Shown piece by piece: positions 1 through 64,000 of a DNA stretch of 64,000 bases; positions within the stretch are counted from its first letter, which is position 1, and each line of letters begins with the position of its first letter. Below the pieces are notes generated by a model. The model saw nothing but the letters and a program-made list of their open reading frames with translations, ran no database searches and was not told the DNA's origin. The DNA is from Parachlamydiales bacterium (GTDB taxonomy: Bacteria > Chlamydiota > Chlamydiia > Chlamydiales > Rhabdochlamydiaceae), in the NCBI GenBank assembly GCA_963705295.1, contig OY970065.1, positions 1,792,001-1,856,000 on the forward strand. Reading direction: 5' to 3'. The position numbers and the translations under genes are program-made.

Positions 1-123
1 TTCACTGACGAGCACACTACTGCCGGATGCAAGAGCTGCCCAGTATGCTTGTTTGAATGCCACCTCAGCTAGCTCTGGAATGTGCTCTTCCAAATAGTCG
101 AGAGCCTTTTCACTTAAATCCAT
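1..123 (-). CDS. Small hypothetical protein, 5' part only (runs off the window)
   Basis: Reverse strand reads MDLSEKALDYLEEHIPELAEVAFKQAYWAALASGSSVLVSE from the ATG at 123 with no stop before the window edge. Not in the ORF track. Confidence 0.55.
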   Translation of the reverse strand, partial: MDLSEKALDYLEEHIPELAEVAFKQAYWAALASGSSVLVSE

Positions 124-270
124 GATTCTATCTCGATTTAGTTTTGAAACAGAAACTTTATTCTAAGAGATTTTCTCTATTTTCTTCATGACATTTTTCC
201 GCATGATAATATTTCTCAGACAAAAATTTACGACGAATGATACAGCTTGCTGAGGCTTTCCCTGACGAAT

Positions 271-331
271 AGCGAGAATCGATGTGGCGAAGCCACAGCA
301 AGCAGGTTGTCACCTTTTGACCTCTCGGGTT
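271..331. repeat. Truncated copy (one end) of the TA-flanked palindromic miniature element
   Basis: agcgagaatcgatgtggcgaagccacagcaagca nearly matches the interior of the 35641 copy. It is followed by a TIR-like ttgtcaccttttgacctctcgggtt. Confidence 0.8.
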
Positions 332-514
332 CTCTAATTGCGCACAAGGGCAAATATAAATTCTCTCTTTTTTCTCTCTAAAGCCTCCTCGCCGGTATTT
401 CTCTTGCGAAATTAAAGGCGAAATAATCTTCAGGACTTTGAACTTAGGAAACCAATGTAAGAGAAGTTCCATGGTTCTCTTCGGGGTCTTTTTTGGAGAA
501 TTATATTTGGATTC

Positions 515-1810
515 TCCGCCCCATTATGCCGACCGAAATGAAACAGGCAAGACAATGTTAATAACGGCTTCCAAGAGCCAACCCGACTTCGTCTTTGCCT
601 ATCTCTTCGGTTTTTCTCCTACATAATTTAAGCTCTTTGCCTGTTTGTTTTTCTTTTTGGTTTAAGCTACTTTTGGCTCGCCATAAATAAATTGTTTATT
701 TTCAATCATCATACGATGCATGATCACTGCTAGTTTTCTTCCCACCGCTAGGGCTGCTTTCTTTAGCCCCTTTTTTCTCATAATCTTTAATCCCCAAGCT
801 TTCAGCTTACTCCATTTCTTGCTTCTTGTAAGAATCACTACTCCAGCTTCGACTAATAAAGATCTGAGTTCATTGGATCCACATTTGGAAATTTTTCCCT
901 GCCTCTGAACATCCCCCGATGCATACTGCGTTGGAGTCATGCCTAGATAGGCCCCTACAGATTTAGAGTCTTTAAATCGCGTTGGATCAAAAATTTCTGT
1001 TTTATAGGTTAGGGCCGTTACAGGTCCTATTCCAGGCACGCTCATGAGTTGTCGAACTTCCTTGTCTTGACTGACTAATTGGAGCATTTTTTTATCGATC
1101 TTCTCGATTTCTTTCACAAGATGATCAAATGCGCTCAGAATGGCTGTTATACTGATTATGACTATCTCTTCATGTTTTTCTAAGTGCTTCATAACAGTGG
1201 AAGAGAATTTTTTAGCTCCCACAGACCCTAATCGTATCCCATAGATTTTGAGCAGTCCTCGAACTGTATTTTTTAGCTGTGTTTGCTGATTGATCAAGGC
1301 TCTTCTAGAAACTAACAAAATTGATCGTTCTACAGATTCCTAGGGTTTACAGTGAACTCGCGTATACAGATTTGACCGAAGCGCTTCTGCGATTCCTCGC
1401 GCATCATTTTTGTCGGTCTTGTTTATTTTCAGAGAGAGAATTGGGCTTAGAGTTCTTGCATCCATACAGATGGGGTCTATAGCTCTTTCCCTAAATCCTT
1501 TGATTAAATAATGAGATAATGCCCCACTTTCAAAACCAACAATAATTTCTTGAAGACCGATTTTTGAAAAATAATCCGCTATCAATTGTGGGTCTGTTTT
1601 TTCCGACCCTTCATGGACAATTTTTCCATGCTCGTTGAGTACACAGATAAAAGTTCTTTTCATTGCGACATCTAATCCAATATAATGTTTCATGGGTTAC
1701 TCCAGTTTTTTGCTCTTTATGAGCGTTTGAGATTTGAAAAAATCTCGTTACATTGGAGAGTTTATACTACTCCGTTTTTGGAGTAACCCCTTGTTAATGG
1801 CGCAATTATG
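515..1810 (-). mobile_element. IS110-family insertion sequence (ends approximate)
   Basis: DEDD/Tnp20-type recombinase gene flanked by structured non-coding DNA. Possible subterminal inverted repeat gccccatta (~517-525) / taatggcgc (~1795-1803). Confidence 0.75.
662..1693 (-). pseudogene. IS110 transposase interrupted by one in-frame TAG at 1340-1342
   Basis: ORFs 1340..1693 and 662..1318 share a frame and read ...CKP*ESVERSILLVSRR.... Motifs GLD, FESG, KTDKNDA (DEDD), VPGIG, YLGMTP-QYASG and A-A-RKL are present. Confidence 0.92.
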
Positions 1811-1836
1811 GCATGTTAATAAGATGATACGGCCCT

Positions 1837-2346
1837 TTAGCTTTTTAAATGTGCCGCAAGTGTTTCGAAGAGAAACCATGTTCTTCTTTCAGTTTCATCA
1901 ATGAAAATTTCTAGGATGCTGGTCGTTGCCACATCGTTATTGTCTTCGCAGACTTTATGAGCAGCGCGCATACGGGCAGTATAATCTTGATTGTCTTTCA
2001 TCAGGGATTGAAGCATTTTTTCGGGTTCTAAAAAAGCCCGATCCTCATCCTTGACATTTTGTAAACGACTGATATGACCAATAGAACATATCGTTGTTCT
2101 TCCCATTTTGCGAACACGTTCTGCCAGAATATCAATCATGGCAAAAATTTGATCTGCTTGTTCATCGAATAAAAGATGATAGTCTCGAAAGTGACAGCCG
2201 GACATATGCCAATGGAAATTTTTACTTTTGACATATAAGGCGAACGCATCAGCCACTAATGGGTTAATATTTTCTGCTATTTCTTGACGCCCTTTTTCAC
2301 TGAGATCGCTTGGCGTTGCGAGTTTTACGGGTACTTCTTTTTTCAT
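1837..2346 (-). CDS. dps: DNA starvation/stationary phase protection protein Dps
   Basis: KNFHWHMSG..FRDYHLLFDEQ and D.LAER ferroxidase motifs; C-terminal ERRTWFL. Confidence 0.93.
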   Translation of the reverse strand: MKKEVPVKLATPSDLSEKGRQEIAENINPLVADAFALYVKSKNFHWHMSGCHFRDYHLLFDEQADQIFAMIDILAERVRKMGRTTICSIGHISRLQNVKDEDRAFLEPEKMLQSLMKDNQDYTARMRAAHKVCEDNNDVATTSILEIFIDETERRTWFLFETLAAHLKS

Positions 2347-3713
2347 TGTTTAACTCCTTTTTTATATTCAGGTTTGTAGACATTTTTCTGAATTAACTCG
2401 TGGATGTTATCCGGTCTGGTAACACGAGATAATTTTTGATCGAAAATATTTTTAGCTATTCTTTCCGCCGCTCTTATTAGCCCGACGGGCAAACAGGTGA
2501 CAAAATGCGTCAGCGAACTCCCGTCAGATCGAAGCGTTAGCGGTCCGACTGACGAGGACCCCATCGATAGGTTAGGGCGGAGGCTAGGCCGAGGAGGAGG
2601 ATCGATCTGGCAGGAGTGTAGCAAGCAGATTGTCACCTGTTTGCCTGTTGGGTTAATAATCGCCTCGAGAAACTCTTTTGTGGGAATATTTGGATGTGCA
2701 TAAGGCTTTTGATAATCCATGAGGTCGGATCGTTTTGATTCGATTAAACCCTTTACATCAAATAAAGAAATTCGAGACTGTGCATCTTTTAAAGAAAGAC
2801 CTTCTTGCACCATCACCGATACAATTAAATCTGCTATTCCAATTCCTGCTGAACCGGCTCCTAAAAATAAAATCTTTTGTTGGCTTAACTTTTGTTTTTT
2901 TATTTTCGTTGCATTGATGAGCCCGGATAAAGTAATTGCAGCCGTTCCCTGAATATCATCATTAAAACAGCAGACTTTCTCACGGTATCGTTTTAAAAGA
3001 TCAATTGCATCGCTGCCCGTCCAGTCTTCAAAATGGATACAACACCGTGGAAATACCTCCTGCACAGCTTCGACAAATTCATCCACAAATGCATGCAATT
3101 CTTTCTGAGAAGGTCTAGTTTCCCTGATACCTAAATATAACGGATCATGAAGAAGGGATTCGTTATTTGTTCCAACATCCAGAAAAAGAGGCAGTAAATA
3201 TTTAGGAAGAACACCAGCTGCGGCTGTATAAAGTTGTAATTTGCCAATAGGAATGCCCATCCCATTGGCTCCAAGATCACCCAGTCCAAGAATCCTTCCT
3301 CCATCCGTGACACAAATAAAGCGTACATCGTTTTCTGGCCAGTTTTTCAGAATCTCCTTAATGTGCCCCCGTTGTTTGATAGAAATGTACATCCCTCTTG
3401 GTTGACGAAATCCGATATCAAACTTTAGGCAGGCTTCTCCAATCGTAGGATCATAAATAATGGGTAAGAAATAAGCAGGATCAGACATGATCGTTTTGTA
3501 AAAAAGAGTTTCGTTATGATCTAATAAATTCATCAAGTAAATGTACCGTTCATAATCGGTAGGTTTATGGCCTAATTGTTTAAGAACTCTTTTGTGCTGC
3601 AATTCGATGGTTTCTATTGTACCTGGCAATAATCCAGTCAAACCGAGCTGCTCCCTTTCTTGCTGAGAAAATGCAGTCGATTTATTTAAGGCAGGGTTTT
3701 GTAAAATACTCAT
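2343..3713 (-). pseudogene. NAD(P)-dependent malic enzyme, probably inactivated by an internal deletion with an in-frame miniature element
   Basis: VTDGGRILGLGDLG, FEDW, FNDDIQGT and GAGSAGIG motifs are present. The usual IGVS / ALSNPT / GQ-NN segment is absent, and 60 codons of the repeat at 2477-2656 lie in its place. Confidence 0.8.
2477..2656. mobile_element. 180 bp palindromic MITE-like element flanked by TA
   Basis: 27 bp TIRs (ttagcccgacgggcaaacaggtgacaa / ttgtcacctgtttgcctgttgggttaa). TA at 2475-2476 and 2657-2658. The interior nearly matches the reverse complement of 8512-8692. Confidence 0.92.
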
Positions 3714-3714
3714 T

Positions 3715-5118
3715 TTACCTCTCCTTCTTTTTGGCTGGCTGGCACATCTTCAATGGATTGACAAGACGATCGAACTCACCAGGTGTGACACCCAATTTTA
3801 AGGCTGCATCGCGGAGACTTAAATCATGATCTAAGGCGAAATGGGCTATTTGAGAAGCTTTGTCATATCCGATGACGGGACTAAGAGCTGTGACAAGCAT
3901 TAATGAATCACTTAAGTCTTTTTTGATCCGTTTTAAGTTCGGTTTGGTATTTTTAACTAGGAACTTTTCAAAATTTTCACAACTATCCCTTAAGATTCTA
4001 ATGGAATGCATCACGTTATGAATAATTAACGGTTTGTAGACGTTCATTTCTAGATAACCGCCCGCACCCCCAAAAGATACAGCTATATCATTCGCCATGA
4101 CCTGTACTGCTACCATGGATAGAGCTTCGCACTGGGTGGGATTGACCTTGCCTGGCATGATAGAAGATCCTGTTTCATTGGATGGAATAATAAGTTCGTA
4201 AATCCCTGAACGTGGACCACACGATAGAAGTCTAATGTCATTTGCAATTTTATAAAGAGATACAGCTAGAGTCTTTAATGAACCGCTCATTTGAACTTGA
4301 CCATTATGAGCCCCCTGTACGGCAAATTTATTTTTTGCAGTTGTAAAAGGGAGTCGAGTAAGCTTTGCAATCTCTTTGGCAACTTCTCTATCAAATCCTT
4401 CTATCGTATTTAATCCTGTACCCACCGCTGTTCCTCCAAGGGGTAACTGATAGACGGTTTTAAGAGAGTTTTCTAGGTCTTTAATATTATCATCCAACAT
4501 TCCCACATATCCGGAAAATTCTTGACCTAGTGTGATGGGCGTAGCGTCTTGAAGGTGGGTTCGACCGAGTTTAACGACGTTTTTCCATTGCTGAGATTTA
4601 GCGTGGAGGCTATTGCGGAGCTGTTTAAGAATTGGTATGAGATTTTTCTCAGCACCTAGCGCTGCTGCAATATTCATCGCTGTTGGAAAAGAGTCATTCG
4701 AGGATTGGGACATATTCACGTCATCATTGGGATGAACAGGGAGTTTGCTACCCAAAGGCTTTTTAGCTATCTGAGAACAACGGTTTGCAATGACTTCATT
4801 GACATTCATATTGAATTGCGTCCCGCTACCCGTCATCCAAACATGAAGAGGAAAATGGTCATTCAGGTTCCCGTCAAGAATTTCGTCGCAAACTCGTAGG
4901 ATCAAGTCTGCTTTGTATTTAGGAAGACGGCCTTGCCTGCAGTTGACTAAAGCCGACGCTTTTTTCTCTATAGCATAGGCAGGAATCATTTCTCTTGGAA
5001 TGAGATCATCTCCAATACAAAAATGTTCCAATGAACGCTGGGTTTGAGCTCCCCACAAACGATCCTTAGGAACCTTTACTTTTCCGAGACTGTCATTTTC
5101 AAATCTAAACTCTGTCAT
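3715..5118 (-). CDS. fumC: Class II fumarate hydratase
   Basis: Start reassigned to [12 protein letters not shown]. Motifs [28 protein letters not shown] and [11 protein letters not shown]. Confidence 0.96.
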
Positions 5119-5169
5119 TTCTATTTCTTGAAATAAAACATCTCTACTTTTAAAGAAATAAGTAAACAG

Positions 5170-6303
5170 ATGAATCCACAGGAACCGACGCGCGATAACA
5201 AGAGGGCCTCTATCATGGGACCTACGAATGCCGCGCGTGAAGCTGAAAGCTCCGATAGAGTACTCCCGCCGAAGACAGACCATGGCACGCTGCCAAGCCT
5301 AAGATGGTCGTTTTGCGATAGCCACAATCGTGTGTCAGAAGGTGGTTGGGCCCGGCAAACAACGGTCCGCGAACTGCCGACCGCAACAACTCTTGCTGGC
5401 GTTAACATGCGCCTTACGGCCGGCGGAGTGCGGGAAATGCATTGGCATAAGGAGGGTGAATGGGCGTACATGCTCAAAGGACGAGCCCGGATCACTGCCG
5501 TTGACCAAAACCTTCGAACCTTTCAAGATGATGTCAATGAGGGCGAGGGGTGGTATTTCCCTGCTGGCATTCCACACTCGATCCAAGGCCTTGAGGATGA
5601 TGGGTGCGAATTTCTTCTTGTTTTCGACGATGGCAACTTCGATGAGAACGAGACTTTTTTGCTCACCGATTGGTTGTCCCGCGTTCCAAAAGACGTCCTT
5701 GCCAAGAATTTCAACGTGCCCGAGAGTGCCTTCGATAAAATTCCGAAGAATGAACTCTATATTTTCCAATCAAAAGTGCCCGGACCGCTATCGAAAGATC
5801 GTGTTACAGGCCAGGGGCCTGTTCCGGAGACGTTTAGCCATCGGTTGGATAAAATAGATCCGATCCGGATGAAGTATGGTACCGTTCGCATCATGGATTC
5901 TACTAATTTCCCTGCCTCCAAGACAATTACAAGTGCCCTGGTTGAAGTAGAGCCAGGTGGCATGCGGGAATTGCACTGGCACCCCAATGCCGATGAGTGG
6001 CAATACTATCTTTCAGGCCGGGGGCGAATGACCGTGTTTGCATCGAGTGGTAACGCTCAAACCTTTGACTACCAAGCTGGCGATGTCGGTTCTATACCAC
6101 GGGCGCTGCCCCATTATGTCGAAAACACCGGCAAGACAACGCTCCGGTTCCTTGAAATGTTCCGCAGCCCGCTTTTTGAAGATGTTCCTCTTGCCCAATG
6201 GTTAGCATTCACCCCTCATGAACTCGTGCGAGCGCATCTGAATATCGACGAGTCTGTCCTATCTAAGATCTCGCCGTTTAGGATCCCGGTAGTTGGACCC
6301 TAA
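5170..6303 (+). CDS. oxdC: Oxalate decarboxylase family bicupin
   Basis: Two cupin Mn-binding motifs ([11 protein letters not shown]...[15 protein letters not shown]...PHY) and GGWARQTT. The lid segment DENET keeps the Glu typical of decarboxylases. Confidence 0.92.
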
Positions 6304-6432
6304 ATTTCTTCTTTTTTCACTTATTAACGGTGGTCAAACTTCGCCCTACTATTCTCTTCTACTAAAAACATCATGTAGAATTATAATGGGACCCATGAAC
6401 ACATTTGAAGCAGAGCATAGGCTTAGATCATT

Positions 6433-6879
6433 ATGGCAACAGATCTAATACAGGTCAGATCAGCTGAAAGATCGGAAATAGAATGGGTTAATCTACAGTA
6501 TGATGAAGTCGAGTTCGTCCATTCTAACTTTGATAATGAGATTGTTGCTATTGCCGAAGTGAATGGCCAAAAAGCCGGTCTAGGAAGACTTATCACAATT
6601 GATAAAGAAAACCTTGAGCTCGGAGGAATGTATGTCTTTGAGCCATTTCGAGGTCAAGGAATTGCAAGGAAAATAGTTCAGTTCCTTTTGAAACACGCCC
6701 TTCCTTCACAAACCATCTATTGTATTCCTTTCGAACATCTTGTCCCTTTTTATAAACAGTGTGGATTTGCCCTTTGCATCCACTTGGACCGTGTTCCTAA
6801 AGAGGTTCAACATAAATATCTCTGGTGCAAAAAAAAGTATACCCACCCAACATCACTTTTATTAACCGGAGGGGAATAA
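6433..6879 (+). CDS. GNAT family N-acetyltransferase
   Basis: Acetyl-CoA motif YVFEPFRGQGIA; FY..CGF. Confidence 0.85.
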   Translation: MATDLIQVRSAERSEIEWVNLQYDEVEFVHSNFDNEIVAIAEVNGQKAGLGRLITIDKENLELGGMYVFEPFRGQGIARKIVQFLLKHALPSQTIYCIPFEHLVPFYKQCGFALCIHLDRVPKEVQHKYLWCKKKYTHPTSLLLTGGE

Positions 6880-6882
6880 ACC

Positions 6883-7243
6883 ATGACATTATCTTTGGAA
6901 CGAAAATGCTCACTTTACTCCAGCAATTGAAATCGGCTGGCGTTTAGCCTACGATTATTGGGGACGTGGATATGCTACAGAGGGTGCTCTAGAAGTTCTA
7001 AAGTATGGATTTGAAATCCTCCATCTAAACCAAATTGTTTCATTCACTTCGGTTCAAAATCGTCGTTCCATCGGTGTCATGGAAAAAATCGGCATGCACC
7101 ATGATTCCATGGATGACTTTGATCACCCGAAACTACCCGAGGGGCATAAACTCAGAAAGCATGTCCTCTATCGCCTTAATAGCGAAGGCGGTATCAAAAA
7201 GTCACCGAGAAGAGTCCAGAATCGTCAACTTTTTCATTTTTGA
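6883..7243 (+). pseudogene. RimJ/RimL-type GNAT acetyltransferase remnant (N-terminal half missing, out of frame with its start)
   Basis: RBS plus ATG at 6883. The frame from 6908 reads AHFTPAIEIGWRLAYDYWGRGYATEGA...NRRSIGVMEKIGM...FDHPKLPEGHKLRKHVLYRL and ends at TGA 7241-7243. Confidence 0.82.
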
Positions 7244-7279
7244 TAGAATTTACGAGTGTGATATCATTTTTGCCTAAAG

Positions 7280-7708
7280 ATGAAAACCCAAGCGTATGTT
7301 TGTGCTTATCTTCTTCTAAAACAAGAGGATAAGGTTTTATTGCAACTTAGGAAAAATACCGGCTACTGCGATGGAATGTGGTGCTTGGTATCGGGCCATG
7401 TTGAAGAAGAGGAATCTGCAACGCACGGGATGATTCGAGAAGCCGCAGAAGAAATCGGAGTGATCTTAAGACCTGAAGACTTAAAGGTCTTGCATGTGAT
7501 GCATAGCAGAACAAATCGATTTAATATGGACATTTTTTTCGAGTGCCTGCAGTGGGAAGGTGAAATCAAAAACCTCGAACCGGACAAATGCGAAAAGCTG
7601 GAGTTTTTCCCTATAAATTCTTTACCAACAAATACTGCAGGTTTTAATGGGGAAGCCTTAAACGCTATTTTAACCGGGAAATTTTATTCGGAGCAAGGAT
7701 GGAAATGA
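7280..7708 (+). CDS. NUDIX hydrolase
   Basis: Nudix box GHVEEEESATHGMIREAAEEIG; N.EP.KC motif. Confidence 0.9.
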   Translation: MKTQAYVCAYLLLKQEDKVLLQLRKNTGYCDGMWCLVSGHVEEEESATHGMIREAAEEIGVILRPEDLKVLHVMHSRTNRFNMDIFFECLQWEGEIKNLEPDKCEKLEFFPINSLPTNTAGFNGEALNAILTGKFYSEQGWK

Positions 7709-8034
7709 TTCAATTTTCTGATTTTTTAAAGGTTGATATCCGGGTCGGAACAATAGTGAAGGTCGATGATTTTCCCGAGGCGAGAAAACCTGCGTATAAA
7801 CTCGAGATCGATTTTGGTACGCTTGGAATTAAGAGATCTTCCGCACAAATCACCGACCATTATTCTAAAGAAAATCTCCTAGGCAAACAAGTGATCGCTG
7901 TCGTCAATTTTCCTCCAAAACAGATCGGGAAATTCATGTCAGAAGTCCTCACCTTGGGCCTGCCTGATGAAAATGGAGCTGTCATTCTTTTAGAACCCTC
8001 CAAGTCGATTCCCAATAGCGGCAGATTGTTTTAA
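7699..8034 (+). CDS. csaA: tRNA-binding protein / export chaperone CsaA (Trbp111 family)
   Basis: FLKVDIRVGTI, FPEARKPAYKL, SSAQIT and VVNFPPKQIG.FMSEVL. Confidence 0.9.
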   Translation: MEMIQFSDFLKVDIRVGTIVKVDDFPEARKPAYKLEIDFGTLGIKRSSAQITDHYSKENLLGKQVIAVVNFPPKQIGKFMSEVLTLGLPDENGAVILLEPSKSIPNSGRLF

Positions 8035-8050
8035 TGAAAAGAACATTTTT

Positions 8051-8515
8051 ATGAAAATTGCGATTAGTTCAGACGAGTATTTTCCGATCATTGACCTTTT
8101 AATCGATGCTGTAAAGAAGAGGGGGCACGAGGTTCATTATTTTGGACCTTCGGCTGGAGGAAAATCGATCGATTGGCCTGAAGTGACACTGAAAGCTGTA
8201 GAGGAACTTAGAGAAGGAAAAGCTGATGAAGCCATTGTTCTTTGTTGGACCGGAACAGGATGCACGTTAATCGCCAATAAAATCCCCGGAATCCGGGCTG
8301 CACTTTGTTTTGATGCAGAGACAGCAAAAGGCGCAAGGACTTGGAATCATGCCAATGTTCTGGGGCTTAGTCTTCGACTCACTTCTCCTGCCATTTTACA
8401 AGAGATTTTACAGGCATGGTTTGATACTCCTTTCAGCCAAGATCCTTGGAATCTTCGACAAATTGAGAGAATTACTCAAACGGAAAGAAAAGCGACATCA
8501 TGGCTTGTTTACTAA
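8051..8515 (+). CDS. RpiB/LacA/LacB family sugar-phosphate isomerase
   Basis: CWTGTG...ANK.PGIRAALC and A..WN.ANVL motifs. The stop codon lies inside the adjacent repeat. Confidence 0.88.
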   Translation: MKIAISSDEYFPIIDLLIDAVKKRGHEVHYFGPSAGGKSIDWPEVTLKAVEELREGKADEAIVLCWTGTGCTLIANKIPGIRAALCFDAETAKGARTWNHANVLGLSLRLTSPAILQEILQAWFDTPFSQDPWNLRQIERITQTERKATSWLVY

Positions 8516-8692
8516 CCCGAGGGTCAAATAGGTTACAACCTGCTTGCTGCACTCCTGCCAGATCGATCCTCCTCCTCGGCCTAGCCTCTCGCCCTAACCT
8601 ATCGATGGGGTCCTCGTCGGTCGGACCGCTAACGCTTCGATCTGGCAGGAGTTCGCTGACGCATGTTGTAACCTATTTGACCCTCGGGTTAG
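8512..8692. mobile_element. 181 bp palindromic MITE-like element flanked by TA
   Basis: Perfect 30 bp inverted repeat including the flanking TA (8510-8539 / 8665-8694). Inner 16 bp inverted repeat actcctgccagatcga / tcgatctggcaggagt. Confidence 0.93.
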
Positions 8693-8897
8693 TAGCAACT
8701 CAATCGTATACTCATACCTAAGATACGGCGCACTTCGGCACCATTACTCGATTCACTTGAGTGAACTTGAACCTATCCCGAAATAGTATTGACCCTATAT
8801 CAAGTTAAAGTTTAAATTACATTCGAACTATTTTATTTCTTCCTTTTAGCTTTCGATTAGAAGCTTATAGATGAAGGAATTCTGAAAGGAGGGTCTT

Positions 8898-9956
8898 GTG
8901 ACCGTACAATCCACAGAAACCAATACTTCAGCTCTTCAATTAAATGACCTTATTGGAGAACTAAGGCTCATGATAGACGAAGCTCGTGAATCGATTGCTT
9001 CCACTGTTAATTCTAGACTTGCAATGCTTTACTGGCATGTTGGAAATAGAGTGCGTAAGGAAATTTTGAAAGAAGAACGTGCTGAATATGGTCAAACTAT
9101 TGTCGCATCCGTGGCACGACACTTAACAATTCATTATGGCAAAGGGTTCTCTGAAAAAAGCTTACGTCGAATGATCCAATTCGGAAATACCTTTCCTGAT
9201 CAACAGATTGTCGCATCACTGCTGCGACAATTGAGCTGGACCCATTTTACCTTGCTACTACCTATAAAAGACCCCATAAAACGAGACTTTTACGCCGAGA
9301 TGTGTCGGATAGAAAAGTGGAATGTACGGACTTTAGAGAAAAAAATTGATTCCATGCTTTTTGAACGAACTGCTCTTTCGAAAAAGCCGGAGTCTTTAGC
9401 ACAAAAAGAGCTAGATGCTTTACGAAAAGATGATCAGCTCACTCCTGACCTTGTCTTTCGAGATCCTTACGTTCTCGAGTTTTTGAATCTCGATGATCAC
9501 TATATAGAAAAAGATCTTGAAGACGCCATAATGCGAGAGCTAGAACAATTCCTTTTAGAGCTTGGAATTGGTTTCTGCTTCCTTGCCCGACAGAAACGAA
9601 TCATCATTGATGATAAAGATTTTCATCTCGACCTACTTTTTTTTCATCGCAAATTAAAACGCCTCGTTGCCATTGAATTGAAATTAGGAGATTTCAAGCC
9701 AGAATACAAAGGGCAAATGGAATTATATCTCCGATGGCTTGATAAATATGAACGACAATCAGGAGAAGAATCGCCTTTAGGATTCATACTCTGTGCAGGC
9801 AAACAAAGAGAACAAATTGAACTGCTCGAATTGAATCAAGCAGGCATTCATGTAGCCGAATATCTTACAGCACTGCCATCCAAAGAAGTCTTGAGGGAAA
9901 AACTACATAAAGCCATAGAACATGCACGAAAACGGATTCAAGATCAAAATGAATGA
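8898..9956 (+). CDS. YhcG/DUF1016 PD-(D/E)XK nuclease-domain protein
   Basis: LYW.VG, GKGFS...L..M, LSWTH, FRDPY.LEFL, DLLFFHR.L..LVAIELK and GQMELYL motifs. Confidence 0.92.
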   Translation: MTVQSTETNTSALQLNDLIGELRLMIDEARESIASTVNSRLAMLYWHVGNRVRKEILKEERAEYGQTIVASVARHLTIHYGKGFSEKSLRRMIQFGNTFPDQQIVASLLRQLSWTHFTLLLPIKDPIKRDFYAEMCRIEKWNVRTLEKKIDSMLFERTALSKKPESLAQKELDALRKDDQLTPDLVFRDPYVLEFLNLDDHYIEKDLEDAIMRELEQFLLELGIGFCFLARQKRIIIDDKDFHLDLLFFHRKLKRLVAIELKLGDFKPEYKGQMELYLRWLDKYERQSGEESPLGFILCAGKQREQIELLELNQAGIHVAEYLTALPSKEVLREKLHKAIEHARKRIQDQNE

Positions 9957-10815
9957 TGAACTTACCCAAAATACCCCTGAATGGTTCGAATTTCGTCGTA
10001 CAAAGATAGGAGCTAGTGATGCACCCATTATAATGGAAGTATCACCTTGGAAAACTCCTTTTCAGCTCTGGCTTGAAAAAACTAGAATGACTCTACAAGA
10101 AACTGCACCTCATCAAATGCGGGGAATTGAGTTAGAGAAACTAGCCAGACATGTATTCGAAAAGAAAACGGGGATGATCATGAATCCAAAGGTTGTTTTG
10201 CATCCTACGTTGGATTGGATGATGGCAAGTCTAGATGGTATTGATGGAAACGCCGTTTTGGAAATCAAATGTCCCGGTCAAAATGACCATGAAATAGCCA
10301 AAAATGGAAAAATTCCTGAAAAATATATTCCGCAAATTCAGCACCAACTGGCTGTAACTAGTTTGAATTTGGCCTATTACTTTAGCTTTGATGGAAGTGA
10401 TGGTATCGTTGTCGAAGTGGGTAGGGATGATAGGTACATTGAGCGGATGATATGTAAAGAACTGGCTTTTTGGAAGTGTATCGAAACATGTACACCACCT
10501 CCTCTGAATGATCGTGATTTTGTAAGGCGTAATGATTTTTCTTGGATTGAAACCTCACAAAAATGGCTAAAACTACAAAAAAAGCTTACAGAACTAGAAC
10601 ATGAGGAAAAATCTTTACGCGAGACATTGATCCAAATGGCCGAAAATCAAAGCTGTTTTGGCGGTGGAATTCGGCTTACAAGGTCTTTGCGAAAAGGGAA
10701 TATTCAGTACTCACAAATACAAGAACTCAAAGAAATTGATCTAGAAAAGTACAGAAACGCGCCGAGTGAATATTGGAGACTTTCTGCTATTGAGCAACAA
10801 AAGCCTGACAAATAA
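9949..10815 (+). CDS. YqaJ viral recombinase family (lambda exonuclease-like) protein
   Basis: EW...R...IGASD, PWKTP.QLW.EK, MASLDG, LEIKCP and Y.PQ.QHQL motifs. The start at 9949 overlaps the upstream gene by 8 nt. Confidence 0.9.
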   Translation: MNDELTQNTPEWFEFRRTKIGASDAPIIMEVSPWKTPFQLWLEKTRMTLQETAPHQMRGIELEKLARHVFEKKTGMIMNPKVVLHPTLDWMMASLDGIDGNAVLEIKCPGQNDHEIAKNGKIPEKYIPQIQHQLAVTSLNLAYYFSFDGSDGIVVEVGRDDRYIERMICKELAFWKCIETCTPPPLNDRDFVRRNDFSWIETSQKWLKLQKKLTELEHEEKSLRETLIQMAENQSCFGGGIRLTRSLRKGNIQYSQIQELKEIDLEKYRNAPSEYWRLSAIEQQKPDK

Positions 10816-10829
10816 TGCTGCCAAAAGCA

Positions 10830-10858
10830 TTGACTCTTCTAGAGTCGTGCGATAATCT
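10830..10858 (+). promoter_or_regulatory. Putative sigma70/sigma66 promoter for the beta-lactamase gene
   Basis: TTGACT-17 bp-TAATCT ending 10 nt before the ATG at 10869. Confidence 0.5.
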
Positions 10859-10868
10859 ATGTCCGACT

Positions 10869-11591
10869 ATGAAAGTGTGCTATTTTATTTTCTTTTTTTC
10901 TTCGCTTTTTATTTACGGAACTGAGGAGAATTTCATTCTCATGGATGGTACGACTGGGCAAACCATCCAAGAACTCGGCCGGGTCGATGAACGAATGACA
11001 CCTGGCTCAACTTTTAAAATTGCGCTTAGCCTGATGGGATTTGACCGCGGAATCTTAAAAGATCAGGAGAATCCGATTTGGCCTTTTCATAAGGGTTACG
11101 ACGATTTTTTAGAGTCATGGAAATGTCCGCAAACTCCCCAGTCATGGATGAAAACGTCTTGTGTTTGGTATTCACGACTTCTAGCCAATCAACTCGGTTT
11201 CTACTACCTTTTATCCTATGTAGGAGCCTTCGACTATGGCAATCTAGATGCTTCAGACCCCGATTCTTGGTTAAACTCTACTCTTAAGATCTCTCCTCGC
11301 GAACAAGTTGTTTTTATTAAAAAAATGGTTCAAGAAGAGCTTCCCGTTTCCCGCTATGCAATTCAAATGACAAAACAACTCGTTTTCATCGATGCATTCC
11401 ACAAGTGGAAATTATTCGGAAAAACAGGACAGGGCTCCATTGATGGTCACGAACTTGGCTGGTTTGTCGGCTGGATCGAAAAAGATAACCGCTTCTATCC
11501 ATTTGCCTATACGATCCGCGACACAAAAATCGATCTTTCTAAGCGAATCCCCCGAGTCAAAGAGTTGCTGATGGAGCACCTCATTTTCTGA
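10869..11591 (+). CDS. Class D (OXA-type) beta-lactamase / penicillin-binding transpeptidase fold
   Basis: STFK, SCV, YGN, KTG and GWFVGW motifs; signal-peptide-like N-terminus. Confidence 0.88.
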   Translation: MKVCYFIFFFSSLFIYGTEENFILMDGTTGQTIQELGRVDERMTPGSTFKIALSLMGFDRGILKDQENPIWPFHKGYDDFLESWKCPQTPQSWMKTSCVWYSRLLANQLGFYYLLSYVGAFDYGNLDASDPDSWLNSTLKISPREQVVFIKKMVQEELPVSRYAIQMTKQLVFIDAFHKWKLFGKTGQGSIDGHELGWFVGWIEKDNRFYPFAYTIRDTKIDLSKRIPRVKELLMEHLIF

Positions 11592-11654
11592 CCGTCTGGA
11601 TCCCAAACAATCTTTTACCCAGAGTTCCACCGCAAAATTTTTGGATACATGGAT

Positions 11655-11765
11655 TGGGTCGATTATTCTTAAGTAGTTAATAAACAATGTGTTAAATTAA
11701 ACCATCCTTTTTCAAGTGAGTTAATTGGGTTAAATAAATTAACGAAAATTGACCCATATAACCCA
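11655..11765. promoter_or_regulatory. Array of about seven TG(G/A/T)GT(T/C)AA-like octamers in both orientations (putative operator)
   Basis: tgggtcga 11655, tgtgttaa 11688, ttaaacca 11697, tgagttaa 11717, tgggttaa 11726, ttgaccca 11749, ataaccca 11758. Confidence 0.4.
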
Positions 11766-11798
11766 TCCATGTTAGAATGAAAAATTGGAGGACAAGCT

Positions 11799-13136
11799 AT
11801 GAAATTTCCAGAGGCTGAATCATCTACTCTAGAGTTTAAGCAGGAAATGCCCAAAAACGATCAAATCGTTAAGACTGTAATTGGATTCTGCAATCAGAAT
11901 GGCGGGAAATTGGTGATTGGAGTGACTGATCATGGTCATATCGTTGGAGTTTCTCCAGAGACAGCCGCCGATGCAATTGAGTCTTTAAGTAAAGCAATTT
12001 ACGATGCGTCAACCCCATCAATTTTACCTCTTGTCTATACTCAAACAGTCCATGACAAAACGTTACTTGTTATAGAAGTTTCCTCAGGCACCAATAAACC
12101 TTACTATATTAAATCGGAGGGGTTAGAAAAGGGGACCTATGTTCGATTAGCCACTATGACAATGCGAGCCTCAGCTGATTTGATCGAAGAGCTGAAATGG
12201 CAGGCACGTGGAAAATCTTACGATATGATGCCCGTTTACAAGACGACGGAAAATGATTTAGATCAAGAGAAGATAAAAGAATTTATTCGGTCCAGAAAGA
12301 GTGAAAAAAAAGCAAAGATTTCACATGAGCTTTTAAGTTCATACTATCTGATCACTCAAGAGCATGCCCATATCTATGCAACTACAGCAGGAATTCTTTT
12401 ATTTGGTAGACAACCTCAATACTTTTTCACTGAAGCTATGATTATCTGTAGCCATTTTAAAAGGAACGAAGGAAGAGAGTCACTGGCCTCTATCGATTGC
12501 AATGGCACCTTATTTGAACAGTTTGAGAGAGCTTACGATTTTATCGTGAGCCGATTGTCCAAAGCTTTTACTATTGAAGGGCCTCGTCGCAAAGAAGTTC
12601 TCGAAATCCCACCTCAAGCTATTCGTGAAGCACTTCTAAATATGATTGTCCATAGAAATTACCATCAAAAAAGTCCTTCAAAAATTGCGATTTATCAAAA
12701 CCGGATTGAATTTTTCAGCCCGGGAACATTTTTTGGACCGCTGAATCCTCAGAACTTAAAAATGGGTCTTAGCTTCATTAGAAATGCTGCCATCTGTAAA
12801 GCTTTCCGCGAGGCTGAATATATTGAAAAAATGGGAACAGGATTTATCACGATTTTTAAAGCTTATGAAGAGAGAAACTTAAAAACACCTTCGATCATCG
12901 AAGGAGAAGGTTTCGTCAAATGTATCTTGCCAAGAGAACCAATCATACAAGCTATTCAAGATGAGCTACAGCCCATTTTAGCCTTATTTGATCTGGTAAG
13001 AGAACTCACCATTTCAGATGTCATAAAAAGTCTTGGACTTGCAAGAACAACTGCTGGTAGGAGACTAGATACCCTCGTAAAACTCGGCAAAATCAAAAAA
13101 AGGGGTAAAGGAAGAGGCACCGTGTATCTTTTATGA
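11799..13136 (+). CDS. Schlafen/AlbA_2 domain + HATPase_c_4-like domain + C-terminal winged HTH protein
   Basis: ESSTLEFK, F.NQNGGKL.IGV.D, REALLNMIVHRNY, EKMGTG and the C-terminal GKGRGTVY. Confidence 0.87.
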   Translation: MKFPEAESSTLEFKQEMPKNDQIVKTVIGFCNQNGGKLVIGVTDHGHIVGVSPETAADAIESLSKAIYDASTPSILPLVYTQTVHDKTLLVIEVSSGTNKPYYIKSEGLEKGTYVRLATMTMRASADLIEELKWQARGKSYDMMPVYKTTENDLDQEKIKEFIRSRKSEKKAKISHELLSSYYLITQEHAHIYATTAGILLFGRQPQYFFTEAMIICSHFKRNEGRESLASIDCNGTLFEQFERAYDFIVSRLSKAFTIEGPRRKEVLEIPPQAIREALLNMIVHRNYHQKSPSKIAIYQNRIEFFSPGTFFGPLNPQNLKMGLSFIRNAAICKAFREAEYIEKMGTGFITIFKAYEERNLKTPSIIEGEGFVKCILPREPIIQAIQDELQPILALFDLVRELTISDVIKSLGLARTTAGRRLDTLVKLGKIKKRGKGRGTVYLL

Positions 13137-13676
13137 ATAGAGATGGGTATTTTCAAGTTGAAGAAGGGCCGACACAATACTTTGCTTTGAATACTCTTTT
13201 CGATCGATTCTACCTTTCGTAAGAATGCCAATGATACCTTCTGTAGATCCGAGCATCGTATTGGAGGTGATCCCCTGGTGGAGGCAGGCCTGAGAGAGAT
13301 CCATTTTTTTCTCCAAAATCAGGTCGATAAGGCGCCTGGGTATTTCAAAACCCATGGAGAGGCCTGTATAGTAATGAACTCCATCGTAAATGCAGCAAAC
13401 TGTCGTGATTAAAAAGCCTGTTTTGGTGCCGTCGGCTTCCATGATCCCTCCTTCGATCCCAAAGCTATAATGGCACCCTTGACACTCTTGGAAGGCATTT
13501 TTGGCTCGATTTTTTGCTCCTTGGATGGTCGTCTGAAGGGAGAGTGGTTGGTCCGGAACATCGGAAGGTGAGGCATAAGAAAAAATCTTCGCCTCAGCAA
13601 ATATCGAGAAATCTCTGATAACTTCTGTGACAGCAAGAACTTTCACACGATTTGTTGAACCAATGGCGATGATCAT
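13131..13676 (-). CDS. yjjX: Inosine/xanthosine triphosphatase (YjjX family)
   Basis: GSTN.VK, S.V.DQP, GA.NRA, GIEGG and GIIGILT.G..DR motifs. Confidence 0.88.
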   Translation of the reverse strand: MIIAIGSTNRVKVLAVTEVIRDFSIFAEAKIFSYASPSDVPDQPLSLQTTIQGAKNRAKNAFQECQGCHYSFGIEGGIMEADGTKTGFLITTVCCIYDGVHYYTGLSMGFEIPRRLIDLILEKKMDLSQACLHQGITSNTMLGSTEGIIGILTKGRIDRKEYSKQSIVSALLQLENTHLYS

Positions 13677-13693
13677 GATCGTAAAATATTACA

Positions 13694-14368
13694 TTAACAG
13701 ATCTTAATTTCAAGAGTCTGGGGGTTGACTTGGATGTAAAGCATTTCACCTTTGTCAAAATGTTTCGCGTCTTTCATTTCAACGCCTTTGATCCGAGATA
13801 CAACTTGTGCAGAGGATTGATCTTTGAGGGGACCGAAAAGGGTTTCAATTTGTTGAAGATTCAATACCGATCTCATCGCCCCATCATGGGAGGCACAAAC
13901 GACCGTTTTCCCGACATACTCTGAAGAAATGCTAAGAATAAATCGTCTCATCCGATCGATCACTTCACAATCGGTTTCTGCGCCATCTGCTTGCTGGGAG
14001 ATGATTTTTTCTAATCGACTTAATTTCGAATACCCTTTCCATGAAGGATGGACTTTCCAGTCTTCACTTAGAAAACCTGTCAAAGAGCCGTGATCGAGTT
14101 CATTCAAAGCATTTTGTACAACAATAGGAAGATTTAATTTTTGTGCTAGGGGACGGACCGTCTCGAGTGTTCGAAGATACGGAGAAGAAAAAATCGCGGC
14201 TACATGCTGATCGGAAAATTTCTCATATAACGTTTGAGCTTTATCTCGACTCTCTTCCGTGAGCCCTGTGTCGAGTTCAGATCCTGGAACGGATCCGCCG
14301 CATAAAACTTTCCCTTTTGCTGGAAGCTTGGGTTCAAAATGCCGTATAAAATAGATATTACAAACCAT
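13694..14368 (-). CDS. Histidine phosphatase family protein
   Basis: YFIRH, SSPYLRT.ET, LNELDHG and SHDG motifs. Confidence 0.82.
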   Translation of the reverse strand: MVCNIYFIRHFEPKLPAKGKVLCGGSVPGSELDTGLTEESRDKAQTLYEKFSDQHVAAIFSSPYLRTLETVRPLAQKLNLPIVVQNALNELDHGSLTGFLSEDWKVHPSWKGYSKLSRLEKIISQQADGAETDCEVIDRMRRFILSISSEYVGKTVVCASHDGAMRSVLNLQQIETLFGPLKDQSSAQVVSRIKGVEMKDAKHFDKGEMLYIQVNPQTLEIKIC

Positions 14369-14434
14369 AGGTTGATTATTATACCATAATTGATCATTTA
14401 TATAAATTTTTGCAAATCTCTTATTGTTAATAAT

Positions 14435-14986
14435 TTAAGACGGATTAAAAGAGCAGTTGATGAGATGATCATTGACGAGGCCGACGGCTTGCATGAAGGC
14501 ATAGATGATCGTGGGGCCGACAAAGGTCATCCCCCGTTTTTTGAGATCTTTTGATAGGGCGATACTCTCGGGAGAGGTTGCAGGGATTTCTTTTAGATTT
14601 CTCCATTTATTTCGGATCGGTTTTCCCCCGACAAAATTCCAAAGATAGGTGTCAAAAGAACCAAATTCTTTCTGGATCTGTAGAAAAACTTGGGCATTTT
14701 GCCGGGCTGCAAAGATCTTCAATCGATTTCGGATGATCCTTTCGTCCTTGCATAACGATTCCAGTTCACCATCGGTCATCGAGGCAACTTTTTTGGGATC
14801 AAAATGATGGAAGAGTTTTCTGTAAGAAGGCCGTCTTCGGAGGATGGTTTCCCAGCTAAGACCGGCCTGAGCACCTTCCAAGATCAACATTTCGAACAGA
14901 TGCCGGTCATCATGGACAGGAATCCCCCATTCGTTGTCATGATACTCGGCATAAATCTCTTTTCCTTCACCAAAACATCGATTCAT
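14435..14986 (-). CDS. tag: DNA-3-methyladenine glycosylase I
   Basis: YHDNEWG, LEGAQAGLSW, IIRNRLKI and FVGPTIIYAFMQAVGLVNDH..C. Confidence 0.96.
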   Translation of the reverse strand: MNRCFGEGKEIYAEYHDNEWGIPVHDDRHLFEMLILEGAQAGLSWETILRRRPSYRKLFHHFDPKKVASMTDGELESLCKDERIIRNRLKIFAARQNAQVFLQIQKEFGSFDTYLWNFVGGKPIRNKWRNLKEIPATSPESIALSKDLKKRGMTFVGPTIIYAFMQAVGLVNDHLINCSFNPS

Positions 14987-15831
14987 AGATCGGGATACCG
15001 TTTTACAAGGGTTTCTTTCATTTCACACACCACCCGCTTTATCTCTTTTTCGGGAGAGAGCTGAATGATCTCATCTTTTACGATTCTGCCGAGGTCGATT
15101 TGGATGGCTTGGCCGTCGACAAAACCGTAGTTGTTATGAAGCGTTTGAATCCGGTCGGTGTATCCTTTTTTTGCACGGGATACGAAGAGGTTCCGTAGTT
15201 GAAGAACGGCCTCTTTGGCTTTTAACACTTCTCCTTGTTGGAGTAACTTGTCTAAATATGCGAAAACGAGAATGGCTTTCTTTTGTAAAACAAAAGGGGT
15301 TTGCTTGAGATCGATCGTATAAGATTTTCCTTTTTGGTCGATCAGCTGCAACGGTTGATTAAGCTCCGTTGATGCGCTCAGATGGACATAAACCAACCCT
15401 GACTCTTCTCGAAGGTGATCGAACCCTATTTCATACCGTTTAAAAAGTTTCTCGAGTCTTTCTCTTTTTTTAAAATAAGCATGGGAAATCCACTTGAGTG
15501 ATATGAGCCGTTTTAGCCGTTTATAATCACGGAATTTACTTTTCTTGAGAACGGGGCGCGGATTGAAAAGTTTGAGGATGTACCGACCGTCTTCGCTTTC
15601 AAAGGCCGTCATTTGTTTCCCATGGCCGCAATAAACAAACGTTTGTTTTAGGATATGGGAGACTTCTGCTTGGGATGTCGCCGGCCCTTCTCTAGTGAGG
15701 ATAAACGGATGAGAAAATTGATCGGGTTTAAATTCTCGGTGGGTGTAGAGATACAAAAGATGGCCAATTCCAACCACCGCCACACAGAGAAGACTATAGA
15801 GAAAACCTTTTTTTAAAGAAGAGCCATTCAT
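14983..15831 (-). CDS. Membrane-anchored hypothetical protein with kinase-like remnants
   Basis: N-terminal hydrophobic helix. G.G.Q..AF.S.DG.YILK, NNYGF and IDLG segments recall a kinase-like fold. Confidence 0.55.
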   Translation of the reverse strand: MNGSSLKKGFLYSLLCVAVVGIGHLLYLYTHREFKPDQFSHPFILTREGPATSQAEVSHILKQTFVYCGHGKQMTAFESEDGRYILKLFNPRPVLKKSKFRDYKRLKRLISLKWISHAYFKKRERLEKLFKRYEIGFDHLREESGLVYVHLSASTELNQPLQLIDQKGKSYTIDLKQTPFVLQKKAILVFAYLDKLLQQGEVLKAKEAVLQLRNLFVSRAKKGYTDRIQTLHNNYGFVDGQAIQIDLGRIVKDEIIQLSPEKEIKRVVCEMKETLVKRYPDL

Positions 15832-16267
15832 TTTTTTCTCTCTTTTTCAAACGGACAAGATTAAAGATGCCCTTCAATTTTCTCCCTTTTAAAGTAAAAT
15901 GAAAAGCCCCTTTTTCGATCCCTTCTTTCACGCTCGTTTCAACCGAATAGGTTCCTTTATCCCAGATCGACACTGTCCCAGCTCCATAACCGGATGGAAT
16001 CGTTCCTTCAAAATCTTTATAATCATACGGATGGTCTTCCACCATGATTGCGAGTCTTTTGACCTCAGGGTCATTCGATGGTTTCTTAGGAATCGCCCAG
16101 CTCTTCAAAACCCCTTCCACTTCGAGTCTCAAATCGTAATGCAAATGCGATGCATGGTGCTCCTGAATGACAAAGATGAGGCTTTTTCCTTTTGCTTTCC
16201 TTACCTTTGCTGCAGGCTCTCTCGAAACTTTTAAGTTTCTTTTTCTTTTGTACTTCGTTAGCTTCAT
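15794..16267 (-). CDS. Stand-alone LigD 3'-phosphoesterase (PE) domain
   Basis: Y..KR.....EP, FVIQEHHASHLHYDLRLE, LKSWAIPK, RLA..VEDHP..Y..FEG.IP and YGAG.V.IWD.G. Confidence 0.93.
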   Translation of the reverse strand: MKLTKYKRKRNLKVSREPAAKVRKAKGKSLIFVIQEHHASHLHYDLRLEVEGVLKSWAIPKKPSNDPEVKRLAIMVEDHPYDYKDFEGTIPSGYGAGTVSIWDKGTYSVETSVKEGIEKGAFHFTLKGRKLKGIFNLVRLKKREKNEWLFFKKRFSL

Positions 16268-16295
16268 GGTATCCTCTGTGGTAAAAAAAATCTTA

Positions 16296-18350
16296 TCAGT
16301 TACGGTAAAAGAGTCTTAAAATTTTGGAGATGAACGAAAGAAAAGGATGAAGGGTGTCTATGAAACGGGAAACTTCACGGTTTTGGGACCGATGGGCTGC
16401 TTCTTTGAAAGAGTTCATGTTTTTAAGAATGTAAATGTAATAAAATAGGCCTAAGAGATTCTGGGTTGTTTGCAAAAAGAGATGAGCTGCTGAAAGATGG
16501 CCCCTCAAAAGCGCATCGATTGTGTAGCTCTTCAGGGTTTTCACAGACTTGATGTTGCATCCCCGTCTCAGCAAGTGAGCGACAATTTTATCTAACGGAT
16601 CTGCATTTATGCAATGGTCTTCGAAATATTTTTCCAGCTCAGCTTGAAGCGGCGCATCTCTTTCAAAATCTTTTCCTATTTCTCTGACGATTGTAGCAAC
16701 AACGACCTGTTTTTTGGCTTTAATATAGGAAGAGCTCCCAATGATATGCAAAGGTTGTTTTAAATCAATACTAGCGATGAAACGTTCTAAGTCAGAGGGT
16801 GGTACGCGTTGGAAAAGCCTTTCTATTTCAGCGGCTTTAGAGACATTAAAGATCTTTTGTGTGATCAGAAGTTCAGCAATGGCAGGAAATTCACATGCAG
16901 CTTCAGAAGCCGAGCGCAAATCGGATTCGGGACTGATGTTTTTCAACGCATATTCAACAATAGATGTCTCTCCCGTTTCGCAGGCGTATTTGAGCTCATG
17001 GGGGTCAGGCGGTGCCGATTTTACTCGATCTTCATTACGAGCTCGCTCGATTAATTTGAGGTTTTTAGTTTTATAAGCAGCTCTCAACAAATCAGAGGGT
17101 GTGAGGGCATTTTCTAAGAATAAATGTGGAGTGAGATTATCTAAGATTAATTCTACCAATTGTTCGAAATGGTTTTGTTTTTCTGCCTCCAGCAACACGG
17201 TGCGTAAAAGGGTCGGATCATCCAATTGAAAAAGGCGTATTTGCAAAAGCGTCCTAAACACATTGAAATTATAGGTCTTACATGCAGCTCGAGTTGCTGC
17301 GAGGATATTACAACACCCTCGATCAATGATTCTGAATGCAAAGTCGACAACGGTATGGTTTCCTGTCTCCCCTGTTTCAAGGGCAAAAGCGAGTTCACCA
17401 CTGATCGGGTTGTTTTTTACATCCAGTCTATCTCTCCAAATTGTTATGTAAGCAACATCTTGCGTCGAATAGGCTTCTTTTAGGATTTCTGCGGAATCAC
17501 AGGGTAACGTGAGCGCAAAGTTTAAAATCTTGGTCCTCAGCTCCGAGGGCTCCATGCGATGAATACCCCTCACTAACCTATAATCGAGTCTTAAACCCTG
17601 AATTTCACGCAAACTAGAAATCACATGTTGTAAAATAATTTCGGTATTCGATGCATGGACTGCAATAAAGATATAGAGTTGATTTTCTGCATAATATTTT
17701 TGACGCGACTCTAAATCACAATATCCTTCGATTTTCTTGACAAAGTCTAAATTCCCCTGGCGCAAAGTGGGACATAAAAAGGAAAGTAAGATGTCGCCAT
17801 CGAGTTTTGATCTGTATTCTTTTTCAACTTGAAGGTTGTCGCGTAGTGCGGCTTCAATGACACAACTCACCATGCGGAGTTGTTTTCTCTGACTCGCTGC
17901 TTTGCCCCAGTTAATCAGAGTCGATAAGGGCCACCAAGGCGGAGGATTCGATGTTGTCGCGCGTTGCAGACGGTATTGTAAAAGTTCCAAACTTCTCAAA
18001 CCCACAATGATGTTCACGGGATATTCACGGAAATCAGGTATAAATCCCACCAACATTCTTAAACCAGGGAGTTCTGCTTTAAAGGGTATAAAAAAATATC
18101 CTTGATCTTCCTTCTTCCAAATACGAAAAGTTTCGCGCAAATTTTCCACAGTGGCTTTCAGTTCAGCTCCTAGTCTCTCATTGGGAATATCGGCAGGCAG
18201 GTCGAGCTTCAGCCTTCTCTCAAATTCTCTTAAAACAACGATATTTGTCAGCCTATCCGCTCGAGAGAGTGCAATCAAACTTCGGTTATCTAAAAATCTG
18301 AAAAAATAAGCCCGTATCTCCGCAGGCATCGTCGAAAAACTCAGCGCCAT
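16296..18350 (-). CDS. F-box-like protein with degenerate helical/ankyrin-like repeats (candidate effector)
   Basis: The N-terminal MPAEIRAYFFRFLDNRSLIALSRADR fits the F-box consensus. There is an internal duplication around ETGET. Confidence 0.6.
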   Translation of the reverse strand: MALSFSTMPAEIRAYFFRFLDNRSLIALSRADRLTNIVVLREFERRLKLDLPADIPNERLGAELKATVENLRETFRIWKKEDQGYFFIPFKAELPGLRMLVGFIPDFREYPVNIIVGLRSLELLQYRLQRATTSNPPPWWPLSTLINWGKAASQRKQLRMVSCVIEAALRDNLQVEKEYRSKLDGDILLSFLCPTLRQGNLDFVKKIEGYCDLESRQKYYAENQLYIFIAVHASNTEIILQHVISSLREIQGLRLDYRLVRGIHRMEPSELRTKILNFALTLPCDSAEILKEAYSTQDVAYITIWRDRLDVKNNPISGELAFALETGETGNHTVVDFAFRIIDRGCCNILAATRAACKTYNFNVFRTLLQIRLFQLDDPTLLRTVLLEAEKQNHFEQLVELILDNLTPHLFLENALTPSDLLRAAYKTKNLKLIERARNEDRVKSAPPDPHELKYACETGETSIVEYALKNISPESDLRSASEAACEFPAIAELLITQKIFNVSKAAEIERLFQRVPPSDLERFIASIDLKQPLHIIGSSSYIKAKKQVVVATIVREIGKDFERDAPLQAELEKYFEDHCINADPLDKIVAHLLRRGCNIKSVKTLKSYTIDALLRGHLSAAHLFLQTTQNLLGLFYYIYILKNMNSFKEAAHRSQNREVSRFIDTLHPFLSFISKILRLFYRN

Positions 18351-18437
18351 GGAACTAGTATATCACATCGAAAACTAAACAGACTGACAAGAGGTTTTTT
18401 TAGCGAGTAAAAATTATCCTATTCACTTTCAGGGGAT

Positions 18438-18592
18438 AACAGGATATGCAGGATCGCCCCGAAGAAAAGACCCGAAGAAAAGATAGGGGCGGCAAGATAT
18501 GCAGGATGGTAAATTCTTTCTTATCATGCCTATCCTGCCGCCCCTATCTTTTCTTCGGGGCTTTTCTTCGGGGCGATCCTGCATATCCTGTT
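18438..18592. repeat. Long intergenic palindrome (70 bp arms), CAGGAT repeat family
   Basis: Arms 18438-18507 and 18523-18592 match at 66/70 positions and contain a tandem cccgaagaaaaga. Confidence 0.9.
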
Positions 18593-18601
18593 CTCTTTAT
18601 C

Positions 18602-21600
18602 CTACCATTTCCAAGAAAGACCGCCTGTGAAGGTATATGCATAGAAGTGTTTCCAGAAATCACCGGCGACTTCGGCGAAGAGGTCTATGTTCTTCGGCAA
18701 TGCTGCGGTGAAGTTCAAAGATCCTTGGAACGCATCGTGGTGGAGTTCGACACCTTCGATGGTGAACTGTTTACCAAAGTGCTTGAATTTGGCCCTAATT
18801 TCGTCTTGATGGAAATAAAACCGGTGGAGCCAGGCTGCATCAATACCGAAGGTGAGGGATGACCATGCTTTGGTTGCAAAGTGGAGTCCTAGGCGGCTGT
18901 TGACAGGGTTGACATTTCTTTCTTCGACGTGGAGATCCCATCTTTTTGCTCCGTGCTCTTTAAAAGAGTTACGGTGGAAGTGCTGGTATTCGAGTCCTGC
19001 AAAGGGTTGGAGTGTGGTGCATCCGAGAAAGATATTTCCACCCAGTTCATTGTAGAAAGTGACCTCGGTGATTTTGGGATAGCCGGTGGCTTTTCTGTCA
19101 TGGATCGAACGTCTGACTTTATCATGGCTGTAGCCGGCGAGAAGATTAGAGATGAAGTAGACCGGATCGGGATTGTAGGCACCGTAGATGGCTCCCATGA
19201 TGTTATGGGCATGACCGAAATCAATATGATCTTGTTCATAAGAGCCGGCAACTCCAATCGTCCCATGAGTGCCGATATACCGATGGGCTCCGAGGGTGAA
19301 ATTCCAGTTGTGGAGTTTATATCCTTTTCGAAGATGGCTTTTGCCCCACTCACCATCGGCCCAGATCTTCGTCGTATCGGGACAGACATATTCGCAGCCA
19401 TCTCCGATGCGGCGAGCTAAAGGATAGTAGATTCTTTGGATGAAACGTTGGCTGGAGTGCTGGGCGATATAGAAGAGGTTGGTGTATTGTTTTCCTGTTA
19501 ACTCGGAGAGTTTTCCGTGGAACTCATGATGGCCATGGTCAAGTTGTCCTCCGACATGCGCTTCATTCGAGTCTTTAGCACCCTCTTTGTAATGGCTTTG
19601 TAGTGTTAAATGAACATGATTTTTTCCATAGCTGAGGACAGGTGTGAGGTGCGGATGGTTGAATTCGGCTTTTTCAAATTTTCCAGTGATGCCTTTCTTT
19701 GATTTGAGAATGGTGTAAGGTTTGTTGATCGAATATTCTTCGAGAGGAAGAACTTCGACAACACCTCCTTTGAGGTGGGATTTGCCTCGGACATCGATCT
19801 GGTCACTTTTGCGTCCGATTTCCAGTTCATACCGACTACCTTTTTCTTGGGTGTAGTTCTTGATAACTCTTAGAGTGCCGATGCTATTTCCTGGAGCAAT
19901 AGCGCCCCCTTTTTTGATGGTGAGAAAGTTCGTCGTTCCACTTCCGCCGAGTTTTCCCGTAACGATGACTTCTCCTAAGATTTTTCCATTATTGAGGATG
20001 GAGCCGCCAGGGATATTTCCTTTGAGCACCCCTTGCCGAACGATCGTTCCACCCGTATAGGTATTGTGGCCCGTCAAAGTGAGTGTGGCTTTCCCTGTTT
20101 TGATGAGTCTCCCGGAACCTTTGATGTTGCCAGGGAACTTAGCATTGAAAGTCTGATCGAAGATGAGGGTGGCATTGTCGGTGATGTTCCCTGTGATGCT
20201 ATTGGTATTTCCAAGCAAAGATCCTTTCTTAATGAGGGTTCCGCCGGTATACGAGTTGTTTCCGGTGAGTTTTAGAGTTCCTCCGCCTGCTTTTGTGACT
20301 TTTCCGGTTCCACTGATATCACCGGCATACGTCTTAGATTTAGCATTGAAAAAAATGAGTTTTGCATTATCGATGATATTGCCGAGCGGGGTTTTGCCTC
20401 TATTCTTCAAAATTCCTTCTTGGATGATCGTATCACCCGTGTAGGCTGCCGCTCCATTTCGAAAAACAAGTGTTCCAGGCCCTTCTTTTATCACTTCTCC
20501 TGTTCCTGTGATCGATCCTTCAAAGATGCCCTTCGTTTGTTGGTCGAAGATCAGAATACTGTCATCCACAATACTACCTCGGAGAGATGCCGTCGTCCCT
20601 GCAAGGGCTCCTTCTTCTATCAATGTTCCCCCTGTGTAGGTATTCGTTCCGGTGAGGGTTACAGTTCCAGTCCCTGTTTTAATCAACTCGCCTGGCCCAC
20701 TGATATTTCCACTGAAGGTTCCATTAAAATTTTGGTTAAAGATCAGCGTTGTATCATCGACGATATTGCCCGGTAAGCTGCTCGTGGTCACCTGAAGAGT
20801 TCCAACCTCGAGAAATGTACCTCCCGTGTACGTATTAGTCCCCGTAAGAGTGAGTGTTCCACTTCCTATTTTGACAAGCTCCCCCGTTCCGCTGATATTT
20901 CCACCAAAGGTTCCATCAAAGGTTTGGTTAAAGGTCAAAATGGCATTGTCAACGACATTTCCAGGAAGTGTGGTCGTATTAACTTGGAGATTCCCTCCAT
21001 TAATAATCGTTCCGCCCGAATACGTATTCGCTCCACCCAGTGTTAGTGTCCCAGACCCAATTTTGACGAGCTCGCCCGTTCCACTGATATTTCCAGGAAA
21101 TGTTCCATCAAAAGTCTGATTAAAAGTCAGGGTTGCATTATCGACGACATTTCCAGGAAGTGTGCTTGTGTTGACTTGTAAATTTCCTGCATTAATCACC
21201 GTTCCGCCCGCGTATGTATTGGCTGCACCCAGAGTCAGTGTCCCACTTCCGATTTTAACAAGTTGTCCTGTTCCACTGATAAGCCCATTGAAAGTCCCGT
21301 CAAAATTCTGATCAAAAGTCAGGGTTGCATTATCAACGACATTACCAGGAAGTGTGTTTGTGTTGACTTGTAGATTTCCAGCATTAATCACCGTTCCGCC
21401 CGCGTATGTATTGCCACCGGTAAGAGAGAGCGTCCCACTTCCTATTTTAATAACCTGGCCTGGCCCACTGATAATTCCACCAAATGTCCCATCAAAGGTT
21501 TGGTTGAAGATAAGCGTGGTGTTATCGACGATATTGCCTGGCAAACTATTGGTGTTGACCTGAAGGGTTCCTGCATCGAGAAAGGTCCCTCCCGAATATG

Positions 21601-22969
21601 AATTACTCCCCGTAAGAGTGAGTGTTCCACTGCCTATTTTGACGAGCTCGCCCGTACCACTGATATTGCCAGGAAAGGTTCCATCAAAAGTCTGGTTGAA
21701 GGTCAAAATGGCATTGTCGACGACATTTCCAGGAAGTGTGGTCGTGTTGACTTGAAGATTTCCAGCATTAATAATCGTTCCGCCCATGTACGTATTCGCT
21801 CCACCCAGAGTCAATGTCCCACTTCCTATTTTAACAAGCTGCCCTGTCCCACTGATGAGTCCATTGAAAGTCCCGTCAAAGGTTTGGTTGAATTGCAACG
21901 TGGCGTTGTCGACGACATTTCCTGGTAAACTCATCGTATTGACTTGAAGGGTTCCTCCATTTATCGTTGTCCCCCCTGCATAAGTATTAGCCCCTGTTAA
22001 TGTCAGAGTTCCCGTTCCAACCTTGATCAAACTTCCCGATCCCGTGTCACTGATCACACCTGCAACGGTTGTGCTCAGGTTAAGACTGCCGATCTGAAGC
22101 TCAAAGTTATTCAGCTCAACCGTGCTGGAGCTATCGGTCGTGAGCGCCCCCACTGTATTATTTTGATTAATCGTGAGTGATGAGCTATTCGTCAAAGAGA
22201 CATTTGCACTCCCTCCCGAAGCGGAATTATTAAACGTCAAACTAGATTTATTTAAGGCAAGAGTCGAAGACCCAGCTGAAGAATTATTATTAAATACGAT
22301 CTCGGATATAGGACCACTAGGTGCTCCGGGGCTAGATGAATTTATTTGGGCTGAACCTGCTTGAGAAGTACTAGAAAATTGAAGGAGTGAATCCTGTACG
22401 TCAATAGTCGATTGTGCAGCGGTCGAAGAGTTATTGAACAAAATGCTCCCATTAGGAAAAGCGGTACCAAGGTTTTGCATATTGATTTGAGAGTTGCCCG
22501 CTGTCGAAGAATTATTGAAATTTAATGTTTGTGTAGTCGCATTCGTTGCACTAAAATTGAATTGAGAATTACTTGCTGTCGAAGAATTATTGAAATTCAA
22601 TTGATTCGCAACTGCACCCATGACAGGAAAATTGAATATCTGTACCGATCCCCCCAGATTTGTAATACCCCCATTCTGAAAGTCTAAAACAGCACCCTCG
22701 TTAATGGTAAAAGTAAAGACAGTTGTATCATTAAATTGAAACGTCCCTGGAGTGAATGGATTCACCGAAGCTGAAATCCCATTAAAGGCAGGCGTTGTTG
22801 AAAATCCCGTCATGAACATCCCTGTATCTGCAGCGCCGGGTGGACCTCCTGCGGGAGTCCAACTGGAAGATGACGTGAGATCAGGTGTGGGCCCCGTTCC
22901 AACCCAGCTGTAATTGGTTGCACCTAAATAACCCCCTGTCAAAAGGGCAATTCCTAAGTAGACTTTCAT
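18602..22969 (-). CDS. Autotransporter (type Va) with 11 passenger-associated transport repeats
   Basis: Signal peptide, FNNSSTA repeats, 11 L.K.G.GTL.L.G.NTY.GGT motifs, APGNSIGTL, and a C-terminal beta-barrel ending in W. Confidence 0.92.
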   Translation of the reverse strand: MKVYLGIALLTGGYLGATNYSWVGTGPTPDLTSSSSWTPAGGPPGAADTGMFMTGFSTTPAFNGISASVNPFTPGTFQFNDTTVFTFTINEGAVLDFQNGGITNLGGSVQIFNFPVMGAVANQLNFNNSSTASNSQFNFSATNATTQTLNFNNSSTAGNSQINMQNLGTAFPNGSILFNNSSTAAQSTIDVQDSLLQFSSTSQAGSAQINSSSPGAPSGPISEIVFNNNSSAGSSTLALNKSSLTFNNSASGGSANVSLTNSSSLTINQNNTVGALTTDSSSTVELNNFELQIGSLNLSTTVAGVISDTGSGSLIKVGTGTLTLTGANTYAGGTTINGGTLQVNTMSLPGNVVDNATLQFNQTFDGTFNGLISGTGQLVKIGSGTLTLGGANTYMGGTIINAGNLQVNTTTLPGNVVDNAILTFNQTFDGTFPGNISGTGELVKIGSGTLTLTGSNSYSGGTFLDAGTLQVNTNSLPGNIVDNTTLIFNQTFDGTFGGIISGPGQVIKIGSGTLSLTGGNTYAGGTVINAGNLQVNTNTLPGNVVDNATLTFDQNFDGTFNGLISGTGQLVKIGSGTLTLGAANTYAGGTVINAGNLQVNTSTLPGNVVDNATLTFNQTFDGTFPGNISGTGELVKIGSGTLTLGGANTYSGGTIINGGNLQVNTTTLPGNVVDNAILTFNQTFDGTFGGNISGTGELVKIGSGTLTLTGTNTYTGGTFLEVGTLQVTTSSLPGNIVDDTTLIFNQNFNGTFSGNISGPGELIKTGTGTVTLTGTNTYTGGTLIEEGALAGTTASLRGSIVDDSILIFDQQTKGIFEGSITGTGEVIKEGPGTLVFRNGAAAYTGDTIIQEGILKNRGKTPLGNIIDNAKLIFFNAKSKTYAGDISGTGKVTKAGGGTLKLTGNNSYTGGTLIKKGSLLGNTNSITGNITDNATLIFDQTFNAKFPGNIKGSGRLIKTGKATLTLTGHNTYTGGTIVRQGVLKGNIPGGSILNNGKILGEVIVTGKLGGSGTTNFLTIKKGGAIAPGNSIGTLRVIKNYTQEKGSRYELEIGRKSDQIDVRGKSHLKGGVVEVLPLEEYSINKPYTILKSKKGITGKFEKAEFNHPHLTPVLSYGKNHVHLTLQSHYKEGAKDSNEAHVGGQLDHGHHEFHGKLSELTGKQYTNLFYIAQHSSQRFIQRIYYPLARRIGDGCEYVCPDTTKIWADGEWGKSHLRKGYKLHNWNFTLGAHRYIGTHGTIGVAGSYEQDHIDFGHAHNIMGAIYGAYNPDPVYFISNLLAGYSHDKVRRSIHDRKATGYPKITEVTFYNELGGNIFLGCTTLQPFAGLEYQHFHRNSFKEHGAKRWDLHVEERNVNPVNSRLGLHFATKAWSSLTFGIDAAWLHRFYFHQDEIRAKFKHFGKQFTIEGVELHHDAFQGSLNFTAALPKNIDLFAEVAGDFWKHFYAYTFTGGLSWKW
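20040..22035 (-). repeat. Intragenic tandem repeat, ~192 bp (64 aa) unit
   Basis: Unit QLVKIGSGTLTLGGANTY.GGT.IN.GNLQVNT.TLPGNVVDNA.LTFNQTFDGTF.G.ISGTG; the central copies are highly similar at the DNA level. Confidence 0.9.
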
Positions 22970-23247
22970 GATGTTCTCCCAAATAGACGGCGTAATTCTT
23001 CTTTCGCCTTCTGGAGTTTTTCTTTGGTTTCTGGACTCAATTTACTCCCTGCACGATTTTGATAAAAGGTGAGCATCGACATCGCCGACCTAAAAGGAGA
23101 GCTTTTGCGGCGGGTGCTTTGCTCGGCCGATCTTTTCAGAGATTGTGCCATTTTACGGGGGCTCATCATGAAAACCCCTTTTTCTAAGTCGAGAGCATTG
23201 CTCCGCATCGTCACTTTTTTTGACCAATATTTTTTAGATTTAGACAT
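22966..23247 (-). CDS. DUF3175 family protein
   Basis: WS..VT..SNALDLE.GVF and SLKRSAE.S.RRK..PFRSAMSMLTFY.NRAG. Confidence 0.85.
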   Translation of the reverse strand: MSKSKKYWSKKVTMRSNALDLEKGVFMMSPRKMAQSLKRSAEQSTRRKSSPFRSAMSMLTFYQNRAGSKLSPETKEKLQKAKEELRRLFGRTS

Positions 23248-23297
23248 ATGTTTCTAAATTTAATCTTTAGCATGAAAGGATATTTTTTGTAGTATAG

Positions 23298-24923
23298 TTG
23301 TTTATGTTGATTTTGATTCTATTTGCATTCTTAGCTGGAATTGTCACGGTATTGTCTCCGTGTATCTTGCCGATTTTGCCTGCAATTCTCGGAGCTGGGA
23401 CACTGCAAGGAAAACTCCGTCCAATAGGGATCATCACAGGGCTTGTTGTAAGTTTTTCTTTTTTCACACTGGCCTTGACAGCGATTGTTCATGCGACCGG
23501 AATACCTCCGAATGTTCTTCGGTATGCAGCGATTGTTCTTATTTTTCTTTTCGGCCTTGTGATGCTTTTCCCACGTCTCTCCAATGCATTTGCACAGTGG
23601 ACGGCGTCGATTGCATCCATTGGGCAGAAAATTCCCTCTAAAAGCGGATTTTGGGGCGGAGTCATTTTTGGAGTCGCACTCGGTTTATTGTGGACTCCGT
23701 GTGCGGGTCCTATTTTGGCGAGCATCACCACTTTGGTTGCAACGCGGGCTATTACGGCCAGTGCTGTGATATTAACTCTAGTTTATAGCCTTGGAGCAGC
23801 ACTTCCTCTTTTTTTAATCGCTTATGGAAGTAGCAGAATCTTAAGATCATCCCAATATCTCTCCAAGCATAGCGAGGGGATTCGGCAATTTTTTGGCGCC
23901 ATCATGATTTTACTCGCTCTTGTCTTGGCCTTTCATTGGGAAATGCTCCTCGAGCAAAAGTTGATCCGGTATATCCCCCAGAGCTTTGTCGAAAACAATC
24001 CACGGCTCGATCAAGAACTCAAAAAACTGCGGGGCGAAACGGTCAGTCAAGGAAAAGCACCTGAACTTGTCGGGATCGTCCAATGGATTAATTCACCGCC
24101 GCTGACCCTTGAACAATTGAGAGGGAAAGTCGTTCTCATCGACTTTTGGACCTACAGCTGTATCAATTGTCTCAGGACCATTCCGTACCTGGAAAAATGG
24201 AACGATACGTATGAAGATAAGGGTCTTGTCATCATTGGAGTGCACACGCCCGAATTTGAGTTTGAAAAAGACCCGATGAATGTTTTAAAAGCCGCCACTT
24301 CGCTGGGGATCAAATATCCGATCGCCCTCGACAACAATTACGAAACATGGACTGCTTTTCATAATAATTATTGGCCAGCCCATTATCTGATCGACCAAGA
24401 AGGGAATATCCGGATGGTCCATTATGGAGAAGGGGCTTATGTTGAAACCGAAAACAATATCCGTTCCCTCCTGGGTCTGGCACCCCTTGCTATGCAAGAG
24501 ACTGAAAAAGTGATGCGACCTTTAACACCGGAAATCTATCTAGGAATGTCTCGCGGAACTAATTATACAGGGGAAATCACCCTCAAATTCCACCAACTTG
24601 TACGGTATTCTTATAAATCGCCTTTGAGACACGACACAGTCGGCTTAAGAGGTCCTTGGATGGCAGAAAGAGAATACGTTCAATCCGAAGGAGACGAGAC
24701 TTACATCGATCTTAACTTCCTTGCTAAAAAAGTCTACCTTGTCCTCGCCGGAGAAAGCCCGATTCCTCTCCGCGTTTACCTCGATGGAAAACTGGTTAAG
24801 GAAATTGAGATCGATAGTGACCGGAAATATGACATCGTAACTACGACCTATGGAAGGCACCATCTTTCTGTCCTTGTTCCCCAAGGGATAAAAGCATATA
24901 CTTTCACCTTTGGAGATTATTAA
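23298..24923 (+). CDS. dipZ: Cytochrome c biogenesis protein DipZ (CcdA + thioredoxin-like fusion)
   Basis: LSPCILP, WTPCAGP, DFWTYSCINC, GVHTPEF and YWPAHY motifs. Confidence 0.92.
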   Translation: MFMLILILFAFLAGIVTVLSPCILPILPAILGAGTLQGKLRPIGIITGLVVSFSFFTLALTAIVHATGIPPNVLRYAAIVLIFLFGLVMLFPRLSNAFAQWTASIASIGQKIPSKSGFWGGVIFGVALGLLWTPCAGPILASITTLVATRAITASAVILTLVYSLGAALPLFLIAYGSSRILRSSQYLSKHSEGIRQFFGAIMILLALVLAFHWEMLLEQKLIRYIPQSFVENNPRLDQELKKLRGETVSQGKAPELVGIVQWINSPPLTLEQLRGKVVLIDFWTYSCINCLRTIPYLEKWNDTYEDKGLVIIGVHTPEFEFEKDPMNVLKAATSLGIKYPIALDNNYETWTAFHNNYWPAHYLIDQEGNIRMVHYGEGAYVETENNIRSLLGLAPLAMQETEKVMRPLTPEIYLGMSRGTNYTGEITLKFHQLVRYSYKSPLRHDTVGLRGPWMAEREYVQSEGDETYIDLNFLAKKVYLVLAGESPIPLRVYLDGKLVKEIEIDSDRKYDIVTTTYGRHHLSVLVPQGIKAYTFTFGDY

Positions 24924-24924
24924 T

Positions 24925-25704
24925 ATGATTATTTTAATTCTTGCCTTGGCCGCTTTCCTCTCCCCTCTTCAAAGTGACGTTTACCATGTTCCTTTTTTCA
25001 ATGCCGATTTTTGTTTCGAAGATGATCCCAGCGATTCTGTTAAAAGTTTCCTAAAACAGGGAATTCCTTATGAAGGAAATATCAATATCCTCATCGATCA
25101 AATGACCGAGCCAGGATCTGTTGCCATCGATATGGGGGCGCATGTGGGCATCCATACCATCACGATGTCGAGAAAAGTCGGACCAACAGGGCGTGTGATC
25201 GCCTTCGAACCCAATCCAAAACTATACCAAGAACTTCTCCAGACTCTGCAGCTCAACAAATGCACCAATGTCACGGCCATTTGCAAAGGGCTTGGCGCAA
25301 AACCCAAAACCGAAACCCTCGATTTCATCAAAATTGAGAAAAACTCGACCAAAGGGGAAACCATCGAGATCATTCCTCTCGATTCCCTCGAGCTCAATAA
25401 TATTTCTCTGATCAAAATGGATGTCGAAAATTACGAATATTTTGTCCTCAGAGGCGCTCGAAAAACCATTTTAAGAAACAAGCCTGTTATCATCTTCGAA
25501 TGTTGGATCGGCGCTGATTACGAAAAGAGTGCACCCGAAGAAAAAGCAAACTTTGATCGGGTGAGAGATCTCTTGGAAAGCTATGGCTACGAAATCTATG
25601 TCATCTATTGCAATGATTTCATCGCCTTCCCAAAAGATGTCCCGAACGATTTCAAAAAACTGTTTAAAAAACTTGATATGAATAACTTTAATCTGGGTCT
25701 ATGA
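24925..25704 (+). CDS. FkbM family methyltransferase
   Basis: DMGAHVG, AFEPNP and IKMDVE.YE..VL.GA motifs. Confidence 0.88.
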   Translation: MIILILALAAFLSPLQSDVYHVPFFNADFCFEDDPSDSVKSFLKQGIPYEGNINILIDQMTEPGSVAIDMGAHVGIHTITMSRKVGPTGRVIAFEPNPKLYQELLQTLQLNKCTNVTAICKGLGAKPKTETLDFIKIEKNSTKGETIEIIPLDSLELNNISLIKMDVENYEYFVLRGARKTILRNKPVIIFECWIGADYEKSAPEEKANFDRVRDLLESYGYEIYVIYCNDFIAFPKDVPNDFKKLFKKLDMNNFNLGL

Positions 25705-26906
25705 AAAAACTACTTCTACTATTTTTTGTACCTGTTCTTTGTTTTGCCTCTTTGAAGGTGGGCATTGGAAAGACCGATATCACACCACCTGTGGGAACTC
25801 CTTCGGCTGGATATATGGAGCGCAAAGGAATGGGAATGAAAGGGGTTCATGATCCCCTTCTCGCCATAGCACTTTGGTTGGACACTGGAGAAAAAAAGAT
25901 CGGTCTTTGCAGTGTCGATCATTTGGGTTTTTCATATGAGATGGTTCAAGAGATCATCAAAAGTGTTCAAGAGCGCGTTGGAAACTGTGAAATCTTCATT
26001 GGCTCAACCCATACCCATTCGGGCGGAGGAGCTTTTCTTAATATTCCCCAGTTGGAACAGAGTTTAGCTGGCAAATACAACGCTCAAATCGTCGAATTTT
26101 ATATCCATCAAACGGCGGAAGCGATTATTCAGGCTAGTCAAAATACAACACCTGCAAAAGTGGGATTCGGTTATGGATTTGCGGGAGCTTTAACAAAATA
26201 CCGTGGAAAGTGGCCCTTAGATATTTCTCCCCTGAGCGATGTCACCCTGATTAAAGTGACAACACTCGACGATGCTCCGCTGGCCGTTTTATTCAACTAT
26301 CCGATTCACCCAACGATCCTCGATGGCAAAAATGAACTTTTCTCGTCCGATCTCGTCGGTTATGCCCGGGGCTACATCCAATCTGAACTCGGCGCGCAGC
26401 CTCTTTTTTTCAATGGAGCGCAAGGCGATATTGTCCCCTCGACCGATGAACACACCTTCGAAGCGTGCGACAAAGTTGGCCGCTCTCTTGCAGAAACCGT
26501 CGTAAAAATCTGGAACACAACTGCGACCAGCGATGAGCTCCACGTTTCAACACAAAAAGAGGCATACACCTTCAAACCCCAACCAACAGCTTTTGGCCTG
26601 GAGCTACCCGTCGAAAATTACCCCACCGAAATGAATCTTCTCGTTTTCAACCAAAAACATGCATTTATCACCATTCCCGGTGAACTCAGCTCCATTTACG
26701 ACCACCGGTTTAAAGAATACGGCGCACGGCTTGGCTTTGAACATGTCTCGATTTTTGGTCTAACCAATGATGCCCACGGCTACATCATTTTGCCCGAATC
26801 GTTTCGAAGAAAAACCTTCGAATCGTACCTTTCCTTCGGAGGAGAACATTACGGAGACAAAACAGAAAATCGAGCAATTTCTCTTCTCATGAAAAATGCC
26901 CCCTGA
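25701..26906 (+). CDS. Secreted neutral/alkaline ceramidase-like hydrolase
   Basis: Signal peptide; DITPP, HDPL, THTHSG, HPT, GAQGD, PGE and GYI motifs. Confidence 0.75.
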   Translation: MKKLLLLFFVPVLCFASLKVGIGKTDITPPVGTPSAGYMERKGMGMKGVHDPLLAIALWLDTGEKKIGLCSVDHLGFSYEMVQEIIKSVQERVGNCEIFIGSTHTHSGGGAFLNIPQLEQSLAGKYNAQIVEFYIHQTAEAIIQASQNTTPAKVGFGYGFAGALTKYRGKWPLDISPLSDVTLIKVTTLDDAPLAVLFNYPIHPTILDGKNELFSSDLVGYARGYIQSELGAQPLFFNGAQGDIVPSTDEHTFEACDKVGRSLAETVVKIWNTTATSDELHVSTQKEAYTFKPQPTAFGLELPVENYPTEMNLLVFNQKHAFITIPGELSSIYDHRFKEYGARLGFEHVSIFGLTNDAHGYIILPESFRRKTFESYLSFGGEHYGDKTENRAISLLMKNAP

Positions 26907-28110
26907 AAGAAAATCGTTTTATATTGCTCTTTTCGTTGCATTCATCGATTTGATGGGGATCGGTCTTATTTTTCCTCTTTTTTCCTCGATGCTTTTCAGT
27001 GAATCTTTCACACTTCTTCACCCCGATACTTCAGCGCATGTGCGCGGTATATATCTAGGCCTTCTGATTGCACTCATGCCGCTGACACAATTTTTTAGCG
27101 CTCCTATCTGGGGAACCTTATCCGATGGGTACGGCCGAAAAAAACCGCTCCAATACAGCTTAACCACAGCTTTAATCGGCTATCTCGTAGCACTTTTGGG
27201 TGTGAGTTTTAAGAATATTTTTATTTTGCTGGCATCTCGGATAGTCGTTGGATTTGCTGCAGGCAATACTTCGATTGTTCAAGCGACCATTGCAGACTTA
27301 AGTTCAGTCCAGAGTAAAGCAAAAAACTTTGGCCTCTATAGTATGGCTCTTGGAATGGGATTCACCATCGGACCTTTTTTTGGCGGATATTTTGCCAAAT
27401 GGGGATACGCTATTCCTTTTCTGTTTGCAGCCTGCATGGTCTCAATCAATCTCGCATTCGTCTTCCTTTTTTTCCGAGAGACGCATTTGAAACCTATTCC
27501 TCAAAAAATCAGCTGGGGGATTGGATTTTCAAATTTGAAAAAAGCGTTTGCTTTTCACGAAGTGCGAACGATTTTACTCGCCTCTTTCCTGCACAATTTT
27601 GGTTGGTCGTATTTTTTTGAATTTGTTCCCGTCTATTTCATTGACAGGTTTCAGTTCACCCCGAAAGAGTTGGGATACTTTTATGCCAGTGTCGGTGCTT
27701 TTTATGCCTTAAGTACAGGCCTCCTCATCCGTCCCCTCATTAAACGGTTTAAACCGGAGCTCCTTTTCTTTGCGGGAAACCTTCTCGGAGCACTCACCAT
27801 CTTCTCTCTCAGCTTTGTAAAAATACCCGTATGGATCTGGCCCTTGCAATTTTTACTCTGCTACTTCATCGCCTTCGTTGCACCAACTTACACCACTCTT
27901 ATTTCTAACAATGCCCCCAAAGAAATCCAGGGCGAAGCTCTCGGCGTCTTGAGTTCCGTCAATGCAGCCGCCCTCATTTTCAGCCCTCTTTTTTCAGGCT
28001 CTTTGGTCGGCATCCACCCCTCCCTTTCCATGTGGATCGGGGGTAGCATCATGCTGGTAGGTTCAGCAATCCTTCTCCGTTATTTCTTCTTGAATAAAAC
28101 CGCGTTGTAA
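26896..28110 (+). CDS. MFS transporter (TetA/DHA1-like)
   Basis: Multiple hydrophobic helices; motif A G.LSD.YGRK; GF.IGP..GG. Confidence 0.9.
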   Translation: MPPERKSFYIALFVAFIDLMGIGLIFPLFSSMLFSESFTLLHPDTSAHVRGIYLGLLIALMPLTQFFSAPIWGTLSDGYGRKKPLQYSLTTALIGYLVALLGVSFKNIFILLASRIVVGFAAGNTSIVQATIADLSSVQSKAKNFGLYSMALGMGFTIGPFFGGYFAKWGYAIPFLFAACMVSINLAFVFLFFRETHLKPIPQKISWGIGFSNLKKAFAFHEVRTILLASFLHNFGWSYFFEFVPVYFIDRFQFTPKELGYFYASVGAFYALSTGLLIRPLIKRFKPELLFFAGNLLGALTIFSLSFVKIPVWIWPLQFLLCYFIAFVAPTYTTLISNNAPKEIQGEALGVLSSVNAAALIFSPLFSGSLVGIHPSLSMWIGGSIMLVGSAILLRYFFLNKTAL

Positions 28111-28814
28111 CCATCGAGATCTGTGATCAGTTCGCAGTCGTTAAAAAGAGCATAAAAAGCTTTCGTTTTAAACTTTTTCCCTATGCTCAACAAATTGGAT
28201 AGGAGAATATATCCCCCCTGCTTGACTTTGGGAACATAGAGTTCGACATCCAGAATCGCTCCTTGTTCGGAGTAATTTCCATCGAGATGGAGAAAATCGA
28301 TATTATCGATATAGGTCGATGCAGCTTCAGAAGTGCTATGGACAAGAACACAATAAGGATTGAGTCCTTCTCGGTTTAATAGACGCTCAAATTTTCGACG
28401 GGCTTGCAGCATATTGGTTCTGGCCCACCAAGTCATATCGGGATCGTTCTGATCTAAATTTTTAATCGCCTCATCATTCGACCAGGCATCGATCGCATAG
28501 ACAACCCCTTGATTCAAATATTTCATAGTGGCAGCCACGGGATAAATAGACGACCCCGCATAGACCCCAATTTCAACACAGATTTCAGGTTTTCTGAGTA
28601 AAACCAGGTCCATCAAAAGATGGATTTTTTGTTCCGTACACCAGCTATTGGCTACAGAGGAAATCACCTTTCCTTTGAGTTCTTGATAACCGGGTTCCTC
28701 GAGCAGCTCCATGTAAGAAGGATCTACACCCGCATGAGCCCTAGGATGCCAATCTGCCATCAAAGCACAATTTACAAACGTCGCTATCACCAAGAAAAAT
28801 TGTTTCATATTCAT
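28080..28814 (-). CDS. Class I SAM-dependent methyltransferase (Methyltransf_24-like)
   Basis: VEIGVY.GSS, AIDAW, IDFLHLDGN and VKQGG motifs. Confidence 0.8.
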   Translation of the reverse strand: MNMKQFFLVIATFVNCALMADWHPRAHAGVDPSYMELLEEPGYQELKGKVISSVANSWCTEQKIHLLMDLVLLRKPEICVEIGVYAGSSIYPVAATMKYLNQGVVYAIDAWSNDEAIKNLDQNDPDMTWWARTNMLQARRKFERLLNREGLNPYCVLVHSTSEAASTYIDNIDFLHLDGNYSEQGAILDVELYVPKVKQGGYILLSNLLSIGKKFKTKAFYALFNDCELITDLDGYNAVLFKKK

Positions 28815-28838
28815 AAAATTCCCCAATTTTACAAAACT

Positions 28839-29435
28839 TTAAGATTTGGCGTCATTTCTGCAAAGAGAAATCGATTTAATAACTTGAAAAAAGAGCCGCA
28901 TTTTATGAATACTCGCCACCATCGAATTCCATGGAAACTCTTCCTTTCTAAGCATCTCTTCCATACCGCTCAAATTTTCCTCCGAAGGATCGCTCAGCCA
29001 TGCATACCCTGCACGATTGATCTCCCCTTTTTCCAACAGTTTTTTCAGCCGTGGCAGCAAAGTCTGTTTTTGCCACTCCCGATCAAAGCTAGCATGCTGA
29101 CAGATGAGCCAAGCATGGAAATCGGCCTCTTTCCCATATTTGCTAATCACAGGCCAACCCTCGTCGAGTCCCTCTAAAATCTGCTTGAGCTGTGCGTAGT
29201 GTTTCCGATCAAACTCCTCGATGATCCCATCTTCACCCGGAGAAAAACTCTCCCTTTTCAAGTTGATCATCGAACATAAGAAATTGACATTGTCTCGATC
29301 ATGGATCATCACTTCGACAAGACATTCCCTCAAAGCTTGATCGACTTTCGCCATCGCCTCCAACCTTTTGCAAACGTCATCCGAGGCGAAAACAGCTGAT
29401 ATAAAAATTAATATGAAGATGGTTTGGTGGAACAC
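28839..29435 (-). CDS. Exported hypothetical protein (DUF6624-like)
   Basis: GTG start followed by a signal peptide; M...DQ..R, GWP..S..G and AWLI.QHA motifs. Confidence 0.6.
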   Translation of the reverse strand: MFHQTIFILIFISAVFASDDVCKRLEAMAKVDQALRECLVEVMIHDRDNVNFLCSMINLKRESFSPGEDGIIEEFDRKHYAQLKQILEGLDEGWPVISKYGKEADFHAWLICQHASFDREWQKQTLLPRLKKLLEKGEINRAGYAWLSDPSEENLSGMEEMLRKEEFPWNSMVASIHKMRLFFQVIKSISLCRNDAKS

Positions 29436-29848
29436 AGATAGTAGGTTACCATACAACCTAAAATGGCGCCACCGATCACGTCGTGCACCCAATGGGCTTT
29501 GATCAAAACACGCCCCGCCGCTACTCCCACCGCATCGACTAAAGAGAGTGCTAAAAGCGGTTTAGGAACATTTGAAGCACCATATCGAAAGATCAAAAAC
29601 GATGGTCCCAAAAAAGCCGCTGCCGTATCACCCGATGGAAAAGACCTGCTCCCTCCATTCGGCCTCTTCTCGGCTATGACCGTTTTTAAGATCTCAATAC
29701 AGATCTGATTGACACCCGTTGCGATACATAGCCAATTAAAACCTTCATAGTCCTCCCTCTTCAGGGCATAAATCCCCGAGGCGAGAGGTAACAGAATTTG
29801 GTTGGTCCACGTGTACCAACCAATACCGTGTCGTAACGATGAACTCAT
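29408..29848 (-). CDS. PAP2 family membrane phosphatase
   Basis: K......RP, SFPSGDT (canonical PSGH) and R.....H...DV motifs. Confidence 0.82.
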   Translation of the reverse strand: MSSSLRHGIGWYTWTNQILLPLASGIYALKREDYEGFNWLCIATGVNQICIEILKTVIAEKRPNGGSRSFPSGDTAAAFLGPSFLIFRYGASNVPKPLLALSLVDAVGVAAGRVLIKAHWVHDVIGGAILGCMVTYYLCSTKPSSY

Positions 29849-29849
29849 T

Positions 29850-30335
29850 TTATGATTCTGTTTTTTCTTCTCGGAATTCTTTCTCAATGAGAACTTCTGC
29901 AAAATTTTTCGTCATCCGATCAAACAAAATAGTTCCCGGTTTAAGTTCTTTGGTAAGATCTTGAATTTTTCTTTCCTTACTGTAAGCTACAGCTAAAGCT
30001 CTTCCCCAGTATTTTTGGAACTTACTATTATCATGAATCACTGCGTCTAAATTCTGTGACCATTTTCTAAGATTATAAGAGAACCATCCCACAGCACCAC
30101 TCAGGCCTGATAGAAGTAACGCAGGGACAGGTTTCTTTGAAGAATGGTAAACGAATAAACTGAGCGCTGCGAAAGCTAGTGCTGCAATAGTCAAAACCTG
30201 AGAAGAACCTTTAGAATCCTTAACTTCTTCCTCTAAAACTGCAATATCGCTTTTATAATTTCTACTGAGTTTTTTTTCTGTAGCATGCAAAGCCGATGAA
30301 ACTGCTCGAGAAGCTATTCGAATAGCAAATGCCAT
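29850..30335 (-). CDS. Hypothetical protein with bilobed hydrophobic segment (Inc-like)
   Basis: Two adjacent hydrophobic helices joined by a short HSSKKP loop. Confidence 0.5.
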   Translation of the reverse strand: MAFAIRIASRAVSSALHATEKKLSRNYKSDIAVLEEEVKDSKGSSQVLTIAALAFAALSLFVYHSSKKPVPALLLSGLSGAVGWFSYNLRKWSQNLDAVIHDNSKFQKYWGRALAVAYSKERKIQDLTKELKPGTILFDRMTKNFAEVLIEKEFREEKTES

Positions 30336-30537
30336 AAATTTCTCCTTTTTGTGTGTTAAAGTTTAGTGAAAAAACGAGAAAAATACAAGATTAGAATTCA
30401 GATGCAAGTAACTCATTATCAATGATAAACAAACATTAAATTTTAAGTATATATCAAGTTTTTATATTAGTTGATTAGTTAATTATTAAATGTTAAATTA
30501 TTTGAAGAATGAAACAAATTAACAAAAGAAACAAACA

Positions 30538-31176
30538 ATGAAATTAACAAACCTTTTAGCAGTTGCTTTATGTGGTAGCGGATTTCAGCCGAAACCGGTG
30601 GGGAAAACTAAAGATTTTCTTACTGTCAATGGAAGATTTGAATCAAAGAAAACTTTGAATGATCGGACTTGGGACACGGTAAGAAATATTTTATTTACAG
30701 ACAGGGTTTCCAATAAAAACAAACTCAAGCTGATGGCTGTTGCAAGCGTTGCAGCCTACGTCTTTATTCCAGGTATCGAAAGATTAGCAATCGGACTTCT
30801 GTGCCCAGCTCTCGGCTCTGTGATGCTCTTGGCATGGGTTGGATACCAACTCAGTCGATTTTTAGCTGGAAAAATCCCCAGCTTGCTCGGTTCTACAGTT
30901 GCACCTAAAGCTCTGGAAGGTATTCCAGCTGCTGCCGCTCTAGTCAAAGAAGTCAAAGCCTTAACAAGCCGGGCAGAGATCATGACATCTGACAAATGGG
31001 TAAAGGAATTCGCCGCCATGAGCACAGCTCCAAAAACAGAGCCTTCTGAAGAAGAAAAAGAAGCTGAGCGGATTAAAGCAGAAGAGGCGAAAAAAGCTTA
31101 CCTCAGAATGGAAAAAGCCAGACAGATGCGGCAAATACAACAAAGACGCCGAGCTGGTACGATGGCACGCCTCTAA
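30538..31176 (+). CDS. Hypothetical protein with bilobed hydrophobic segment and charged coiled-coil tail (Inc-like)
   Basis: ~40 aa hydrophobic hairpin; E/K/R/Q-rich C-terminus. Confidence 0.5.
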   Translation: MKLTNLLAVALCGSGFQPKPVGKTKDFLTVNGRFESKKTLNDRTWDTVRNILFTDRVSNKNKLKLMAVASVAAYVFIPGIERLAIGLLCPALGSVMLLAWVGYQLSRFLAGKIPSLLGSTVAPKALEGIPAAAALVKEVKALTSRAEIMTSDKWVKEFAAMSTAPKTEPSEEEKEAERIKAEEAKKAYLRMEKARQMRQIQQRRRAGTMARL

Positions 31177-31220
31177 AACACTCTTGACGAAAGGCATATA
31201 CTCCTTTATGTAAAGTTGAT

Positions 31221-32018
31221 ATGCGGTCCATCTGGAAAGGTGCTCTTAGTTTTGGTCTCATTCACATTCCCGTGCGGCTCTATAGTGCGAGTAGGTCACG
31301 GGAACTTCAATTTAAACTTCTCCATAAACAAGATTTATCAGAGATTCGGTATGCGCGGATCTGCAAGGCTGATGGTAAAGAAATTCCTTGGACTGACATC
31401 GTCAAAGGATACGAATATCGGGAAGGTGATTATGTGGTCCTCACCGAGGAAGATTTTGCCCGGGCTAACTTAAAAAAAACAAAAACCATTGAAATCCTCG
31501 AATTTGCAAAAGAAGATGAAATTGAGCCGATTTACTACGAAAAACCGTACTATCTCGAACCGGAACAAGGGGCTGCCAAGGCATACCATCTCTTGAGAGA
31601 GGCTCTCAAACAGTCGAAGAAAGTGGCCGTTGGGAATTTTATTCTCAAACAACACGAACACGTCGGTGTGATCAAGCCGTACAAGGATATCCTCGTCTTG
31701 AACCAGCTCCGGTATAACGCCGAACTGACTCATCCGAAAGATCTCCATATTCCGAAAGAAACCTCTCTTCCCAAAAATGAGGTGGCCATTGCCCTGGAAC
31801 TGATCGATCAACTGACAAAGCCGTTCAAACCCGAAGATTTTAAAGATACCTACACCAAAGAAGTGAAGAAAATCATCGAGCAAAAAGCGAAAGGGAAAAA
31901 AGTTAAAATCAAAAAAGGGGCCGAGGAAAAACCACCCAAAATACACGATATCATGTCACTTCTTCGAACTAGTTTAGAACAACATAAGAAAAAACCGAAA
32001 CGACGTCGCGCCGCGTGA
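31221..32018 (+). CDS. ku: NHEJ DNA end-binding protein Ku
   Basis: MRSIWKGALSFGLI.IPV.LYSA, IVKGYE and Y..PYYL.P motifs; D.M..L..SL plus a basic tail. Confidence 0.96.
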   Translation: MRSIWKGALSFGLIHIPVRLYSASRSRELQFKLLHKQDLSEIRYARICKADGKEIPWTDIVKGYEYREGDYVVLTEEDFARANLKKTKTIEILEFAKEDEIEPIYYEKPYYLEPEQGAAKAYHLLREALKQSKKVAVGNFILKQHEHVGVIKPYKDILVLNQLRYNAELTHPKDLHIPKETSLPKNEVAIALELIDQLTKPFKPEDFKDTYTKEVKKIIEQKAKGKKVKIKKGAEEKPPKIHDIMSLLRTSLEQHKKKPKRRRAA

Positions 32019-32920
32019 TGTTGGCAACGCTTGTCAAAAAACCGTTCAACAGCCCGGAGTGGGTTTTTGAGATCAAATGGGATGGGTACCGCGCCCTTGC
32101 CTTTAAAAACAGAGAAGTTCGTCTGATCTCTCGGAATCAAAAGTCGTTCAATTCCAAGTTTCCCTCCCTTGTCAGAGAATTGAAAAAAATTCCAGGTAAG
32201 TGGATCTTCGATGGAGAAATTGTCATTTTAGATAAAAAGGGGAAATCGAATTTTCAGTTGATGCAAAATTATCTCAGAGCTCGAGAAGGGACACTTTTCT
32301 ATTACGTCTTCGATATTTTATCGTATAACGGCAAAGATCTGACACAGCTTCCTCTGGTGGAACGGAAAGCGGTATTAAAGAAGCTTCTCAAAAAAGCACC
32401 TGTTTCTCATATTCGATACGGAGAGGATGTGGATACATACGGGATCAACTTTTTCAAAGCCGCAGTCAAGCAAGGTCTCGAAGGGATTGTCGCCAAAAGA
32501 AAAGCTAGTACGTATCAATTGGGGCGGAGCAGAGATTGGCTGAAAATTAAAAATGGATACAGGCAAGAATTTGTGATCGGAGGGTTTACCAAGCCCAAAG
32601 GAAGTCGGGCCTATTTCGGTTCTCTCCTGGTGGGAGTGTATAAAAAAGGAAAACTTGTCTTTGCCGGCCATGTCGGCGGTGGATTTGACCAAAAAACTCT
32701 TGAAAGTGTTTACAAAGAGCTCAAAAAACTCGTAACCACAAAATGCCCTTTCGCGAACCCTCCAAAACCCAATATGCCGGTGACATGGGTGAAGCCTAAA
32801 CTGGTGTGTGAAGTGGCTTTTGCAGAATGGACATCGGAAGGGATTTTAAGGCAGCCGATTTTTAAAGGGCTCCGTGTCGATAAACCGGCTAAAGAAGTGA
32901 TCCATGAAAAACCCGTTTAA
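32015..32920 (+). CDS. ligD: NHEJ ATP-dependent DNA ligase (LigD ligase domain only)
   Basis: EIKWDGYR, DGEI, YVFDIL, EGIVAKR, RSRDWLKIK and LRQPIFKGLR.DK. Confidence 0.93.
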   Translation: MMLATLVKKPFNSPEWVFEIKWDGYRALAFKNREVRLISRNQKSFNSKFPSLVRELKKIPGKWIFDGEIVILDKKGKSNFQLMQNYLRAREGTLFYYVFDILSYNGKDLTQLPLVERKAVLKKLLKKAPVSHIRYGEDVDTYGINFFKAAVKQGLEGIVAKRKASTYQLGRSRDWLKIKNGYRQEFVIGGFTKPKGSRAYFGSLLVGVYKKGKLVFAGHVGGGFDQKTLESVYKELKKLVTTKCPFANPPKPNMPVTWVKPKLVCEVAFAEWTSEGILRQPIFKGLRVDKPAKEVIHEKPV

Positions 32921-33722
32921 AAATTTAGATAAGGTTTTATGGAAGGAAGACGGTTACACGAAAGGTGATCTTCTAAAATATTATGAAAAAGTCGCTCCTC
33001 TGATTTTACCGTATTTGAAAGACAGGCCTTTGGTCTTAAACCGTTTTCCGGATGGAATCGAGGGTGGCCATTTTTATCAAAAAAACGCCGGAGTCCATGT
33101 TCCAAAATTCGTTAAAACCATAGCCATTCATCAAGAAAATAAATGGATCCACTATATCGTGGTTCAAAATATCGAAACACTCCTCTATGTCGCTAATCTG
33201 GTAACAGAACTCCATATTTTCAATGCTCGTATCGGTCATCTTGAAAAGCCCGATTATATGGTTTTTGATATCGATCCACTCGGTGTTCCTTTTCGTGAAA
33301 CTATCAAAACAGCAAGACTCATCCATGACATGTTGGATGAGATGGATGCACCCAACTTTTGCAAAACCTCCGGAGGAAAGGGGCTTCACATTTATGTTCC
33401 TACGCGTGGGAAGTATACTCATGATCAAATCAAAACGTTTGTCTATCTGTTTGCTATCGAAGTCCAGAAACGGCTCCCCGATTTGATTTCACTCAAAAGA
33501 ATGCCCTCAAAAAGACACAAAAAAATTTACATCGACTATCTGCAAAATAGAAGACACCAAACCATGGTGGCTCCCTATTCTGTTCGGGCTTTTCCTCACG
33601 CACCTGTCTCGATGCCGCTGAAGTGGAGCGAAGTAAAACCAGGCCTCGATCCTCTCCAATTTACCCTCAAGACCCCGATCAGAAAAACCGATGCTTTCAA
33701 AGGAGTTCTGAAACTTGGATAA
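32904..33722 (+). CDS. LigD primase-polymerase (POL) domain, stand-alone
   Basis: NLDKVLW, R.P.GI.G..FYQK, FDIDP, KTSGGKGLHI, IDYLQN and APYSVRA motifs. Confidence 0.92.
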   Translation: MKNPFKNLDKVLWKEDGYTKGDLLKYYEKVAPLILPYLKDRPLVLNRFPDGIEGGHFYQKNAGVHVPKFVKTIAIHQENKWIHYIVVQNIETLLYVANLVTELHIFNARIGHLEKPDYMVFDIDPLGVPFRETIKTARLIHDMLDEMDAPNFCKTSGGKGLHIYVPTRGKYTHDQIKTFVYLFAIEVQKRLPDLISLKRMPSKRHKKIYIDYLQNRRHQTMVAPYSVRAFPHAPVSMPLKWSEVKPGLDPLQFTLKTPIRKTDAFKGVLKLG

Positions 33723-35448
33723 ACACGACGTTGCAAAAATCTTGGATCAAATTGGAGTGTTGCTCGAGCTCAAAGGAGAAAATCCGTTTAAAATCAGGGC
33801 GTATCACAATGCCGCTCGCGCAATCGAAAACTTAGACGAAGATCTTGAGAAAATTGTCGAAGAAAAACAGCTCGAAGAAATTCCGGGCATCGGGAAAAAA
33901 ATTGCCAAAAAAATCACAACACTTATCCAGACGGGAAAATTACCGTATTTTGAAAAGCTTAAAAAAAGAACACCCGAAGGTCTTTTGCAACTCCTCCATG
34001 TTCCTGGTCTGGGAGGAAAGAAAATCAAAACGCTCTATGAAAAACTTAAAATTAAATCGACAGACGATCTTCTGACCGCCTGCAATTTAGGGAAAATTGC
34101 CAAGCTCAAAGGGTTTGGGGAAAAGACTCAAGAAAATATCCGCGCAGGAATTGCAAAATTAAAAGAATACAGTCAGCGGATTCTTTGGTGGAATGCCACG
34201 GAGATTGCACAGCCGCTCTTAGAGAAATTATGTCGGTTGAAATCGGTGAAGAAAGCCGAAGTTGCGGGGAGTTATCGAAGAAAATTAGAGACCGTTGGAG
34301 ATCTTGACTTCGTCGTGGCGTCTTCTTCTCCTGAAGTCGTCATGGATTGGTTTACCAAACTCCCAGAAGTTGCCCTCATTGCTTCTAAAGGCCCGAGAAA
34401 ATCGTCTGTCCGTCTGAAAGACGGGATTGGGGCCGATATTAGGGTAGTTCCTGAAAATCAATATCCTTTTGCTCTCCTCTATTTTACCGGATCTAAAAAT
34501 CATAACATTCACCTGAGGCAGAGAGCCCTTCATCAAGGACTTTCCTTGAATGAATACGGGATCGAGCCGGTGAAGAAAAAACACACAAAACTCCCCAAAA
34601 AAATAACTTCCGAAGAAGAAATCTATAAAACCCTCGGACTTTCTTACATTCCACCCGAGCTCCGAGAAGATTTAGGAGAAATCGAGGCTGCCGAAAAAGG
34701 GAAAATTCCAAAGCTTGTCGAAGAGATCGATATCCGGGGTGTTTTTCATTGTCATACGACTGAATCAGATGGACACAATACCCTTCAAGAAATGGTGGCG
34801 GCGGCTCAAGATCTCGGCTGGGAATATATTGGGATTTCAGACCATTCGAAATCGAGTTTTCAGGCCAATGGGATGGATGAAGATCGTCTTTTTGCCGAGC
34901 TCGAGCGGATTCGGAAACTCAACCGATCGAAAAAATTTTCAACCCATGTTTTCGCTGGACTTGAATGTGATATATTAAATAACGGCTCGCTTGATTTTCC
35001 AAACTCCGTCTTAAAACAACTCGATTTTGTGATCGTTTCAATCCATCGATCGTTCAATATGACCGAAAAAGCCATGACAAACCGGCTGATCAAAGCGATC
35101 GAAAATCCGTACACGACGATGGTGGCCCATCTCACCGGCCGGCTCCTTCTCAAAAGGGACGCCTACGCGCTCAATATTCCTAAAATCATCGATGCGTGCA
35201 TTGCCAATCACAAGATCATAGAGCTGAATGCGTTTCCCAACCGGCTCGATATGGATTGGAGATTTTGGCGGAAAGCCAAAGAAAAAGGACTCAAATGCAG
35301 CATCAACCCTGATGCCCATTCAACCGACCATCTTCTTTATTATAAAGCTGGAGTCCAGTGTGCAAGAAAAGGGTGGCTTGAAAAAGATGACATCTTCAAC
35401 ACCCTCCCCTTGTCCAAAGTACGTGATTATCTAGATTCTGCCAAGTAA
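33715..35448 (+). CDS. polX: DNA polymerase X / PHP 3'-5' exonuclease
   Basis: GENPFKIRAY, AGSYRR..ETVGDLD, YFTGSK.HN and IPPELRE motifs; PHP motifs HCHT, DHS, DAH. Confidence 0.95.
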   Translation: MDKHDVAKILDQIGVLLELKGENPFKIRAYHNAARAIENLDEDLEKIVEEKQLEEIPGIGKKIAKKITTLIQTGKLPYFEKLKKRTPEGLLQLLHVPGLGGKKIKTLYEKLKIKSTDDLLTACNLGKIAKLKGFGEKTQENIRAGIAKLKEYSQRILWWNATEIAQPLLEKLCRLKSVKKAEVAGSYRRKLETVGDLDFVVASSSPEVVMDWFTKLPEVALIASKGPRKSSVRLKDGIGADIRVVPENQYPFALLYFTGSKNHNIHLRQRALHQGLSLNEYGIEPVKKKHTKLPKKITSEEEIYKTLGLSYIPPELREDLGEIEAAEKGKIPKLVEEIDIRGVFHCHTTESDGHNTLQEMVAAAQDLGWEYIGISDHSKSSFQANGMDEDRLFAELERIRKLNRSKKFSTHVFAGLECDILNNGSLDFPNSVLKQLDFVIVSIHRSFNMTEKAMTNRLIKAIENPYTTMVAHLTGRLLLKRDAYALNIPKIIDACIANHKIIELNAFPNRLDMDWRFWRKAKEKGLKCSINPDAHSTDHLLYYKAGVQCARKGWLEKDDIFNTLPLSKVRDYLDSAK

Positions 35449-35586
35449 AGCTAGAATAAGTATGATAATGAGAATGAGTCCAATGATTCCAAATGGACCG
35501 TATCCCCAACCAGAGCTATATTTCCATCTTGGAATAGCGCCGATTAACAATAGAATCAGGATTACAATGAGTATTGTGCCTAACAT
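35431..35586 (-). CDS. DUF3309 family small membrane protein
   Basis: MLGTILIVILILLLIGAIPRW.YS.GWGYGP; GGAGG RBS. Confidence 0.88.
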   Translation of the reverse strand: MLGTILIVILILLLIGAIPRWKYSSGWGYGPFGIIGLILIIILILALLGRI

Positions 35587-35640
35587 AATTCCTCCTTCTA
35601 TTCTCATCACTAGCATAAAGGCGAATTATTCTATGCTTTA

Positions 35641-35800
35641 TTAACCCGAAGGTCAAATAGTTAACAAAAGGGCTTAGCGAGGCAAAGCCAGATTGATTCT
35701 CGCGAGGAATAACATTCTTGAATACGAAGGATTCCGAGCGAGAATCGATATGGCGAAGCCACAGCAAGCATCTTTGTTAACTATTTGACCTTCGGGTTAA
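35641..35800. mobile_element. 160 bp palindromic MITE-like element flanked by TA
   Basis: Perfect 28 bp TIR ttaacccgaaggtcaaatagttaacaaa / tttgttaactatttgaccttcgggttaa. TA at 35639-35640 and 35801-35802. Internal stem gattctcgc / gcgagaatc. Confidence 0.92.
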
Positions 35801-36863
35801 TAATTAAACATGTTAAAGCATGATGATCAGAAAGAGCTGTTTGGGGGTTATATAAAGAATCAAAAGCAGGAATCACCCGGCACTCTTTTATGGTTGAAGT
35901 ATTTCCAGGTTTTAAGAGAGAAATATAATCAATCTTTTCGTCACGAGTACGAGGTCCTCTTGTCCATTGCCTTGACAATTCACTCGTGCATGTCTCTTTG
36001 TCCCCGAGATACCCATGGATGAGATATCGACTCAATAATTTTCCTTCTTCAGAGTCCCTTTCGATATTCAAATCTCCAGCTATGATAGTCGGGAGTGAAG
36101 GGAGGCTTGCAAGATAGTGCACCATCTCTAGAAACTGCTCTTGTCCTTTTGCGGAAGAATGGCCTTCCAAATGGGTTGCAACAATCCGAACCTTATTATC
36201 AATTTCTAAAATCGCAAATCCCCTCCGCATAGTCCATTTATTATTGGAAAAAGGGTGATTCGAAAAATGGGAAACCGAAGTTTTTGTGAAAACCATACAT
36301 CCGCTTTCCATTCCATAACTATTGGGTCCTAAATGGATGTAAAAATGGGCAAACTCTCCGCGAAATTGCTCGATGAGGGCCTCTGCAAGAGCTGTATCAA
36401 AAACTTCCTGCAAAACGACAACATCTGCGCCACTTTTTTGAATTTCAGCAACAATACCACCCAGTCGATCTCTCCAGGGAATACATCCGCCACATGAATA
36501 TTGTAAACCTCCGGTAAATCCCAGGATATTCCACGTCATGAGTTTGATGTCATGGACCGGTTTCTCAGGGGCCCTCCCTAAAACATGGATGAACGGCTTT
36601 TTTTGGAGTGCAAAAGCTAGTTGACGAAATTGGCGACAGATCATTCCCAAAAAAACGATCGACCCGAGAGTAAAAAAAGGAGAAACTACGACACAGACCA
36701 GCGCAGCGAAGGCAACCATTCCTGTATTCAAAACACGATGCGTTAACTTATAGGAAGAATTTAAAGGAGAAATGAGTCGATGACACCACTCGGATACCGT
36801 GCAAAACGGTTCAGCCAAATCCGAAGATATATTATAAAATGTTCTATCAAGTTCGACAGCCAT
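35781..36863 (-). CDS. Endonuclease/exonuclease/phosphatase (EEP) family protein with N-terminal hydrophobic hairpin
   Basis: MTWNI, LQEVFD, ATHL, GDLN, IDYI and LSDH motifs. The last codons come from the repeat TIR. Confidence 0.85.
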   Translation of the reverse strand: MAVELDRTFYNISSDLAEPFCTVSEWCHRLISPLNSSYKLTHRVLNTGMVAFAALVCVVVSPFFTLGSIVFLGMICRQFRQLAFALQKKPFIHVLGRAPEKPVHDIKLMTWNILGFTGGLQYSCGGCIPWRDRLGGIVAEIQKSGADVVVLQEVFDTALAEALIEQFRGEFAHFYIHLGPNSYGMESGCMVFTKTSVSHFSNHPFSNNKWTMRRGFAILEIDNKVRIVATHLEGHSSAKGQEQFLEMVHYLASLPSLPTIIAGDLNIERDSEEGKLLSRYLIHGYLGDKETCTSELSRQWTRGPRTRDEKIDYISLLKPGNTSTIKECRVIPAFDSLYNPQTALSDHHALTCLIINPKVK

Positions 36864-36911
36864 AGGAAAATTATATATTCATCCGAGAAGCAAGTAAATA
36901 TCTAAGATAAT

Positions 36912-37018
36912 TTATCCTGCATATCCTGCCGCCGAAGGCGATCCTGCACATCCTGTTCTCCTAATATGGGATGACAGGATAAACAGGATCGCCTTCGGCG
37001 GCAGGATGTGCAGGATAA
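36912..37018. repeat. Intergenic palindrome (45 bp arms), CAGGAT repeat family
   Basis: ttatcctgcatatcctgccgccgaaggcgatcctgcacatcctgt / acaggataaacaggatcgccttcggcggcaggatgtgcaggataa, immediately downstream of ligA. Confidence 0.88.
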
Positions 37019-37021
37019 GAA

Positions 37022-39007
37022 TTAGAGGAGGGATTCGAATTGTTTCTCGGTGAGGGTGGGTATTTTGAGTTCTTTGGCTTTGTCGAGTTTGGAGCCGGGG
37101 TCTTCGCCGACGAGGACGAAGTCGGTATTTTTGCTGACGGATGAGGAAACTTTTCCACCTCTTTCTTTGATGAGCTGGGCGGCTTGGTCGCGGGAGTAGT
37201 TTTGGAGGGCGCCGGTTAAAACAAAGGTTTTACCAGAGAAAAGATGTCCGGTTCGGGTGATTTGCTTAGGAGGCTCGGGTTTTACACCGTGGGCAAGGAG
37301 GGCTTCGATTTCTTTTAGGTTTTTTGGGTCTTGGAAATAACTCTTGATAGCTTCGGCCATCTTCTCGCCGATCCCTTCGATGCGGAGAAGATCGTCCTGT
37401 GTCATTTTTGCAAGCTGGTGGATCGAGCCGGCTTCCTGAGCGAGGAGTTCGGCTGTTTCTTCACCGACATGGGGGATTCCGAGGGCGCAAATAAGCCGGG
37501 CCAAAGAAACGTGCCTGGATGCATCGATCCCGTGCAGAAGATTTTGGATTGACTTTTCTTTAAAGCCCTCGAGTTTGGCGAGATCGTCAGCTGTGAGGGT
37601 GTAAATATCGGACGGTTTCTTGATGAGTTTCTTTTCAACGAGCTGCTCGGCTACTTTTTCTCCCAAATGATTGATATCCATTCCGTGTTTCCCTGTAAAA
37701 TGGATGAGGCGACCCACCGTCTGAGCCGGACACTCCCGATTGGGACACCGGACAGCGACTTCCTTCTCTAGCCGTACAACGGGTGTTGCACAAACGGGAC
37801 AATGGGAGGGCATTTTCCACGGATGGGTATGGGAGGGGCGTCTTTTTTTATCAACTTCGATCACTTGAGGAATGACATCTCCCCCTTTCGCAATGACAAC
37901 ATAGTCACCTTCCCGGATATCTTTTCGAGCAACTTCCCGTTCATTGTGCAAAGTCGCCCTGGAAATCGTGCTTCCTGCAAGAAAAACAGGCTCGAGTTCT
38001 GCGACAGGAGTTAAAATCCCTGTTCTTCCGACCTGCACCCGGATTTCTCGAATGCGGGTGGTCGCTTGCAGCGGAGCAAATTTATAAGCAACAGCCCACC
38101 GTGGACTTTTCCCTGTAGTTCCGAGAAGGGGCCAATATTTTAAAGGATCGACTTTGATGACGATCCCATCGATGTCGAAGGGAAGGGTTTCCCGTTCTTT
38201 TTCAATCTTGTGTGCAAATTTTAAAATTGAATCGACACTGTCACAGACGGCCCGGTGGCGGGTAGAAAAAACAGGAAGATCGAATTGATGGAGGTATTCA
38301 TGCACTGCGTGCTGGGTCGGTACGGGTGGATTTTCCCTTTCTGCAATGCCATAGAAAACCGCCTGCAAACCCCGCTGAGCGACTTCATGAGGATCGAGGA
38401 GTTTTAAAGATCCTGCAGCAGCGTTGCGAGGATTTGCCCATGGCTCTTCACCCGCTTCTTCTTTTTCTTCATTTTGCTTTTGAAAAGCTCTGTGAGGCAT
38501 GAACACTTCACCTCGGATTTCAAGATCTCCCTCGTAAGGAATTTCTAACGGTATCGACCGGATCGTTTTCATATTCGCTGTGATGTCATCACCGACTCGT
38601 CCATCGCCCCGTGTCAGGGCCCGTGTGTATTTTCCTTTCTCGTACCGAACCGAAACAGCAACGCCATCCATCTTAAGCTCGACACAAAAAGGAACTTTTT
38701 CTTTTTCTAAAAGGCGGTGGACACGAGCGACATAATCACCCAGCTCTTCGGGATTATAGGTGTTATCGAGCGACAGCATCGGAGTGGTGTGCGTCCCATG
38801 TCTAAACCCCTTGGTGAGCGCCTCTCCGACCCGCTGTGTCGGTGAAGTGGGGGTGACCCACTCCGGATGCTCGGCTTCAATTTTTTTGAGTTTGGCATAT
38901 AGTTGATCGTACTCGTAATCAGAGATGGCAGGGTGGTTTTCTATGAAATAATGCCGGTCGTGTTTTCGGACTTCTTCAATGAGTTTTAGGTATTCACTTT
39001 TTGACAT
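37022..39007 (-). CDS. ligA: NAD-dependent DNA ligase
   Basis: ELKMDG, TRGDG, NPRNAAAGSL, C4 zinc finger and C-terminal BRCT domain. Confidence 0.98.
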   Translation of the reverse strand: MSKSEYLKLIEEVRKHDRHYFIENHPAISDYEYDQLYAKLKKIEAEHPEWVTPTSPTQRVGEALTKGFRHGTHTTPMLSLDNTYNPEELGDYVARVHRLLEKEKVPFCVELKMDGVAVSVRYEKGKYTRALTRGDGRVGDDITANMKTIRSIPLEIPYEGDLEIRGEVFMPHRAFQKQNEEKEEAGEEPWANPRNAAAGSLKLLDPHEVAQRGLQAVFYGIAERENPPVPTQHAVHEYLHQFDLPVFSTRHRAVCDSVDSILKFAHKIEKERETLPFDIDGIVIKVDPLKYWPLLGTTGKSPRWAVAYKFAPLQATTRIREIRVQVGRTGILTPVAELEPVFLAGSTISRATLHNEREVARKDIREGDYVVIAKGGDVIPQVIEVDKKRRPSHTHPWKMPSHCPVCATPVVRLEKEVAVRCPNRECPAQTVGRLIHFTGKHGMDINHLGEKVAEQLVEKKLIKKPSDIYTLTADDLAKLEGFKEKSIQNLLHGIDASRHVSLARLICALGIPHVGEETAELLAQEAGSIHQLAKMTQDDLLRIEGIGEKMAEAIKSYFQDPKNLKEIEALLAHGVKPEPPKQITRTGHLFSGKTFVLTGALQNYSRDQAAQLIKERGGKVSSSVSKNTDFVLVGEDPGSKLDKAKELKIPTLTEKQFESLL

Positions 39008-41072
39008 GAAAGACCATCGTTGCTAAGGGCGCAAGTCTAATTAAAAAGCCGTCAGGGACCACTTGGATTGCACCATTCATTTTGCCCGATCCGCCCCATT
39101 CTGCTCGATCGGTATTCATGATTTCCTCGACCTGTTTTGCTCCTGGAAACCGGATGAAATAATTATCATAATAATTGGGTGTAAAATGGTGGACACAGAT
39201 GAGAAATTGATCGCCGCTTTTTCGGATGTAGCTGAGAACAGAATTTTGAATATCTTGAAAATCGATCCATTCGAAACCGGTCGGATCGAAATCTCTCTCC
39301 CAGAGGGGCGGATGGTCCAAATAGAAATGATTGAGACTGCGGAAGCACTCTTGCAACCGGCTGTGTCTTTCGTAGTGGAGAAGATTCCAGGCGATTTCCT
39401 CCTTGCAGTTCCACTCACTCCACTGTCCGAGCTCGCATCCCATAAAAATCAGTTTTTTCCCAGGTTGACACAGCATGTAGCTATAAAAAAGTCTGACATT
39501 TGCAAATTTTTGCCAATCGTCGCCCGGCATTTTAGAAATGAGGCTCGCTTTTCCATGAACCACCTCATCATGAGAAATAACTAAGATAAATCTCTCCGAA
39601 AAAATATAGATGAGGCCAAATGTCAAATCATTTTGATGGAACTTTCTGTGGATGGGATCTTTTTGAAAATATCTCAGCGTATCGTTCATCCAACCCATGT
39701 TCCATTTGAGATCGAAACCAAGGCCATTCCACTCGGTCGGCTGTGTCATTCCCGAAAAAGAGGTCGACTCTTCTGCGCACACCAGAGCTCGCGGGTGCAA
39801 TTGATGCATAATCGAGTTGAGATGTTTTATAAATTCGATCGCTTCGAGATTTTCGTGTCCGCCGTACGGATTGGGAATCCAATCACCCGGGTTTCGGCCA
39901 TAATCCAAATAGAGCATCGAAGCCACAGCATCGACACGGAGTCCATCGATGTGCATTTTTTCAATCCAAAAAAGAGCATTTGCCAGCAGAAAATTTGAGA
40001 CTTCGTGTCTGCCATAATTGAAAATGTACGTATTCCAGTGGGGATGAAATCCTTTGCGGGGATCTGCATGTTCATAGAGAGGCGTTCCATCAAAGCGAGC
40101 GAGGGAAAAATCATCCGTTGGGAAGTGGGCTGCGACCCAATCGAGAATAACCCCAATTCCAATAGTATGGAGATGATTCACAAAATACTGGAAATCTTCT
40201 GGAGTCCCATACCGGCATGTCACGGCATAATACCCACTCACTTGATACCCCCACGATTCATCGAGCGGGTATTCGCTGATTGGCATCAGCTCTATATGAG
40301 TGAACCCCATCATTTTGCAATAAGCACCGAGCTCATGAGCAAGCTCCCGATAACCCAGCCCTTTCTTCCATGAGCCGAGATGCACTTCATAGATATTGAG
40401 CGGCCGATTCAGATGCCCCCGTTTTTCGATCCACTCGGAATCTGCCCACTTAAATCGATCGACATCAAAAAGGGATGAGGCTGTTTTAGGACGGATTTCA
40501 CTGGCATAAGCATACGGATCGGCCTTCAATAATCTCCGACCATCTTTCGAATGGATTTCGAATTTGTATTTTTCATTCTGCTCCAGCCCTGGAATAAAAA
40601 TTTCCCAAATCCCCGAAGCTCCCATCGATCGCATCGGATAGACCCGGCCATCCCATAGATTAAAGTCGCCGACCAAAGAAACCGACTTTGCATTCGGGGC
40701 CCAAACAGCAAATTTCGCGCCGCGGCATCCTTGATGCTCCGTCAGCCTCCCTCCCATCCGATCGAAGAGTTTATAGTGGGTTCCCATTCCAAAGAGGTAG
40801 CAATCGAGCTCCCCAAAAGTCGGTAAAAAAGAGTACGGGTCGTACTGCAACACTCCATTTGCATGATAAATTTTGTAATCGAGCGGTTTTACAGATGCAG
40901 GAGCTTTCACCTCGAACAAACCGGCATCATCGACTTTCTTCGCTTCGACAATCTTACCCTGGAGTTCGATATGACAGCTCTTTGCCCCCGGACGCCAAAT
41001 CCGGATGACCTTGTCATGAAGACCTAAAACACCATGAGGATTATGTAGTTCAAACAACTCTACCTGCAACAT
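38994..41072 (-). CDS. glgB: 1,4-alpha-glucan branching enzyme
   Basis: FAVWAPNA, YEVHLGSW, SWGYQ, LRVDAVASM, AEEST and SHDEVVHGK; start reassigned to MLQVELF. Confidence 0.97.
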   Translation of the reverse strand: MLQVELFELHNPHGVLGLHDKVIRIWRPGAKSCHIELQGKIVEAKKVDDAGLFEVKAPASVKPLDYKIYHANGVLQYDPYSFLPTFGELDCYLFGMGTHYKLFDRMGGRLTEHQGCRGAKFAVWAPNAKSVSLVGDFNLWDGRVYPMRSMGASGIWEIFIPGLEQNEKYKFEIHSKDGRRLLKADPYAYASEIRPKTASSLFDVDRFKWADSEWIEKRGHLNRPLNIYEVHLGSWKKGLGYRELAHELGAYCKMMGFTHIELMPISEYPLDESWGYQVSGYYAVTCRYGTPEDFQYFVNHLHTIGIGVILDWVAAHFPTDDFSLARFDGTPLYEHADPRKGFHPHWNTYIFNYGRHEVSNFLLANALFWIEKMHIDGLRVDAVASMLYLDYGRNPGDWIPNPYGGHENLEAIEFIKHLNSIMHQLHPRALVCAEESTSFSGMTQPTEWNGLGFDLKWNMGWMNDTLRYFQKDPIHRKFHQNDLTFGLIYIFSERFILVISHDEVVHGKASLISKMPGDDWQKFANVRLFYSYMLCQPGKKLIFMGCELGQWSEWNCKEEIAWNLLHYERHSRLQECFRSLNHFYLDHPPLWERDFDPTGFEWIDFQDIQNSVLSYIRKSGDQFLICVHHFTPNYYDNYFIRFPGAKQVEEIMNTDRAEWGGSGKMNGAIQVVPDGFLIRLAPLATMVFHVKK

Positions 41073-42246
41073 CCGCTTCTTTTTGTGCAAAAAGATAGAC
41101 GGCTCCCACCAAACATGCCCCCAATCCCATCCCAATGACAGGAAGAGGGCCTATTTGCGTACATAAGAGACTCGCCATAAAGGGGACTATAATTCCTCGC
41201 AGTCCAACTGTCAAAATATTTACTGTCGAATAAAGGCTGCTCTCCTGATTTCCAGCAAAAAGAGGTCCCGACAGATGCCAAATCAAATGACTCCCCGCTT
41301 GAGCAACGCCGTACAAGAAAAAAGCGACAAAGAACCAGTTGAGATGCCAGCTAGCCAATATCCAGCATAGGGCAGACGCTGCAAAAAGAAGGCATGCCAT
41401 CCCCGTCAACCTATAAATTCCTCCATACGACATCTTTTGTCTCCAAAAAGGAGTCGCGATCACAAACCCAAGCCCCATCCATACAAAGCGACTGAGCAAC
41501 ATATCGCCATGACTGACAGCGAGACCATCTGCAGAATACAGAACCAACGCCGGCATCATCAGCATCAGCCCAATGCCCCCCAACATAAATCCAAACTGGA
41601 ACCGTGCAAAATCAGGCCGCTCCCTCAAAAGATTTAAACTATCTTTCCACGGTGCAATCATGGGATGATGCTTTGATGGTGTCGATGCGAGCTTCGATTC
41701 TCCGACAGGAACCATGCCTTGAATAACCCATGAAAGAACTCCAATGACCGCTCCAAATCCCAGTATCGACTCCCATGAAACATGCGATGTCCAAAGAGCA
41801 AAACCAATGATGGCTCCTCCTAAAAAGTTCAGCGCCGAGCTCCAAGAGAAAAACGTCTCCCGTTTTCCTTCGGGGACATTCTGCTTCAATATCTCCATCT
41901 GAGCCGGCATCCCCCCTCTCTGAAAGAAATAAAAAACGGCCGCCCCCGCAATAAACACCCACACATTCTGTACAAACGGAAAAATCAAAAATGGCACCCG
42001 GGCCATCAACCACGATCCCATCCAATTCGCCCTCAGCCTACCCCGATTCCTCCACAGACTCGCCCCCCAATAAAACGAAAGCAGTGCCACCGCCGGCTTG
42101 ACCATATTGAACAGTCCAATCTGAAGCGGACTCGCCCCCAAATCTTTCCTCAATATAAACGGCAATATCGCAATAAACCCTGCTAACGGCTCATGGATCA
42201 ACCCGAGCAAAAAATAAGCGATCCTCGTCTTCCTGGACACATTCAT
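41050..42246 (-). CDS. MFS-type membrane transporter
   Basis: About 12 hydrophobic helices, 398 aa. Confidence 0.75.
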   Translation of the reverse strand: MNVSRKTRIAYFLLGLIHEPLAGFIAILPFILRKDLGASPLQIGLFNMVKPAVALLSFYWGASLWRNRGRLRANWMGSWLMARVPFLIFPFVQNVWVFIAGAAVFYFFQRGGMPAQMEILKQNVPEGKRETFFSWSSALNFLGGAIIGFALWTSHVSWESILGFGAVIGVLSWVIQGMVPVGESKLASTPSKHHPMIAPWKDSLNLLRERPDFARFQFGFMLGGIGLMLMMPALVLYSADGLAVSHGDMLLSRFVWMGLGFVIATPFWRQKMSYGGIYRLTGMACLLFAASALCWILASWHLNWFFVAFFLYGVAQAGSHLIWHLSGPLFAGNQESSLYSTVNILTVGLRGIIVPFMASLLCTQIGPLPVIGMGLGACLVGAVYLFAQKEADVAGRVV

Positions 42247-42311
42247 AAGAGGTCCATTATATCAGAATTTGTTTTATTTGAGTTTTGAGGAAATTCAGGT
42301 ATAATGCTCCT

Positions 42312-43355
42312 ATGACAATACAATCTTTAAAACCTTTCGTTGCTTCTACAACTTTTTTTGAGAAAGCTGATCGTGTTACTAATTATTTGATTTTCCCAGC
42401 AGCCGTTTTAGGTCTTCATGCTCTGACTATACGTAAAACAAAAGACCGTTTAATAACTTACAGTGCATATTTTGCCATAACCTACGCTCTCCGAAAAATT
42501 TTTTCAGCTGCCATCGGTTACATGGTTTATCCAGCATGGCAGTACCCCGTGGACATGCTCTCAAGACTTGCTCATCACCATATCACGCAACTCAACGATT
42601 TTACAGTTCGAAATATTACCCTTTACAAGTCGGGTGTTCGCTATGCCGGTTTTGTGATTACAAAACCTGGGCTAGATCCAAAAAAATGGTCGATGCATGC
42701 GTTTGGAAATGCCATGGCGATGGAACATGCCATGTCGGAATATGCCAAGGAAAATGCAAACAATGGATGCAACACCCTTCTTCTCAATGGCCCGTCTGTT
42801 GGAAATAGTGGCGGTTTTCCGACGAGATATGCAATGGGGGCTGGCTTCGAGGCAGGAATGCAGTTTTTGGAAAAAGAAATGCAAGCAACCCATCTCATTT
42901 TCAATGGACTTTCTCTGGGCAGTGGAATGCTTTCAGAAGCAGTACTTTCCCACACATTCCAAACAAGAAAAGTTCGGTATTTGGCTATTTCCGATAGAAC
43001 CTTTGCCGATCTCGTGAAAATTGCGAAATTTTTTGTTCAGCGTGTCATAGGATCCCTGGGCAATCCTCTCTGTGACATCCTTTTTCACTTTAGCGGAACA
43101 AATTTAAGAGGGGTTGCCGCCGCACACAAATTAAGTCATTTAAGGATTCAGCAGATTGTTATCCAAAGTACTCTGAAAAATGACGGAGTCATACCCAAGG
43201 AGGCATCACTCCTCACCGCCTTGCGATCTACTTCACTGAGCCATTTTACACCCCTGGAATCTCCTGACATTCGTCATAATGATCCCCTTCCAAAGAATAT
43301 CCAAGAGCAATTGGACGGTGAAATCCGGGAGTTCCTTTCCCTACCTACCTTATGA
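42312..43355 (+). CDS. Alpha/beta-hydrolase-fold protein resembling the chlamydial 43-kDa (CHLPS) family
   Basis: GNAM..E, N.PSVG.S.G, G.SLG.G nucleophile elbow, DRTF, DGVI and H motifs. Confidence 0.65.
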   Translation: MTIQSLKPFVASTTFFEKADRVTNYLIFPAAVLGLHALTIRKTKDRLITYSAYFAITYALRKIFSAAIGYMVYPAWQYPVDMLSRLAHHHITQLNDFTVRNITLYKSGVRYAGFVITKPGLDPKKWSMHAFGNAMAMEHAMSEYAKENANNGCNTLLLNGPSVGNSGGFPTRYAMGAGFEAGMQFLEKEMQATHLIFNGLSLGSGMLSEAVLSHTFQTRKVRYLAISDRTFADLVKIAKFFVQRVIGSLGNPLCDILFHFSGTNLRGVAAAHKLSHLRIQQIVIQSTLKNDGVIPKEASLLTALRSTSLSHFTPLESPDIRHNDPLPKNIQEQLDGEIREFLSLPTL

Positions 43356-43357
43356 CA

Positions 43358-44209
43358 CTATTTCTCGAAGCGATCGAGGAAATAGGTCTTACCCTGTTCC
43401 AGTAATAGAGAGCCTACGCGCCGGAGTTTTTTATTTAAACGGAATGTTTTGAGCGGTTTTTTAAGTTCAAGAACGATTTCTCGTGTTTGGGCCGCGTGAA
43501 TGATAACACGCCGGAGGAGATGTTTAGACCACTCGAAATCAAGGGTGTCTCCTTCCTCTGTCTGGAGATGGATAAAGCGGCCGGCATGGAAGGTGCTCTC
43601 GGGAAGAAACGACCACTTAGAACCTTCTTGTTGGAAGAAAAGAGACCGAATTTTCCGGCTTCCTTCTCGGAGGAGCGCTAAAGGAGAAGTGAAAAGAATG
43701 GGTGAGAATCCCAGGTGATCTTTATCTTCAAGACGAGGAGATAAAATCCCTTCAAAGCCCGTTAAAAACAGCTGGTGAAAACACCGAATTTCCCCCTCCG
43801 TCGTTGTCTCAGGAACCATCTGTCCTAGCCGAAACCAGACAGGAAGGATTTCTCTAAGATCACCTCGACGACGAACGAGCTCCCAATCGAGTTTTTTGCT
43901 CATCCCGAGGGACAGTCTCTCTAAAGAAGTTGAAAAATCTGCCTCTTGATCGATTTTATGCTTCCGATACCCCTCCGCAGTGTGGCCATAAATCCAAACC
44001 ACTCCTTTTTCCAAATCGAGTTCAACGGTGAAGTTTGAAACAGGACCTTTCCAATCGAGTTTTTGTTCTCTTGTTTCGTGCGTGAGGAGATTTTCAAACT
44101 TTAAAACCGTCGGATAAGCGACAACCTTCCAAGAAGTCCAAGGAATCAAACAAGCCGTACCTGGCAAATGACAAAACGGGCGGAGTCGCTCAGCTATTTT
44201 GATTTTCAA
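43358..44209 (-). CDS. Conserved chlamydial hypothetical protein (CT865-like)
   Basis: MKIKIAERLRPF.H.PG, L.LG..KK.DWE.V.RR and Y.LDRFEK; lies between glgB and mtaB. Confidence 0.65.
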   Translation of the reverse strand: MKIKIAERLRPFCHLPGTACLIPWTSWKVVAYPTVLKFENLLTHETREQKLDWKGPVSNFTVELDLEKGVVWIYGHTAEGYRKHKIDQEADFSTSLERLSLGMSKKLDWELVRRRGDLREILPVWFRLGQMVPETTTEGEIRCFHQLFLTGFEGILSPRLEDKDHLGFSPILFTSPLALLREGSRKIRSLFFQQEGSKWSFLPESTFHAGRFIHLQTEEGDTLDFEWSKHLLRRVIIHAAQTREIVLELKKPLKTFRLNKKLRRVGSLLLEQGKTYFLDRFEK

Positions 44210-45432
44210 GCAACCACTCTCCCGACAAGCCCTTCCGGCATATTTTTCAATGTCTCCACTTCAACCACCGTGTTTCTTGTTTCTTTGGAAAGACAATTAA
44301 CAGGGAGAAAATTTTCGGTATGACCAAACTCATCGGTCTCCATCAAAACCTTCACCCTTTTGCCGACGTACGCTTCTCTCATTTCAAAAGCGAGCTTTTC
44401 CGACTCGCGTAAAATCGCTTGCTTCCTCTCTTGGATTTCATCTTGAGAAACTCTCCCTGGAAATAATGCTGCCCTGGTTCTCAGACGAGGGCTATAAGGA
44501 AACATATGCACCTTCGCAAATCGAACGGTCCGCATCACTTCTAAGGTTTCTCCAAAATCGGTGCTGGTTTCTCCCGGAAATCCGACAATAATATCGGTTG
44601 TGAAGGTGAAATCAGGTGCCGCTTTCTTGAGCCGCTCAACGGTTTCTAAGAAAATCTGCTTCGTATACTTTCGATTCATCCGTTTCAATGTCACATTCGA
44701 ACCGGCTTGTAGAACGATATGGAGCGAATGGCATGTCTTTTTGCCCGACAAAATCGCATCCATGAGTTTGTCATCGACTTCATCCGGATCGATTGATGAA
44801 AGACGGATCCTTTCTAACCCCTCGATCTGGTCGACCGCCTGCACTAAATCAGCAAGTTTCTGCCCTTGATCTTCATAATCACCAATGTTGATTCCAGTCA
44901 GAACCACTTCCTTATATCCATTTTCAACAAGACCTTGCACTTCCTTCAGAATATCGTCTACAGATCGAGAACGAGATCGCCCCCGCACATAAGGAATAAT
45001 ACAATACGTGCAAAACGAATTGCATCCGTCTTGGACCTTGACGAAAGCTCTCGTGTGCGCTGAAAAATGATCGATCTTAAATTCCGGAAGTTCTTCTTCT
45101 GGAAAAACAACCGAGAGTAACTCTTCTTTCTTCTTATTGGAGACAACGTGCGTCACGCCTTCAATCGCCTGAATTTCCTCCGGCAGTCTTTCTGCCAAAC
45201 AACCGGTCACAATAATCGACGCTTCGGGATTTTTCCGATGCAGCTGCCGAATCTGCTGCCGGCTGTGACTGTCGGCCGATTCAGTGACCGTGCACGTGTT
45301 GACGATGCAAAGATCAGCCTCTTCCCCTTCTAAAACTTCCCGGTATCCGAGTCGTCTCAGCTGCGAGGCGTAGGCTTCCGATTCGTATTGGTTGGTGCGA
45401 CACCCTAATGTTGCAATTTTAAATTTTTTCAT
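44206..45432 (-). CDS. mtaB: tRNA t6A37 methylthiotransferase MtaB
   Basis: TLGCRTNQYES, NTCTVT, radical SAM CNSFCTYC and HMFPYS.R..T.A. Confidence 0.95.
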   Translation of the reverse strand: MKKFKIATLGCRTNQYESEAYASQLRRLGYREVLEGEEADLCIVNTCTVTESADSHSRQQIRQLHRKNPEASIIVTGCLAERLPEEIQAIEGVTHVVSNKKKEELLSVVFPEEELPEFKIDHFSAHTRAFVKVQDGCNSFCTYCIIPYVRGRSRSRSVDDILKEVQGLVENGYKEVVLTGINIGDYEDQGQKLADLVQAVDQIEGLERIRLSSIDPDEVDDKLMDAILSGKKTCHSLHIVLQAGSNVTLKRMNRKYTKQIFLETVERLKKAAPDFTFTTDIIVGFPGETSTDFGETLEVMRTVRFAKVHMFPYSPRLRTRAALFPGRVSQDEIQERKQAILRESEKLAFEMREAYVGKRVKVLMETDEFGHTENFLPVNCLSKETRNTVVEVETLKNMPEGLVGRVVA

Positions 45433-45815
45433 ATTAATAAAAGGGCCAAGTCATCCATCGTATCGGGATTTCGGACCAAATCTACAGAAAGATTACTTCC
45501 CAAACGCCTGGCAAAAATAGCGGCAATAAAAGAAGTTGCATTTAAGGCGATCGCAACCATCGGATCAAACGGTTTTTCGAGTGCAGCCATCACCAAAAGT
45601 CCACTCGCAATTCCAATGATCCTCGAGATCAACAGCGGGGCCAAAATTTCTTGATGCTCCTGTGCATCTTTATTCACTCGGGTTAAATATAAACCAACCA
45701 GTCCACTGATGGCTATATCCGTTCCGTTGTAAATTAAAGCATTCTTCTCAGGGATATTTCTAGAATAAGAAATTAATGCTCTTGAACAAACTGAAGCTAC
45801 GATTCCAATTGCCAT
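45429..45815 (-). CDS. Hypothetical membrane protein
   Basis: 128 aa with several hydrophobic segments; 4 nt overlap with the mtaB start. Confidence 0.5.
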   Translation of the reverse strand: MAIGIVASVCSRALISYSRNIPEKNALIYNGTDIAISGLVGLYLTRVNKDAQEHQEILAPLLISRIIGIASGLLVMAALEKPFDPMVAIALNATSFIAAIFARRLGSNLSVDLVRNPDTMDDLALLLI

Positions 45816-45883
45816 GGGATAATTATACCCGTAATAAAGATAAATCTATAGACAAAATATTTCGTTGTCACTATGCATGGGAT

Positions 45884-46465
45884 ATGTCCATTTTTAGTGT
45901 GACAACGTCTCTTTTCTTTGTCCTCAACTCACTCGGAAATGTACCCTTTTTTGTGGGACTCCTCAGTAGCTATCCTCTTAAAAAACAAAAAAAAATTATC
46001 ACCCGAGAGATGCTTATTGCCCTGCTGATTCTGATCATCTTTAATTTTTTTGGAAATCAGATCCTCCATATCCTCGGGATTGATCAGTGCGTCGTCGGAA
46101 TTGCTGGTGGAACCCTTCTATTTATTATTTCTCTCAGCATGATCTTCCCTAAAAAAAACCATCTTAAAGTTCCCAACCGAGAACCGTTTATCTTCCCTCT
46201 AGCCATCCCCGCTATTGCAGGACCAGGTGCGATCACAGCTGTGATGATCTACTCTCAACAAATGCACCCGTTTCATATGCTCATCCCTATCATCCTTGCC
46301 TGGGCAGCCTCCGCCTTTGTCCTCCTCGCCTCTTCCAACATCAAGTTATTTTTAGGCCAAAAGGGGCTCGTTGCCTGCGAAAGACTCGGTGGAATGGTCA
46401 TCTCCTTGATCGCCGTGCAGATGTTTACAACCGGTGTCGTCGGCCTTGTCCAAAACAAATTTTAA
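45884..46465 (+). CDS. MarC family membrane protein
   Basis: N.LGN.P.F, IAGG.LLF, PLAIP.IAGPG and ERL.G motifs. Confidence 0.9.
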   Translation: MSIFSVTTSLFFVLNSLGNVPFFVGLLSSYPLKKQKKIITREMLIALLILIIFNFFGNQILHILGIDQCVVGIAGGTLLFIISLSMIFPKKNHLKVPNREPFIFPLAIPAIAGPGAITAVMIYSQQMHPFHMLIPIILAWAASAFVLLASSNIKLFLGQKGLVACERLGGMVISLIAVQMFTTGVVGLVQNKF

Positions 46466-47183
46466 ATTAACTTTCCTCGGAACGCGCGGGGAAATCAAAC
46501 CCAAAACTTCCCGTCATCGGATGCACACCTCATTGATGATTTCCCACATGAGAACCAAAATCATGATCGATTGCGGAACATCCTGGCTTGGCAGGCTCGG
46601 TAAAATTAAAGCTGATCATATCATCCTCACCCATGCCCATCCCGACCATGCTTTCGGCCTCAAAAATGGAGCTCCCTGCCCCGTTTGGGCCACACAAGCG
46701 ACCTTCGACTACATTCAAAAATTTCCCATCAAACAAAAACATCTCATCCAGCCTCGTAAAAAAATCCGCATCGCCGGTGTCACGTTCGAGCCGTTTCCCG
46801 TTCTCCATTCGATCCGGTGCCCTGCCGTCGGCTACCGCATCACCTGCAAAAAAATAAAATTTTTCTATGTACCCGATGTCGCTTATATTCCCGACATCGA
46901 CGAGGCGTTCCAGAGCATCCAATTTTACATTGGTGACGGAGCAACACCCTGGCGCCCCATGATCCGTAAAAACAAACAAACCGGTGAAATCTTCGGCCAT
47001 GCTACAATCCGGCAACAACTCACCTGGTGCCATAAACAACATGTCCCCAAAATGATCATCACCCACTGCGGCTCTGAGATTGTCTCCAAAGAAAAACTCG
47101 TGCTCCCCCGCATTCAAGAATTTGCAAAACAAAGAGGCGTCGAAGTTGTTCTCGCTTATGATGGTCTGGAGCTTTCTCTATGA
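46434..47183 (+). CDS. MBL-fold metallo-hydrolase
   Basis: LTFLGTRG, IDCG, THAHPDH, HS, GH, THC and AYDG motifs; start codon uncertain. Confidence 0.82.
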   Translation: MSSALSKTNFKLTFLGTRGEIKPKTSRHRMHTSLMISHMRTKIMIDCGTSWLGRLGKIKADHIILTHAHPDHAFGLKNGAPCPVWATQATFDYIQKFPIKQKHLIQPRKKIRIAGVTFEPFPVLHSIRCPAVGYRITCKKIKFFYVPDVAYIPDIDEAFQSIQFYIGDGATPWRPMIRKNKQTGEIFGHATIRQQLTWCHKQHVPKMIITHCGSEIVSKEKLVLPRIQEFAKQRGVEVVLAYDGLELSL

Positions 47184-47959
47184 AAGAATATTTATGGACA
47201 TCCGCTGGTGGTAGACTTCAATATCAAAGCGCGCAGGGTACAAGCGCGGTGAACTGGTTATTTCTTCCAGGTGGACCAGGACTGGGCTCCGAAGCTCTCG
47301 CAGATCTGACCGGGCTTCTCAAAGATAAAATCCCCGGGGTTATCTGGCATTTCGATCTACCCAATGACGGCTCAAATCTTTTAAAAGATAAATCACTATC
47401 CAACTGGCGCGCTGCTATTACCCAAGCCGTTACAGCTTTTGAGAAAGTCGTCTTGGTTGCACACTCCACTCCAGGCATGTACGTCCAAACCATGCCTCAA
47501 CTTGAAAACCTATTACATGGCCTTGTCCTCATCGGTTCTGCACCCGATGCTTCATGGCAAAAATCACTCCCTAAAGAAATCATCGAACCAAAAAATGATG
47601 ATGAACTGAGGAAATTGTTAATTGCCTCAGCACACCAGTGCTTTGTCACAGACAAATCTCTAGAACAGGGAAAAGAATTATTTAAAAGAATTCCTGTCAA
47701 TAACAGAGCGCATGAACTCTCCTCAAAAATTTTTGACGTAGAAAATTATAAGGCGACATTCATCCCAAAACATCTGAAGACCCTGATTATAACCGGTTCG
47801 AGCGATCACATCACTCCTTCTGCCCTGTTCAAAAACAATCCGCTCTATCAAAGAGAGAATATTTTAATCAGAGAAATCCCTCAAGCTGGCCACTATCCGT
47901 GGTTTGAAAATCCCAAAGAAGTCGCTCACGCATTTCAAGATTTTTCTAGAAAAACCTGA
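47180..47959 (+). CDS. Alpha/beta hydrolase
   Basis: LPGGPG, AHS, G..DHITP and AGHYPWFENP motifs. Confidence 0.82.
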   Translation: MKEYLWTSAGGRLQYQSAQGTSAVNWLFLPGGPGLGSEALADLTGLLKDKIPGVIWHFDLPNDGSNLLKDKSLSNWRAAITQAVTAFEKVVLVAHSTPGMYVQTMPQLENLLHGLVLIGSAPDASWQKSLPKEIIEPKNDDELRKLLIASAHQCFVTDKSLEQGKELFKRIPVNNRAHELSSKIFDVENYKATFIPKHLKTLIITGSSDHITPSALFKNNPLYQRENILIREIPQAGHYPWFENPKEVAHAFQDFSRKT

Positions 47960-47963
47960 AAAG

Positions 47964-48077
47964 ATACGGCCAAATTTGGCCGTATTCCCCCCAATACGGC
48001 CAAAAAGCTTGAAATTTGGCCGTATTTACCCTAAAATTGGCCGTATATGGACTTTAGAGACAAAAAAATGGCCGTAT
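47964..48077. promoter_or_regulatory. Six TGGCCGTAT motifs (two inverted pairs plus direct copies), putative operator array
   Basis: Perfect palindrome atacggccaaatttggccgtat at 47964-47985; further copies at 47994, 48015, 48037 and 48068, the last inside the Fic ORF. Confidence 0.7.
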
Positions 48078-49411
48078 TACACCGGTTAAGCCAAGAGTCA
48101 GAAACAATCAGTTTATTGGAGCTCCTTAAAAAATTGGGCGAGGAGTTCGCTGAACGGAGTGTTAGACGTTGGTTGATGGAGATGATCAAAGAAGGTTTAG
48201 TTGAAAAAATAGGAAGCAAAAGAGCCACAAAATACAGAGCTACGACACGTGCCCAATCCCGTCGAATTGACACAAGGAGTTGTTTTAGCTCAGATAGTCT
48301 AAAAGTGCTGATCCAAGTGCGAAAACCGCTTTTTGAGAGGAATCCTTCCGACTACTCCGAAGAATGGTTCGATTCTTACAAACCGAATGCAACGTTCTAT
48401 ATTCCCCTAAGTTTTAGGACACAACTTCATCAAGCGGGTAAAAGATCTAAACAACACGACCCTGCTGGCACCTATGCTCATCAAATTTTTGATCGTTTAC
48501 TCATAGACCTTTCCTATAATTCCTCAAGGTTAGAAGGAAATTCATATTCTCTTTTAGATACCCAACGTTTAATTCTTGAAGGTAAAGGAGCCGAAGGAAA
48601 ACTCTACGAAGATAAAGTGATGATTCTAAATCACAAAGAAGCCATCCATTATTTAGTCGATAATGCGCCGCGCTTAAAAATAAGCACGAGGACAATCTAT
48701 ACTCTTCATTACCTTCTCTCAGATGGTTTAGTAGAAGCCGAGCATTCTGGAAAAGTTAGAGATCATACGATTCGTATTGGAGGCTCAACCTACATTCCTT
48801 TCGAAGATCCAAAACGGCTCCGTTTCCAACTGGAGCGGATAACAGAAAAAGCCTCCCTCATAAACGATCCTTATGAACAGAGTCTTTTTTTACTTGTTCA
48901 TATCAGCTATTTACAAGCTTTTTCTGACGTCAACAAAAGAACAGCGCGCTTAAGTGCAAATCTACCTCTTATTACACATAATTTTGTTCCTCTTTCCTTC
49001 AATGATGTCGAAAGGAATGATTATATTTCTGCGATCATTGCGATTTATGAATTACAAAATGTGCAGCCCTTAGTAGATCTTTATATCTATTCTTACATGC
49101 GGACTTGCGCTATGTACGATTCAACTATAAAAGCCATAGGCTTTGATGAAGTGCGGGTCCGTTACAGGCAAGAGCGCCGTGCGATTATCCGTAATATTAT
49201 TCTTCATCAACTCACCGATGACGGTATGAAAGATTACATCGATTCTCAAACAAAAAAATTAATTCCTGAAAATGACCGAGAAGCTTTTATTGCGGATATT
49301 ATGGAAGATCTTCACATGATGAATGGTAATCGCATTGCAGGACTCGGAATTACTTTAGATCAACTGGCTGATTGGTCAAAAAAAACCGGATTCGCGGAGC
49401 GAGAGGAATGA
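48047..49411 (+). CDS. Fic family protein with N-terminal winged HTH and non-canonical Fic motif
   Basis: SSRLEGN, MILNHK.A, LH..LSDGL; Fic motif QAFSDVNKRTAR. Confidence 0.88.
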   Translation: MDFRDKKMAVLHRLSQESETISLLELLKKLGEEFAERSVRRWLMEMIKEGLVEKIGSKRATKYRATTRAQSRRIDTRSCFSSDSLKVLIQVRKPLFERNPSDYSEEWFDSYKPNATFYIPLSFRTQLHQAGKRSKQHDPAGTYAHQIFDRLLIDLSYNSSRLEGNSYSLLDTQRLILEGKGAEGKLYEDKVMILNHKEAIHYLVDNAPRLKISTRTIYTLHYLLSDGLVEAEHSGKVRDHTIRIGGSTYIPFEDPKRLRFQLERITEKASLINDPYEQSLFLLVHISYLQAFSDVNKRTARLSANLPLITHNFVPLSFNDVERNDYISAIIAIYELQNVQPLVDLYIYSYMRTCAMYDSTIKAIGFDEVRVRYRQERRAIIRNIILHQLTDDGMKDYIDSQTKKLIPENDREAFIADIMEDLHMMNGNRIAGLGITLDQLADWSKKTGFAEREE

Positions 49412-49421
49412 GATGGTCATC
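49375..49421. repeat. Direct-repeat copy of the radC 3' end (left island boundary)
   Basis: 49375-49404 is identical to 55472-55501 (30 bp) and 49408-49421 is identical to 55522-55535 (14 bp). The spacer between the blocks is 17 bp shorter in this copy. Confidence 0.93.
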
Positions 49422-49436
49422 CATATTGCCAATACA

Positions 49437-50372
49437 TCATGTAAAAAAAAGAGGGGCTGTAAAAATCAAACTATCGATCCGATCGAGCAATCCTCCGTGA
49501 CCGGGCAAAAGTGTCCCAAAGTCTTTGACTTTGACATCACGCTTTAGGGCTGACATCGTAATGTCACCCAGAAATCCGGCAATGCTTAGGATAACTCCTA
49601 CGAAAGCAGCTAAAGTAGAACCCATAGGTGTCAAAAAAGGTGCAATGAGTATCGAGAAAATAACCGTCGTAACGATTCCTCCTAAAAGTCCTTCGTAGGT
49701 TTTTTTTGGACTAATACTCGGCACAATCTTATGTCTCCCAAAAAGCTTACCCCACATGTATTGGGATGCATCGTTGATTTCCGTAATAAAAAGCAAAAAC
49801 AACATCAGACCTAAAGGTCCTGCTTTGAATCCTATCTGAGAAGAAAAGACAGGTAGATAAGCAACATAGCTCAAGCTATACCCAGCCATCATAATTCCCC
49901 AGTACATGCTCCCCATAGCTTGGAGAAAACCCTCCGTCGTGCCCACGATGATCATCCGAATGGGAATGAGCAGATAAACATATACCGGAATAAAGATCAG
50001 AAAAAGAGTATAACATTCCATCAAAATAAAACCGTATTGGATCGGAATAGATAAATAGAGCCATAATCTGACACGTTGATCTTCTAGACGTTTAGGAATG
50101 ACAAAAAGATATTCCCGAAGGGCAAAGAGGCTAATGAACATCCAAAGTAAAATTAAGCACCAGGGACGGGTCAGAAAAACGATTCCAAAGACACCTACAA
50201 TATACCACCAGGCCAGGATACGTTCTTTAAGATCGGCAAATCTACCTTCTGAATTTTGTTTTATCCAAATAAAAATCTGAAAAAGTCCTAGCAAGGCAAC
50301 AATGAAAAACAATGCCCATAAAATGGGTGGTGTGAGTAATGGAAACCATTCAAAAAATAAATTATTTTCCAT
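49437..50372 (-). CDS. Phosphatidate cytidylyltransferase (CdsA/YnbB-like)
   Basis: ND..QY.WGKLFG, P.ISPKKT.EG and S.LKRD..VKD.G.LLPGHGGLLDRIDS motifs. Confidence 0.92.
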   Translation of the reverse strand: MENNLFFEWFPLLTPPILWALFFIVALLGLFQIFIWIKQNSEGRFADLKERILAWWYIVGVFGIVFLTRPWCLILLWMFISLFALREYLFVIPKRLEDQRVRLWLYLSIPIQYGFILMECYTLFLIFIPVYVYLLIPIRMIIVGTTEGFLQAMGSMYWGIMMAGYSLSYVAYLPVFSSQIGFKAGPLGLMLFLLFITEINDASQYMWGKLFGRHKIVPSISPKKTYEGLLGGIVTTVIFSILIAPFLTPMGSTLAAFVGVILSIAGFLGDITMSALKRDVKVKDFGTLLPGHGGLLDRIDSLIFTAPLFFT

Positions 50373-50447
50373 TTAAGATAAAGACTATACCTCAATTTTG
50401 TTATCTGGGGTGCTTTTTTTTACCAATTCCTCTATAATCCCCTATCT

Positions 50448-51056
50448 ATGGACATTGGATTATACAATTTAAAATATCCCTTTAGGAAAATGATCGGTTT
50501 TTTACTCCCCTTTTTTAGAAATACCCATCCTAATTGGGTTAGTTTATCTCTCATTCCCATTGGGTTATTCACAGCTTTTATTTATTTCTTTGCTCCTCAG
50601 GCACCCATTCTCTATACCATAGGAGCCTTGATGATTCTTTTTCGAATGGTGGTTGGAACTTTAGATGGCCTTATCGCTGTTAAATTCGAAAAGAGCACAC
50701 CGAGTGGCGAAATCATTAACCGGATCGCCCCAGAAATCTGCGATATCTTTTTGATGATCGCCCTCAGCTATTCAGCGCCGGCCTATACTTACCTGGGTAT
50801 CTCGGCGATGGGAATGTGCTGGGCAGTGACATTTTTTGGGCTCGTTGGGATTGTAGCTGGAAGGAAAATTCAAAGCGTTGGTCCAGTAGGACAGACCGAT
50901 CGGATTGCAGCATTGAGTTTATGCTCCGTCCTCCAATATTTTAGTTCTACTTATCATTGGGGTTTTGATTTTATCTATCTCTTTTTGTGGTGGGTTATTG
51001 TGGGCAGCCTCATCACAGTAGGACTCCGGATTTGGCGCACCTTTCGAATTTTATGA
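50448..51056 (+). CDS. CDP-alcohol phosphatidyltransferase family protein (YnbA-like)
   Basis: LY.LK..F, HPN.VS, LDGLIA.......SGEI.N......CD and GP.G..DR motifs. Confidence 0.8.
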   Translation: MDIGLYNLKYPFRKMIGFLLPFFRNTHPNWVSLSLIPIGLFTAFIYFFAPQAPILYTIGALMILFRMVVGTLDGLIAVKFEKSTPSGEIINRIAPEICDIFLMIALSYSAPAYTYLGISAMGMCWAVTFFGLVGIVAGRKIQSVGPVGQTDRIAALSLCSVLQYFSSTYHWGFDFIYLFLWWVIVGSLITVGLRIWRTFRIL

Positions 51057-53020
51057 AGTCTCTACGTCAACGTTTTCCTATTTTACAAGACGGAATTTTC
51101 CTGAATCACGCTGCTACAGCCCCAGTATCCTATGCGACGATCGATCGAATGAAAGCTCTTTGCGATGAAATGCAAAAGCCTCTAGGAGAACATTTCTACC
51201 GCTGGCTCGGGATCTTGGAAGAAACCCGTCGTTTGGTAGCCGAACTTCTCCATGCACATCCGAGTGAAATCGCTTTCACACAAAACACATCATCTTCGCT
51301 CAGTATCATCGCTGGATGTATCGACTTTAAACCAGGAGATCGGGTTCTTGTTCCCCGAGATGAATTCCCTTCTAATCGATATGTTTGGCAAAATCTTAAA
51401 TACCGGGGTGTTGAGTGCTCCTTTTTCGATATTCCGAATGATCAACCCTTACTTGAAGTCTTAGAAAAACAAAATCTTTCCAAGGTTCGTTTAATCGCCC
51501 TAAGCCTGGTCGGTTATCAGACTGGAAAAAAACATGATCTAAAATCGTTTGGGCGATTTTGCCTAGAAAATAACATTTTTAGCTGTGTTGATGCTATTCA
51601 AGCTGTTGGCACAATTCCTATAGATCTTAGAGATTCTCAAATCGATTTTCTAGCCGGAGGCGCTCAGAAATGGCTTCTTGGACCTATTGGATGCGGATAT
51701 TTTTATATTCGTAAAGATCTAATTGAAAAAGTGAATGTCCCTCTCGTAGGTTGGACTAGCACAAGCTACCCTGAAAACTTTGATCTCATGGAGCTCGATT
51801 TCGCTCCTGAAGCACTCCGATTTGAGCCCGGACTTACCAATATCGCTTCCATTGGCGGTTTCAATCAATCGCTGCGAGAATTGGGAAATATTGGTTGGGA
51901 TTATATTTATGAGAAAATCGCAACCAATACACGTTATCTTATAGAAAATCTACGTCAGGTTGAGGGTCTTGAGCTGGCTACCCATGATCCACAAAATCTT
52001 GGTGCCCTCGTCAGCTTTAGAATACCTAAGACCATCAATCCTAAAAAACTCCTTCCTGAACTTGCGAAAAAAGGGATTGTGATTACCGCAAGAGGAAATT
52101 CCCTACGTGTATCGCCCCATTTTTACAATACTACCACTGAACTAGATACATTCATGCAAACCATCGCCAAGCAATTCGATAATCGTCGTATTTTTTTCCC
52201 TGATATACATATTAAAAAACTGCCTCAGAAACAATCGATTTTGCTGCTGGGAGCAACTGGCATATTAGGACAAGAGATCGCTCTCTATCTAGCGGAAAAA
52301 GGGTTCAATGTCACAGGAATTGGTAGAAATATAGCCACCTTAAATGAGCTTCAACAAAAGATTGAAGGTCAATTTCAAACTGGTTTTGAACCGATTGTTT
52401 TAGATCTCATGGATCAAGAGGCTATTACAAAATTTTTCGATACACAACTGTCGCAGCAAAAAAAATATGTTGGACTCATCAACTGCGCTGGAATTGTTGA
52501 AGCAGAACGAGCAGCCGCTTTGAACCCTGTAAAACTCTCCGAAATGTTTCAGGTCAACATGTTAGCCCCCTCTCAATTCATGCAGAATTTTATTTCGAAT
52601 CTCTGTTCAGAAGATGCCATCGGCATCTTAAATATTGTTTCTCCTTCTGGACGTTGTGGTTATCCATTGCTTGGAGGTTATGCTGCGACCCATGCTGCAT
52701 TATGGACCTTTAGCGAGAGTTTAAATCGAGAATTGTTCAAAGAAAAGTTACACGTCACGACTTATGTGGCCGCTCCTATCCATTCTCGCATGCAAAAAAG
52801 GATTGGCCGAACTTTGCTCCGTTACTTTCAAATGAAAGGAAAGTTTAATTACGACCATGCTGAGGAAGTCGCACGTCTTGCGGTGGATGCCTTCTTTGCA
52901 CGAAAAGAGGTTGTTATGAGCCTCAAAAACCGTATTCGTCTGATTTTGAATGCCCTAGCTCCCCGTTTCCTGACCCGCAAAATTTCCAAATTTTGGCTTT
53001 TAGAAAATGCCAAATATTAA
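51053..53020 (+). CDS. Fusion of class V PLP-dependent enzyme and short-chain dehydrogenase/reductase
   Basis: N-terminal half: FLNHAAT.P, NTS, EFPSN, DAIQ, QKWLLGP and RVSPHFYN. C-terminal half: GATGILG, NCAG, VN, S...YAATH. ATGA coupling to the upstream gene. Confidence 0.88.
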   Translation: MKSLRQRFPILQDGIFLNHAATAPVSYATIDRMKALCDEMQKPLGEHFYRWLGILEETRRLVAELLHAHPSEIAFTQNTSSSLSIIAGCIDFKPGDRVLVPRDEFPSNRYVWQNLKYRGVECSFFDIPNDQPLLEVLEKQNLSKVRLIALSLVGYQTGKKHDLKSFGRFCLENNIFSCVDAIQAVGTIPIDLRDSQIDFLAGGAQKWLLGPIGCGYFYIRKDLIEKVNVPLVGWTSTSYPENFDLMELDFAPEALRFEPGLTNIASIGGFNQSLRELGNIGWDYIYEKIATNTRYLIENLRQVEGLELATHDPQNLGALVSFRIPKTINPKKLLPELAKKGIVITARGNSLRVSPHFYNTTTELDTFMQTIAKQFDNRRIFFPDIHIKKLPQKQSILLLGATGILGQEIALYLAEKGFNVTGIGRNIATLNELQQKIEGQFQTGFEPIVLDLMDQEAITKFFDTQLSQQKKYVGLINCAGIVEAERAAALNPVKLSEMFQVNMLAPSQFMQNFISNLCSEDAIGILNIVSPSGRCGYPLLGGYAATHAALWTFSESLNRELFKEKLHVTTYVAAPIHSRMQKRIGRTLLRYFQMKGKFNYDHAEEVARLAVDAFFARKEVVMSLKNRIRLILNALAPRFLTRKISKFWLLENAKY

Positions 53021-55514
53021 TAAATCGATCGCGGATTACATTGAATGTCTCGCATCGGAATTTGATTCTCAAATTGCTATAACGTACTATCACCGATTCC
53101 GCTCGACAACTTACACGTATCGTCAAATCTATGAATTGGCTCTTAAATGTTCGGTTTTCTTTTATGAAAAAGGAATTATTAAAGGGGATCGCATATTGAT
53201 TTATGGAGACAACTGTCCCGAGTGGGTTGTTGTTTTACTAAGCTGCGCCTTGACGGGTATTATTTTAGTTCCTATAGACAGTAAGTCTCCACCTGAGTTT
53301 GTAGAGAAAATAAGGAAAGAAACCGATGCTAAATGGGTCATTTCTGATGCTTCTATTCCCTCGCAAAATACCGTTTTGGATCATCTTTTTTCGATTATCG
53401 AAGCGCATGACTCTAGTCTGTTTTTCAAAAAAAGAGCCCGCTTAAGTCGTGATGATATTTTCGAGATTCTTTACACATCGGGAACTACGGCAGCTCCTAA
53501 AGGCGCCGTCATTCGACATCGGAATTTTATTGCGAGCATTTGGGGACTGCGGGAGCACCATTTAGTTTGTAATAAAAACTGCCGATTTTTATCGATGCTT
53601 CCCTTAAGCCATGTTTTAGAACAGAATGGAGGTTGCCTCTCTGTACTTCGATTTGGAGGCCAGATTGTATATGCGAAACAAGTCCGATTTGCTCGCATCG
53701 TTGAAATCCTAATCCAAGAAAAAATTACCCATATTGTCAGCGTACCGGCTATTTTGAAGAGATTTCAAAACAAAATTGTAGAAGAAAGCGAAACTGGGGG
53801 CACGTCGCATCAATTAAAAAAGCTGCTCCATTTCTCTCAAAATCTTCCTACATTTCTGAGACGACTTTTGTCTCGACCTTTGAGGCAAAAAATTGGACCC
53901 CATCTTCAAGCTTTCCTATGTGGGGGCGCACCATTGAATTTAAGTACTGAGACTTTTTGGGAGAATTTAGGAATTAAGGTCATTCAAGGTTACGGTCTCA
54001 CGGAAAGTTGTGCCATGAGCTGCATAAATACCTTTAATCATCGTCAAAAAGGATCTGTAGGAAAACCCATTCCCAATCAAACTCTCACCCTAGGTAAGGA
54101 CAACGAAATCCTTCTTCGCGGAGATAACATCATTTCCGAATATTACAATGCTCCTGAACTCAATCGAGAATATTTTCGAGATGGATGGTACCATACGGGT
54201 GATGTAGGTCGATGGGATGATGAAGGGAATTTATATATCGTTGGCCGTTTAAAAGAGATGATTCTCACCTCCAATGGACTCAATGTTTTCCCTACAGACA
54301 TTGAAGAAATCTTAAATAATATGGAGGGGATAAAGGAAAGTGCTGTCTTCGAGGATCCTCTGCATGAAGGTAAACTTCTAGCAGGCATTATTCTGGAGAA
54401 TCAAGAAATTGACACGCATATCACCCTTGAAAAAACAAATCGACAACTTGCAACGCATCAACACTTAAGTCAGCTAATTCCTTGGTTTCACCCTTATTTA
54501 CCTAAAACTGTTTCTTTAAAGATTAAGCGGAATGAACTTCCAAAAATCTATGAGCAATATTCCACAAAAAAAGTGAGCGTCTCACAACCACAACAAGATC
54601 CTCTTCTTCATATCATTGCTGAGATCTGTCGGGTTCCCGCCTCAGGCTTAGCCCCTGAAACGACTTTAGTTAAAAACTTAAATTTTGATTCACTCAATCT
54701 TGTCGATCTTGTAATTCGACTTGAGTCACAGTTCCGCGTTGATATTGACGAAGCCCAGTTAAACCGAGATTGTAGTATCCAGCAACTCCGCAAACTCATT
54801 ATAGCAGCGCAAAAAATAAAGAAACCACCTCGTCTTTCCCCTTTCTATTGGTCTAGATCTGCAAAAATCATCAGACGGATTTTGCGTATGACCATGGAAG
54901 GAATTATTCGAAGATGGATCAAGATTGAAGTGGTCGGAGTGATTCCTGAAATTCCTAAAAATCGACCGACAATTTTCATTGCTAATCATACAAGTCACTT
55001 AGATACTTTTTCCATTCTGGGAACGGTTCCTTCCTATTTCAAATACCGTATCGCTATCGCAGCAGCCTATGACTATTTTTTTGGAGAGAAAAAAAAGAGA
55101 AGTTTTTTCATGAATCCACTTTTAATCCCTATGTTCCCTTTCCACAGAGATGACTATTTTAGTGAAAATCTGAAAAATATGGGCGAACTTCTCAAGAGTG
55201 GACAACACCTACTCATTTTCCCTGAAGGGACTAGGAGCCGAAATGGAACTATGGCATCTTTTAAGCCTGGTATAGGAATGATTGTAAAAGAAATGAACGC
55301 TCAGGTTGTCCCTATTCACATCGATGGAGCTTATCAGCTATGGCCTTCCTCTGCATCCTATCCGAAAAAAGGAAAGATTCAAGTACGGTATGGCAAACCG
55401 ATAAGCTTCGATTCCACCTTTTCTCCTGAAACGATTACATCCACCTTAGAAACCCATGTCCGCGAACTCGCGTCAAAAAAAACCGGATTCGCGGAGCGAG
55501 ACGAACGAGTTTGA
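53007..55514 (+). CDS. Acyl-AMP ligase - acyl carrier protein - lysophospholipid acyltransferase fusion
   Basis: YTSGTT..PKG, GYGLTE, TGD and GR.KE (adenylation); FDSL (ACP Ser); NHTSHLD and FPEGTRS (PlsC-type). Confidence 0.92.
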   Translation: MPNINKSIADYIECLASEFDSQIAITYYHRFRSTTYTYRQIYELALKCSVFFYEKGIIKGDRILIYGDNCPEWVVVLLSCALTGIILVPIDSKSPPEFVEKIRKETDAKWVISDASIPSQNTVLDHLFSIIEAHDSSLFFKKRARLSRDDIFEILYTSGTTAAPKGAVIRHRNFIASIWGLREHHLVCNKNCRFLSMLPLSHVLEQNGGCLSVLRFGGQIVYAKQVRFARIVEILIQEKITHIVSVPAILKRFQNKIVEESETGGTSHQLKKLLHFSQNLPTFLRRLLSRPLRQKIGPHLQAFLCGGAPLNLSTETFWENLGIKVIQGYGLTESCAMSCINTFNHRQKGSVGKPIPNQTLTLGKDNEILLRGDNIISEYYNAPELNREYFRDGWYHTGDVGRWDDEGNLYIVGRLKEMILTSNGLNVFPTDIEEILNNMEGIKESAVFEDPLHEGKLLAGIILENQEIDTHITLEKTNRQLATHQHLSQLIPWFHPYLPKTVSLKIKRNELPKIYEQYSTKKVSVSQPQQDPLLHIIAEICRVPASGLAPETTLVKNLNFDSLNLVDLVIRLESQFRVDIDEAQLNRDCSIQQLRKLIIAAQKIKKPPRLSPFYWSRSAKIIRRILRMTMEGIIRRWIKIEVVGVIPEIPKNRPTIFIANHTSHLDTFSILGTVPSYFKYRIAIAAAYDYFFGEKKKRSFFMNPLLIPMFPFHRDDYFSENLKNMGELLKSGQHLLIFPEGTRSRNGTMASFKPGIGMIVKEMNAQVVPIHIDGAYQLWPSSASYPKKGKIQVRYGKPISFDSTFSPETITSTLETHVRELASKKTGFAERDERV

Positions 55515-56138
55515 ACCGATGATGAGATGGTCATCGAAGCCGATTCCCATGACTTTACTGGATCTTAGGAGATGTTGTGTGAGTTCAAGGTCGGCCCCTG
55601 ATGGAGTGGGATCGCCACTCGGATGATTGTGAGCGAGGATGAGGCTGCTGGCTTTATGGCGTACAGCTGGAAAAAATATTTCACGTGGATGGACTAAGAC
55701 CTCGGAAAGGGTACCGATGGAGACTTTTTCGCAGCCGATGAGCCGTTGTTTGACATCTTTCAAGATCACCATCAAGATTTCGTGTTTTTGATGGGCTAGA
55801 TCGTTTTTTACCAGTTCATAGGCTTCTTTTGCTCGGATGGGCAAAGAGGGTGAGAATGTTTTTTGGGTTAGCTTGAGGGCGATGCCAAAGGCGGCTTTGA
55901 GTTGAATCGCTTTCGCTCTTCCAATTCCCTTGATTTCCATGAGCTCTTCAATCGATGCTCCTAAAAGTTTTTCTCCAAACTTTGCAACGATTTCTTGAGA
56001 CAGTTCGAGGACCGATTTTTCTTTGGTTCCGGTCGTCAGCAAAATAGCGACGAGTTCCGTGAGTGAAAGAGCGTCGATTCCCAGTGACATGAGACGCTCG
56101 CGGGGCCTTTCTTGCGGAGGTAGTTTAAGCAAGCTCAT
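55473..56138 (-). CDS. radC: RadC family JAB-domain protein
   Basis: ERPRERL, GIG.AKA, VHPREIF, HNHPSGDPTPS..D and DHLIIG motifs. Confidence 0.95.
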   Translation of the reverse strand: MSLLKLPPQERPRERLMSLGIDALSLTELVAILLTTGTKEKSVLELSQEIVAKFGEKLLGASIEELMEIKGIGRAKAIQLKAAFGIALKLTQKTFSPSLPIRAKEAYELVKNDLAHQKHEILMVILKDVKQRLIGCEKVSIGTLSEVLVHPREIFFPAVRHKASSLILAHNHPSGDPTPSGADLELTQHLLRSSKVMGIGFDDHLIIGSNSFVSLRESGFF

Positions 56139-57402
56139 AGATAAATGGTTTGACTTTGGATTCTAGCCGTCCGGGGATTTCGACGTGAAGCAAAATATCG
56201 TTCTCGTCGTAATCACTCGTGATCACTCTTCCTTCGCGCATGATTTCGCTCACCAAGGCATAATGACTTTGTGGAATGCGCAGGCGTACGGTTTTGCGGA
56301 GGGCTTGGATTTCATGGATCATCCGCTCCAACAACTGATCAAAACCTTCTCCTGTCACAGCCGAAATCTGAACGGTTTTCGGATACTTGACGCGGAATTG
56401 ATAAAGAATTCCTGGATTTGTACACGCATCGACTTTGTTTAAAACGGTGATCGTGGGCCGATCGGCTGCTTGGAGCTCTTTAAGAACATGGAGCGTCGCT
56501 TCCGCTTGCAACAGAGCCATCGGATTGCTCACGTCGATGATATGGAGCAAAATGTCGGTATGCACCGCTTCTTCCAGTGTGCTTTTGAAAGCGGCAACAA
56601 GGGTATGCGGTATTTTTCGAATAAATCCAACCGTATCGATGAGCAACACTTCTTGCCGGTTAGGTAAAATAAATTTTCTCGTTGTCGTATCGAGTGTTGC
56701 AAAAAGTTTATCTTCGACTAAAACGTTCGATTTTGTCAGAGCATTGAGAAGGGTCGATTTTCCGGCATTCGTATATCCAACAATGGCAAACGTGGGAATT
56801 CCGGTGCGGAGTCTTTGCCTGCGCTGCGTCTCCCGTTGTTTTTTAACCTCTTCGATCTCACTTTGGAGTTGTTGGACGCGGGTCTTAAGAAGTCTTCGGT
56901 CAATTTCAATTTGGAGCTCTCCTGCACCTCGCAGATAGGCGCCTGCTCCTCCGCCACCCGCTGTCTGTCTTGAAAGATGGGTCCACATTCTTTTCAAGCG
57001 GGGCAGTTGATATTTTACCTTGGCAAGTTCGACCTGCAAACGGGCTTCTCGTGTCTGAGCTCTCTGGGCAAACACTTCGATGATCAGTTCAGTCCGATCC
57101 ATCACGGGGCGAGAAAAAAACTTTTCGAGATTTCTTTGCTGATTCGGTGTGATGTCCTCATCGAACAAAATAATATCGACAGCCGATTCTTGAGCCTGTG
57201 CCAAAAGCTCTTCGAGCTTTCCAGAGCCGAGAAACATCCCCGCATCGATTTTTTTCAATAAACAAGGGACTTTATCAACGGCTGTAAGTCCATACGTCTC
57301 ACAAAGCCTTTCCAATTCGCGTAAATAATCTTCACAAGTAGGTTTATCCTTAACAGAAGAATAACTCCCGATAAGAAGGGCTGTTTTTGCATTTTTAAGC
57401 AT
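56125..57402 (-). CDS. hflX: GTPase HflX
   Basis: QQRNLE, GYTNAGKSTL, LFATLD, DTVGFI and NKVD motifs. Confidence 0.97.
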   Translation of the reverse strand: MLKNAKTALLIGSYSSVKDKPTCEDYLRELERLCETYGLTAVDKVPCLLKKIDAGMFLGSGKLEELLAQAQESAVDIILFDEDITPNQQRNLEKFFSRPVMDRTELIIEVFAQRAQTREARLQVELAKVKYQLPRLKRMWTHLSRQTAGGGGAGAYLRGAGELQIEIDRRLLKTRVQQLQSEIEEVKKQRETQRRQRLRTGIPTFAIVGYTNAGKSTLLNALTKSNVLVEDKLFATLDTTTRKFILPNRQEVLLIDTVGFIRKIPHTLVAAFKSTLEEAVHTDILLHIIDVSNPMALLQAEATLHVLKELQAADRPTITVLNKVDACTNPGILYQFRVKYPKTVQISAVTGEGFDQLLERMIHEIQALRKTVRLRIPQSHYALVSEIMREGRVITSDYDENDILLHVEIPGRLESKVKPFIYELA

Positions 57403-58135
57403 TGATGGATATCTCCAAACCGTCGTAGGCTAGTCGAATACGGGGTGGCAGTTTTGCTTTCGAATGATCGAGTTCGTGCGAAATATGGGTCAGCCATGTT
57501 TTTTTAGCGCCCACTTTTCCTGCAAACTCCGCAACTTCTTCCAACCCGAGGTGCGCCGGCGATGGTGTATATCTTAGTCCGCTCAAGACCAATACTTCAA
57601 CCCCTTTCAATTCCTCGAATACCCACTTGGAATAATTTTTCAGATCAACCACATAGGCGAAATTTCCTATCCGAAAACCTGTGATTTTCATCCCATTTTG
57701 CTCATAGCTCATCACACGCCACCGCTGTCCCTCAAACACCACCTCGCCAAAATCTTTCTCTAAAATTTGGAAGTCAAATTTTCCTAAGAGATACTCAGAC
57801 CGCTTTTTAAGATCCTCATACGACTGCTGCGACAGAAGACACGGCAGCCTTTTCTTTTGGCAAAAAACCCTCAGATCATCAATCCCTGCAATATGATCAT
57901 AATGCGTATGCGTGACGACAAGTCCAGCCAAATGATCGATACCAAACCGGAGAGCTTGCGTCCGAAAATCGGGCCCTACATCAAACAGAAACCACTTCCT
58001 TCCCCATTTTAAAACCCCCGACGGCCGCATCCTGTGATTCCGCTCATCCTTCGACCTGCACACCGCGCATTTGCATGCCACGACTGGAGTCCCCAATGAT
58101 CCCCCGGTCCCCAAAAACAGAAACGATTTTTTCAC
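57395..58135 (-). CDS. MBL-fold hydrolase (PhnP-like)
   Basis: FLGTG.S.G.P...C.C.VC, THTHYDH..G.DDLR and TH.SH motifs. Confidence 0.9.
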   Translation of the reverse strand: MKKSFLFLGTGGSLGTPVVACKCAVCRSKDERNHRMRPSGVLKWGRKWFLFDVGPDFRTQALRFGIDHLAGLVVTHTHYDHIAGIDDLRVFCQKKRLPCLLSQQSYEDLKKRSEYLLGKFDFQILEKDFGEVVFEGQRWRVMSYEQNGMKITGFRIGNFAYVVDLKNYSKWVFEELKGVEVLVLSGLRYTPSPAHLGLEEVAEFAGKVGAKKTWLTHISHELDHSKAKLPPRIRLAYDGLEISINA

Positions 58136-58207
58136 AACTCCTCTCCGAATTCAAAAAAGTATGTTGTATAAAAGAGATTTATCCGTCTATAGATTGAAAG
58201 ACAGAAA

Positions 58208-58328
58208 AACATGATATGAAGGATATAATGATATGAAGGATGGAAATTTCCAAAATTAGCAAGGAATTCACGAATCAAATGTCCCTTCTTTTTATCCTCC
58301 AAATCCTAAATATCCTTCATATCATGTT
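58208..58328. repeat. Intergenic inverted repeat, divergent member of the CAGGAT family
   Basis: aacatgatatgaaggatat (58208-58226) / atatccttcatatcatgtt (58310-58328), a perfect 19 bp match. The left arm has a tandem atgatatgaaggat. Confidence 0.75.
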
Positions 58329-58360
58329 CTCTTTCTCTAGTTATGCAACCCAATATCTTA

Positions 58361-58609
58361 TCATTTCTTAGCTAATCTTTTGAAAGGCGCTGCCTTTTCT
58401 CTAACAAATTCTTCAAGCAAATCATCAAATTCATCATTTTGAATATCTTTAGCCATCTTCTTTTTTTTATGCATATTAAGATTGGGCAGATGTTCGATGA
58501 CAAATTGTCTTAATGTTATACCTTCTTTTGCTGCTAACATTTTTAAATAAGTATGCTGTTTAGCAGGAAAGTCTATGGTTAATCTTACCGTATCGTGTTT
58601 GTGTGTCAT
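58361..58609 (-). CDS. Small ribbon-helix-helix-like DNA-binding protein / putative antitoxin
   Basis: GGAGG RBS; VRLTIDF...QH..LK..AA..G.TL..F pattern; C-terminal F.RLA. Confidence 0.6.
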   Translation of the reverse strand: MTHKHDTVRLTIDFPAKQHTYLKMLAAKEGITLRQFVIEHLPNLNMHKKKKMAKDIQNDEFDDLLEEFVREKAAPFKRLAKK

Positions 58610-58660
58610 ACACCTCCATAAAAATATAAGTTTACCGTATCGCCGTAAATAAGTCAACCT

Positions 58661-59542
58661 TCACAAGTTATTTATTTTCAATAACTTAGCGATTTGTGAA
58701 CCTAAATATCCATGATAAAGAAGGCCGCGAGAGCCGAGAGCTGTGATCACCCAAGTATTCGGAAGCAGTTGCTCTATGATCGGAAAATAATGTGCAGGGT
58801 TGGTGACGCGGATGCCGGCGCGGCAATGGATGACTTCACCTTCGGGTTGTAGGAGATTGATTGCGGTTTCTAAGCATGGTTTGTCATCGGTAAAGTCGCG
58901 CTCATAGGTTGCACCCCAATGGCAAAGATCGGGCGTGGCGGTGATAGCTTGGTATTTTTTTGCTGAGATACTTCTTTCCAACGGGGCGTTGAGCTTGCAT
59001 GTTAAAACCTGTCCTTTCACGAAATTGATTTTGAGGCTTTGGCACTGGGGGAATTGACGGATCCCAGCACCTGCAGCTAAAACAACACTATCGAAATCCC
59101 GGAGCTCATTCAAGGTTTTGATTTTTTGGTGAATGAGTTTTGCTCCTCTTTTTTGACAAGCTCGCCAAAGTCCTTCGAGATAAAGTTCGGGGAAAACCGT
59201 CACTCCTGATTTAATTAAAAAAGTAGTGGGCCCAAGCATTTCGACATCGTCGCCGAGAAAGCACTCGCCGATTTTGAGAATGCCCCCCGTATGGCAAACG
59301 GGCTTTCCTATTTCTGTTTCTGAGATTTCTAAGAGGTGCCGGGCGAGTGAAAGGGCTTCATCCGCATGCCAACTTCTCCGTCCTTTCTCGCCCGGATACG
59401 GATTTAAGAGTCCGGAGGAAATTCCTGAAGCGCCGCCACCTACCCCTTTCTCATCAAAAACGGTTACCTGAAAATGCTCCGATAAAAAATAAGCCGCACC
59501 CAGTCCAGCAAATCCAGCGCCAATGATACCGACGCTTCTCAT
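58661..59542 (-). CDS. FAD-dependent oxidoreductase (DAO/MnmC C-terminal-like)
   Basis: IIGAGFAG, GASG...G, KGQ, GAT, RAGIR and LGSRGL motifs. Confidence 0.85.
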   Translation of the reverse strand: MRSVGIIGAGFAGLGAAYFLSEHFQVTVFDEKGVGGGASGISSGLLNPYPGEKGRRSWHADEALSLARHLLEISETEIGKPVCHTGGILKIGECFLGDDVEMLGPTTFLIKSGVTVFPELYLEGLWRACQKRGAKLIHQKIKTLNELRDFDSVVLAAGAGIRQFPQCQSLKINFVKGQVLTCKLNAPLERSISAKKYQAITATPDLCHWGATYERDFTDDKPCLETAINLLQPEGEVIHCRAGIRVTNPAHYFPIIEQLLPNTWVITALGSRGLLYHGYLGSQIAKLLKINNL

Positions 59543-60297
59543 CACCAAATGATTCCAACATGGCCAGATAGAGGTAGGGGATCCGGAGGACATCTATCGA
59601 TAATTCCTTGAATGAGTGGCAAATACTCATCGGCTATCTTGTTATGGATTGAAAGGATACGAAACAATGTTTGTAATTCAGAAAGTGATTTTGTCTGATA
59701 AAAATAAAGCTTCCCATCGAAACCTTGAGTTTTTAAATACTTCAAAAAAACTTCATCTCTTTCATAATAAATACATAGAGCTACTTGACCATCGTGAAAT
59801 CCTAGCAAGTCGAAACCACTCACGAAGGAACCTGGTGTCGTACTTCGAAACAACATTTCCCTTCGTAAAGGAGTTCCTCTATCAAAAATATGATTCCAAT
59901 CGCCGTTGATATGTTTGAAAACAGCAGGAACTCCCGGATAAGGAGGAGGAATCGCTTCACTCTTAACCTCTGCTAAGGCCTCTGCTAAGACCAGGGGGTG
60001 TTTTGGTAAATCTTCTATTTCTTTCTCATGGCCAAATAAGCGCGCAACTAAATCTCGGATTGTATGATCAGGAGCATAGAATGTAACCTCTCCATTACAA
60101 ATTAAACATTTTCCTTTTAAAGTGCACCGACCGTCAACAATCGGACCGTACATTTTCACAGCAGCCGCACGATTGACTTTGTGACAGCACCGAAACAAAG
60201 TAACGGCTTCAATGAGAGGATCATGTCCGAAAGGACAGGTCAAAGTATTTAAAAATCCTTTAACATCAAAACTAACAGGTTTGGAAGCAGTAGCCAT
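59542..60297 (-). CDS. Protein with N-terminal RING/U-box-like domain (candidate effector)
   Basis: Start reassigned to MATASKP. LTCPFGHDPLIEAVTLFRCCH...CLIC...D..IRDLV resembles RING/U-box spacing. Confidence 0.6.
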   Translation of the reverse strand: MATASKPVSFDVKGFLNTLTCPFGHDPLIEAVTLFRCCHKVNRAAAVKMYGPIVDGRCTLKGKCLICNGEVTFYAPDHTIRDLVARLFGHEKEIEDLPKHPLVLAEALAEVKSEAIPPPYPGVPAVFKHINGDWNHIFDRGTPLRREMLFRSTTPGSFVSGFDLLGFHDGQVALCIYYERDEVFLKYLKTQGFDGKLYFYQTKSLSELQTLFRILSIHNKIADEYLPLIQGIIDRCPPDPLPLSGHVGIIW

Positions 60298-60313
60298 AGG
60301 GAGAACAAGAATA

Positions 60314-61477
60314 TTAGATCTTCGGGCCGTTGTAAAGGTATTTGGGGCGGACGATGGGGGTTCCCTTGCCGCCGCGGGCTTCGAGACGCTCGTAGACGAT
60401 TTGGCGGGAGATTCCGACGATACGGGAGAGGCCAAAAAGCATTGTAAAATATTCTGGATAATCGAAGCCGGAGACGACGAGGAGGGTGCCGGAGATAGCA
60501 TCGATATTCGGATGGGGGTCGGAGATTTTGGGGTTTTCTTCCAGGACTTTCGTCCCCTCGGTTCTGAGAAGAAGGGCAATTTTTACAAGGGGATGATCAG
60601 GATAATGTTTTTGAAGAAATTCATAGATCACCTTGGCCCGTGGATCTTCGACCCGGAGGACCGCATGTCCAAATCCAAAAACGAGTTGATTGGAAGAGAG
60701 TCTTTTTCGGATGAGGTTTTCTACTTGAGAAGGAGATGCGTTGTCACCGAGTTCTTTTAAAACATCTCGAAGAAACTCGAGACAGTCTTGATTGGCCCTG
60801 CCATGACGGGGACCGGCTAAGGCACACATAGCTCCGCATATTGAACCGTACATATCTTCGAGACCAGAGGCGATTGCTTTTCCCACAAAGGCCGAGAGAT
60901 TTCCCCCTCCATGGTCGTAGTGAACAATGTTGAAAAGTCTAAAAGCTTCGGTGAGTTTTGCCAAATCTTTTCCCGGGACATTGACCATCGCCGAAAAATT
61001 CTCCATGTAGCCGAGATCGGGCCTAGGTGTAGGGGTATCTCCCCAACCAGCATGGTGGTTGATAACCGTTGCAACAAGGTGTGGAACCTTGGCAATCAAG
61101 TTAAGGCAATCTTCCCGATAATCGCCGATCTTTTCAAACATTCCCAAAATCAAAAGAGCCGCTGAGAAAAGCTTCATCGGATGGCCTTGCCTAGGAAGCT
61201 TCTGGATACTTTGGACTGTTTCAGGCTTGAGTGTCGCCCTTCTTTGCAAATCGGCGAAAAACTGACGTATCTCTTCTCCATTCCCTTCTTTTCCGAAAAC
61301 CAAAAGATAGATCACTTCTTCGGGTCTTTTCATCACGAGCTGTTCGACAGGTCTTCCCCCATAGAGAAGTCCTTTTACTGGATCGACGGTCGAGGTTGGA
61401 CAATACCCGACAGGAACTCCTCGTAGTCCTGTCTCGAGATTTTCTTTAGTGATGGTAAATAAAACTTCGTCTGTCAT
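60314..61477 (-). CDS. gltA: Citrate synthase
   Basis: [36 protein letters not shown] and PNIDA motifs. Confidence 0.95.
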
Positions 61478-62454
61478 AAGAGATTTTTCACCATCTCACG
61501 TTCTTCAAGAAGTTCTTTTTCTGTGAGTCCAATCTTCTTCTTGAGGAAATCATCCCAGGGTACATCTTTCACAATTTCAATATGACCATTTCCAGAACTA
61601 CGACACGGAAAAGAAAACACTATGCCAGGCTTGATTCCATACAGATTACCGTCGGAGAGAACTGCCATAGAAAACCACTGGCCGGGCTCCGTCGGTTGTA
61701 TCAACGACTTCATCCCATCCAAGGCGGCACTTGCCGCAGAAGCAGCGGAGGATTTCCCCCGCGCTGCAATGACAACAGCCCCTCTTTTTTGAACCTGAGA
61801 GACAAAATCTTCTTCGAGCCATTTTCGATCTTTAATGACATCAAGGGCTGGTTTCCCATAAATACGGGCATTCACAAAATCGGGAACTTGCGTCGACGAA
61901 TGATTCCCCCAAATGGTCATGTGCGTCACAGCAGCCACAGGTACCTGGGCTTTTTGAGCCAGCAGCGAAACGCTTCGATTTTGATCGAGACGGGTCATTG
62001 CAAAAAAGCGGTGTTTTTGGGCATTTTTTTGGGCGATCAGACAATTGGTGTTGCACGGATTTCCGACCACAAGAATCACAGCCCCTTCTGCTGCAACCTG
62101 GCCCAAAGCCTTCCCCTGCTCGACAAAGATCTGCCCATTTTCGGCCAGAAGATCTTTCCGCTCCATTCCAGGACCACGCGGTTTGGCTCCCACCAAAAAT
62201 ACGGTATCGACACCCTCGAAAACCTCTCTTGGATCAGAGCCTATCTTCACCCCTTGCAACAGAGGAAAAGCACAGTCTTCAAGCTCCATGACAACACCTT
62301 TCAGACCCTCGACAACCGCCGGAACTTCTAAAAGATGTAAAATGATCGGCTGCTCGGGACCGAAGAGCTGCCCGCTGGCGATTCGAAAGAGCAAACTATA
62401 CGCAATTTGCCCTGCACCACCCGTGACTCCAACCCGTTTGACATTCTTGTCCAT
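61474..62454 (-). CDS. mdh: Malate dehydrogenase
   Basis: [40 protein letters not shown] and ARG.SSAASAA. Confidence 0.97.
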
Positions 62455-62499
62455 CAAACCGGATTCTAGGAGATAATTCGAAAAACTGCAATAAAAGGA

Positions 62500-62573
62500 T
62501 GCGGCCACCTGGATTTGAACTAGGGACCTCGACATTATCAGTGTCGCGCTCTAACCAACTGAGCTATGACCGC
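62500..62573 (-). tRNA. tRNA-Ile (GAT)
   Basis: GCGGTCA TAGCTCAGTTGGTTAGAGC GCGACA CTGATAA TGTCG AGGTC CCTAG TTCAAAT CCAGG TGGCCGC A folds as a cloverleaf; CCA not encoded. Confidence 0.95.
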
Positions 62574-62587
62574 ATGATAGACTAACT

Positions 62588-62660
62588 TGGAGGTTAGGAG
62601 ACTCGAACTCCTGACCCTCTGAATGCAAATCAGATGCTCTACCAACTGAGCTAAACCCCC
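62588..62660 (-). tRNA. tRNA-Ala (TGC)
   Basis: Cloverleaf with anticodon loop TTTGCAT and the G3:U70 alanine identity pair. Confidence 0.96.
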
Positions 62661-62752
62661 CAAAACTAACCTAGAATACCATATCTGGAGATTATGGTTT
62701 TACGCAATCTTTTTCCTTGAATCTATACCTCTAAAAAATTTAAATAAAGATT

Positions 62753-63124
62753 ATGAACCTTAGAAAATATGCAAAAATTTTTGGTATTGTTTTAGCAGTC
62801 CTCGGGATTTTAGGATTTATTCCTGGGTTTACGAGTAACGATCATCTGCTGGGCATCTTCTTCGTGAACGGTTTTCTCAATTTATTCCATTTAGTGACGG
62901 GTATCATCGGCTTTGTTGTCGGGTCTGCCGGAACACGTCCTAGTAGATTTTTCTTTCAAATTACTGGTGTGGTCTATGGTGTCCTGGCTTTTGTTGGACT
63001 TGGGTTTGGATTCGGCTTTATTCTTGGTTTTATAGCCAATGATATGGCAGATAGCATCCTTCATCTCGTCCTTGCTTTGATCTCTCTGTATTTGGGATTT
63101 TTATTTAAGCAGGCCAAAGAATGA
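62753..63124 (+). CDS. DUF4383-like membrane protein
   Basis: G.LGFIPG, LLG.F.VN...N..HL..G and AD..LHL motifs; four hydrophobic helices. Confidence 0.75.
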   Translation: MNLRKYAKIFGIVLAVLGILGFIPGFTSNDHLLGIFFVNGFLNLFHLVTGIIGFVVGSAGTRPSRFFFQITGVVYGVLAFVGLGFGFGFILGFIANDMADSILHLVLALISLYLGFLFKQAKE

Positions 63125-63816
63125 TTTTAATCCGGAAGTCAAAAGACAGGGGTCATGCCAATTACAAATGGTTAGATAGCTACCATACGTTCTCTTTTTC
63201 CACATACCACGATCCTGCCCACATGCAATTTGGAGTGCTCCGTGTGATCAATGAAGATCGGATTGCACCATCGCGGGGATTTGACTTGCACAACCACGAA
63301 AATATGGAAATCGTCACGTATGTGATCGAAGGATCCCTGAAACACATCGACAATCTCGGTCATACAACGTTGATTCGAACCGGCGATGTTCAACGGATGA
63401 GCGCCGGAACAGGAATCGAGCACGGTGAATTCAATGGATCGGATAAAGATTTTGTCCACATGCTCCAGATTTGGATTTTTCCCGAGAAAAACGGTTTGAC
63501 CCCCAGTTATGAGCAAAAAAATTTCCCCGATCTTAAAAACCGCCTCTGTCTTGTGGTTTCAAAAAAAGGAGAAGACGGCTCTCTGACAATCCATCAAGAT
63601 GTCAAGATTTTTGCCTCCCGCCTTGAAGACAAAGAGATTGTGTATGAACCCAAGAGATCGGTTTGGATTCAAGTGATCGAAGGTCCACTGACGTGCAATG
63701 GAACTGTTTTGCAAACCGGCGATGGTGCTCAAATCACCGATGAGAACAAGCTTGTGCTCACTAGCCCCAAATCACATTTTCTTCTCTTTGATCTTCCGAA
63801 AGTACGTAGTAGCTAA
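63121..63816 (+). CDS. Pirin family protein (YhhW-like)
   Basis: RG.A...WL.S.HTFSF, LRVINED, H.H.NMEI, MSAGTGI.H.E and LQIWI motifs. Confidence 0.93.
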   Translation: MILIRKSKDRGHANYKWLDSYHTFSFSTYHDPAHMQFGVLRVINEDRIAPSRGFDLHNHENMEIVTYVIEGSLKHIDNLGHTTLIRTGDVQRMSAGTGIEHGEFNGSDKDFVHMLQIWIFPEKNGLTPSYEQKNFPDLKNRLCLVVSKKGEDGSLTIHQDVKIFASRLEDKEIVYEPKRSVWIQVIEGPLTCNGTVLQTGDGAQITDENKLVLTSPKSHFLLFDLPKVRSS

Positions 63817-64000
63817 TTCTATAGCACCTCTTGTAGCCGGGGTTTTTGCAAGACGATTCAGCATCATAAAATCATGGAACGTTCCTAAAAAGCGGACTGC
63901 AGTCACCTCCACTTCCGCCTCCATCAGTCGGTGGGCGTACGCCTCGCCTTCATCTCTTAAAACGTCATTTTCATCCGTGATAATCAAAGCCGGCGGCAGT
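63772..64000 (-). CDS. Alpha/beta hydrolase (HSL-type esterase), 3' part only
   Basis: LPPALII..E.DVLRDEGEAYA..L...G..HDF. Confidence 0.85.
   Translation of the reverse strand, partial: LPPALIITDENDVLRDEGEAYAHRLMEAEVEVTAVRFLGTFHDFMMLNRLAKTPATRGAIELATTYFRKIKEKKM

Follow-up and report, generated by a model that had tools for sequence, protein, structure and literature searches.

A widely conserved fusion of a class V PLP domain and a short-chain dehydrogenase/reductase, encoded among lipid genes of a Parachlamydiales bacterium

A keto intermediate is shared by PLP-dependent and nicotinamide-dependent enzymes in several described systems, namely SerA/SerC, serine-glyoxylate aminotransferase/hydroxypyruvate reductase, GnnA/GnnB and SPT/KDSR, of which SerC and the serine-glyoxylate aminotransferases belong to class V. 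We know of none of these pairs that is coupled or fused to a membrane protein resembling the CDP-alcohol phosphotransferases (PTs), the enzymes that carry the signature D-x2-D-G-x2-A-R-x8-G-x3-D-x3-D. We analysed a window of 64,000 nucleotides from the genome of a Parachlamydiales bacterium (contig OY970065.1, positions 1,792,001 to 1,856,000, forward strand), in which a class V PLP domain and a short-chain dehydrogenase/reductase (SDR) are joined in one chain next to such a membrane protein. NCBIfam and PDB matches revealed no sequence relationship of this fusion to the four pairs beyond the superfamily level.

The fusion lies in a single open frame on the forward strand (50987–53020), where the ORF listing and translation give a 655-aa protein from the ATG at 51053 (51053..53020). 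This ATG overlaps the stop codon of the upstream gene PT2 as ATGA, and the alignments of fusion homologues begin at residue 1–4. The original prediction had read the frame as a class V PLP domain joined to a Rossmann SDR, and every motif that it listed was located by script: DAIQ at residue 180, QKWLLGP at 205 (with Lys206) and RVSPHFYN at 352 in the PLP domain, and GATGILG at 400, NCAG at 477 and YAATH at 543 in the SDR domain. The proposed combination of Aminotran_5 and adh_short was recovered by Pfam search, with Aminotran_5 at residues 15–350 (E = 5.6e-50) and adh_short at residues 396–585 (E = 1.8e-26; 93.3 bits against a cut-off of 26.6). Among the best 120 database matches, 84 are full-length fusions of 624–726 aa (residue counts out of 84 refer to these homologues throughout), and both domains occur in one frame at 33 loci, each from a different genome. 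Together with an AlphaFold2 model of high confidence (mean pLDDT 95.2, pTM 0.89), these homologues and loci show that the PLP–SDR fusion is a genuine, widely conserved two-domain protein. Between the domains, model confidence drops only in the linker (aa 376–391, 52178..52225, +; block mean pLDDT 76), which is poorly conserved in the homologue alignment; examination of the model revealed no transmembrane segment. The protein ends in a helical tail with many basic residues (aa 601–655, 52853..53020, +, including the stop codon), modelled as helices 603–615, 624–635, 637–647 and 650–653 and conserved at N633 (82/84), P637 (78/84) and W648 (69/84). Its helix 637–648 has a hydrophobic moment of 0.71, reached by 4% of shuffles, and a net charge of +4. 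Full-text literature searches returned no paper on this PLP–SDR system, and we found no solved or curated family nearer to it than generic SufS or generic SDR. The fused homologues are distributed over many phyla.

The PLP domain (aa 1–375, 51053..52177, +) is of class V and SufS/C-DES-like. The Schiff-base lysine (K206), the Asp that contacts the pyridine nitrogen (D180) and the residue at O3′ (Q183, a Gln/His position) are all present and, like R352, align with SufS residues and are invariant (84/84). In the alignment R352 faces the Arg of the ‘R-A-S-x-H’ segment in SufS, an Arg that we take to be the carboxylate anchor there; from its invariance and this alignment we infer a substrate of amino-acid type. 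In the HMMER alignment to the cysteine desulfurase 5b7s, ‘ITARG..NSLRVSPH’ of the query faces VRSGHHCALPVMKKLGINGTVRASFH, and the persulfide-Cys loop of 5b7s, GHHCALPVMKKLG, is without counterpart in the query. SufS-type desulfurases read ‘EHHSD/EHHAN’ where the query reads ‘EFPSN’, which places the invariant Phe105 (84/84) at the position of the SufS stacking His, and the position adjoining His356 is Phe or Ala across the family. Because the Cys loop is deleted and the stacking His is an invariant Phe, the alignments indicate that the PLP domain is not a cysteine desulfurase, as had been proposed from the missing Cys. The nearest structure by Foldseek superposition is C-DES (TMt 0.90, rmsd 2.0 Å), and SufS is matched at E of about 1e-30. 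A separate class V gene is present elsewhere in the same genome.

Immediately upstream, PT2 (50448..51056, +) encodes a 202-aa membrane protein with the CDP-alcohol-phosphotransferase fold. Its Pfam CDP-OH_P_transf match barely exceeds the cut-off (22.6 against 22 bits), its AlphaFold2 model (pLDDT 87.8) shows the six-transmembrane-helix fold, and its top Foldseek matches are PIP synthases, IPCT-DIPPS and AF2299 (TMq 0.69–0.76). The protein carries the motifs GTLDG..A..x8..G...NR..PE..D and QSVGPVGQTDR; in place of the canonical signature it reads G-T-L-D-G-..-A-V-x8-G-x3-N-x3-P, and in the alignment to 4mnd only one of the four signature Asp survives (D1 is Gly, D3 is N91 and D4 is P95). A regular expression for D..DG..AR..G...D...D finds the three other CDP-OH PT genes of the genome (L086, L087 and L088) and not PT2. 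With three of the four Asp gone, PT2 may not be a catalyst of phosphatidyl transfer, and yet 34 of about 200 residues are invariant despite this loss. At all 33 fused genome loci, the gene directly upstream of the PLP gene is PT2; of the 44 metagenome loci that extend at least 400 bp downstream, 39 have a class V gene after PT2. In a 200-genome sample of the phylum, PT2 occurs in exactly the 5 genomes with a full-length fusion and in 0/5 genomes holding only a stand-alone PLP homologue.

Two further lipid genes flank this pair. The divergently transcribed cdsA2 (49437..50372, −; 311 aa) belongs to the phosphatidate cytidylyltransferase family, with a full-length Pfam CTP_transf_1 match (E = 3.7e-62, profile positions 1–258 of 264), whereas the NCBIfam equivalog PRK11624 is matched over its C-terminal part only (95.8 bits against 385), which leaves functional equivalence to the housekeeping CdsA putative. 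A CdsA-like gene stands beside the fusion at 31/33 fused loci, the remaining two being cut by contig ends. Downstream, FAAL-ACP-LPLAT (53007..55514, +) encodes an 835-aa tri-domain protein with acyl-activating, carrier and acyltransferase parts (Pfam AMP-binding, E = 6.3e-65; PP-binding, E = 8.2e-08; Acyltransferase, E = 5.3e-19). It overlaps the 3′ end of the fusion by 14 nt, so that this overlap and the ATGA link three genes. FAAL-ACP-LPLAT follows the fusion only in close chlamydial relatives (loci L001–L004 and L093), and a stand-alone PlsC-type acyltransferase or PlsY replaces it in other lineages. Related loci also carry PlsC, PlsY, alpha/beta-hydrolase and LpxO/OlsC-like genes. The genome has one other CdsA copy (C1:188869); since it already possesses a canonical CdsA, three canonical CDP-OH PTs and Psd, the set of cdsA2, PT2 and fusion is additional. 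No inositol-1-phosphate synthase gene was found in this genome. An early suspicion of lipid metabolism thus fits the context of CdsA-like, CDP-alcohol-PT-like and FAAL-ACP-acyltransferase neighbours.

The classical SDR domain (aa 392–600, 52226..52852, +) retains the Rossmann glycine motif (G400xxG403xxG406) and the NNAG-type strand 4 (N477CAG). Its Asn-Ser-Tyr-Lys tetrad is incomplete: N502, S530 and Y543 (codon 52679–52681) are present, while His547 stands for Lys and is encoded by CAT (52691–52693), two substitutions away from either Lys codon. Reductive SDRs that use NADP(H) have, as a rule, Arg or Lys directly after strand 2, and because residue 425 (R425 in the query) is R or K in 73/84 homologues, the domain is probably of NADP(H) type. 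An anionic substrate is suggested by the conservation of R534 (81/84) and R586 (84/84) and by the substrate-loop helix 576–594, the strongest amphipathic, basic segment of the protein. The domain had been likened to ketosphinganine reductase and acyl-DHAP reductase; we found no specific likeness to either, and it scores as a generic classical SDR under every NCBIfam cut-off. The best curated models are PRK09072 (118 bits against a cut-off of 238) and mycolate_SDR, matched by 29/29 members.

We consider it probable (roughly 0.75) that the fusion is a functional two-domain enzyme of an accessory, horizontally mobile phospholipid-type module with a core of a second CdsA, the re-wired PT2, the PLP–SDR protein and an acyltransferase, and not a sulfur-mobilising desulfurase. 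From the observed domain anatomy, motif states, conservation, synteny and co-occurrence we infer substrate, reaction type, cofactor, step order and any catalysis by the SDR domain as follows. CdsA2 would make CDP-activated diacylglycerol, with PT2 handling this lipid and a serine-like alpha-amino-acid head group or acceptor. The PLP domain, which has Arg352 and Lys206/Asp180/Gln183 but neither the Cys nor the acid-base His of SufS, would render the C-alpha proton of the amino-acid moiety labile and, by transamination or beta-elimination, yield a 2-oxo acid or another carbonyl compound. The fused SDR, probably of NADP(H) type, would use Tyr543 and Ser530 to reduce the carbonyl, with His, Gln or Asn at position 547 holding the nicotinamide ribose in place of Lys and Arg534 binding a neighbouring anionic group. 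Channelling of a keto or aldehyde intermediate from one domain to the other, as originally proposed, may occur. In the chlamydial lineage, FAAL-ACP-LPLAT would finally (re)acylate the lipid from free fatty acids. As a complete sequence of steps, from CdsA2 through PT2, PLP and SDR to acylation, this scheme is unlikely to be right in every part; the functional module and the stepwise mechanism, taken as one account, fall somewhat short of an even chance.

The most serious competitor, which we regard as doubtful and still deserving of weight, is that the PLP domain alone is catalytic and that the SDR of the query's clade is a cofactor-binding or structural module serving membrane or PT2 docking or NAD(P)H sensing. 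The fused family has a single split, into a clade that bears the Lys (31/31) and the query's clade, in which the YxxxK Lys is missing from all 53 members. In the query's clade mean pairwise identity is lower for the SDR than for the PLP domain (0.41 against 0.50); the Lys-bearing clade has nearly equal values for the two (0.51 against 0.52). In a third, split-gene clade (clade C), the orthologous stand-alone SDR-like protein is without Ser and Lys in 6/6 and without Tyr in 4/6 members, and retains the glycine motif, R534, P538, W551, E555 and R559; an SDR redox step therefore cannot be universal. PLP-only forms are nested within the fused clades in at least 5 places, and from these and their occurrence without PT2 it follows that the PLP domain can work or be re-used alone. 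Against an idle SDR stands the pattern of conservation in the query's own clade. Y543 is kept in 50/53 members, S530 in 48/53 and N502 in 47/53, the glycine motif is nearly invariant (G400 and G403 53/53, G406 52/53), and position 547 does not drift freely: it is H/Q/N in 49/53 and H/Q/N/S in 51/53, never Lys. The clade has in addition gained His577, Lys582 and Arg590, invariant (53/53 each) in its substrate loop, which could rebuild the proton relay. The Lys-to-His change had been flagged as unusual; YAATH is indeed there, but the alignments place Yxxx[H/Q/N] as a clade-wide trait of single origin, in which His itself is not strictly conserved.

A tentative and more specific form of the module reading accommodates these clades. 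An undescribed, widespread head-group route would employ a SufS-type PLP enzyme without the Cys, acting on an amino-acid moiety that is bound to lipid and kept in place by PT2, in which the metal-binding and base Asp positions are re-wired. The SDR of this route would be in transition from a reductase (Lys clade) through an altered form (His/Gln/Asn clade, with the query) to a subunit that binds NAD(P) without catalysis (split clade). Such a route would make a new phospholipid class, for example with a hydroxy-acid or modified amino-acid head group, and the hosts would include chlamydiae, Legionellales, Bdellovibrionota, Planctomycetota, Acidobacteriota, Omnitrophota and cyanobacteria-like lineages.

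Two further pathways are improbable, each to a similar degree. In the first, of the GnnA/GnnB kind, the SDR oxidises a hydroxyl on a lipid backbone or head group (for example that at sn-2 of lyso-phosphatidate, or one on PG glycerol), the resulting ketone is transaminated by the PLP domain and the acyltransferase N-acylates the amine, with N-methylation by the methyltransferase of the Lys-bearing clade and with CdsA2 and PT2 accepting the altered backbone. This would explain the company that the PLP and SDR genes keep, namely dedicated, divergent paralogues of CdsA and PT, an acyltransferase gene and, for clades B and C, Methyltransf_20, and a fused oxidase–transaminase would hand on the labile keto intermediate. 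However, the basic residue after strand 2 is of the reductive NADP(H) type, the PLP domain descends from SufS-type lyases rather than from known sugar or lipid aminotransferases, and literature searches found no amide-backbone phospholipid. In the second, the fusion supplies a soluble precursor by converting a free amino acid, for instance serine via hydroxypyruvate to glycerate, into the hydroxy acid or alcohol which PT2 then joins to CDP-diacylglycerol. Serine-pyruvate aminotransferases belong to class V, a weak AGXT match appears for the clade C PLP protein, the fusion has no membrane span, and PLP-only relatives occur without PT2; a passage of PMC12275187 moreover describes a phosphoglycerate head group in bacteria, the ceramide phosphoglycerate of Caulobacter. 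An interfacial enzyme is, however, the better match for the strict gene-level link with a membrane protein and for the amphipathic, basic loop and tail, and NCBIfam and PDB matches gave no sequence tie of the family to AGXT-type enzymes.

Far less probable is a sphingoid-like route following the logic of SPT and ketosphinganine reductase, in which the PLP domain condenses an amino acid with acyl-ACP from FAAL-ACP and the SDR reduces the 3-keto product. The nearest neighbours in ESM Atlas feature space are Aminotran_1_2 + adh_short fusions (score 0.93) from bacteria and Nucleocytoviricota, and an acyl-activating protein with ACP lies directly 3′ of the fusion. Yet all alpha-oxoamine synthases known to us are class I/II, whereas this domain is class V (the Pfam search reported no Aminotran_1_2 match for the query), and the constant partners are CdsA2 and PT2, not the acyl-ACP source confined to the few chlamydial loci. 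A plain cysteine desulfurase or selenocysteine lyase incidentally fused to an SDR is scarcely credible: several databases name the fusion ‘cysteine desulfurase/selenocysteine lyase’ or ‘Cysteine desulfurase SufS’, and its best PDB and NCBIfam sequence matches are desulfurases, but the lost Cys loop and acid-base/stacking His speak against it, the scores are far under every curated cut-off (TIGR01979 sufS, 122.4 bits against 475.1; likewise the CsdA, NifS, IscS and SclA models), and lipid genes, not suf/isc partners, adjoin the fusion. An artefactual fusion through a lost stop codon or misassembly, to which the split genes of clade C might point, is effectively ruled out by the 84 fused homologues in independent assemblies, the 33 loci and the confident single-chain model, and since the clade C genes have a methyltransferase gene between them and share only about 25% identity with the query, a recent break of the fusion does not account for them. 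The split forms constitute a separate, older-looking clade, and most of the family contradicts the alternative of homologues that invariably come as two genes.

The synthesis of phospholipid head groups in bacteria is generally regarded as mostly catalogued, and the conservation of this set, 3 to 8 genes in size, would indicate a lipid pathway or lipid-modification pathway that has so far been missed. Its members are a second CdsA, a re-wired protein of the CDP-alcohol-PT kind, a SufS-type PLP enzyme without the Cys, an SDR and an acyltransferase, to which some clades add Methyltransf_20, a Rieske oxygenase and an alpha/beta hydrolase, and the set spans host-associated, predatory and free-living phyla. 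The three clades, with complete, Lys-less and dead tetrads, are a natural experiment on the tolerance of the SDR tetrad, as PT2 is on the CDP-alcohol-phosphotransferase signature. Dozens of database entries named ‘cysteine desulfurase/selenocysteine lyase’ would need renaming.

Comparison with known systems defines what is particular to this locus. The fusion has in common with the group II cysteine desulfurases (SufS/CsdB, Thermococcus 5b7s) the class V fold, Lys206, Asp180, Gln183 and the ‘RFEPG’ and Arg352-x-Ser-x-His segments, with best E values of 3e-28 to 1e-22 for SufS-type matches. It differs from them in the deletion of roughly 13 residues of the persulfide-Cys loop, in ‘EFP’ with invariant Phe105 for the ‘EHH’ His pair, in the attached SDR and in its location in a lipid operon instead of a suf operon. 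C-DES (1elq/1n2t), the NifS-like cystine C-S lyase of Synechocystis, likewise has no catalytic cysteine and performs beta-elimination; it is 21% identical to the query, matches the clade C PLP protein at E = 8.5e-5, falls outside all three clades and has neither an SDR nor a known PT2 partner. With FabG, YMR226C/YdfG-type enzymes, CmrA and PRK09072 the SDR domain shares the adh_short fold, glycine motif, NCAG and Asn-Ser-Tyr, whereas the query's clade has His/Gln/Asn for the YxxxK Lys and the fusion family has its own R534, P538, W551, E560 and R586 and a basic amphipathic substrate loop and tail. FAAL-ACP-LPLAT resembles Aas, which reacylates lysolipids from free fatty acids (PMC8590670), in joining AMP-binding and PlsC-type acyltransferase domains in a single protein. 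Its NCBIfam matches to acyl-[ACP]-phospholipid O-acyltransferase are weak; the domain order is the opposite of that in the Aas models, with the ligase first and the acyltransferase matching the N-terminal part of Aas, and it has a built-in carrier domain (PP-binding). PT2, finally, has the six-helix fold of the PIP synthases and IPCT-DIPPS (5d92, 4mnd, 6wm5, 4o6m and 6h59) and retains Asp73, Gly74, Ala77 and Gly87 of the CDP-alcohol-phosphotransferase signature, but differs from these enzymes in Gly for D1 (Ser/Asn/Thr in clade C) and, throughout the three clades, in the loss of the signature Arg, in Asn91 for D3 and Pro95 for D4, and in a new invariant QSVGPxGQTDR motif.

The fusion at 51053..53020 (forward strand) is real and old. 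The original prediction of a 655-aa reading frame joining a class V PLP domain to an SDR is borne out by frame, translation and Pfam: a single open frame runs through 50987–53020 on the forward strand of the window, the ATG at 51053 opens a protein of 655 aa, and Pfam places Aminotran_5 at residues 15–350 (E 5.6e-50) and adh_short at residues 396–585 (E 1.8e-26). All motifs quoted in that prediction were located, namely DAIQ at residue 180, QKWLLGP at 205, RVSPHFYN at 352, GATGILG at 400, NCAG at 477 and YAATH at 543, where the His codon is CAT (52691–52693). Our word-indexed search scored 7996 candidates, of which 693 were related at E ≤ 1e-3; 84 of the 120 matches listed are full-length two-domain proteins of 624–726 aa, and an exhaustive HMMER search agrees on the fusions. 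These 84 proteins make up alignment A1, from which the other 36 listed matches were left out: database proteins P0028 (609 aa, 92% coverage) and P0071 (465 aa), the PLP-only proteins P0049 and P0056–P0059, and P0093–P0121 (≤58% coverage). The AlphaFold2 model derived from A1 reaches a mean pLDDT of 95.2 and a pTM of 0.89, with a sole dip to ~76 in the linker. A lost stop, against which the original prediction had cautioned, or a misassembly is excluded by the 84 fused homologues from many lineages and by this confident model.

Judged by sequence, the PLP domain is a constrained enzyme that cannot be a desulfurase. Among solved structures, it lies closest in sequence to group II cysteine desulfurases (5b7s, E 3e-28; SufS, ~1e-22), followed in the ranking by the cystine lyase C-DES (E 2e-21), and Foldseek returns SufS at E ~1e-30 and C-DES as the tightest superposition (TMt 0.90, rmsd 2.0 Å). 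K206, D180, Q183 and R352 are invariant in 84 of 84 fusions. The two features that define desulfurases are, in contrast, both missing: (i) the persulfide-cysteine loop, 'GHHCALPVMKKLG' in 5b7s, has no counterpart in the HMMER alignment of the query, and (ii) 'EFP' stands in place of the SufS-type 'EHH' segment, Phe105 being present in all 84 fusions. NCBIfam desulfurase models score 57–122 bits against cut-offs of 475–661, so that the suspicion that this is not a true cysteine desulfurase proves well founded. Databases name the protein 'cysteine desulfurase/selenocysteine lyase' or 'aminotransferase class V-fold PLP-dependent enzyme', and another class V gene is present elsewhere in the same genome. 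Because Arg352, which we take from SufS work to be the anchor of the substrate α-carboxylate, is retained, the substrate would be of the α-amino-acid type and would lose its Cα proton, in a transamination, elimination or epimerisation and not in a decarboxylation.

By profile comparison, the SDR domain is of the generic classical type. The profile built from 29 SDR-domain sequences (A2) matches many FabG-like structures at ~1e-30; none of the 29 members exceeds the cut-off of a curated family, the best models, all below cut-off, being PRK09072 (29/29) and then 3-ketoacyl-ACP reductase and mycolate reductase. Arg or Lys directly after strand 2 marks NADP(H)-using SDRs and is found in 73 of 84 fusions, by which rule the domain is probably of the NADP(H) type. 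At the position of the catalytic Lys, the 84 fusions carry K (31), H (25), Q (14), N (10), S (2), Y (1) and M (1). We noticed two groups by this column, here named clade A (non-Lys, including the query) and clade B (Lys-bearing), and confirmed them on a maximum-likelihood tree built without it, in which one branch parts all 31 Lys from all 53 non-Lys proteins (SH-aLRT 100). The tree requires a single change between Lys and non-Lys and 16 changes among all residue states, hence ~15 among non-Lys residues. Conservation of the His, which had been proposed as a check, is thus confirmed only in part: the non-Lys state holds clade-wide (53/53), whereas His itself is not fixed (25/84).

Judged by its residues, the SDR module differs in catalytic competence between clades. 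Clade A keeps Y543 (50/53), S530 (48/53), N502 (47/53), Gly400 and Gly403 (both 53/53), Gly406 (52/53) and R534 (50/53), and has its own invariant substrate-loop residues H577, K582 and R590; clade B is marked by R/Q403, T530, A357 and H575 instead. Mean pairwise identity in clade A is 0.41 for the SDR domain versus 0.50 for the PLP domain, and in clade B 0.51 versus 0.52. The main rival to the functional assignment developed below holds that the clade A SDR no longer performs redox catalysis; with the Lys gone and the domain more divergent, and with the Tyr, Ser, Asn and glycine motif largely in place, we consider this somewhat unlikely.

The fusion and its two same-strand neighbours are tightly packed. 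The fusion ATG shares an ATGA with the TGA of the upstream gene PT2 (50448..51056, forward strand), and the downstream gene starts 14 nt ahead of the fusion stop, overlaps that correspond to packing for translational coupling. PT2 encodes a 202-aa membrane protein (Pfam CDP-OH_P_transf, 22.6 against a cut-off of 22 bits), the CdsA-like gene cdsA2 (49437..50372, reverse strand) lies divergent from it with a full-length CTP_transf_1 domain, and the downstream gene (53007–55514, forward strand) encodes 835 aa with AMP-binding, PP-binding and PlsC-type acyltransferase domains, here termed FAAL-ACP-LPLAT. A scan of 49300–55800 yielded fewer promoter-like sites than shuffled sequences, and nothing between PT2, the fusion and the downstream gene that would pass convincingly for a terminator. 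No related protein of at least 1148 aa was found at E ≤ 1e-30, and the longest fused homologue among the matches listed for proteins of 360–1147 aa measures 726 aa; a triple fusion of PT2, PLP and SDR is therefore not seen.

Coupling of the fusion to PT2 and CdsA2 is obligatory. The fusion profile retrieved 80 genome loci, of which 33 encode both domains; in these, a PT2 homologue lies directly upstream in 33/33 and a CdsA-like gene is present in 31/33, the remaining two being cut by contig ends, and PT2 and the CdsA-like gene are absent from all 47 PLP-only loci. For the reverse test, a metagenome scan with the PT2 profile gave 62 loci, 44 of them with at least 400 bp downstream, and in 39 of these 44 a class V PLP gene on the same strand starts within 450 bp of PT2; the five exceptions are short or partial. 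Within a 200-genome sample of the phylum, the full-length fusion occurs in five (G000, G054, G123, G149 and G154), PT2 occurs in exactly those five and is adjacent each time, and five more genomes contain only a stand-alone PLP homologue without PT2. Four loci with stand-alone PLP homologues (L013, L034, L036 and L077) have no neighbours in common.

The company of the fusion consists of acyltransferases and other lipid enzymes, arranged in three architectures. Clade A, read at 18 non-Lys genome loci, combines the fusion with PT2 and CdsA2 and lacks Methyltransf_20; FAAL-ACP-LPLAT is added in close chlamydial relatives, an LpxO/OlsC-like hydroxylase at one Legionellaceae locus, and a second PT/CdsA pair at Bdellovibrio-type loci. 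The tri-domain protein 3′ of the fusion was seen only in the chlamydial loci L001–L004 and L093. At the Bdellovibrio-type loci L012:7678–9984 and L018:6568–9951, the fusion is preceded by two CTP_transf_1/CDP-OH_P_transf gene pairs in a row, which suggests that CMP activation and transfer take place twice in succession. Clade B operons comprise CdsA, a PlsC-type acyltransferase (or PlsY), Methyltransf_20, sometimes an α/β hydrolase, PT2 and the fusion. Methyltransf_20 (PF12147) is present at 14/14 clade B-type loci (L020–L032 and L035, e.g. L025:7021–11959) versus 0/19 clade A loci, and Lys is found in all 11 of those 14 loci where the motif is readable. No NCBIfam model names Methyltransf_20; in the ESM Atlas it is often fused to lysophospholipase-like α/β hydrolases (clusters of 538–609 aa, mostly Pseudomonadota).

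The split-gene form, clade C, was reached only through PT2, which is 30–39% identical and keeps the same altered signature. Its operon comprises CdsA, a Rieske/VanA-type oxygenase, an acyltransferase, PT2, a class V PLP gene, Methyltransf_20, in some loci a hydrolase, and an SDR-like gene separate from the PLP gene (metagenome loci L134–L151, with Rieske/VanA_C oxygenase, e.g. L136:2361–8802 and L142:1982–8165). A DUF3370 gene adjoins some of these loci, such as L136. In the PLP protein, the motifs DFP(A/S)N, DAIQ, QKW and R-x-SPH are preserved. In six SDR-like proteins, the catalytic Ser is replaced by Gly/Ala (6/6), Lys by Gln (6/6) and Tyr by Phe (4/6), and the glycine motif, R534, P538, W551, E555 and R559 are retained. 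C-DES was considered as a member of this cyanobacteria-like clade and rejected (E 8.5e-5). On the PLP-domain tree, the fused proteins and a few nested short forms group together (SH-aLRT 99), separate from the stand-alone relatives; the short forms are nested in at least five places, meaning either repeated loss of the SDR or repeated sampling of fragments.

By fold, PT2 is a CDP-alcohol phosphotransferase, but one with a re-wired signature. PIP synthases, IPCT-DIPPS and AF2299 are the structures closest to its AlphaFold2 model (pLDDT 87.8; TMq 0.69–0.76). The signature reads G-T-L-D-G-x2-A-x-x8-G-x3-N-R-x2-P-E-x2-D, leaving only the second of the four signature Asp; invariant are Asn91, Pro95, Glu96, Asp99 and a QSVGPxGQTDR motif, among 34 invariant columns in 28 sequences. 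The three other CDP-OH phosphotransferase genes of the genome keep the canonical motif, and a second CdsA and Psd are also present, so the operon adds to housekeeping phospholipid synthesis and does not replace it.

Fusions are found by source name in Chlamydiota, Legionellales, other Gammaproteobacteria, Bdellovibrio and Omnitrophota, and by genome loci also in Oligoflexia, Planctomycetales, Acidobacteriota, Eisenbacteria and Vulcanimicrobiota. The fusion is absent from the 5 other genomes of the genus and the 35 other genomes of the family searched, and present in 4 genomes from three other families of the same order. The stretch at 48–54 kb, comprising a Fic-domain gene and the operon, has a G+C of ~0.405 versus ~0.46 on either side. 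This distribution and the low G+C suggest that the operon was acquired horizontally. The Fic/DOC gene within this stretch (48047–49411, forward strand; 454 aa, E 1.3e-08, with an N-terminal winged-helix match) is flanked by an α/β-hydrolase gene (47180–47959) and cdsA2. Simkania-like genomes of the same order (G053, G060 and G076; L013:9995–11092) carry a stand-alone PLP protein, 53–62% identical to the PLP domain of the query, with neither an SDR domain nor PT2 or CdsA2 nearby; the G060 copy contains an in-frame TAA.

We infer a role of the module in making or remodelling a phospholipid, and assign it, with a probability of about 75%, as an accessory phospholipid-type module built around a non-desulfurase PLP-SDR enzyme. 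In our preferred mechanism, CdsA2 would supply CDP-diacylglycerol, which PT2 would hold together with a serine-like moiety; the PLP domain would remove the Cα proton of the amino-acid head group or acceptor, transamination or elimination then yielding a 2-oxo product, and the NADP(H)-type SDR would reduce this product. An acyltransferase would complete or repair the lipid, in the present operon fed by its own FAAL-ACP with free, perhaps host, fatty acids. This specific chemistry is quite unlikely to hold in full. Other rivals are that an alcohol is converted to an amine by oxidation and transamination and then N-acylated or N-methylated, or that the fusion supplies a soluble hydroxy-acid acceptor. 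The last rival is a sphingoid-like condensation, for which the nearest ESM Atlas feature clusters, fusions of Aminotran_1_2 and adh_short, provide a lead and not evidence. An inositol-phosphate acceptor, suggested by the nearest folds of PT2, was provisionally set aside, a search of the genome (94.7% complete) for Inos-1-P_synth having returned nothing.

The class I/II aminotransferase and adh_short fusions retrieved from the ESM Atlas with P0002 are analogous and non-homologous to the query fusion, and include a bacterial cluster (676 aa, 93 members) and one from Nucleocytoviricota (622 aa, 105 members). The ceramide-phosphoglycerate pathway of Caulobacter is a precedent for glycerate head groups only (PMC12275187); the main text of that paper does not contain the terms 'CDP-alcohol' or 'phosphatidyltransferase', and its passages on the pathway mention no PLP or SDR enzyme. 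We found no description of the fusion or the gene cluster in full-text searches of the main texts of open papers. The 835-aa protein resembles Aas but has a reversed domain order and its own carrier domain, and could use free fatty acids for the direct acylation of lysolipids, with no need for soluble ACP. Compared with known systems, the kinds of domain are familiar, whereas what is new is their combination, together with the two catalytic signatures that are altered and the cluster that is conserved.
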